Shown here: positions 1 through 34,015 of the stretch, one piece after another | Layout of the letters: each line of letters opens with the position of its first letter | How positions within the stretch are numbered: the stretch's first letter is position 1 | Source: Chloroflexota bacterium | GTDB taxonomy: Bacteria; Chloroflexota; Dehalococcoidia; Dehalococcoidales; RBG-16-60-22 | Length of the DNA: 34,015 nt | NCBI GenBank assembly: GCA_022574315.1 | Contig: JACZSH010000002.1 | Coordinates: 1 to 34,015 of the forward strand | Direction: 5' to 3' | Notes under the pieces: model-generated | Told to the model about the DNA's origin: nothing | What the model saw: only the letters and a program-made list of their open reading frames with translations | The model's database searches: none | Made by a program: the position numbers and the translations under genes

Positions 1-130
1 AGGGGCGCAGACCTTCCGCAAAACCTCTTGTTTTCCTCTCTAAAACCTCCTCCCCCCTCGTTATTAAGGGAAGGGGGTCAGGGGGATAGGTTAATAAATA
101 GTTCCTGAATCAGGCAAAGTACCATTGGAC

Positions 131-165
131 AAAAAAGAGAGGGGATTTTCACCCCTCTCTTTTTT
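131..165 (-). terminator. Rho-independent terminator closing the ribosomal cluster downstream of rpsI (symmetric, could act in both directions)
   Basis: Perfect inverted repeat AAAAAAGAGAGGGG (131-144) / CCCCTCTCTTTTTT (152-165) around a 7-nt loop. On the minus strand the GC-rich core stem is followed by TTTTTT. It lies 52 nt past the rpsI stop. Confidence 0.75.
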
Positions 166-217
166 GTTTATCGGTTATCAGGAATCTACCGGTGGTAGGC
201 TGACCTCTCCCCAAACT

Positions 218-613
218 TTACCGCTTGGTGTACTGAGGTGCCTTCCGCGCCCGCTTCAGGCCCACCTTTTTCCGCTCTTTGACCCGAGAATCACGGGTCA
301 GCAGGCCGTTCTGTCGCAGCACCGGCTTCAGGCTCTCGTTTGACCTGACCAGGGCCCGGGCTATCCCGTGGGAAATGGCGCCGCTCTGTCCTGACACCCC
401 GCCCCCGTTCACCTTGATAACAACGTTGAATTTACCCAGGCTCTCGCTCACCAGCAGCGGTTGCACTATCGTCCGCTGGTGTTCGTGGCTGGGAAACCGG
501 TCCTCGTAAGGAACGCCGTTGACAATGATGGCGCCGTTACCCGCTGATAGTTTCACCTGGGCTACCGCACATTTTCGTCGGCCGGTCCCGTGGTGGTAAG
601 TCTGCTTATCCAA
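218..613 (-). CDS. rpsI: 30S ribosomal protein uS9
   Basis: 131 aa. HHGTGRRKCAVAQV near the N-terminus and the C-terminal GLKRARKAPQYTKR are uS9 hallmarks. Apparent TTG start (caa 611-613) follows AAGGGGGGG. Position after rplM. Confidence 0.97.
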   Translation of the reverse strand: MDKQTYHHGTGRRKCAVAQVKLSAGNGAIIVNGVPYEDRFPSHEHQRTIVQPLLVSESLGKFNVVIKVNGGGVSGQSGAISHGIARALVRSNESLKPVLRQNGLLTRDSRVKERKKVGLKRARKAPQYTKR

Positions 614-654
614 TGAACCCCCCCTTAATTCTCCCCGTGTATCTTTCTTCCCGG

Positions 655-1080
655 CTATGGTTGGGTAATATTCGTCTGGGCAACGTGAGGATGAGTATCG
701 CCGGCGTAGACCTTGAGTTTCTTTCTCATGCTGTTGCCCAGACGGGTGTGGGGCAGCATACCCTTTACCGCGTGCTCAAGCGCCCGCGTCGGGTGGGTCT
801 CCATCAGCTTCTCCAGGGTGACGCTTTTCAGGCCTCCCGGATACCCGGTGTGCCGGTAATACAGCTTCTGCTTTGCCTTGTTGCCGGTAACACGCACTTT
901 TTCCGCGTTGATCACCACTACGTAGTCGCCGGTGTCCAGATGAGGAGTAAATATCGGCTTATGCTTCCCCATCAGTAAACTGGCTATCTGGGTGGCCAGC
1001 CTGCCCAGGATCTTATCCGAGGCATCGATAACGTGCCACTGCCGTTCAATATCAGCCGGTTTAGTGCTATAGGTTTTCAA
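655..1080 (-). CDS. rplM: 50S ribosomal protein uL13
   Basis: 141 aa. [47 protein letters not shown] is a typical uL13 N-terminus. 4-nt overlap with truA. Confidence 0.97.
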
Positions 1081-1850
1081 TTACGTATCTCCTCCCAGGA
1101 ATACGGGTAATTCACCCGTATCAAACACAGCCCGCAGGCTGGAGCCATTGGCCCCGCCAGTCCGGGCTTCTTTGCTTCTATAATACTATAAAAATCAGCC
1201 ACTGTCATCTTGCCCCGCCCGACATTGAGTAATGCCCCGACCGTGTTCCGTACCTGGTGGGGCAGGAACGAGTTGGCGACGATGCGAAAAACTATCAGTT
1301 CCCCGTCCCTCTCCACACTGGCTTGGTAAACGCGCCGCACCGTGCTCTTTTCCCGGCTCTCCAGGCGGGTGGCAAAAGAAGCAAAATCGTGCCTGCCGAC
1401 CAGTGCCCGGCAGGCTTCATTCATGGCTTCTATATTTAAGTCGCCTCTCACCAGGCAGGCGAAACTACGCCTCATCGGCGAGCGCGTCGGGTAATTCAGG
1501 ATGTGATAGCGGTACTCCCGGCTTATCGCATCCCGCCGGGCATTAAAGGTACCCCTGACTCTAAAAGCATCCTTGACGGCGATATCCCGTGGCAGATAGT
1601 AGTTTAAGCCTTTGACGAATGTCTCCGCTGGCAAAGATGACTTCGTCCTGATGCTGGCGACCTGTCCCCTGGCGTGGACTCCGGTATCGGTACGGCTCGC
1701 CGCCATCACCCGAATTTTCTCTCCGGTGAGCTTGCGCAGCGCTTTCTCCATCTCCCCCTGGATGGTGGGCAGCTTGGCCTGTAACTGAAAGCCGTGGTAA
1801 TGTGAGCCGTCGTATTCCATAATCAATACAATCTTGGTATCCGTTGCCAA
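1077..1850 (-). CDS. truA: tRNA pseudouridine(38-40) synthase TruA
   Basis: 257 aa. [13 protein letters not shown] and RTDTGVHA (catalytic Asp motif). Conserved rplQ-truA-rplM context. Confidence 0.93.
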
Positions 1851-1884
1851 GCTGACAACCTTCCTTATCGCCCAACTCCCGGCG

Positions 1885-2238
1885 TTATTCCACCAGTGTC
1901 AGCTGTACCATCGGGGCGCCGTCGCCCAGTCTCGGTCCCAGCTTAACCATACGTGTATAGCCACCGGGTCGCTCACCATACCTCTTGGCCAGGTCGGCAA
2001 ATACTTTTTCGGCCACTGTCTTGTCGGTAACCACCGTTAGCGCCCGGCGGAAAGCACTTAAGCCACCCTCTTTGCCCAGGGTGATTATCTTCTCGGCCTG
2101 GCCGCGTACTTCCTTCGCCTTGGCTTCGGTGGTCACAATTTTCTCGTAGTTCAGCAGGTCGGTCACCTGGTTGCGATACAGCGCTTTACGGTGGCCCATT
2201 GACCTGCCTAATTTTCTACCGGCTACTTTGTGTCTCAT
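1885..2238 (-). CDS. rplQ: 50S ribosomal protein bL17
   Basis: 117 aa. [24 protein letters not shown] is a bL17 N-terminus. Follows rpoA. Confidence 0.97.
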
Positions 2239-2243
2239 ATTAC

Positions 2244-3293
2244 CTACTCTTCAGATTGACTTTCGTTATCCGCGGTGGACTCTTCCTCTTCAGCGGTTAT
2301 CCCGGATTCCGGTTCGACTGTTTCTTCCGGGGTGGCCGATTCCAGTTCTGTTTTTAACTCGGCCGACGCCGCCAGGGAAAGACCTATCTCCTGTAGTTTC
2401 TCTTCTATCTCATGGAAAGATTTCTGCCCGAAATTACGCAGCTTGAGCAGTTCCCTCGGCTTCTTGCTGATTAGCTCCCCCACGGTGGCAATGCCGCTGC
2501 GCCTCAGGCAGTTCATGGTGCGTACGGAAAGGTCCAGTTGCTCCACCGACAGGTTGTATTTCTCATCCGGAATGGACAGGCGGATAAGCTGTTCCTCCGC
2601 TTTCATCTGCGAAATCTTTACGTACTCCAGGAACGGGGTCAGCTGCTCAATCAGGATATTGGCCCCGACACTTATGGCATCAACCGGCGACATTGTGCCG
2701 TCGGTCCATACTTCAAATATCAGCCTCTCCCGGCTCATCTCCCGGCCAACGTGCACCGGTTCCACGTCATAGTTAATCTTGCGTATCGGGGTGAAAATGG
2801 CGTCCACCGGGATAGTTCCCACCGGCATATTATCGTTTGACTCGGCTTGCCGGTACCCTTCACCCAGTTCGACGTCGAACTCTACGTATAGATTGGCATC
2901 CGGAGAATCCAGCGTAATGAGACACTGCTCAGGGTTGGTTATCTCAAAATCAGCCGATGGTTTGATGTCCGAGGCGCAAAACTTCCCTTCTCCTTTCACG
3001 TCGAGTATCAGTTTGCCGGGCTGGTTGGCCAGAGCTTTTATTCTCAGCGCCTTGACGTTGAGGAGAAACTCCATGACGTCTTCCTTGGCGTGGGGAATTA
3101 CCGTAAATTCATGCCGGATTCCTTCGATTTTAACCTGAGCTACGGCGGCTCCTGGAAGATAGCTAAGTAACACCCGTCGCATCGCGTTACCCAGTGTAAC
3201 CCCAAATCCCTTTTCCAGTGGCTCAACCAGGAATCGCCCGAAGTTACCCTCGCTCTCTACACAGTCAATTTTAGGGATTACCAGACGAGACAA
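2244..3293 (-). CDS. rpoA: DNA-directed RNA polymerase subunit alpha
   Basis: 349 aa. N-terminal domain [28 protein letters not shown]-terminal domain [23 protein letters not shown]. Ends in an extra ~35-aa acidic tail (..[27 protein letters not shown]). Confidence 0.97.
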
Positions 3294-3314
3294 TGGAATC
3301 TACCTCCTATTTCG

Positions 3315-3944
3315 TTATCGCGAGTAGAACTCAACTATGGTCTTGCCGTCAAACGTCGCATCAATATCATCGGGTGTAGGCATGGACAGGAGATGGCCGA
3401 CCATATTTTCCTTATCCAGGCTCAACCAGTCCAGGACGGTCTTGGCTTCGATTGTCTGGATAAGGTCTTTATAGTATTCTAATTTGGCGCTCGCCGGGCG
3501 CCAACTGATGGTATCACCTTCTTTCACCAGGCAGGAAGGTATATCCGTCTTGTGTCCGTTGAGCAGGATATGTCCGTGGCGGACCAGCTGGCGTGCCTGG
3601 GCGCGGGAATCGGCAAATCCCAGACGAAAAACGATATTGTCAAGTCGCCTCTCCAGCAGTATCAGCAGATTTTCACCGGTGATACCGGATTGCCTTTCCG
3701 CCGAGGCAAAAATGTTCCGAAACTGTCTTTCGAGGATTCCGTAACTCTGGCGCGCTTTTTGTTTTTCCCGAAGTTGCAGGGCGCGGTCGGAAAACTTGGG
3801 CCGCCGTCGGCTTAGCTGCTGCCCCGGGGGTTTCGGTCGCTTGTCTACGCCGCATTTGGGTGTAAAACAGCGGTTACCCTTCAAAAAAAGTTTCCCGCCG
3901 GCGCGGCGACATAATCGGCAAACTGGTCCTGTATATCTAGCCAT
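3315..3944 (-). CDS. rpsD: 30S ribosomal protein uS4 (Cys4 zinc-type N-terminus)
   Basis: 209 aa. [31 protein letters not shown]. Confidence 0.97.
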
Positions 3945-3956
3945 GTCTCCTCTCTT

Positions 3957-4349
3957 CTACACTCGTCTCTTTTTCGGTGGCCGGCAGCCATTGTGCGGGA
4001 TGCGTGTCACATCCCGGATGCCGGTAATATATAGCCCTGAACTCTGTAAAGAACGGATAGCTGCTTCACGTCCGCTCCCCGGACCCTTGACAAATACCTC
4101 AATCTGGCGCAGGCCGTGCGTCATCGCCCGGCGAGCTGTATCACGGGCTGCCATCTGGGCGGCATACGGTGTCCCTTTGCGCGAGCCCTTAAATCCGGCC
4201 GTCCCGGAGCTTCCCCAGGCAATGACGTTACCCTGCGGGTCGGTCAAGGTCACTATGGTATTGTTAAAAGTAGACTGGACGTAGGCCTTCCCGACGGGAA
4301 TAGACTTACGCTCCCGCTTTCTGGCCTTGGGTCGTTTTTTCTGTGCCAT
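3957..4349 (-). CDS. rpsK: 30S ribosomal protein uS11
   Basis: 130 aa. [44 protein letters not shown]. Confidence 0.97.
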
Positions 4350-4366
4350 CCTGTTCTCCTTGCCTT

Positions 4367-4756
4367 TTATTTCTTGGTCATGCCGCGTCGTTGTCCTCGG
4401 CCCGCCACGGTCCGGCGGGTGCCGCGTCGCGAACGGGCATTAGTTCGTGTTCGTTGCCCCTTGGAGGGTAGATTATGGCGATGTCTTATACCCCGGTAGC
4501 TCCCGATTTCCACCAGACGTTTTACGTTTAAGTTGACCTCTCTCCGCAGGTCACCCTCAACCCGGTACTGCTTGTCAATAATCTCACGGAGGTGGTTAAC
4601 CTCCTCTTCGGTCAGTTCGTTCACCTTGGTCTCCGGGCTGATTTCAGCCTGGGCTAAGATTTGCTGACTCAGCACCGAGCCGATTCCGTAAATATACTGG
4701 AGTGAGACCCAGACCTGCTTATTTCGGGGTATATCTACACCGGCAATTCGTGCCAT
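4367..4756 (-). CDS. rpsM: 30S ribosomal protein uS13
   Basis: 129 aa. [26 protein letters not shown]. Confidence 0.97.
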
Positions 4757-4783
4757 CTAATTTCCTCCTTGCTTCATTGGAGA

Positions 4784-4897
4784 CTAACCCTGCCTCTGCT
4801 TGTGTTTGGGGTTGACACAGATGATTCTGACCACACCCTGCCTTTTCACCACTTTGCACTTTTCGCACCTGACTTTTACTGAAGCTCTAACTTTCAT
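4784..4897 (-). CDS. rpmJ: 50S ribosomal protein bL36
   Basis: Not in the ORF track (<60 aa). Minus-strand ATG at 4895-4897 and TAG at 4784-4786. Hand translation gives [37 protein letters not shown], a textbook 37-aa bL36 with a C-x2-C-x12-C-x4-H zinc motif. Sits between infA and rpsM as expected. Confidence 0.9.
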
Positions 4898-4914
4898 TAC
4901 CTGACATCCTTAAA

Positions 4915-5133
4915 CTATTTGAACCGGTAGGTAATCCGGCCTCGACTCAGGTCATAAGGTGAAAGCTCTATCAATACCTTATCGCCGGGCAGGACCCTGA
5001 TATAATGCTTCCTTATCTTGCCTGAGATGTGAGCCAGTACCATATGCTCATTCGGCAACACAACGCGGAACATGGCATTGGGTAGCGCCTCTACCACCGT
5101 TCCCTCAACCTCAATGGCTTCTTTCTTAGGCAT
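4915..5133 (-). CDS. infA: Translation initiation factor IF-1
   Basis: 72 aa from ATG 5131-5133: [72 protein letters not shown]. The start overlaps the map stop (ATGCCTAA). The track's 83-aa version (to 5166) adds 11 non-conserved residues. Confidence 0.92.
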
Positions 5134-5884
5134 ATTCCCCTTTAGTAAGTACCTCCGGTTCACCATCGGTTATGGCGATGGTGTGTTCAAAATGTGCCGA
5201 AAGACTGCCGTCCGCAGTCAATACTGTCCATTTGTTATTGTTGAGACGGGTACGCCAGCCGCCCCGGTTCACCATCGGCTCAATGGCCAGCACCATGCCT
5301 CTTTTCAGTACCGGCCCCGAATTGGGCAGGCCAAAGTTCGGTATCTGTGGTTCTTCATGCATATCCCGCCCGATACCGTGTCCCGTATACTCGCGCACCA
5401 CCGAAAAACCTCTCGACTCGGCGAAATTTTGAATCGCCGCCGAGACGTCTCCCAGCCTGGCTCCGGACTGTGCGGCGTTAATACCGGCTTCCAGGGCGCC
5501 GGCGGTCGCTTTCAGAAGCTCTTTAGCCTCCGGACTCGTCTCGCCCACGGCCACCGTCGTCGCCGCGTCCCCCTGGAGACCCTGGAAAATCGCCCCAAAG
5601 TCCATGGAGATGATATCTCCCTGGCGCAGCACGCGCTTACCCGGAATCCCGTGTACTATTTCGTCGTTGATTGCCACGCACACATTGGCCGGAAATCCCC
5701 GGTATCCCTTAAAGGAAGACGTGGCGTTGCGCTTTTTTAGTTCCCTCTCGGCGATAATATCCAGCTCCTTTGTGGCCAAACCCGGTTTTATTTGCTTGCT
5801 CATTATTTCCAGTATCTCGGCGACAATCCTCCCGGCCTGCCGCATCAATTTCATCTCCTCGTCAGTCTTGATGATGATACTCAT
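5126..5884 (-). CDS. map: Type I methionine aminopeptidase
   Basis: 252 aa. [51 protein letters not shown] and LAIEPM are MetAP metal-ligand blocks. Confidence 0.95.
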
Positions 5885-6543
5885 CCGGTGACGAACGCTC
5901 CCTCGTGAAGGGCGGCTTCGATTCTGCCGGTTACTTCGTCCACGCTGCCTTCTCCGTCAACCTCCAGCAGTCTCCCCTTTCGGGTGTAATAATCTATCAG
6001 GGGTGCCGTCTGGGCAAAATAGACTTCCAGCCGCTTTTGCACCGTTTCGGCAGTATCATCGGGACGCTGGTACAGCTCGCCGCCGCACCGGTCGCACTTA
6101 CCGTTCCGCCCGGGCGGAGACTTTTTGGCGCTGTAAACTGCCTGGCAGTGGCGGCATACCCACCGCTCACCCAGCCTTCTTTGCCTTTCTTTTTCCGGAA
6201 CCTTGATATATACCACCTTATCTATACCCCTGTTTTTCCCGGCCAGTGCTTTATCCAGTGCCTCGGCCTGCTCCAGGTTCCGCGGGAACCCGTCCAGGAT
6301 GGCTCCAGCCTCGCCTTCGGGTGCGGCTATCTTTTCCAGCACCATCCGCGTCGTTATTTCGTCCGGGACCAGCTGCCCCTTTTCCATATAAGCCCTGGCC
6401 TGTATCCCCAGGTCTGTTCCTTGCTCCAGTGCCTGTCGGAACAGGTCGCCGGAAGCGATATATGCTGACCTCAGCTTCTGGGCCACCGCCGCCGCCTGGG
6501 TACCTTTACCCGCCCCGGGGGCTCCCAGAAAGATAATATACAC
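5881..6543 (-). CDS. adk: Adenylate kinase (zinc-knuckle LID)
   Basis: 220 aa. P-loop FLGAPGAGKGTQA. LID has CRHC...CDRC. GTG start (cac 6541-6543) after GAGG. 4-nt overlap with map. Confidence 0.95.
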   Translation of the reverse strand: MYIIFLGAPGAGKGTQAAAVAQKLRSAYIASGDLFRQALEQGTDLGIQARAYMEKGQLVPDEITTRMVLEKIAAPEGEAGAILDGFPRNLEQAEALDKALAGKNRGIDKVVYIKVPEKERQRRLGERWVCRHCQAVYSAKKSPPGRNGKCDRCGGELYQRPDDTAETVQKRLEVYFAQTAPLIDYYTRKGRLLEVDGEGSVDEVTGRIEAALHEGAFVTG

Positions 6544-6617
6544 CTTTTTTGCCTCTTTTAAAACTATGCGCGGCGGGGATATCTGGTGGTCTCGGTTACC
6601 TGTCCCGCCGGATTTCG

Positions 6618-7928
6618 TTATTTTATAAAACCCTCGTAGCGTCTCATTACCAGTTGCGCCTCAAGCTGTTTCATCGTGTCGAGGACCACGCCCACCATGA
6701 TAAGTAAGCCCAGGCTGGAGAGCTGTATCACCTCGATGTTGGTAATCGTCCGCACCACGAAGGGCATGACCGCTATCGAGGCCAGGAAAAGGGCTCCTCC
6801 CCAGGTAATCCGGTTAATCACCCCGTTGAGATAGGTGGCGGTATTCTTGCCGGGTCGTATCCCGGGAATAAACCCGCCCTGCCTCTGTAAAGTGTTCGGC
6901 AGGTCCTGTTGCTGGAAGACCACCATGGTGTAAAAAAAGGTAAACCCCATCGCCAACAAAAAATAGAGGCCCCAGTAGAACAGACCCAGGGGCAGGGGCG
7001 CGTTGGGACTGAACACCTGCATTATGGTATTCGCGAAGTTCGGCTGCATCGGGTTGGAGAAATAGCTGGCCACGATACCCGGGAAGATAACCAGTGACAT
7101 GGCGAAGATAAGCGGTATCATGCCGGAACTATTTACCCGCAATGGGATGTGGGTGCTTCCGGACTGCCGGTACATGCGGCCCGAGCGGAATACGCTCTTG
7201 GCGTACTGCACCGGGATACGGCGGTGTGCCTCGGTAAAGACAACGATTACCGCTATCGTCAGCACAACCATGAGTATGTAAACGAACAGTCCGCCAATGT
7301 TATCCCTGGCCAGGAACCCCTGGCTAATCATCGTCGGCAGACCCGCCACGATACCGCCAAATATAATTATCGATATGCCGTTACCGATGCCGTATTCCGT
7401 AATCATCTCTCCCATCCAGACCAGTAATATGGTGCCGGCCACCATTGACGCCACCATCGCTATCATCGGTAAAACACCCACGCTGCTGACCACTCCCTCA
7501 CGTTGCAGGTAGACCAGCTGTCCGTAACCGCTGACGGCGGCCAGCGGTATCACCAGCCAGTGGGTAATCAGGTTAATCCGGTTCCTGCCTGACTCTCCCT
7601 CGCGGGAAAGGGCTTGCAGACGCGGGATTACCGGTACCAGCAGCATCATAATGATTGAAGCCGTAATGTAGGGATAGACCCCCATCGCCGCCACGCTGAG
7701 TCGCCGCATCGCGCCGCCGCTGAAAAGGTCAAGCATCCCCAGTAGTGCGTTGCGCTCGAAAAGCGCTCCCAGGGCGTCTAAATCCACCCCGGGAAGCGGC
7801 ACGTGGGCAATGAACCGGAATATTATCAGGATACCGGCGGTAATGAGGATTTTTCGCCTCAGGTCCGGCAGGCTGAAGGCATCGAGCATTGCCTGGAGTA
7901 ATTTCGGCCTACCTTGCCTTGGCCGCAT
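6618..7928 (-). CDS. secY: Preprotein translocase subunit SecY
   Basis: 436-aa polytopic membrane protein. GGAMRRLSVAAMGVYPYITASIIMMLL is the SecY signature region. ATG 7928 is preceded by GAGGAGG at 6-nt spacing. 20-nt overlap with rplO. Confidence 0.95.
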   Translation of the reverse strand: MRPRQGRPKLLQAMLDAFSLPDLRRKILITAGILIIFRFIAHVPLPGVDLDALGALFERNALLGMLDLFSGGAMRRLSVAAMGVYPYITASIIMMLLVPVIPRLQALSREGESGRNRINLITHWLVIPLAAVSGYGQLVYLQREGVVSSVGVLPMIAMVASMVAGTILLVWMGEMITEYGIGNGISIIIFGGIVAGLPTMISQGFLARDNIGGLFVYILMVVLTIAVIVVFTEAHRRIPVQYAKSVFRSGRMYRQSGSTHIPLRVNSSGMIPLIFAMSLVIFPGIVASYFSNPMQPNFANTIMQVFSPNAPLPLGLFYWGLYFLLAMGFTFFYTMVVFQQQDLPNTLQRQGGFIPGIRPGKNTATYLNGVINRITWGGALFLASIAVMPFVVRTITNIEVIQLSSLGLLIMVGVVLDTMKQLEAQLVMRRYEGFIK

Positions 7929-8373
7929 GCGCTACCTCCTCGACCGTACCCCCGGCGGCCTCTATCTTGGCTCTGGCCGCCGCCGAAAATTTGGTTGCCC
8001 TCACCGTGAGCGGGTGGCTCAGGTCACCACGGGCCAGGATCTTCACCGGCTGGCGTAAAGATTTAATCAGGCCGGTGGCTGCCATCGTTTCCAGCGTTAC
8101 TTCGGCCCCTGATTCAAATGCGTTAAGGCTGCTCAGGTTGACCACACTGTACTCGGTCCGGAAGATATTGGTAAAACCACGCTTCCGGGGCAGCCGTTTG
8201 ATTAACGGTAATTGCCCGCCTTCAAATCCCGGACGCATTTTGTAGCCGGCGCGGGATTTTTGTCCCCCTGAACCCCGTCCGGAGTAGGTGCCATGTCCGC
8301 TGCCGTTACCACGCCCCACTCGCTTTCGAGCTTTCCGGGCGCCAGGGGATGGGGAAAGATTGTCCTGCCTCAC
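7909..8373 (-). CDS. rplO: 50S ribosomal protein uL15
   Basis: 154 aa. [36 protein letters not shown]. Confidence 0.96.
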
Positions 8374-8555
8374 GAGTTTGCCTCCTCCACTTTAACGAGA
8401 TGTCTGACTTTGTTAATCATCCCCCGGACTGACATTGAATCATCGTGGACAACACTCTGGTGCAAGCGATGAAAACCCAGGGAGGTTAAGGTCCTTTTCT
8501 GGTCTTCCTTGTAGCCGATGCCACTCTTTATCCAGGTAACGCGCAGTTTAGCCAC
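8370..8555 (-). CDS. rpmD: 50S ribosomal protein uL30
   Basis: 61 aa. [26 protein letters not shown]. Lies between rpsE and rplO. Confidence 0.93.
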
Positions 8556-9075
8556 TGGTGCCCGCCTCCTCTTTTACGTAACCGGTTCCCTTGCGCTGTC
8601 TAATCACCTCTTTCGGGTCCCGGAGTTGGCTCAAGGCGAGTACCGTTGCCTTGGCCACGTTGATATGGTTGGCGCTGCCCAGTGACTTCGTTAAAATATC
8701 CTTGATACCGCAGGCTTCAATTACGGAGCGGACGCTGCCGCCGGCGATGACGCCGGTGCCCGGCGACGCCGGTTTCAACATAACTTTGGCGGCACCGAAA
8801 TTGACGGTTATCTCGTGGGGAATGGTCGTTCCGGCCAGGGGTACCTTAATCAGGTTCTTTTTCGCTTCGACGCCGCCTTTATTGATCGCCGCCGGCACTT
8901 CATTGGCTTTGCCAATGCCCAGGCCTACGTGCCCGTTACCGTCACCGGTCGCCACCAGGGCGCTAAACCGGAGGCGTTTGCCCCCCTTCATCACCTTGGC
9001 GACGCGGTTGATATACATCAGCTTGTCGTTCAGGGTCAGATCTGTTGGGTCTATCTTGCTTATTATTTTCTTCAT
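8548..9075 (-). CDS. rpsE: 30S ribosomal protein uS5
   Basis: 175 aa. [43 protein letters not shown]. Confidence 0.97.
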
Positions 9076-9091
9076 AATTCGGCTTTCTCTT

Positions 9092-9457
9092 TTAGAATTT
9101 TAATCCGCCTTGCCGGGCGGCTTCCGCCAGCGCTTTCACCCGGCCGTGGTACTTGTAACCACCGCGGTCGAAGGCCACCTCTTTTATCCCCAGGCCCAGG
9201 GCTCGCTTCGCAATCATGGTGCCCACCACTTCGGCTTCGCCTGACTTTACCTTGCCGTCCAGTTTATCTTTCGTTTCCGGGTCGGTGGTCGAAGCTGATG
9301 TCAGGGTGTGGCCTTGCGTATCGTCGATAACCTGTGCGTAAATATGGTTCGTACTGCGGAAGACACAAAGGCGCGGCCGGCTGGTGGTACCCTTTAGCTT
9401 GGCTCTGACCCGGGCGTGCCTCCGATAACGTGCCAGTCTCGTTTTGTTGCTTTTCAT
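9092..9457 (-). CDS. rplR: 50S ribosomal protein uL18
   Basis: 121 aa. [20 protein letters not shown] and C-terminal [26 protein letters not shown]. Confidence 0.97.
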
Positions 9458-9459
9458 CG

Positions 9460-10008
9460 TTACTTACTACCTACCACCTTTCCCGCTTTACCTGGCTTGA
9501 GACGAACTTTCTCTCCGGCATAGCGGATACCCTTTCCCTTGTAGGCATCGGGTCGCCTGATTTTCCGGATTCTGGCTGCCATCTCGCCAACCACTTCCTT
9601 GTCGATGCCGGAGACCTTTATCCGGCTCCCCTCCACCGCCAGGGAGATACCCGGCAGAGGGACTACTTCCACCGGGTGTGAGTACCCGATGCGAAGAGTC
9701 AGGTTGTTGCCGTTTTGTTCTGCCCGGTAACCCACTCCCACTATCTCCAGGTACTTGTCAAAACCGAGGCTCACCCCCTGCACCATGTTGGCTATCAGGC
9801 TTCTGGTCAGTCCGTGCAGGGAACGGTGTTCCTTGTTGTCACTCGGCCGTGTCACTGTTAAAACGTTATCTTGCTGCGTGACGGCTATATCCGGGTTCAC
9901 CGGACGACTGAGTTCACCTTTGGGTCCGGTTACCTTAACTGCGTCTTCGGTGATACTTATCGTCACCCCGTTCGGTACGGTTATTGGCATTCGTCCTATT
10001 CTCGACAT
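9460..10008 (-). CDS. rplF: 50S ribosomal protein uL6
   Basis: 182 aa. [17 protein letters not shown]...[10 protein letters not shown]...GYSHPV... Confidence 0.97.
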
Positions 10009-10030
10009 AACTTATCACTCCAGGTTCGGT

Positions 10031-10429
10031 TTACCATACGTTACACAAAAGTTCCCCGCCAATCCCCAGGCGCCAGGCCTGTTGCCCCGTTTTTACCCCC
10101 TTGGAGGTAGAAACAATGGCCACACCCAGGCCGCCGTAAACCCGGGCGATTTCCTTCTGCTGCACGTAGACCCTCAGTCCGGGTTTGCTCACCCGCTCCA
10201 TCCCGGAAATAATCGGCCGGTTATCATCGGCGTACTTCAGGTGTATCTTGATTTCGCGGTGAGGCTTTCCTCGGAGTACCTCATAATCTTTAATAAAGCT
10301 TTCCTCTTTCAGGATTCGGGCAATGGACAGTTTTATCCGGGAGGACGGCACCAGTACGAAATCATGCCTCGCCATGATGGCATTGCGTATTCTAGTCAGC
10401 ATATCTGCGATTGGATCAGTAACTGTCAT
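10031..10429 (-). CDS. rpsH: 30S ribosomal protein uS8
   Basis: 132 aa. [19 protein letters not shown] ... [12 protein letters not shown]. Confidence 0.97.
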
Positions 10430-10453
10430 CTCAATTCCTTGGCCCCTTATTTT

Positions 10454-10639
10454 TTACCAGCTGGACTTCCTCACGCCGGGAAGTTGCCCGGACAGTGCCA
10501 GCTTTCGGAAACAAATACGGCACAGGCCGAACTTACGCATATAGGCACGCGGTCGACCGCACAAGTGGCAGCGGTTGTGTTGCTGTACCCGGTATTTGGG
10601 CGGACGCCCCGCTTTGACAATCTTTGACGTTTTTGCCAT
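10454..10639 (-). CDS. rpsZ: 30S ribosomal protein uS14, short zinc-binding (type Z) form
   Basis: 61 aa. [20 protein letters not shown] (C-x2-C...C-x2-C), ends LPGVRKSSW. Confidence 0.96.
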
Positions 10640-10641
10640 GG

Positions 10642-11193
10642 CTACTCCATTTCTTCTTTGGCGAAAGGCATCCCCAGCAGTTCCAGCAGGTGTTTGCCTT
10701 CCTCATCTGTCTTGGCCGTGGTGTTGATTGATATTTCCAGACCCCGTACTTTATCCACTTTGTCATACTCTATCTCGGGGAAAAAGATTTGCTCTTTCAT
10801 CCCCAGCGTATAGTTACCCCGACCGTCAAATGCGGTGGCCGGGACTCCCTGGAATTCACGCACCCGGGGTAATACGGCGCTGACCAGTTTGTCCAGGAAC
10901 TGGTACATGCGCTCTCCTCGCAGGGTTACCTTCATCCCGATCGGCATCCCCGTTCTCAACCGGAAGGTGGCAATGGATTTCCTGGAACGGGTAATCACCG
11001 GGTGCTGTCCGGTAATAGCCGTCAGGTCCCTCTCGGCCGCTTCCAGGACCTTGGCATTCGCGATTGCCTCGCCCAGGCCGATATTCAGCACCACTTTTTC
11101 CAGACGCGGCACCTGCATGATGTTCTTATACCCGTGACGTTCCATCATGGCGGGGATAGCTTCATTCCGGTATTTTTCTTTTAATCTTAACAT
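10642..11193 (-). CDS. rplE: 50S ribosomal protein uL5
   Basis: 183 aa. [22 protein letters not shown] ... [17 protein letters not shown]. Confidence 0.97.
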
Positions 11194-11505
11194 CTAGTCG
11201 ATTACCTCGTTGCACGCGCGGCATACCCTGACTTTCCGGCCATCATCCAGGAAAGTAAAACCGGTGCGTACCGGGTGGTTGCATTTGTCGCAGAGTAGCA
11301 TCACGTTGGACGCTCTAATCGGTGCTTCCAGGTCGATAATGCCGGCCTGCCTCGCCTTTCCCTTTGTCCGGGAGTGCTTTTTAATAAAATTAATCCCATC
11401 TACCAGCACTTTCTTATCCTTGGGGTAAGCGAGACGCACCTTGCCCTTTTTACCTTTATCCTTGCCCGTAATGACCAGTATCGTGTCGTTCTTTCTAATT
11501 TTCAC
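11194..11505 (-). CDS. rplX: 50S ribosomal protein uL24 with C-terminal Cys4 ribbon
   Basis: 103 aa. KOW motif IRKNDTILVITGKDKGKKGKV. C-terminal C-x2-C-x19-C-x2-C (CDKC...CRAC). Confidence 0.96.
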   Translation of the reverse strand: MKIRKNDTILVITGKDKGKKGKVRLAYPKDKKVLVDGINFIKKHSRTKGKARQAGIIDLEAPIRASNVMLLCDKCNHPVRTGFTFLDDGRKVRVCRACNEVID

Positions 11506-11517
11506 AGCTAGCTTTCC

Positions 11518-11886
11518 TTACAAAACTTCCGGTGCCAGGGAGATAATCTTGGTAAAATCCTTGTCCCTCAGTTCCCGGGCTACCGGCCCGAATATTCGGG
11601 TGCCTTTCGGATTATTCTTTTCGGTCAGGATTACGGCGGCGTTTTCATCAAACCGGATATAGGAGCCGTCGGGGCGCCGGTAGGGGTGGCGGGTGCGGAC
11701 GATAACCGCCCTGACTACGTCTCCCTTTTTGGTGGTAGACCCGGGGATGGCTCGCTTTACTGAGGCCACGATAATATCGCCCACGCGGGCGTATCTTTTC
11801 CCGGTGCCTCCCGGTACGTTGATGCACATAATTATCCGGGCACCGGTATTATCAGCCGCTTTAAGTCTGGAATACGTTTGAATCAT
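11518..11886 (-). CDS. rplN: 50S ribosomal protein uL14
   Basis: 122 aa. [24 protein letters not shown]. Confidence 0.97.
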
Positions 11887-11904
11887 GTTATTTCACCCTG
11901 TATC

Positions 11905-12186
11905 TTAGGTTATTTCAGCGGGCTTAACCTCCGCCACTTCGCCTTTGGTAATAATCTCGGCCACCCGCCATCGCTTGTGTCGGGAGAGCGGGCGTGTTTC
12001 CATGATTTTGACCACGTCACCCGGTTGGCACTGGTTCTTCTCATCGTGGGCTTTGTATTTGACATCCCGGTTAATCGTCTTTTTGTAGAGCGTATAGCGT
12101 TTGGGGGTCTCTACCGCCACCACCACCGTTTTGTCCATCCGGTTATTAACGACGCGGCCGATTCTGCTTTTTCGCTTTTCTTTCAT
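11905..12186 (-). CDS. rpsQ: 30S ribosomal protein uS17
   Basis: 93 aa. [17 protein letters not shown]...[30 protein letters not shown]. Confidence 0.96.
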
Positions 12187-12190
12187 AATT

Positions 12191-12388
12191 CTACCTTATC
12201 CCCAGCTCTTTCTCCCTGATTATGGTCATCAGCCGGGCGATCTTCTTCTTTACCATTGGGTATTCCCGGTGGTTTACCAGCTGCTTGGTGCTCAGGCGAA
12301 AACGCAGGTTGAGCAGCTCCTGCCGGGCCTCATCCAGTTGCTTCGCCAGATCCGCCGGTTTCAATGCTCGAAACTCATCGACCTTCAA
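12191..12388 (-). CDS. rpmC: 50S ribosomal protein uL29
   Basis: 65 aa. [22 protein letters not shown]. Confidence 0.94.
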
Positions 12389-12389
12389 T

Positions 12390-12842
12390 TCAAGCTAGCT
12401 CCTTTTTCATTGCTTCAGCGCCGATAACTGAGACGGTTTCCCTGACCACGAACTTGGTTGGAATGGGTAGTTTATGGGCGGCCAGACGTAGCGCCTCTTT
12501 AGCTGTTTCTTCCTTCACCCCCGCCATTTCAAACATGATCCGGCCCGGTTTAACCACGGCTACCCAGTGGTCCGGGGCGCCTTTGCCGCTGCCCATGCGG
12601 GTCTCCGCCGGCTTTTTGGTCACCGGTTTATCCGGGAAAATACGTATCCAGACCTTTCCGCCGCGCCGGATATGGCGGGTGATGGCGCGTCGCGCGGCTT
12701 CAATCTGCGCACCCGTAATCCAGGCCGACTGCAACGCCTGCAGACCGAAGTCACCGAACGTCGTGGTGTTACCCGACTGGGCTCTGCCCCGGCGGTGTCC
12801 CTTATGCGATTTACGGAATTTTACCCGTTTCGGTTGCAGCAT
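12390..12842 (-). CDS. rplP: 50S ribosomal protein uL16
   Basis: 150 aa. [21 protein letters not shown]...FGDFGLQAL...[15 protein letters not shown]. Confidence 0.97.
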
Positions 12843-12843
12843 A

Positions 12844-13911
12844 TTATTCTTCTTTCTCCGTTACCTCGGAGGCTTCTCCGTCCGAAACCGCCTTGGCCTT
12901 TTTCCTGGCCACCGTTTTAGCTGGTTTCTCTTTTGCCTTTATCTCTTCCGGTGCCGTGCTGACGGCCGCCTTAATCCTCTTTCTCGCCGCCGGCTTGGCC
13001 GGTTTTGCTTCTTCTTTCACTTCCGCCGCTGCTTCGGTTAACGGCTCCTCCGCCTTCTCTTCCGGTTCTGTGATGACGGCCGCCTTAACCTTCTTTCTCG
13101 CCGTCGGTTTGGCCGGTTTTGCTTCTTCTTTCACCGCCGCCGCCGGTGCTACCGCTGCTTCGGTTAACGGCTCCTCGGTTTTGGCTGTCACCTCGACCTC
13201 TGTCGGAACTCCGGCTTCTGCTTCTACTGCTGCCGTACTGACGGCCGGTTCTATCTCCGCTTCCTCCACCTCCACCGCCTTGGGTTCGGGTAGTATTTCA
13301 CCCTTGTATATCCATACTTTCACCCCGATTCGACCCAGCGTCGTCTTGGCTTCGGTAACTCCGTAATCAATATCCGCCCTCAAAGTGTGCAGCGGTACCT
13401 GTCCCTGGTGCATAGTCTGGCGGCGGGCTATTTCCGCGTCACCCAGCCTGCCGGAACAGGTGACTCTTATTCCCTTGGCGCCGGCCTGAAGGCTGCGGAA
13501 AATCGCCTGCTTTATCGCCCTGCGATAGGCGATGCGCCGCTGTATCTGTTCCGCGATGGTTTTTGCGACCAGGGTGGCATCAAGCTCTGGTTGCCTTATC
13601 TCCCGGATGTTCAATCGGACTCTCTTCCCGATAAGTTTTTCCAGATATCGACTCAGTTCATCCACCCTCTGTCCGCCCCGCCCGATGACGATACCCGGTC
13701 GGGCGGTATGAATGGACACCGACACCTCTTTTGCCTGGCGCTCAATCTCCACCAGGGAAATGGCGGCGTCGGCATATTTCGACTGAATTGCCTGGCGGAG
13801 TTTCAGGTCTTCCTTCAGAAACTCGGCATAGTGCGTGTCGGCGTACCATCTCGCCTGCCAGTCCTGAATAATACCAAGTCTAAAACCTAACGGATGAACC
13901 TTACGTCCCAA
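12844..13911 (-). CDS. rpsC: 30S ribosomal protein uS3 with a ~145-aa low-complexity C-terminal extension
   Basis: 355 aa. Residues 1-~209 are a canonical uS3 ([20 protein letters not shown] domain [21 protein letters not shown], ..[12 protein letters not shown]). Residues ~210-355 are Ala/Glu/Lys/Pro-rich. Confidence 0.96.
12943..13176 (-). repeat. In-frame tandem direct repeat (period ~114 nt / 38 aa) inside the rpsC tail
   Basis: 12961-13050 and 13075-13172 are near-identical at DNA level (gacggccgccttaa[tc]c[ct]tctttctcgccg[ct]cgg[ct]ttggccggttttgcttcttctttcac...gctgcttcggttaacggctcctc). The second copy carries a 12-nt insertion. They encode [18 protein letters not shown][TA]ARK[KR][VI]KAAV[IS]T.PEE twice. 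A degenerate third copy ([18 protein letters not shown]) follows. Confidence 0.85.
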
Positions 13912-14251
13912 TTAACCCTCCCTGCTCGGCGACGATGACTGTAATATGGCTGGACCGCTTTTTGATTGGGCTGACGCGCCCCCTGGAGCGAGGACGGAAC
14001 CTCTTTAGCATCGGAGCTTCATCGGCAAAAATGCTGACAATCTTAAGCTCAGAAGGCGTCATCTGATAGTTATTCTCCGCGTTTGACGCCGCTGATTTTA
14101 CCAGCTTGGCAATGACCTTAGCCTTTGGCGTTGGGGTAAACTTGAGTATGGTTAATGCCTCGTCAACCATCTTCCCCCGTACCATATTCACCAGCGGCCG
14201 CACCTTGCTAGCCGATAGACCGGTATTTTTGGCAACTGCTTTTACGTCCAT
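13901..14251 (-). CDS. rplV: 50S ribosomal protein uL22
   Basis: 116 aa. SASKVRPLVNMVRGKMVDEALTILKFTP. 11-nt overlap with rpsC. Confidence 0.96.
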   Translation of the reverse strand: MDVKAVAKNTGLSASKVRPLVNMVRGKMVDEALTILKFTPTPKAKVIAKLVKSAASNAENNYQMTPSELKIVSIFADEAPMLKRFRPRSRGRVSPIKKRSSHITVIVAEQGGLIGT

Positions 14252-14275
14252 CTGTCTTCCTGTCTCAGTAATCTC

Positions 14276-14563
14276 TTATCTTCTTGCCTGGCTTGTTCTC
14301 TCCGATTTTGAAACGTGTCCCCGGAAAGTTCTCGTTGGGGCAAACTCGCCTAACTTATGCCCCACCATGTTTTCGGTTATAAAAATAGGCAAATGTCTCC
14401 TGCCGTCATGCACGCCAATGGTCAACCCTATCATCTGGGGCAGAATGGTGGAAGAACGCGACCATGTTTTAATAACCGCTTTCTGACCGGAGCGAATAAC
14501 CGCATCCACTTTTTTCAGTAGCTTGGCTTCGATAAATGGTCCCTTTTTAATTGACCTTGACAT
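14276..14563 (-). CDS. rpsS: 30S ribosomal protein uS19
   Basis: 95 aa. [11 protein letters not shown]...[31 protein letters not shown]. Confidence 0.97.
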
Positions 14564-14572
14564 ATTACCCCT

Positions 14573-15403
14573 TTACTTGCTCTTTCTGCGCCTGACAATC
14601 ATTTTATCGGACGATTTTGGCTTGCGTGTTCGGTAACCCAGCGCCGGTTTACCCCAGGGTGTTTTCGGCCCGGGCATACCTATCGGACTTCTGCCTTCAC
14701 CGCCACCGTGCGGGTGGTCGCGGGGTGACATTGCCGAACCGCGTACCGTGGGCCGCCAGCCCATCAGGCGCCTGCGACCCGCCTTGCCCAGTTTGATGTT
14801 CTGGTGGTCAACGTTCCCCACCTGCCCGATAGTGGCCATGCACTCGGCACGGATCCGCCGCGTCTCGCCGGAGTCCAGTCTCACCAGAACGTAGTCCCCT
14901 TCTTTTACCATCAGCTGTGCGGCGGCTCCGGCGCTTCTTGCCAGCTTGCCGCCGCCCCCGCGGTTAAGTTCGATATTATGTATCTGGGTGCCGCCCGGGA
15001 TTAGCTTCAGGGGCAAAGCATTGCCCGTCTTCGGTTCGGCTTCGGGGCCTGATTTTACGGTATCATCTACATTGAGCCCCACCGGTGCCAGGATATACCG
15101 CTTTTCTCCGTCGGCATAAAAGATAAGGGCGATGCGTGCTGAGCGGTTGGGGTCATACTCAATGCTCGCCACCCGTCCCGGGACGCCCAGTTTATCTCGC
15201 TTAAAGTCAATCAGGCGCAGCATGCGCTTGGCGCCGCCGCCGCGGTGGCGGACGGTTATCCTCCCCTGGTTGTTGCGCCCAGCCCGTTTCTTCTGCGGAG
15301 AAATCAGCGATTTTTCCGGCTTGCTCTTGGTTATTTCCTCAAAAGAGTAGCCGCTCATCCACCGTCGGCCGGCAGAAGTTGGACGATATGTCTTTAAAGC
15401 CAC
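14573..15403 (-). CDS. rplB: 50S ribosomal protein uL2
   Basis: 276 aa. [34 protein letters not shown]. Confidence 0.97.
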
Positions 15404-15425
15404 TCAGTTTCCCCCTTCATCGGTT

Positions 15426-15710
15426 TTAAACACCTTCAAAAATCTCTATCTTATCCCCCGCCTTGAGGGTAACAATGGCCTTTTTCCAGGAGCGGGTCTG
15501 CACCATTCGCCGGCCCACCCTTTTCGTCTTGCCGGGCACCGTGCTTACGTTCACCGTGGTCACCTTAACCTTGAACGTTTTTTCCACCGCCTGTTTTACC
15601 TGAGGCTTGTTGGCCTCCTTGGCAATCTCAAAAGCGTATTTATTCAGCGCCTGCAAGATGGTATTCTTCTCGGTTATCAGCGGGCGGACCAGTACGTTAT
15701 ACAGCTGCAT
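15426..15710 (-). CDS. rplW: 50S ribosomal protein uL23
   Basis: 94 aa. VRPLITEKNT...FEIAKEANKPQVKQAVEKTFKVKVTTVNV. Confidence 0.95.
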   Translation of the reverse strand: MQLYNVLVRPLITEKNTILQALNKYAFEIAKEANKPQVKQAVEKTFKVKVTTVNVSTVPGKTKRVGRRMVQTRSWKKAIVTLKAGDKIEIFEGV

Positions 15711-16353
15711 TATTCACCTCTTCCTCTTTTTTATCCCCCCAGAGCTGCTCCGCTGTACGCACCGCTTCCACCGTCATCAACAGTATCCGGTGGGAAAGCA
15801 GGTCCACCACGTTCAATATATTTGCCGGCAGCGTCTTTATCTTTTGCAGGTTACGCGCCGATTTAATAACGTTTTCTTCCGGTTTGGCGGTCACTATCAG
15901 GGCTGACGATTTTATCCCGAGAGCGCCCAGGATTTCCGCCATCTGCTTCGTCTTTGGCGCCTCCAGCGCCAGGCTTTCCAGGACAATTAGTTCCTTTTCC
16001 TCCGTCTTGGCGGAAAGGACACACCTCAGGGCTAGCCGGCGCATCTTTTTCGGCATCGCCTGCGTGTAGCTCCTCGGGTGGGGACCGAAGATAATACCGC
16101 CTCCCCGCCGCAGCGGTGAACGCCGGCTTCCCGCCCGGGCATTGCCGGTTCCCTTCTGGCGGAACAGCTTGGCGCCGCTGGCGTTGACCTGTCCCCTGGT
16201 CTTGGTGGCGTGTGTTCCCTGGCGGGCGTTGGCTCGTTGCCGTACCATTGCCTGGTGTACCACGCTCTCGTTAAAAGGCTCTCTGAACACGCGGTCGCTT
16301 ATTTCGATGTGCCCGGTTACTTCTCCGGTCAGGTTATGGACTGGAATCTGCAC
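15697..16353 (-). CDS. rplD: 50S ribosomal protein uL4
   Basis: 218 aa. RQGTHATKTRGQVNASGAKLFRQKGTGNARAGSRRSPLRRGGGIIFGPHPRSY. Confidence 0.96.
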   Translation of the reverse strand: MQIPVHNLTGEVTGHIEISDRVFREPFNESVVHQAMVRQRANARQGTHATKTRGQVNASGAKLFRQKGTGNARAGSRRSPLRRGGGIIFGPHPRSYTQAMPKKMRRLALRCVLSAKTEEKELIVLESLALEAPKTKQMAEILGALGIKSSALIVTAKPEENVIKSARNLQKIKTLPANILNVVDLLSHRILLMTVEAVRTAEQLWGDKKEEEVNNAAV

Positions 16354-16357
16354 TTCC

Positions 16358-16981
16358 TTACTTCCTCTTCCCAGACTTCTTTATCAGTACCAGACCGTTA
16401 ATACCGCCCGGCACCGCCCCCTTGACCAGCAGCAGGTTACGGTCGGGGTCTGCCCGGTAAACTTCCAGCTTACGTACGGTGGTTTGTTTATTACCCATGT
16501 GTCCCGCCATACGCGTCCCTTTGAAGACTCTGCCCGGTGATGTGCCGGCGCCTATGGAGCCTCCGGCGCGGTGTCGGTCGGACTGCCCGTGTGTTTTCGG
16601 CCCGCCCGCAAAATGGTGGCGTTTAACCACGCCGGCAAAACCCTTACCCTTGGATATGCCGGTCACGTCCACCAGGTCGCCGGTTTTGAACAGGCTCACG
16701 TCAATCGTCTGCCCGATTTCAACCGTCTCCCCGTCGCTCACTCCGGACTCTCTCAGGTACTTGAATTTGCCCTTGGCCGTCAGGTGTCCCCGCTTGGCCG
16801 TCTTGGCGCCTTTGGCTTCGCCAAAGCCAAGTTGAACGGCGTTATAGCCGTCTTTTTCGGTGTTTTTCACCTGGGTTATGGTACACGGCCCGGTCTTAAT
16901 GGCGGTAATCGCCGCTATCTTCCCGTCGTCCGCGTAGACCTGGGTCATGCCCAGTTTTATGCCTAAAATCTTTTCCGTCAT
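16358..16981 (-). CDS. rplC: 50S ribosomal protein uL3
   Basis: 207 aa. LGIKLGMTQV..., GKGFAGVVKRHHFAGGPKTHGQSDRHRAGGSIGAGTSPGRVFKGTRMAGHMG. Confidence 0.97.
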   Translation of the reverse strand: MTEKILGIKLGMTQVYADDGKIAAITAIKTGPCTITQVKNTEKDGYNAVQLGFGEAKGAKTAKRGHLTAKGKFKYLRESGVSDGETVEIGQTIDVSLFKTGDLVDVTGISKGKGFAGVVKRHHFAGGPKTHGQSDRHRAGGSIGAGTSPGRVFKGTRMAGHMGNKQTTVRKLEVYRADPDRNLLLVKGAVPGGINGLVLIKKSGKRK

Positions 16982-17007
16982 CTCTCTGGCTCTTCTTTTT
17001 TTAATCC

Positions 17008-17316
17008 TTACAGCTTGATATCTATTTCCACCCCGGCGGGTAAATTGAGCTTGGTTAATGAGTCTATCGTCTTGGAAGTTGTCTCCACAATGTCGATGAT
17101 ACGCTTGTGGGTTCGAATCTCGAACTGCTCCTGCGAGTCTTTGTCAATAAACGGGGAGCGGATGACACAGAACTTCTGGATGTGAGTCGGCAATGGCACC
17201 GGCCCAACCACAATCGCCCCCGTGCGCTCCACGGCTTCGACGATTTGTCCTGCGGACTGGTCAACCACCTTGTGGTCAAAACCCTTTAACTTGATGCGTA
17301 TCTTCTGTTTAGCCAT
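17008..17316 (-). CDS. rpsJ: 30S ribosomal protein uS10
   Basis: 102 aa. [41 protein letters not shown]. Confidence 0.97.
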
Positions 17317-17321
17317 ATTTT

Positions 17322-19436
17322 TTAACCTACCACTTTTTCACTAATTTTGTTGGCCAGGTCCCCCGGCAGTTCCTGGTAGCGCGCAAACTCCATGGAATGG
17401 GTGGCTCTACCCTGGGTCAGTGACCTGAGCCGGGTGGCGTAGCCGAACGTCTCTGACAGGGGTATGTAGCAGTGAACGATGAACGTATCGCCCTGCGTGT
17501 CAATCGTTTCGATGTGGCCTCTCTTGGCGTTGAGGTCACCGATGATATCACCCAGGAATTTCTCCGGGGTGACTACTTCCAGTTTCATAATCGGCTCCAG
17601 GAGGACCGGCCGGGCTTTGCTCATTCCCTTTTTCAGCGCCATGGAGCCGGCCATTTTGAAAGCCAGCTCTGAAGAGTCAACGTCATGGTAGCTGCCGTCA
17701 TAAAGGGTGACCTTGATATCTACCACCGGATAGCCGGCCATGATGCCGGTTTCCATGGCCTCTTTGATACCTGTCTGTACCGCGGGGATAAACTGTTTCG
17801 GTATCGTCGCGCCCTTAATCGCGTTGACAAACTGGAAACCATTGCCTCGCTCCATGGGCTCAAGCTCAATCAGAACATGGCCGTACTGGCCGTGTCCGCC
17901 CGTCTGCCGGGCGAATTTAGCTTCCGTTTTTACCGCCGTGCTGATGGTCTCCTTGTAAGCTACCTGCGGGGTACCCACGTTGGCTTTCACCCCGAACTCG
18001 CTGATGAGCCGGCTGGTGATAACTTCCAGGTGAAGCTCGCCCATGCCGGAGATAACGGTTTGCCCGGTCTCCCGGTTGTAGGTCACCTTGAAAGTAGGGT
18101 CCTCTTCGGTCAGCTTCTGCAGAGCGATGCCCATTTTGTCCTGGTCGCCTCTCGTCTTGGGTTCGATGGCGACCGAGATTACCGGCTCGGGGAAACGGAT
18201 TGATTCCAGCAGCACCGGCTGTGAAACGGAGCATAAAGTGTCGCCGGTAAAAGTATTCTTCAACCCCAGCGTGGCAACGATACTGCCCGTATCGGCTTCC
18301 TCCACCTCTTCCCGTCGGTTGGCATGCATCAGGAGCAGCCGGCCGATACGTTCCTTTTTATTCTGGGAGGGGTTGAAGACCTGGTCCCCCACCGTTACTC
18401 TGCCGGAATAAACCCGGAAATAGACCAGCCGACCCACGAAAGGGTCGGAAACTACCTTGAATGCCAGCGCGGCAAAAGGAGCCTCGTCACTCGCCGGACG
18501 GGTCACGTCGGTCCCGTGCCGCCCATCGATAGCGTGTATCGGCGGCATATCCAGTGGGGAAGGCAAGTAGCTGACAATTGCGTCCAGCAGTAGCTGGATA
18601 CCTTTATTTCTCAAGGCGCTGCCGCAGAGGATGGGCACCCCTTTACTGGCTAACGTGGCTCGTCTTAGGGCTTGTTTAAGCTGTGAAGGGGAAACACTTG
18701 TTCCTTCAATATAGGCTTCCATCATATCATCATCAATTTCGGCCAGCTTCTCAATCAGCAGTTGGCGAAATTCGGTGAAGTTCGCTTGTTCTGACTCCGG
18801 TATCGCTATCTTTTCCGGTTCCGAGTCGGGGTCTCCGCTGAAGTACCACGCCTGGCTCTCCACCAGGTCGATAACCCCCCGGAAAGTCTCTTCGCTGCCC
18901 AGCGGTATCTGCACCGGCAGGTACCGGGCGCCCAGTCGCTGTTCAATCATCTCCAGGGTACGTCGGAAATTGGCGCCCACCCGGTCCATTTTATTGATAA
19001 AACAGATTCTGGGTACGTGGTAGCGGTCGGCCTGGCGCCATACCGTCTCCGATTGCGCTTCCACTCCGGCCACACCGTCAAAGATCACCACCCCGCCGTC
19101 CAGTACCCTCAGGCTGCGCTCCACCTCGGCGGTAAAGTCAACGTGTCCCGGCGTATCGATAATGTTAATGCGGTGGTCATCCCAGTCGCAGGTGGTCGCC
19201 GCCGCCGTTATGGTGATACCGCGTTCCTTCTCCTGCTCCATCCAGTCCATTACCGCGGTGCCGTCGTGTACCTCGCCTATCTTGTAAGTGCGCCCCGTAT
19301 AATAGAGTATCCGCTCGGTGACCGTAGTCTTACCGGCGTCAATGTGAGCAATGATACCTATATTTCTGATTCTCTCTAAGGGAAGATTTCTAGGCACCGC
19401 TCTGGCCTCAACTAGTACTTGGTTTTTTGTCATCAT
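17322..19436 (-). CDS. fusA: Elongation factor G
   Basis: 704 aa. G1 [18 protein letters not shown], and domain IV/V blocks. The first 13 codons are AT-rich and lack an SD. GTG at 19395-19397 (after GAGG, 7-nt spacer) would give the usual ~10 residues before RNIGI, so the true start may be 19397. Confidence 0.95.
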
Positions 19437-19459
19437 ATTGAAACTAATCTAGTAACCTC

Positions 19460-19930
19460 TCACCATCGGTAGTGGGCAAAGGCACGGTTGGCCTCCGCCA
19501 TTCGGTGGGTGTCCTCACGCCTCTTGATAGTGGTTCCTTCTCCTCGCCAGGCATCGGTTAACTCGGCGGCCAGCCTGTCCGTCATTGACTTGCCTTTCCG
19601 GTCTCTGGCCGATTTAAGCAGCCAGCGTATCGCCAGAAAAAGACCACGCTCCGGCTGGACTTCCACCGGTACTTGGTAGGTGGCGCCCCCTACGCGCCGC
19701 GGTTTGACCTCCAGCAGGGGAGTGGCGTTTTTCACCGCCTGTTCTAAAGCCGTAACCGCATCTTTTGATACCTGCTGTTCCAGTCGTTGCAGGGCTTCAT
19801 AAACAATTCTTTCCGCCGTCCTCTTCTTCCCTTGCGTCATTACCTTGTTCACAACCTTGGCTACGGTGACGCTGTGGTACCTGGCGTCAGGGGCTATTTC
19901 TCTTTTTGTTGCTCGGGCTCTTCTTGGCAT
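19460..19930 (-). CDS. rpsG: 30S ribosomal protein uS7
   Basis: 156 aa. MPRRARATKREIAPD... ends ANRAFAHYRW. Confidence 0.97.
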   Translation of the reverse strand: MPRRARATKREIAPDARYHSVTVAKVVNKVMTQGKKRTAERIVYEALQRLEQQVSKDAVTALEQAVKNATPLLEVKPRRVGGATYQVPVEVQPERGLFLAIRWLLKSARDRKGKSMTDRLAAELTDAWRGEGTTIKRREDTHRMAEANRAFAHYRW

Positions 19931-19953
19931 TCTGGGCTCCTGTTATTAGGCAA

Positions 19954-20376
19954 TTATCGTTTTTCTTTGACCATCTTGCTTCCGTACTTGCTGCGACCCT
20001 GCTTGCGATTGGCCACCCCGCTGGTGTCCAGAGCTCCTCGGATGATGTGGTAACGTACGCCGGGCAGGTCCTTCACCCTTCCGCCGCGAATCAGCACCAC
20101 CGAGTGCTCCTGTAGTTCGTGCCCTTCGCCGGGAATGTAGGCGGTTACTTCCATCATATTGGTCAGCCTCACCCGAGCGATTTTCCGCAGTGCCGAGTTA
20201 GGCTTTTTGGGGGTGGTTGTCTTGACCTGCGTGCATACCCCTCGCTTTTGCGGTGAGCCTTTGCCCTCGACCAACCGGTTCTTCAGCGCGTTGAAAGTAA
20301 AGCGCAGCGCCGGCGATTTGGTCTTCTTGATGACCTTTTTCCGCCCTTTTCTGATGAGCTGGTTAATAGTCGGCAA
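19954..20376 (-). CDS. rpsL: 30S ribosomal protein uS12
   Basis: 140 aa from TTG (caa 20374-20376): (M)[13 protein letters not shown].., preceded by AGGAGGAG at 4-nt spacing. The track's 159-aa ORF (to 20433) adds 19 non-homologous residues that overlap a leader hairpin. Confidence 0.93.
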
Positions 20377-20499
20377 TTGTCTCCTCCTGCCCCACAATTT
20401 AATGGATGAGCCTTGGCTCATCCAACAAAACATTAGCCATAGATGCCAGCTTCTGCTTCAGTCTATCGGCTAATTCTGCGTACCGGACACTAAGAATCA

Positions 20500-20529
20500 A
20501 GTATACTATATCAGCCATTGGGATGTCAA
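20500..20529 (-). promoter_or_regulatory. Sigma70-type promoter for the rpsL/ribosomal cluster
   Basis: Minus strand reads TTGACA (20524-20529), an 18-nt spacer, then TATACT (20500-20505). It lies in the only sizeable non-coding gap upstream of rpsL and predicts a ~115-nt leader. Confidence 0.6.
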
Positions 20530-20605
20530 CACTTTATACTCACCCGTAATCACTGGGTTGATAAAAGCGTCCGGTTACCGGGGTGCCATCGCTTTTAGTA
20601 TTAGA

Positions 20606-21595
20606 CTAGATTATGCCCATTTCCTCCAACGCCTCTTTGAGCTCTTGCTTCTCCTCGTCGGTCAAATCCTCTATCGGCAGTTGTCCGGGGTGATACGGGC
20701 CTCCCCTTAAGCCTACCAGGTCCATTGCTGATTTGCCTATTGTTATAAACATGGTAGGCGCTCTCAGCCACTCTGGAAAAACGGAAATGGACTCCCGCCT
20801 GCTGCAAGCCTTGGCCATGAATGTCCAGAGTGGAAAGGTTCTTTTCAAAGCTTCATGTGCCTTCTTGAAATCTCCTTCCTCGACTGCCTCGTAGATCGCA
20901 TAGCTTAGAGGTGGTGCGAAATTGGCAAGGAAACTTACAAAGCCTCGGTATCTGGTCCCGTAGGCAGCTGCCCCAACGTACTCGACCTCGCCCATTCCAG
21001 TGATTAGTATCATGTCTTCCGGGTCAATCAACATCGCTTTCCAGGCATAGGCAGCCGCATTTGGCGTGTTGTCCTTGGTGGCAACGATATTGTCGATTTT
21101 TGATAACCTCGCCATCAAGTCGGGAGGAATCATTGTTCCCGAAGTATCTGGATTGTCATATATCATTATGCTTATATTTACTGCATCGGCGACTGTCTTA
21201 TAGTATTGATACATTCCCTCCTTGCTTGCGTGGTGATAATAGGGGGACGCTACCATGACACAGTCTGCACCAACCTCTTTGGCGTACTTGGCCATCTCTA
21301 TTGTCCGCCTTGCAGCGGGCTGTGACACACCGGCGATCACGGGTATCCGTCCGGCGACAGTGTCAATCACCGTTTTAATGACCCTTTTTTGCTCTTCAAT
21401 CGTGTTTGCATAGAACTCCGCGGTGCTGCCATTCGTTATCAAAACCACGTCTTTATTGCCGTCTTTAGCAAAATCAACTATGAATTTAGTATTCTCTTTT
21501 ATCCCCTCTATATCCACCTCACCTTCCTTGGTATAAGGACATAGTTGCACAGGTACGATGCCTTTCAGCCTCTTCTTAAACTCTTTAGCAGTCAT
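20606..21595 (-). CDS. Class I (Schiff-base) aldolase of the DHDPS / N-acetylneuraminate lyase family; substrate unknown
   Basis: 329 aa. Family landmarks are NGSTAEF (the GxTGE position), ASPYYHH (PYY Tyr) and VATKDNT (Schiff-base Lys position). Strong SD TAAGGAGGA. Longer than DapA (~292 aa) and the GTTGE motif is degenerate, so not called dapA. Confidence 0.75.
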   Translation of the reverse strand: MTAKEFKKRLKGIVPVQLCPYTKEGEVDIEGIKENTKFIVDFAKDGNKDVVLITNGSTAEFYANTIEEQKRVIKTVIDTVAGRIPVIAGVSQPAARRTIEMAKYAKEVGADCVMVASPYYHHASKEGMYQYYKTVADAVNISIMIYDNPDTSGTMIPPDLMARLSKIDNIVATKDNTPNAAAYAWKAMLIDPEDMILITGMGEVEYVGAAAYGTRYRGFVSFLANFAPPLSYAIYEAVEEGDFKKAHEALKRTFPLWTFMAKACSRRESISVFPEWLRAPTMFITIGKSAMDLVGLRGGPYHPGQLPIEDLTDEEKQELKEALEEMGII

Positions 21596-21711
21596 TGTCT
21601 TAAGTCCTCCTTAATTTACTTGCCAATTTTTCAGCACCCCTGAAAGTGGGCCGTGGTAGGGATGGTAACTTGGATACAGACTTACCGAAACGTACATATT
21701 ATCAGGCTAAA

Positions 21712-22506
21712 TTATACGTCAGCGAGCATTTCCCGTAGCCCTTTCCCTTGCAGCTGGCTCCACTGGTAGAGAATGGCCAGGTCAAAACCGATGCAGAAAT
21801 GCCTGACTCCCATCTCGATGAATTCTTTCGCCTCTTCGAAACTTTCTATTTCTACCCGGGGGTGAACCCTTTTTTTCAGCGCTCGTTCTATCATGTCTCG
21901 CTGCACCCTCATTATTTCCGGGCTGTTCATCTGCCCCGGCTTGCCGATGTTGATGGCGTAGTCGCAGGGGCCGAACTGGAGCATGTCCACGCCCTTGACC
22001 TCCATTATCTCGTCCAGTTGCTCCATGGCGGAGGCTTTTTCTATCATTACCGCAATGATGACTTCCTGCTGGGCTTTGACCCATGCCTCGCTACCCACCT
22101 CCACGAAATAACCGGCGCTTCGCCTCACCGCGCAGCCATGGACGCCGCCGTCCTCCGGGGTTGCCGGTTTCACCGCCCGGACGCATTCCCTGACCTCTTC
22201 CGCTGAGCGGCAGTCGCTGAAAAGTACATTCTGGATGCCGGCGCCCAGCGAGCGGGTGGTGATAAATATCCTCGGCTCCTGCTCCACCTTCATCATGGAT
22301 GACATTTGCGGAAACAGCTCCACCGCCCGGGCAAAGTTCTCCAGGTCGCTCAATCCCCAGGCGGCGTATTCACCACTCAGCTCGATATAGTCGAAAGCGC
22401 CCGAAAGGCCTATCACTTCCACTATCTGTGGCGAGACGGATATCATGTGCGTGCCTATGGTTGGCTTGCCGGCATCGAGCAGCTCTCTCAGCATGTTCTT
22501 TTTCAT
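21712..22506 (-). CDS. HpcH/HpaI-family (class II, metal-dependent) 2-keto-3-deoxy-acid / pyruvate aldolase
   Basis: 264 aa. The N-terminal LLDAGKPTIGTHMISVSPQIVEVIGLSGAFDYIELSGEY and the MIEKASAMEQLDEIMEVKGVDMLQFGPCDY block match the HpcH/HpaI aldolase fold pattern (E..D metal site). SD AAGGAG. Confidence 0.75.
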   Translation of the reverse strand: MKKNMLRELLDAGKPTIGTHMISVSPQIVEVIGLSGAFDYIELSGEYAAWGLSDLENFARAVELFPQMSSMMKVEQEPRIFITTRSLGAGIQNVLFSDCRSAEEVRECVRAVKPATPEDGGVHGCAVRRSAGYFVEVGSEAWVKAQQEVIIAVMIEKASAMEQLDEIMEVKGVDMLQFGPCDYAINIGKPGQMNSPEIMRVQRDMIERALKKRVHPRVEIESFEEAKEFIEMGVRHFCIGFDLAILYQWSQLQGKGLREMLADV

Positions 22507-22540
22507 TCTGTACTCCTTATGGTATATTAATCTTTATTAT

Positions 22541-23401
22541 TTAGCTTTTCAATTCGGCGTAGATTTCGGTAGCTCTAAACGAGCTTCTTACCAGCGGTGC
22601 CGAGGCGACGCCTCTGAACCCCATGTTTTTACCCGCTTCCCGGTAGTCGGCGAACTCCTCAGGAGAAACGAACTTCACCACCGGGTGGTGCTTTGCCGAG
22701 GGCTGCAGGTACTGGCCGATGGTCAGCAGGTCGCATCCGGCGGCCCTCAGGTCGCGCATCACCTCTCGCACCTCCTCTCCGGTTTCCCCCAGCCCCAGCA
22801 TCAACCCCGACTTGGTCACGATTTCCGGGTCGAACTCTTTCACTTTTGACAGCAGTGCCAGGGAACGTCGGTAGTTTGCCTCCGGTCTTACCTCCGGGTA
22901 AAGGCGGGGCACCGTTTCGATGTTATGGTTGATGACTTCGGGGCGGGCTTTCACCACCGTCTCCAGCGCTTCCGCCGAGCCGAGGAAGTCCGGTATGAGC
23001 ACCTCGACGATGACACCCGGGCGGTTGTCATGCAATAGCCGGATTGTCCGGGCGAAATGCCCGGCGCCGCCGTCAGGCAGGTCATCCCTGGTCACCGAAG
23101 TGATGACCACGTAGCTTAGTCCCAGTCTGGCTACTGCTTCCAGCAGGTGTTGCGGTTCCTCTTCGTCCGGCAGGTCAGGGCATCCCTTGGGTACCGCGCA
23201 GAACGTGCAGTGCCGACTGCACACCTCGCCCAGGATGAGGAAAGTTGCCGTGCCCGCCGTGAAACACCCGCCGATGTTCGGGCAGTGGGCGCTCTCGCAG
23301 ATGGTGCCCAGCTTTAATCCGTCGAGCAGGTGTGCCATATTGGACATAATCTGCGGGTCGGCCGATGGTTGCTTAAACCAGGGTGGCAGTCTTCCGCTCA
23401 T
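22541..23401 (-). CDS. lipA: Lipoyl synthase (radical SAM)
   Basis: 286 aa. Auxiliary cluster CESAHCPNIGGC (C-x4-C-x5-C), radical-SAM CSRHCTFC, C-terminal RSSF motif. 29-nt overlap with lipB. Confidence 0.95.
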   Translation of the reverse strand: MSGRLPPWFKQPSADPQIMSNMAHLLDGLKLGTICESAHCPNIGGCFTAGTATFLILGEVCSRHCTFCAVPKGCPDLPDEEEPQHLLEAVARLGLSYVVITSVTRDDLPDGGAGHFARTIRLLHDNRPGVIVEVLIPDFLGSAEALETVVKARPEVINHNIETVPRLYPEVRPEANYRRSLALLSKVKEFDPEIVTKSGLMLGLGETGEEVREVMRDLRAAGCDLLTIGQYLQPSAKHHPVVKFVSPEEFADYREAGKNMGFRGVASAPLVRSSFRATEIYAELKS

Positions 23402-24107
23402 CGCCTTCCTTTATCGGTATATTTGTTTTCGGGATTATCTCTATTTGAAATATTTCGGCAAAATGGGCCAGCAGTCTTTCGGTCACCGTTTCCAGGGCTA
23501 CCTCCCGTCCCAATCGGCGGGAGATAGAGGTTGCCGTCCGGTCGGCAAAGCCACAGGGATAAATCAGCGAAAAATACTCCAGGTCCGTGTTTACGTTGAG
23601 GGCAAACCCGTGCATCGTTACCCACTTCTTCAGCCGGAGTCCGATGGCGGCGATTTCCTGGTTACCCACCCAGACACCGGGGTGGTTTTTATCCCTGCCC
23701 GACTCGATAGCAAAGTCCTTTAATGTTCTGATGATTACTTCTTCGAGGTTGTGGATATAGCGGTGGATGTCTTTTCCCCACCCCCGCAGGTCGAATATCG
23801 GGTAGCCTACCAGCTGCCCCGGGCCGTGATAGGTCACATCCCCGCCCCGGTCGATAAAGACCAGTGAAACCCCTTTTTGGGCTAACTCTTCCGGTGAGGC
23901 CAGGATATTTTCCAGCTTACCGGACTTGCCCACCGTTATCGTCGGCGGATGTTCCAGCAGCAGCAGCGTATCCGGTATCCGGCCGTCCAATCTCTCTTCG
24001 AGCAGTTGTCTCTGCAGGCGGTAGGCAGCCTGGTAACTGATTTGCCCCGGCTGGTAGACGGCGCACCCTCTCCTGTTCCCTTCACTCGCCCGGCTCAAAG
24101 GTTTCAT
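23373..24107 (-). CDS. lipB: Octanoyltransferase (lipoyl(octanoyl) transferase)
   Basis: 244 aa. LLLEHPPTITVGKSG, DRGGDVTYHGPGQLVGYPI, KKWVTMHGFALNV, and IYPCG (catalytic Cys). ATGA overlap with the E3 gene. Confidence 0.92.
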   Translation of the reverse strand: MKPLSRASEGNRRGCAVYQPGQISYQAAYRLQRQLLEERLDGRIPDTLLLLEHPPTITVGKSGKLENILASPEELAQKGVSLVFIDRGGDVTYHGPGQLVGYPIFDLRGWGKDIHRYIHNLEEVIIRTLKDFAIESGRDKNHPGVWVGNQEIAAIGLRLKKWVTMHGFALNVNTDLEYFSLIYPCGFADRTATSISRRLGREVALETVTERLLAHFAEIFQIEIIPKTNIPIKEGDERKTATLV

Positions 24108-25510
24108 CTCTTTGACGGCAGGAAATGTATCGTTTCGCCGCTCACGTCCAGCGCCGCCTCTCGGAATGCCTCGGAAAGGCTGGGGTGGGAATGTATCGTG
24201 GCGATGATTTCCTGCGGCGTCACGTCCAGTTTCATCGCCAGGGTGGCTTCGGCAATTAGTTCCGTGGCTTGCGGACCGACGATGTGGACGCCGAGTATCT
24301 GGCCGTATTTCTGGTCGGTGACTATCTTTACCAGTCCCCGCCGCTCTCCTTTGATGATGGCCATGCCGTTGGCGGCGAAGGGAAATTTCCCTATCTGCAC
24401 CTGGTATTCCTGGGCTCTGGCGTCCGCCTCGGTGAGCCCCACGCCGGCCAGTTCCGGCAGGGTGAAAACGCAGCGCGGCACTACCTGGTAATCGATTGTC
24501 GTATCTTTGCCCAGGACGTTCTCCGCGGCCACGACCCCTTCTTCCATGGCGACGTAGGCCAGCATCATGCCGCCGACCGCGTCGCCGGCGGCGTAGATAT
24601 CGGGCACACTGGTGGCCATGCTTTCGTTTACTTTGATGGCGCCTTTCTCTACGGCTACTCCGGCTTCTTCCAGCCCCAGCCCGTCCAGGTTGGGGCGGTA
24701 GCCCACCCCGATGGCGACCACCTCCGCCACCAGTGTCTTCTCACCCTCGCCGGTAACCACGGTGACCGCTTTGCCCCCCGCCGCATCTTCGATAGCGCTC
24801 ACTTTGGCGCTCTCATATATTTCCACTCCGTCCTCTTTCAGGGCTTTACTCACCACCGCGGTTACTTCCACGTCTTCCAGGGGCAGGATGTGGGGTAGCA
24901 TTTCCACTATGGTCACTTTGCTGCCCAGCTTGGCCAGGATGGTGGCCATCTCCACGCCGATAACCCCGCCCCCGATCATCAGCAGGCTCTCCGGGACCCG
25001 TTCCAGGTCGAGCACGTCTTCCGCGCTGATTACGCCGCGGGGACTGTCCGCCCCCGGAATCGGCAGTGTTATCGGCCGGGCGCCGGTGGCGATGATTATC
25101 TTCTGTGCCTGAAGGACCTGTTTTTGCCCCTGCCCGTCGGTTATCTCCACCTGCATTGACGGCAGCAGCCGGGCGCGTCCGTTGATAACTTCGACCCCGT
25201 TTCCCTTCAGCAGGCCCTGGACGCCGGATACCAGCGTCGAGATAACCGTGCTCTTGCGCGCCATCATTTTGGCCAGGTCGATACTGACCCCGGTGGTGGT
25301 TATGCCGTATTGCCCGGCGTTCTTGATTGACTCGTAGAGCTCCACGCTGTGCAGCAGCGATTTCGAAGGGATGCACCCGTGATTCAAGCAGGTCCCTCCC
25401 AGCCTGTCCTCTTCGATGAGGGTAACCTTGCCTCCCAGCCGGGCGGCCCTTATCGCGGCGACGTATCCTGCCGGACCGCCGCCGATGATGATCAGTTCTC
25501 GTGTCTCCAC
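24104..25510 (-). CDS. lpdA: Dihydrolipoyl dehydrogenase (E3)
   Basis: 468 aa. FAD site IIGGGPAGYVAA, redox disulfide GGTCLNHGCIPSK, C-terminal HSHPSLSEAF His-Glu dyad. GTG start (cac 25508-25510) after AGGGAGG. Confidence 0.95.
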   Translation of the reverse strand: METRELIIIGGGPAGYVAAIRAARLGGKVTLIEEDRLGGTCLNHGCIPSKSLLHSVELYESIKNAGQYGITTTGVSIDLAKMMARKSTVISTLVSGVQGLLKGNGVEVINGRARLLPSMQVEITDGQGQKQVLQAQKIIIATGARPITLPIPGADSPRGVISAEDVLDLERVPESLLMIGGGVIGVEMATILAKLGSKVTIVEMLPHILPLEDVEVTAVVSKALKEDGVEIYESAKVSAIEDAAGGKAVTVVTGEGEKTLVAEVVAIGVGYRPNLDGLGLEEAGVAVEKGAIKVNESMATSVPDIYAAGDAVGGMMLAYVAMEEGVVAAENVLGKDTTIDYQVVPRCVFTLPELAGVGLTEADARAQEYQVQIGKFPFAANGMAIIKGERRGLVKIVTDQKYGQILGVHIVGPQATELIAEATLAMKLDVTPQEIIATIHSHPSLSEAFREAALDVSGETIHFLPSKR

Positions 25511-25524
25511 GGTGTACCTCCCTG

Positions 25525-26763
25525 TTACGCGCTGATTAGCAACCGGTATGGGTTTTCCAGCAGCTTGATGACGCCGGCCATGAACCCGGCGGCCACCGCG
25601 CCGTCGATTACTCTGTGGTCATAGGTAAAATAGTAGGTCATTATCGGACGGATGACGATTTGCCCCTCCCTGACCACCGCCCGGTCGGTGATGGCGCCGG
25701 TGCCCAGGATGGCCGACTCCGGCTGGTTGATGATTACCGTCTCGAAGCGGTATCCGGCGCCGACGGCGCCCAGATTGCTCAGGGTGAAGGTGCCGCCGCT
25801 GATATCGTCCGGCTGCAGTTTCCCCTCTCTCGCCCTGGAAGCCAGCGCCTTTACTGTCTGGCTGATTTCTTTCAGTGATTTCCGGTCGGCGGCGGCGACT
25901 ACCGGGACAATCAGCCCCTCGTCCAGGGCGACGGCCACGCCGATATTGATGTCTTCCCAGATTTTCACTTCATTATCTATCAGGCTGGCGTTGATTGCCG
26001 GGTGCTCTTTGAGCGCCCGGGCGACGGCTATCACCAGTAAATCGGTGTAGGTAATGCGGGTGCCGAAGGTGCTTTCCTGCTCCACCAGGTCCTGACGCAG
26101 CTTGACCAGCTGGGTCATGTCTATCTCGCCCATGGCGGTGAGCTGGGCGGAGGTGGCCAGGCTGCGGTGCATGTGCTCGGCAATGGCCCCCCGCATCCCC
26201 CTGAGGGGTACCGTGCTCTTTACTCTCTTTTCACCGGGGGCGCCTGCCGGGGCGGCCGCCTCTTTGGGCCCCGCCGCTTTATCGGCAATCGCTTTTTCAA
26301 TGTCTTCCCGGATAATCCGGCCTCCGGGTCCCGTGCCGGTTACCTGCGTCACGTCGATGACGTGCTCCTCGGCCATCTTCCGGGCGACCGGTGATATTTT
26401 GACTCTTTCTCCCCTTCCGCCCGCGCTTACCGGTGGGGCGGCGGCTGCCTGGGGGGCGGCCTCGGCCTCGGCGGCCGGTGCCGGTTCAGGCTCCGGTTGG
26501 GCGGTTTGCAGGGCGGCCAGTTCTTCTTTCGATTCGGCAATCACGCCAATCGCCGAGCTAACCGCGGCCGTCTCGTCGGCATTTTTTACGATGTGGACAA
26601 AGCCGGCGGCCGGTGACTCCACGTCATACCTCAGCTTTTCCGTTTCAATCACCACCACCACCTGCTTTTCCTTTACCTGCTCTCCTTCCTGGACCTTCCA
26701 CTCAATGATGGTAGCGTCGGCTACCGCCATGCCTAAACGTGGTACCGTAATATCAGTTGCCAT
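25525..26763 (-). CDS. Dihydrolipoamide acyltransferase (E2), AcoC/PdhC-like
   Basis: 412 aa. Single lipoyl domain (VVVIETEKLRYDVESPAAG). Ala/Pro linker. Subunit-binding domain ISPVARKMAEEHVIDVTQVTGTGPGGRIIREDI. Catalytic DHRVIDGA. Confidence 0.93.
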   Translation of the reverse strand: MATDITVPRLGMAVADATIIEWKVQEGEQVKEKQVVVVIETEKLRYDVESPAAGFVHIVKNADETAAVSSAIGVIAESKEELAALQTAQPEPEPAPAAEAEAAPQAAAAPPVSAGGRGERVKISPVARKMAEEHVIDVTQVTGTGPGGRIIREDIEKAIADKAAGPKEAAAPAGAPGEKRVKSTVPLRGMRGAIAEHMHRSLATSAQLTAMGEIDMTQLVKLRQDLVEQESTFGTRITYTDLLVIAVARALKEHPAINASLIDNEVKIWEDINIGVAVALDEGLIVPVVAAADRKSLKEISQTVKALASRAREGKLQPDDISGGTFTLSNLGAVGAGYRFETVIINQPESAILGTGAITDRAVVREGQIVIRPIMTYYFTYDHRVIDGAVAAGFMAGVIKLLENPYRLLISA

Positions 26764-26778
26764 CTTTTCCTCCTGAGG

Positions 26779-27768
26779 CTAGTTTCTAAAAAATCCTTGG
26801 CTCACGGCCGCCCGGATAGTCCCTTCGATGTCAACCACGCGGGGGCCGTCTCCTTGCAGTCTTATCTGTACCTGGTCGGCGGCGGCTACCGTAATCTCTC
26901 TCTCTCCGTCCAGCGCGATTACCGATGGCTTGCAGAGTACCGTTACCTCTTCTCCGGGTTCCAGTATCTTCATTTCGGCTACCTCCACCTCGGCCACCCG
27001 CCCCGGGAGTACCACCGCCCTTACTTTTATATCGCCGCTTCCCAGCCTGATGTACATACCGTGCTGGTCACCGGGTCCCACCGGGTGCAGGTTGCCCCCG
27101 ATACAGGTCATCCCGATGTTATTCGGCTCAGCCCGGGTGCAGACAATCTGCCTGACCTCGGTCAGCTTCCAGATGGCCCGTGAGCCGGTGAATAGCTGGT
27201 CTAGAACTACGGCATCCACCAGTGCCATGTCGATTTCGGCACCGTTCTTGATGACCACCAGTCTTTTATGGCGGCTGATGGGCTCCTCCCCGTCCAGGAC
27301 ATTCCGGCAGATAATTCCGGCGGCGATTCCCGCCGAGGTGGATTCGGTCATCACCGGGAAGACGTTGTTGGTGCCGGTGGATATCGGCACCAGGGGTATG
27401 TCCTGCTTTCCCTTGGCCACGTCCCGGTTGGTCCCGTCTCCGCCCAGGGTGACGATGCAGCCCACCCCCCGTTCGCCCATCATCTCGGCGGCCTTGAGGC
27501 TGTCTTTGGCCGTGTAGTCCATAACCATGTCCAGTATGGAGACTTTTGCCTTGATATTCTCCGTCAGCATCCCGCCCAGGGCTCTCTGCCCGAGGCTGTA
27601 ATAGTCCGGCATGATAAGTATCTCGTCGACGCCGGTGGAATCGATGCCGATGATTATCCTTCTCATCAGGTTGGTTTTCTCGGTATTATCGGTCACGCTG
27701 GCATAAGCTACCAGCCGTCTGATGTCTTTTCCGGAGGCGGGATTGGCGATAATCCCCACTATGCTCAC
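26779..27768 (-). CDS. AcoX-like protein of the ATP-NAD kinase / diacylglycerol-kinase fold (function unknown)
   Basis: 329 aa. N-terminal GIIANPASGKD and the TLGGDGT motif are typical of NAD-kinase-fold proteins. Located in an aco-type operon, like acoX of acoXABC clusters. GTG start directly abuts the upstream stop (TAAGTG). Confidence 0.6.
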   Translation of the reverse strand: MSIVGIIANPASGKDIRRLVAYASVTDNTEKTNLMRRIIIGIDSTGVDEILIMPDYYSLGQRALGGMLTENIKAKVSILDMVMDYTAKDSLKAAEMMGERGVGCIVTLGGDGTNRDVAKGKQDIPLVPISTGTNNVFPVMTESTSAGIAAGIICRNVLDGEEPISRHKRLVVIKNGAEIDMALVDAVVLDQLFTGSRAIWKLTEVRQIVCTRAEPNNIGMTCIGGNLHPVGPGDQHGMYIRLGSGDIKVRAVVLPGRVAEVEVAEMKILEPGEEVTVLCKPSVIALDGEREITVAAADQVQIRLQGDGPRVVDIEGTIRAAVSQGFFRN

Positions 27769-28755
27769 TTAATCCACCCTGTCTAACTCGTGGCAGTTAA
27801 CGCAGTTGGGCATCGGCTCGCCTTTCAGGCCGGCAATCAGGTTCTCCGCCCCCATAATGCTCATCTCCGTCCCCGTTTGCCAGGTCTGGGCGCCGATGTG
27901 GGGAGTGATAATCAGATTGTCCAGGGTCAGCAGCGGGTCGCCTTTTGAGATTGGTTCTTCTCTGGTGACGTCTATCGCCGCACCCCGTATCCGTTTATGT
28001 TTCAGGGCTTCGTACAGTGCTGCCTGGTCGACCACTTTCCCCCGGGCGGTGTTAACCAGTACCGCCGTCGGTTTCATGCCGGCCAGTTCTTTGGCGCCGA
28101 TGAGGTGTTGTGTATCCGCCGTCAGCGGCACGTGGATGCTCACAAAGTCGGACCGGCTGAGCAGGGTTGGTATGTCCTCGACGTATTCCGCGCCCAGTTC
28201 GGCTTCATCCGCTCTCCGGTTGCGGTTGTGGTAAAGTATCTTCATTTCAAAACCACGGGCACGCCTGGCCACGGCGGCGCCGATGCGCCCCATCCCGATA
28301 ATGCCCAGCGTCTTGTGGTGGACGTCGAGGCCGGTCATTTCCATCGGTCCCCACATCTTCCATTCCCCCCGCGCCGTCAGGTCGACCATTTCCACTATCC
28401 TCCGGGCAAAGGTAAGCATGATGGTAAAAGCCAGGTCGGCGGTGCTTTCGGTGACCGCCCCCGGTGTATTGCTGACCTTGATACCCCGCCTGGTCGCCGC
28501 TTCGGTGTCGATGTTGTCGTAGCCCACGCTGACATTGGCAATCACTTTGAGTTTCGGTGCCGCCTCCATGACGCCGCCGTCTATTTCATCGGCACCCCAG
28601 AGCAGTAACCCGTCCGCGTCGGCCAGGTGGTGGATAAGCTCGGCGCGGGGGATGGTATCCTCTATCGGCCATACCTCGTAATCGGCGTATTGCGCAACTA
28701 TGTCAAGTGCTTCTTGCGCCATCGCTCTGGTGATATATACTTTTGGCTTCGGCAT
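27769..28755 (-). CDS. D-isomer-specific 2-hydroxyacid dehydrogenase (glyoxylate/hydroxypyruvate reductase-like)
   Basis: 328 aa. NAD site LGIIGMGRIGAAVARRA. Catalytic context VNTARG ... IDVTREEP ... ITPHIG (Arg/Glu/His triad). Confidence 0.88.
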   Translation of the reverse strand: MPKPKVYITRAMAQEALDIVAQYADYEVWPIEDTIPRAELIHHLADADGLLLWGADEIDGGVMEAAPKLKVIANVSVGYDNIDTEAATRRGIKVSNTPGAVTESTADLAFTIMLTFARRIVEMVDLTARGEWKMWGPMEMTGLDVHHKTLGIIGMGRIGAAVARRARGFEMKILYHNRNRRADEAELGAEYVEDIPTLLSRSDFVSIHVPLTADTQHLIGAKELAGMKPTAVLVNTARGKVVDQAALYEALKHKRIRGAAIDVTREEPISKGDPLLTLDNLIITPHIGAQTWQTGTEMSIMGAENLIAGLKGEPMPNCVNCHELDRVD

Positions 28756-28800
28756 TTGATATCTCCGGTAATTAGTGTCTTTGTGAAATGTCGTCTATGG

Positions 28801-29370
28801 CTACCGGCCGGTAAAATACACGTTTTTCCCCGATGCCGATAGCGGGATGCCGATTGCCAGGTCGGCGTCCATCAGTTTCATCCTGCGGGCGGCGGCACCT
28901 ATCGAGTACATCATGCGGTTGTCCACGTTAAAGTCGCTGGCCGTTTTCACCGCCGAAGCCAGGGCGATGCCCAGGTCCATCGACTGGAAATGGCACATCG
29001 GGCCGCTGGCGTCACCGGCGTCTATCTTTTTCGCCTTCAGTATTGTCAGGCAGTTATGACCGCAGGCGCCGCAGTCGAGAGGTATCTCCACCTTTTTGGG
29101 CTCGCCGGTAACGCCGATAATCAGTACCGCCGCTGACTTCCGGACGTCGTCGGCGTTCCTCTTGAAAAAAGCCAGCCTCTTCGGGTCGTCCTCATATCTT
29201 TTTTCCATGGCCTGGGCCAGCGCTTCCAGTTCTTCGGTGCCGTGTAAAATAAGCGTCTTTGTCGAGTCCATCCCCCTCGTCTTGGGGGAGGTGCGGCTAC
29301 TCACTGCCATCAACCGGGCGGCATCCAGTATCCCTTCTCTTTCTGCCTCATCCGAGCTTATTCGTGCCAT
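28801..29370 (-). CDS. DUF2148-type ferredoxin-domain protein (uncharacterised, COG4739-like)
   Basis: 189 aa. SSRTSPKTRGMDS near the N-terminus, a Cys cluster DCGACGHNC plus a distal Cys (GPMCHF), then DLGIALASAVKTASDFNVDNRMMYSIG. This matches my recollection of the DUF2148 family. SD GGAAGGAGA. Confidence 0.6.
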   Translation of the reverse strand: MARISSDEAEREGILDAARLMAVSSRTSPKTRGMDSTKTLILHGTEELEALAQAMEKRYEDDPKRLAFFKRNADDVRKSAAVLIIGVTGEPKKVEIPLDCGACGHNCLTILKAKKIDAGDASGPMCHFQSMDLGIALASAVKTASDFNVDNRMMYSIGAAARRMKLMDADLAIGIPLSASGKNVYFTGR

Positions 29371-29424
29371 GAATCGTCTCCTTCCTGCGGTTGAACTACT
29401 CTGCTGCGTCGATATTCGGCGGCT

Positions 29425-30403
29425 TTAACCGGTTATCTCGTCTATGGCCGCGATTAGCTGGTTTTCGTCGGGCATCCAGTAGTCCTCCATGATTACACCG
29501 TAGGGGACCGGAGTGTCGGGCGCGTTGACCCTCTTTATCGGCGCATCCAGGTAGTCGAAAGCCTCATCCGCGCAGATGGCGGCCACATGCCCGGCGAAGC
29601 TCCCCGTCTCGCATTCCTCGGTGAAGATTACCAGCCGGCTGGTCTTCTTGACCGAGTCCAGGATGGTCTTCTTATCAAGGGGCACTATCGTCCGCGGGTC
29701 GATTACCTCCAGGCTGAGACCGCGTTCTTTTTGCAGTTTCTCGGCGACATTCAGCGCCTTACTTACCATGTAAGCGGTCGCCACCACGGTGATATCGGTG
29801 CCTTCCCGCTTGATTTCAGCCTCTCCGAAAGGTATGGTGTAATCCCCGTCCGGCACCATGCCTTTCGGGCTGGTCCACATCAGCATCTTGTGCTCGAAAA
29901 ACATCACCGGGTTATCGTCCCGGATGGCCGTTTTCAGCAGACCCTTGGCATCGTAGGGATTTGAAGGCAGGACGATTTTCAGCCCCGGCATGCACATCAT
30001 CATCCCCTCCAGGCTCTGGGAGTGCTGGGCGGCTGTCCGCCGGCCGGCGCCGCTGAGTGCCGTCATCACCAGGGGCACGGATATCTTGCCCCCGAACATA
30101 TAGCGCATCTTGGTCATCCCGTTCATTATCTCGTCCCAGGCTACTCCCAGGAAGTCACAGAACCTCATCTGCGGGATGGGCCTCATTCCGGTTATGGCCG
30201 AGCCGATAGCGGCTCCCAGGATGGCTGCCTCGGAGAGTGGCGTGTCCCGTACCCGGCGGGTACTTCTCGTACAGGCCCCCGATTTCCCCCATCAATCCGC
30301 CCATTACGCCCACGTCCTCTCCCAGTATGTACACCCTCTCGTCTCTCTCCATTTCCTCGTCCATCGCCTCGCCAATCGCCTGGCGAAAGTTTATCTCTCT
30401 CAT
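29425..30403 (-). pseudogene. 2-oxoacid/acetoin dehydrogenase E1 beta subunit (AcoB/PdhB-like) with interrupted reading frame
   Basis: Track ORFs 30155..30403 (82 aa) and 29425..30186 (253 aa) are the two halves of one E1-beta. MREINFRQAIGEAMDEEMERDERVYILGEDVG..GGLYEKY is read in one frame. RVRDTPLSEAAILGAAIGSAITGMRPIPQMRFCDF.. continues in the next frame with no start codon. The span is 979 nt (3n+1). The switch lies between the Tyr codon at 30260-30262 and the Arg codon at 30253-30255. Confidence 0.85.
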
Positions 30404-30412
30404 TTTCCCCTC

Positions 30413-31372
30413 CTAGGCATATACGTTGTCCAACGTTTCTTCCGGTCTCGGGAAAGGACTTTCCAGGGCGAACTTCACCGCTTCGTCCATTTCCGCCAGC
30501 GCTGCCTCGTCAATCTCTTTGGCTTTCTCTTCGGTCAGCACCTTCATTTCCAGGAGCTTTTCCTGGAAGAGTTTTATCGGGTCCCGTTTTAGCCAGGCGT
30601 CAATTTCCTCCTGGGGTCGGTAGGTGCCGGCATCTCCTTCGAAGTGGCCGTGGTAGCGGTAGGTTTTGGCCTCGATTAAAGTCGGTCCCCCGCCGTTCCT
30701 GGCTCTGGCCACCGCCTCCCCCATCACCTCGTGTACCGCCATCACGTCCTGTCCGTCCACCACCACCCCGGGAATTCCGTAGCCCGCCGCCCGGTCGGCA
30801 ATGTCGTGTATCGCCAGCGAGCAGCTCGTCGGCACCGATACCGCCCACAGGTTGTTTTCACAGATGAAAATTACCGGCAGACACCAGACCGCCGCCAGGT
30901 TGATGCCTTCGTGGAATCGCCCGATGTTGGAGGCGCCGTCGCCGAAGAAGCAGGCGGTTACCTGGTCGGTGCCTCTCATTACTGCGGAAAGGCCGGCCCC
31001 GGTGGCCACCGGTATCCCTGACCCCACGATACCCGCCGCTCCCAGCATGCCGATGTCCAGGTCGGCGATGTGCATTGAGCCGCCCTTGCCCAGGCAGTAG
31101 CCGGTTTTTTTAGCGAAAAGCTCGGCCATGGCCCGTTTCGGGTCACCGCCCTTGGCAAGCAGGTGCCCGTGTCCGCGGTGGTTACTGACGATGTAGTCTT
31201 CCGTCCTCAGATGCGCCAGCGCCCCCGAAGCGATTGCCTCTTCGCCAATGTAGACGTGGACGCTGCCGGGAATGTTTCCCGCCTTGAACTCACTGGAAAC
31301 TCTTTCTTCGAAACGGCGGATACGGACCATGGTGCGGAACATGCTGAGTAACTTCTCTTTTTCTATTGCCAT
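30413..31372 (-). CDS. TPP-dependent 2-oxoacid/acetoin dehydrogenase E1 alpha subunit (AcoA-like)
   Basis: 319 aa. YIGEEAIASGA, SNHRGHGHLLAKGGD, and the TPP motif GDGASNIGRFHEGINLAAVWCLPVIFICENN. Confidence 0.92.
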   Translation of the reverse strand: MAIEKEKLLSMFRTMVRIRRFEERVSSEFKAGNIPGSVHVYIGEEAIASGALAHLRTEDYIVSNHRGHGHLLAKGGDPKRAMAELFAKKTGYCLGKGGSMHIADLDIGMLGAAGIVGSGIPVATGAGLSAVMRGTDQVTACFFGDGASNIGRFHEGINLAAVWCLPVIFICENNLWAVSVPTSCSLAIHDIADRAAGYGIPGVVVDGQDVMAVHEVMGEAVARARNGGGPTLIEAKTYRYHGHFEGDAGTYRPQEEIDAWLKRDPIKLFQEKLLEMKVLTEEKAKEIDEAALAEMDEAVKFALESPFPRPEETLDNVYA

Positions 31373-31461
31373 TCTGTTTTTCTCTCCCGTCTTGGTAGTA
31401 CTGTCCCCGGTGCCGGTGCGGTCGGTAGCTATCTCGGTCTTGCTACGCGCCTGCCGGCCTT

Positions 31462-31884
31462 TTATGCTGACTTTTTGGCCAGGTCTTCAAGCATGATATC
31501 GGCGGCTTCTCTGGCTGACATCCCTTCTCTAATTCCCAGTTTTTTCGCCAGTTCATTGGTTGCCGATAGGCTACCCTGCTCGTAGGTGCTGGTGCCGTTG
31601 CCTATTTTGGCCGACATGGTGGACACGGCCACCGCCGGGATATCATACTTGTCCAGCGCTTTCATGCCGGCGATTCCGGCCTCATTCTTGCCGATACCGG
31701 CGTCATTGCTGACCATCCCTTTTATCTTCATATTACCCAGGTGCTCGCAGGCATTGACACCACCGTGCGAACCGGTGATGATGATATCCATATTGTTGCT
31801 TTGGTCAACCTCGGAACTGGTGTCCACGATTACGATTCGGGCCTTGCCCATTTCTTTGACGACTTTCCGTTTGTCTCCTGACAT
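31462..31884 (-). CDS. Uncharacterised small protein, paralogue A of a tandem pair
   Basis: 140 aa from ATG 31884 (SD GAGGTG, 7-nt spacer). With this start its N-terminus aligns residue-for-residue with paralogue B. The track's TTG start at 31932 adds 16 unaligned residues. Motifs: RIVIVD, TGSHGGVN, KGMVSNDAGIGKNEAGIAG, IPAVAVS, AKIGNG, KLGIREGMSAREAAD. Confidence 0.75.
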   Translation of the reverse strand: MSGDKRKVVKEMGKARIVIVDTSSEVDQSNNMDIIITGSHGGVNACEHLGNMKIKGMVSNDAGIGKNEAGIAGMKALDKYDIPAVAVSTMSAKIGNGTSTYEQGSLSATNELAKKLGIREGMSAREAADIMLEDLAKKSA

Positions 31885-31928
31885 CTGCTCGTCACCTCTT
31901 TCTGAATCTGCGCCGGTGCCTTTTTTGC

Positions 31929-32336
31929 TCAACTGTTCTCAAACATTCGGTCGGCCGCTTCCCTGGCCGGCATCCCTTCCCTGATTCCCAGTTTCCGGGC
32001 TGCCTCGTTGGCTACCGAGATTACGCCGCTGTAATAGGTGTCCACCCCGACGCCGATTTCAGCCGACAGGCGGGATACCGCCGCCGCCGGGATACCGTGT
32101 TCGTCCATCAGTTTCAGGGCGGCGATTCCGGCGTCCTCAAGCCCTCCGCCGGCGTCATTGCCAATCATTCCTTTTACCCCGGCGGCAATCATCATCTGCC
32201 CCACGTTGATGCCGCAGTGGGAAGCGTCCACCACCACGTCATTCTTGTTTTCTCCGGTCAGTGACGTCGCCGAATCGGCAATGATTATCCGGGACTTTTC
32301 TGATTCTCTGACTATTTTGTGTATCTCGTGAATCAA
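31929..32336 (-). CDS. Uncharacterised small protein, paralogue B of a tandem pair
   Basis: 135 aa. TTG start (32334-32336) 5 nt after AAAGGGGGGA. Motifs: RIIIAD, DASHCGIN, KGMIGNDAGGGLEDAGIAA, IPAAAVS, AEIGVG, KLGIREGMPAREAAD. Confidence 0.75.
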   Translation of the reverse strand: MIHEIHKIVRESEKSRIIIADSATSLTGENKNDVVVDASHCGINVGQMMIAAGVKGMIGNDAGGGLEDAGIAALKLMDEHGIPAAAVSRLSAEIGVGVDTYYSGVISVANEAARKLGIREGMPAREAADRMFENS

Positions 32337-32452
32337 GGCTGTCCCCCCTTTAACGTAATTATTAAACGTAATTTTATTATACTACTTTATTGGCGTGGCG
32401 GGATAACCGGAAAATTGCTGGAACCAGGCTGCCTACGCTCCATGGCCGACTC

Positions 32453-32500
32453 AAAAATAAGGGAAGTGAACCACGGATTTCAACCGTCATGTTCACTTCC
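32453..32500 (-). terminator. Intrinsic-terminator-like hairpin in the spacer upstream of the accessory operon
   Basis: Minus strand reads GGAAGTGAAC (32491-32500), a 19-nt loop, GTTCACTTCC (32462-32471), then CTTATTTTTGA. The 10-bp stem is perfect and the loop can add an inner ACGG/CCGT stem. Confidence 0.55.
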
Positions 32501-32609
32501 TTTCGTTATCTATACGGGCACGCTTAGAAAAACTTGGTACCATTAATATCGGCCGGTCGGGAAAGAATTATCGCTTGCCGGCAACACTTTCCCCAGAATA
32601 TCCCTGCGC

Positions 32610-32639
32610 ATATTACCTAACGCTCGCCCGCCTTGTCAA
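32610..32639 (-). promoter_or_regulatory. Sigma70-type promoter candidate upstream of the accessory operon leader
   Basis: Minus strand reads TTGACA (32634-32639), an 18-nt spacer, then TAATAT (32610-32615). It lies 55 nt past the stop of the upstream gene. A second -10-like TATAAT at 32376-32381 has only a weak -35. Confidence 0.5.
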
Positions 32640-32691
32640 GATTTTCCGCCCGGTATCCGGACAAGCTCCTGACCTGGCCGTTCCCCAAATA

Positions 32692-33762
32692 TTAAATGAA
32701 ACAGAGCATTCTTTTCGGGTTCTCCACGGTGATGGTATTGACCTGTTCCTCGGTTAAACCGGCGTCAACCAGCAAAGGCATGACGTACCGGGAAATGTGG
32801 TCGTAGCCGACTCCACCGTAGCGGGCACGCTGGTACTTGTGGCAGACATCGTGAGAGATTAGAATCTGGTCCAGGTACCCCTCGGCAATCAACGCCCGGA
32901 TTTCTTCCGCCCGCCCGCTGTCGCTGGGGATGCTGATGAAGGTACCTTTATACAGGTTTGCCGGCGCCGGTCCGGACCACCCGAAGCAGTCGTATTCGAG
33001 GTAGCAGCCGGCTTTAGCCACCTGGCAGCGCACCTTGTGGTCGCGTACGCGGATGTCGATATGGCTGATGACGGTACGGCTCAGGTCGGCGTCGGCGTTG
33101 CTCAGAATCTCCAGTATTTCCAGCACCGCTTCGTTATTCCGGCGTCCCGGGTGTATGTTTAACGGCGCGCCGGTCAGCCGTTGCGCCCGGGCGGCGGCCT
33201 GCATCGCCTTTTTTTCGTTGTCCACCAGCGGCCAGGAGCAGCCTATCTCACCGATGATTCCCGCCCGTATCCCGCTCTCGCCGACGCCGGTATTGACATC
33301 GCGCACGATTTCTTCGGTTATTTCCTCTTCTGACCTGGCGGCCATGTCCGCCGGGTGCGAGGTGGCCAGATAGTGCCCTGACCCCATGATAATGTTCAGC
33401 CCCGTGGCTCTGGAGACGCGCACCAGCGCTTCCGGGTTGCGGTGGATACCGATATTGGTGACATCGACGATTGTCCCCCCGCCCGCCTTTTTGAAGTTCA
33501 TGGCTTCGTCGATAGCTTCCGGCTCGTCCAGCAGTTCCAAGTTGTCCACGTTCTGGGAACGGTGATAGCTCAGCCAGTGCAGCAGTTCCAGGCTGACCGG
33601 CTGGTGCGCTTTTACCCGGTCATTTTCATCCTCTGGCTCGTTGTAGTTGGCCGTGGCGTGTTCCATGATGAGGTGCTCGTGGGGTAGTGTGACTCCCAGT
33701 TCTTGGCCCTCAATCGGCCCCAGTACGGTCATTGCTTTTCCGGCGAACTTTGAAACAGGCAT
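32692..33762 (-). CDS. Phosphotriesterase-family (PTE/PHP, amidohydrolase superfamily) hydrolase, possibly a lactonase
   Basis: About 356 aa. The GVTLPHEHLIMEH H-x-H metal motif sits near the N-terminus and the later blocks (GCSW, IHPG, ISHID, ISHDVCHK) are typical of the PTE family. ATG 33760-33762 is preceded by AAAGGAGGG at 9 nt. The track start 33789 would place this SD inside the coding sequence. Confidence 0.85.
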   Translation of the reverse strand: MPVSKFAGKAMTVLGPIEGQELGVTLPHEHLIMEHATANYNEPEDENDRVKAHQPVSLELLHWLSYHRSQNVDNLELLDEPEAIDEAMNFKKAGGGTIVDVTNIGIHRNPEALVRVSRATGLNIIMGSGHYLATSHPADMAARSEEEITEEIVRDVNTGVGESGIRAGIIGEIGCSWPLVDNEKKAMQAAARAQRLTGAPLNIHPGRRNNEAVLEILEILSNADADLSRTVISHIDIRVRDHKVRCQVAKAGCYLEYDCFGWSGPAPANLYKGTFISIPSDSGRAEEIRALIAEGYLDQILISHDVCHKYQRARYGGVGYDHISRYVMPLLVDAGLTEEQVNTITVENPKRMLCFI

Positions 33763-33807
33763 CTTCTGTGACCCTCCTTTTCCGGACATCGTCCGGCGGT
33801 AACTTGA

Positions 33808-34015
33808 TTATTCGTCCCAGTCGTTCAGAGCCGTAATCGCCTCGCGGAGGACTTTTACCGACTGTTCGGCGGTGTTGACGTCCAGTACCTCGTACGGCGA
33901 ATGGCTGTACCTTCTCGCCATCAGCAGGTAAATGGAGTCCATTTCCGGGTTTATCTCGTAGGCCATGTGGGTGTCGTTAAAGGTTCCCGTGGCGGTGCAG
34001 ACGCCGAAGGGTATA
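33808..34015 (-). CDS. 3' end of an M42-family (glutamyl aminopeptidase / TET-like) metallopeptidase gene, truncated by the window edge
   Basis: Hand translation of the minus strand gives ..IPFGVCTATGTFNDTHMAYEINPEMDSIYLLMARRYSHSPYEVLDVNTAEQSVKVLREAITALNDWDE* (TAA at 33808-33810). The R-Y-x-H-S-P-x-E-V-x-D block resembles the conserved M42 C-terminal metal-site motif. This is a partial sequence, recognised from memory only. Confidence 0.45.
   Translation of the reverse strand, partial: IPFGVCTATGTFNDTHMAYEINPEMDSIYLLMARRYSHSPYEVLDVNTAEQSVKVLREAITALNDWDE

Follow-up and report, generated by a model that had tools for sequence, protein, structure and literature searches.

A tandem pair of paralogous half-proteins with sub-threshold similarity to DUF1805/YunC at the head of an E1/E2/E3 operon in a Dehalococcoidia bacterium

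Thiamine-diphosphate (ThDP) enzymes, which include the E1 components of the 2-oxoacid and acetoin dehydrogenases and the acetolactate synthase (ALS)-like enzymes, are among the best studied in metabolism. Two described kinds of small protein, the α-acetolactate decarboxylase BudA/AlsD and the regulatory small subunit of ALS, IlvN/IlvH, are encoded beside ALS-type ThDP enzymes; in the budABC gene order, the decarboxylase gene budA is followed by the synthase gene budB. Enzymes of the DapF/PrpF and Asp/Glu-racemase types manage proton transfer with a pseudo-symmetric two-domain architecture. The family discussed here, termed AB after its two halves, shares with BudA/AlsD and IlvN/IlvH the position of a small protein encoded beside an ALS-type ThDP enzyme but, unlike them, also occurs beside E1α-E1β genes or without any ThDP enzyme. 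To our knowledge, a conserved partner of this kind has not been described before for ThDP enzymes. The arrangement recalls LacA/LacB (RpiB fold), where two diverged paralogues of ~140 aa likewise stand side by side in a catabolic operon and presumably assemble into a heteromer.

The window, i.e. the whole stretch of DNA analysed, comprises 34,015 nucleotides of contig JACZSH010000002.1 from a Chloroflexota bacterium, and all features given below lie on its minus strand. Gene A (31929..32336 in the ORF list) encodes a half-protein of 135 aa and is the first cistron of the operon; its TTG start is preceded, 6 nt on the 5' side, by a GGGGGG Shine-Dalgarno element (32348-32343) read from the sequence. 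Gene B (31462..31884) encodes the paralogous half-protein of 140 aa and likely starts at the ATG at 31884, the Met at which the orthologue P0137 (140 aa) also begins, although its ORF spans 31462..31932 and an extension to the TTG at 31932 is possible. With the ATG as start, the A-B spacer (31885..31928) is exactly 44 nt long, which reproduces the gap reported in an earlier note on this DNA, and it contains a putative ribosome-binding site for B, AGAGGTGA. BLASTP aligned A and B without gaps at 62 identities over 129 residues (48%, E 5e-42), a resemblance far beyond chance, in agreement with the 45-50% estimated by eye in that note, and the alignment recovers all the shared motif blocks listed there. 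Orthologues of A in Dehalococcoidia metagenome-assembled genomes are 57-95% identical to it.

The pair heads an E1α/E1β/E2/E3 operon. The placement of A and B as first cistrons after a candidate promoter-like element is reasonable because the upstream control region (32343..32500), in which all elements are predicted by sequence reading, holds a hairpin (32500-32491/32471-32462) with a T-run (32460-32453) that is the likely terminator of the preceding gene, a TATAAT box (32381-32376) as putative promoter element, and a direct repeat, AATTACGTT, at 32373-32365 and 32360-32352. A consensus scan predicted further promoter-like matches at 32639-32610 and 32483-32454. The preceding gene encodes a phosphotriesterase-family (lactonase-like) protein, PTE (32692..33789; PF02126, E 1.7e-76), and probably forms a separate transcript; its position upstream is kept in the loci L001, L002, L003 and L022. 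On the other side, B ends 89 nt before the start of E1α, so that the pair does lie directly upstream of it as had been claimed. The third cistron, E1α (30413..31372; PF00676, E 5.5e-90), is the ThDP-binding subunit; it scores 363 bits with TIGR03182 of NCBIfam, under the cut-off of that model, and is 53% identical to the E1α of alphaproteobacterial E1α-E1β-AB-ALS-like operons. E1β (29425..30403) is broken into ORFs 30155-30403 and 29425-30186, and DNA alignment places an apparent 2-nt deletion near 30257 (TACCC--GCCGGG versus TACCCGGGCCGGG in L001/L002). Pfam and NCBIfam scans identified the remaining genes as a DUF2148 ferredoxin-domain protein (28801-29370), a D-2-hydroxyacid dehydrogenase (27769-28755), an AcoX-like NAD-kinase-family protein (26779-27768), E2 (25525-26763), E3 (24104-25510), a lipoate ligase/transferase (23373-24107) and a radical-SAM protein, presumably LipA (22541-23401). 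The gene order of this part (22541..29370) is common to L001-L003, L005 and L022.

A profile search retrieved 1219 representatives of the family in all, with E values down to 1e-102. Both halves are present in one chain in 148 of the best 150 of these 1219, nearly all of them single proteins of 265-300 aa; the split A/B pair is thus a minority form. The heteromeric unit suggested in the earlier note is borne out to the extent that nearly all of these best 150 relatives unite the two halves in one polypeptide, and A and B would form the corresponding heterodimer. Natural fusions occur in Rhizobiaceae, in other Alphaproteobacteria and in P0121, which is closely related to A and B; rarer ones join the A-B module to E1α, on 4 contigs of one lineage, or to a CMD/AhpD-like domain. 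The A and B sequences are 47-55% identical to each other and 34-38% identical to the N- and C-terminal halves of the main fused family, which indicates that the two-copy layout was retained or arose anew several times. A and B do not correspond to the N and C halves, respectively, of the fused proteins, as half-specific HMMs fail to discriminate A from B. The family comprises thousands of sequence clusters annotated as ‘hypothetical protein’ in soil Alphaproteobacteria, Dehalococcoidia, Actinomycetota and haloarchaea.

The pair and its fused relatives appear distantly related to DUF1805/YunC (PF08827, COG3377), a family with the solved structure TA1206 (PDB 1qw2). The likeness is confined to the C-terminal ~55 residues of A, B and both fused halves, which match PF08827 with E values of 1e-5 to 6e-7; A reaches 25.7 bits (residues 76-131) and B 25.4 bits (residues 74-129) against a gathering threshold of 29.5. 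A few of the ten fused relatives scanned reach ~28-30 bits, and many relatives carry a precomputed PF08827 match or the JGI name ‘YunC (DUF1805 family)’. In contrast to the ~100-aa single-domain DUF1805/YunC proteins, A and B are 135-140 aa long, possess an additional N-terminal β-hairpin and β-α-β region with the family-specific D-S, S-H and N-D motifs, and come as two copies, paired or fused. When A, B and ten fused relatives were scanned against Pfam and NCBIfam, nothing emerged beyond the sub-threshold DUF1805 match and a motif of Y-family DNA polymerases (IMS, PF00817), and searches of PDB sequences with single sequences and profiles gave no match below E 0.4. The polymerase candidate was rejected: A and B score 18-22 bits against a cut-off of 23.2 over a ~30-residue motif, xVSxxNxxARxLGVxxGM, and although one fused relative reaches 31 bits, no stretch passes alone in the fused relatives; the similarity is treated as a local structural motif. 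RpiB/LacAB, which the earlier note had considered and dismissed for lack of the signatures, indeed gave no Pfam or NCBIfam match at E up to 1 and no PDB sequence or fold match, and the signatures are absent. Neither the ALS small subunit (ACT) nor the α-acetolactate decarboxylase family of Pfam was found in A, B or the ten fused relatives; a function like that of either is nevertheless possible. A and B also lack the lipoyl, PSBD, E1_dh, transketolase and pyridine-nucleotide-disulfide domains of an E1, E2, E3 or E3BP component, and their tie to the E1/E2/E3 complex consists of neighbouring genes and one natural E1α fusion. The description of an unrecognised family therefore stands in that Pfam gave nothing above threshold from a family of known function and no characterised family explains the pair, but it has to be amended by the sub-threshold DUF1805/YunC match and a partial fold match to TA1206. 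We found no functional study in the literature on DUF1805, YunC, PF08827, COG3377, IPR014931 or TA1206; DUF1805 being without known function, such kinship provides no mechanistic explanation of A and B.

AlphaFold2 modelled A with a pLDDT of 90.2 and a natural A-B fusion with a pLDDT of 93.3 and a pTM of 0.78, disorder in the latter being limited to the linker. Foldseek searches of the PDB with the A and fusion models yielded no match at E<=1e-3, and the family has no full-length structural match there. The modelling and search proposed in the earlier note returned a partial similarity to TA1206: the A model superimposes on 1qw2 over 59 columns with an rmsd of 2.0 Å at high Foldseek probability (E 0.053; TM 0.34 by query and 0.44 by target), and the fused model does so over 58 columns at a somewhat lower probability. 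Matches to D-lactate dehydrogenases, racemases and nucleosidases were set aside for Foldseek probabilities below even and poor rmsd or coverage. Each copy is marked by the motifs D-S, G-S-H-G-G, N-D-A-G-x-G-x-x-x-A-G, S-A-x-I-G-x-G and G-x-I-S-x-x-N-x-x-A-x-x-L-G-x-x-x-G-M, and all of these ‘double DUF1805-like’ family motifs are present in A, in B and in each half of 100 diverse fused relatives. Residues S39, H40, G42, N60/D61, A62, G63, G65 and N110, with others, are invariant or nearly so in the same set, and conserved residues come after strands E16-20, E34-40 and E56-60 of the A model. The C-terminal ends of β-strands are the usual small-molecule site in α/β folds. The invariant D-S, S-H and N-D residues and the Gly-rich loops would be situated at such strand ends in the model, their clustering and their place relative to the A/B interface being judged from secondary structure only.

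The tandem A/B order is conserved in all Dehalococcoidia loci where the contig shows it. The neighbourhood comparison that the earlier note had called for finds recurrent linkage to E1 genes: E1α/E1β follow the pair in 12/12 Dehalococcoidia loci whose contigs continue for 4.5 kb or more downstream, and E1α-E1β adjoin the A-B module in several other phyla. Among metagenomic fused-form loci, a ThDP enzyme gene (E1α-E1β and/or ALS-like) lies within 3 kb, and mostly adjacent, in 59 of the 62 that could be evaluated, a count that overstates the independent support because clustering at 60% identity reduces the 80 metagenomic loci to 15 groups, 8 of them ThDP-linked. ThDP genes have a density of 2.04 per 10 kb close to the fused gene, compared with 0.25 further off. 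Since the metagenome scan was queried with 37 sequences sharing TGSHGGL, the sample is biased to one subfamily, which was corrected for by the 60% clustering and by sampling other lineages. In 50/80 loci AB immediately precedes an ALS-like gene; this partner stays under every NCBIfam equivalog cut-off. ThDP-linked AB loci, including those with an ALS-like partner, are usually without E2/E3. We also note that a physical subunit would be just as compatible with the E1α fusion and the very tight E1-AB-ALS operons.

The associations extend beyond ThDP enzymes. TRAP transporters and SDR dehydrogenases recur near the fused form, SDR/Zn-ADH genes flank the AB gene in many contexts, and in the Dehalococcoidia type-II cluster a Zn-ADH and three SDRs separate the pair from E1. 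Some members lack a ThDP enzyme gene over 7-10 kb and are found in acyl-CoA, aromatic and acid-sugar clusters. In haloarchaeal clusters AB is accompanied by an acid-sugar kinase of the DUF1537 type and by a RuBisCO-like protein, no gene there being annotated as isomerase. The link to an Aco-type complex drawn in the earlier note is accordingly upheld for E1, by the Dehalococcoidia loci, the other phyla and the fusion, but it is too narrow, as ThDP enzymes generally, TRAP transporters and SDRs are linked as well. Two observations speak against the further suggestion that the pair modifies the complex, namely the ThDP-free members and L022, in which the pair is deleted and the E1/E2/E3 operon is intact.

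A and B would be halves of one soluble protein that associate as a pseudo-symmetric heterodimer, A·B, the split form of the widespread two-domain family of ~270-290 aa, each half being an α/β domain with a candidate small-molecule site. We infer that A·B acts as an independent catabolic enzyme rather than as a structural subunit; the ThDP-free members and L022 argue for a standalone enzyme over an obligate subunit. Our preferred, tentative reading, which we hold to be possible rather than probable, is a pseudo-symmetric catabolic enzyme for hydroxy-/oxo-acid or acyloin substrates, perhaps an enediol-type isomerase or racemase. Its substrate would be a hydroxy-/oxo-carboxylate or acyloin (α-hydroxyketone) intermediate, and its step would be placed between TRAP uptake with SDR/ADH oxidation and ThDP-dependent C-C cleavage or decarboxylation, the latter assigned in the window to the AcoX-linked E1/E2/E3 complex. 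The chemistry we favour is proton transfer via an enediol(ate), by which ketol isomerisation of a 3-oxo-2-hydroxy to a 2-oxo-3-hydroxy compound or, equivalently, racemisation of an acyloin such as acetoin may deliver the isomer accepted by the ThDP enzyme. In favour of it are the SDR/Zn-ADH genes beside AB, the type-II cluster and the haloarchaeal clusters in which an annotated isomerase is missing. Searches of Pfam, NCBIfam and the PDB, by sequence and with Foldseek, connected the family to no known isomerase or racemase, however, and a single reaction type may not fit all members, as the contexts are heterogeneous (CoA-ester, aromatic and sugar-acid clusters).

The tetronate route proceeds through a dehydrogenase, the isomerase OtnI, a kinase and a decarboxylase, in this order (PMC12994016). 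AB could fill the same pathway position as OtnI and other ketol isomerases in its clusters with TRAP transporters, dehydrogenases, DUF1537 kinase and decarboxylase or RuBisCO-like protein, a hypothetical functional equivalence, as no sequence or fold relationship between AB and OtnI was detected. The likeness to the DapF/PrpF and Asp/Glu-racemase types is one of architecture only, in that duplicated domains each keep candidate catalytic residues; sequence and fold similarity is absent, and the candidates in AB are Ser-His and Asn-Asp rather than Cys. A more speculative extension, which we consider doubtful, would see in the A·B module a new enzyme class that uses enediol chemistry to prepare substrates for ThDP enzymes which cleave or form C-C bonds, and that includes the acetoin (acyloin) racemase and, in acid-sugar catabolism, a non-homologous replacement for ketol isomerases such as OtnI. 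We know of no molecular identity ever found for the acetoin (acyloin) racemase, long postulated as it is. A bolder variant still would have A·B dock on E1α-E1β and ALS-like enzymes as a new third type of subunit.

We consider it unlikely that A·B is an accessory subunit without catalytic activity, serving regulation, stabilisation or assembly, that would directly bind E1α-E1β and ALS-like ThDP enzymes in a role likened to that of the ALS small subunit. Such a subunit would account for the [AB]-E1α fusion on 4 contigs, for the gaps of 6-110 nt to ALS-like genes and of 10 nt in tight E1α-E1β-AB-ALS operons, and for the several clusters that hold E1α-E1β with AB but without E2/E3, and a shared cofactor-related function would explain partners of two structurally different classes. 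Such a role is at odds with the members lacking a ThDP enzyme within 7-10 kb and with the intact E1/E2/E3 operon that L022 retains after deletion of the pair; an ACT or ALS small-subunit signature is absent from A, B and the ten fused relatives, and the invariant Ser-His and Asn-Asp at the predicted strand ends resemble catalytic or ligand-binding residues more than interface residues.

Two other roles start from the transported substrate. TRAP transporters usually import carboxylates, while Aco-type E1 acts on neutral hydroxyketones, and removal of CO2 would bridge the two if A·B were a decarboxylase of β-keto or α-hydroxy-β-keto acids, a non-homologous analogue of α-acetolactate decarboxylase that converts imported or oxidised carboxylates or the ALS product to neutral acyloins cleavable by Aco-type E1. 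The order of AB and then the ALS-like gene resembles budA-budB, carboxymuconolactone-decarboxylase-family domains are fused or neighbouring, and RraA-like and HMGL-like lyases occur in the neighbourhood; this role is nonetheless quite improbable, since Pfam and NCBIfam gave no decarboxylase-family match for A, B or the ten fused relatives, a conserved metal-binding His/Glu triad is not apparent, and many contexts have no obvious β-keto acid intermediate. A cytoplasmic ligand-binding or sensor protein of the TRAP transporter, sequestering the substrate or modulating the transporter, is suggested by AB genes that directly follow dctM in Dehalococcoidia, in Rhizobiaceae and in one further lineage, or directly precede dctPQM in other lineages. 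We regard it as very improbable: TRAP genes are missing beside the pair in the operon of the window and at many other loci, fusions to transporter or DNA-binding domains are absent, and the enzyme-type fusions (E1α, CMD) point elsewhere.

The regular adjacency to ThDP enzymes implies a reaction shared with the AB family, which makes the family a well-defined target in the search for a missing catabolic step. The question is directly testable in cultured, genetically tractable carriers, namely Rhizobium leguminosarum WSM2304, Aminobacter aminovorans, Rhodococcus and haloarchaea. The gene is RLEG2_RS31475 in R. leguminosarum WSM2304, AA2016_RS30375 in Aminobacter and GFS60_RS32620 in Rhodococcus WAY2, and WP_012559743 of R. 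leguminosarum and WP_067968799 of Aminobacter are fused homologues. Assigning a function to AB would supply a step in the catabolism of acyloins, diols or acid sugars, would improve the annotation of many TRAP-linked catabolic clusters and would provide the first functional foothold for the DUF1805 superfamily.

The window carries near its end two paralogous genes on the minus strand, A and B. A (31929..32336, minus strand) codes for 135 amino acids, with a TTG start and a G-rich ribosome-binding site, and B lies in an ORF at 31462..31932 of the same strand. The most plausible start of B is the ATG at 31884, which gives a 140-residue protein and an A-B spacer of 44 nt; the two adjacent ORFs and the spacer described in an earlier note are thereby reproduced. 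BLASTP aligns A and B at 48% identity over 129 residues without gaps (E 5e-42), in line with the 45-50% over ~125 residues estimated there, and every shared motif block named in it is present in both proteins. B ends 89 nt before E1alpha, which confirms the placement of the pair immediately upstream of that gene.

Downstream of B, the same strand encodes E1alpha (PF00676) and E1beta (transketolase-like domains) of a 2-oxoacid/acetoin-type dehydrogenase complex, a DUF2148 ferredoxin-domain protein (28801-29370, minus), a D-2-hydroxyacid dehydrogenase (2-HADH), an AcoX-type protein of the NAD-kinase family (26779-27768, minus), E2, E3, a lipoate ligase/transferase (Lpl), and finally a radical-SAM protein, presumably LipA. 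The AcoX-like and DUF2148 proteins, both encoded inside the operon between E1beta and E2, match no NCBIfam model, and their genes are kept in the relatives of the same architecture (L001-L003, L005 and L022). E1beta is split (30155-30403 and 29425-30186, minus) with a break near 30257, where the window lacks 2 nt relative to close relatives in a CCCGGG context (TACCC--GCCGGG versus TACCCGGGCCGGG in L001 and L002); this frameshift is either an artefact of sequencing or assembly, or a sign that the E1 complex has recently undergone pseudogenisation. Upstream of A lies a phosphotriesterase-family (PTE) gene. The intergenic region (32343-32500, minus) holds a hairpin with a 10-bp stem (32500-32491 and 32471-32462) and a T-run, as well as a TATAAT box at 32381-32376. 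The direct repeat AATTACGTT (32373-32365 and 32360-32352), placed directly ahead of the ribosome-binding site of A, could act as an operator.

The description of A and B as an unrecognised family stands in that they belong to no family of known function; a relationship to DUF1805 does exist. The C-terminal ~55 residues of both proteins match the Pfam model of DUF1805 (PF08827) at about 25.5 bits, below the cut-off of 29.5 bits. The AlphaFold2 model of A (pLDDT 90), an N-terminal β-hairpin followed by alternating β and α elements, gives in a Foldseek comparison with the PDB only a partial match, of 59 columns, to the DUF1805 protein TA1206 (1qw2). The family thus counts as a distant relative of DUF1805, enlarged in comparison; DUF1805/YunC is the closest family, membership is partial, and A and B differ from it in size and copy number. 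No functional study of DUF1805 was found in the literature searched. NCBIfam returned nothing meaningful for A and B, sequence searches of the PDB gave no match, and Pfam reported in addition a short motif matching Y-family polymerases. Membership tests failed for RpiB/LacAB, the acetolactate synthase (ALS) small subunit, acetolactate decarboxylase, Y-family polymerases and dehydrogenase-complex components.

A profile search of 1.84 billion representatives returned 1219 relatives at E<=1e-3, and in 148 of the best 150 of these a single chain of about 265-300 amino acids holds two copies. Judged from these sequences, the A + B pair appears to be a two-domain protein (AB) divided over two genes, and the heteromer proposed earlier would hold, with both halves usually in a single chain. 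Fused AB genes were read directly in one Rhizobiaceae genome and another alphaproteobacterial genome, and the representative P0121, which is fused as well, stands close to A and B. The halves have in common the motifs D-S, G-S-H-G-G, N-D-A-G-x-G-x-x-x-A-G, S-A-R-I-G-D-G and G-x-I-S-x-x-N-x-x-A-x-x-L-G-x-x-x-G-M, with conservation in fused proteins somewhat stricter in the C half than in the N half. The conserved motif residues come after consecutive β-strands in the model of A, which would place them at the canonical ligand-site location of α/β folds. The model of the fused protein (pLDDT 93.3, pTM 0.78) confines disorder to the linker and matches no PDB fold at E<=1e-3; the predicted fold is thus a confident one without a full-length PDB match. 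Chloroflexi A and B share 47-55% identity with each other and only 34-38% with each of the two halves of the main fused family, and half-specific HMMs do not discriminate between A and B; therefore, the two-copy state may have originated, or undergone homogenisation, on more than one occasion. In P0156 and P0257, the double-domain protein is extended at its C-terminus by a fused carboxymuconolactone-decarboxylase/AhpD-family domain; a member of that family is also encoded near AB in L020 (4057-4563) and a few kb off in L111 (2320-2718).

In Dehalococcoidia, scanning of GTDB species genomes turned up 22 loci. The A-B tandem is found wherever visible, and E1alpha/E1beta follow the pair in 12/12 loci with enough downstream sequence. 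The type I architecture, that of the window, reads PTE, A, B, E1alpha, E1beta, DUF2148, (2-HADH), AcoX, E2, E3, Lpl, LipA. Type II reads PCC/DUF296, DctPQM, A, B, Zn-ADH, three SDRs, E1alpha, E1beta, split transketolase and a HIBADH-like gene, has no E2/E3, and carries an HpcH aldolase and a 2-HADH upstream in divergent orientation. The split transketolase (N and C subunits; L023 16994-18848, L025 16927-18758) comes directly after E1alpha/E1beta, so that two transketolase-superfamily thiamine diphosphate (ThDP) systems stand side by side after the Zn-ADH and SDRs. The PCC/DUF296 protein lies directly upstream of DctPQM-A-B (L007 4303-4725, L023 6285-6707), is also encoded near the family on Rhizobium leguminosarum pRLG203 (L112 2135-2992), and may belong to the same pathway as AB.

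The fused family was sampled in 80 metagenomic loci. A ThDP enzyme (E1alpha-beta and/or ALS-like) lies within 3 kb in 59/80, is missing despite 1.5 kb or more on each side in 3/80, and cannot be judged on short contigs in 18/80. Within 3 kb of AB, ThDP genes number 2.04 per 10 kb, as opposed to 0.25 per 10 kb at larger distances. To allow for redundancy, the sample was clustered at 60% identity, and 8 of the 15 resulting clusters are ThDP-linked. The commonest gene directly downstream encodes a ThDP enzyme (acetolactate-synthase/pyruvate-oxidase type, ~585 aa) that stays under every NCBIfam equivalog cut-off; TRAP transporters and SDRs also recur. Independent lineages confirm the pattern: an E1alpha-E1beta-AB-ALS-like operon on a 440-kb contig, the order E1beta-AB-ALS-like around a member at 50% identity or less, AB divergent from E1alpha-E1beta-DctP-SDR in one alphaproteobacterium, and a 689-aa [AB]-E1alpha fusion followed by E1beta on 4 contigs. 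The E1alpha of the window is 53% identical to that of the alphaproteobacterial operons. In soil Alphaproteobacteria (Stellaceae-like), the compact operon E1alpha, E1beta, AB, ALS-like (L111 6895-11565, L076 7991-12550) combines two different ThDP enzymes with no E2/E3. The fusion loci (L027 8001-10070, also L028 and L029) continue after E1beta with a class-III aminotransferase and an ABC transporter, have no E2/E3 nearby, and carry a separate fused E1alpha-beta gene upstream on the opposite strand.

Such tight operons and the E1alpha fusion speak for a non-catalytic subunit of ThDP enzymes, yet several members have no ThDP enzyme nearby. AB is accompanied by TRAP, a MaoC-like hydratase, acyl-CoA dehydrogenase and PrpD in Rhizobiaceae L020; by acyl-CoA genes, DUF296 and an SDR on pRLG203; by DUF35, a CoA ligase and thiolase in Rhodococcus; by TAXI, a CoA-transferase, an HMGL-like lyase, an RraA-like protein and dienelactone hydrolase in Aminobacter and a related metagenomic locus; and by TRAP and an SDR in L039 and L085. 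Haloarchaeal plasmids (L113 7493-11583, L122 6407-10527), which also lack a nearby ThDP enzyme, encode VOC, AB, a RuBisCO-like protein and a DUF1537 kinase for four-carbon acid sugars. Genes for a TRAP transporter, an SDR and an aldolase lie close by, and none is annotated as isomerase; these clusters look like an acid-sugar pathway variant. Furthermore, L022, from a related Dehalococcoidales MAG, retains a remnant of the pair (1975-2270; ~13 codons from the start of A run, out of frame, into the final ~50 codons of B) between an intact PTE gene and an intact E1alpha-E1beta-DUF2148-AcoX-E2-E3-Lpl-LipA operon. The ThDP-free members and this remnant speak against A·B as an obligate structural part of the E1/E2/E3 complex, and the subunit reading is unlikely. 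The earlier link to E1 genes holds; the protein is neither specific to the Aco-type complex nor required by it.

The best-supported picture is that A·B would be a soluble protein of two lobes related by pseudo-symmetry, with sites for small molecules. It would act in catabolic routes for imported hydroxy-/oxo-acids and diols/acyloins, adjacent to dehydrogenase and ThDP steps. One chemistry could suit the two ThDP classes, the SDR-rich diol/acyloin clusters and the acid-sugar clusters, namely proton transfer via the enediol(ate) of an α-hydroxy-carbonyl compound, which would cover ketol isomerisation, acyloin racemisation or the related decarboxylation of α-hydroxy-β-keto acids. In the tetronate pathway, the corresponding step is carried out by the isomerase OtnI (PMC12994016), which is unrelated to A·B; an acetoin racemase was postulated decades ago and never confirmed (PMC4709696). 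That A·B is an independent enzyme coupled to ThDP steps is a tentative proposal, somewhat short of an even chance, and an isomerase/racemase, our preferred reading, takes about half of that probability. A decarboxylase is improbable, and a TRAP-linked binding protein very much so.

The family was already present in databases as 'hypothetical protein': a word-based search from one fused member yielded >5500 clusters at 90% identity, all so labelled, as are RefSeq plasmid copies in Rhizobium, Aminobacter, Rhodococcus, Ponticoccus, Methylovirgula and several haloarchaea. New are the recognition that its members form a paired/fused double-domain family and the finding that ThDP enzymes, SDRs and TRAP transporters systematically accompany them. 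A·B is probably an ordinary catabolic enzyme rather than a new biological principle; it represents a large, cross-domain, well-defined family with a strong genomic signal and tractable hosts.
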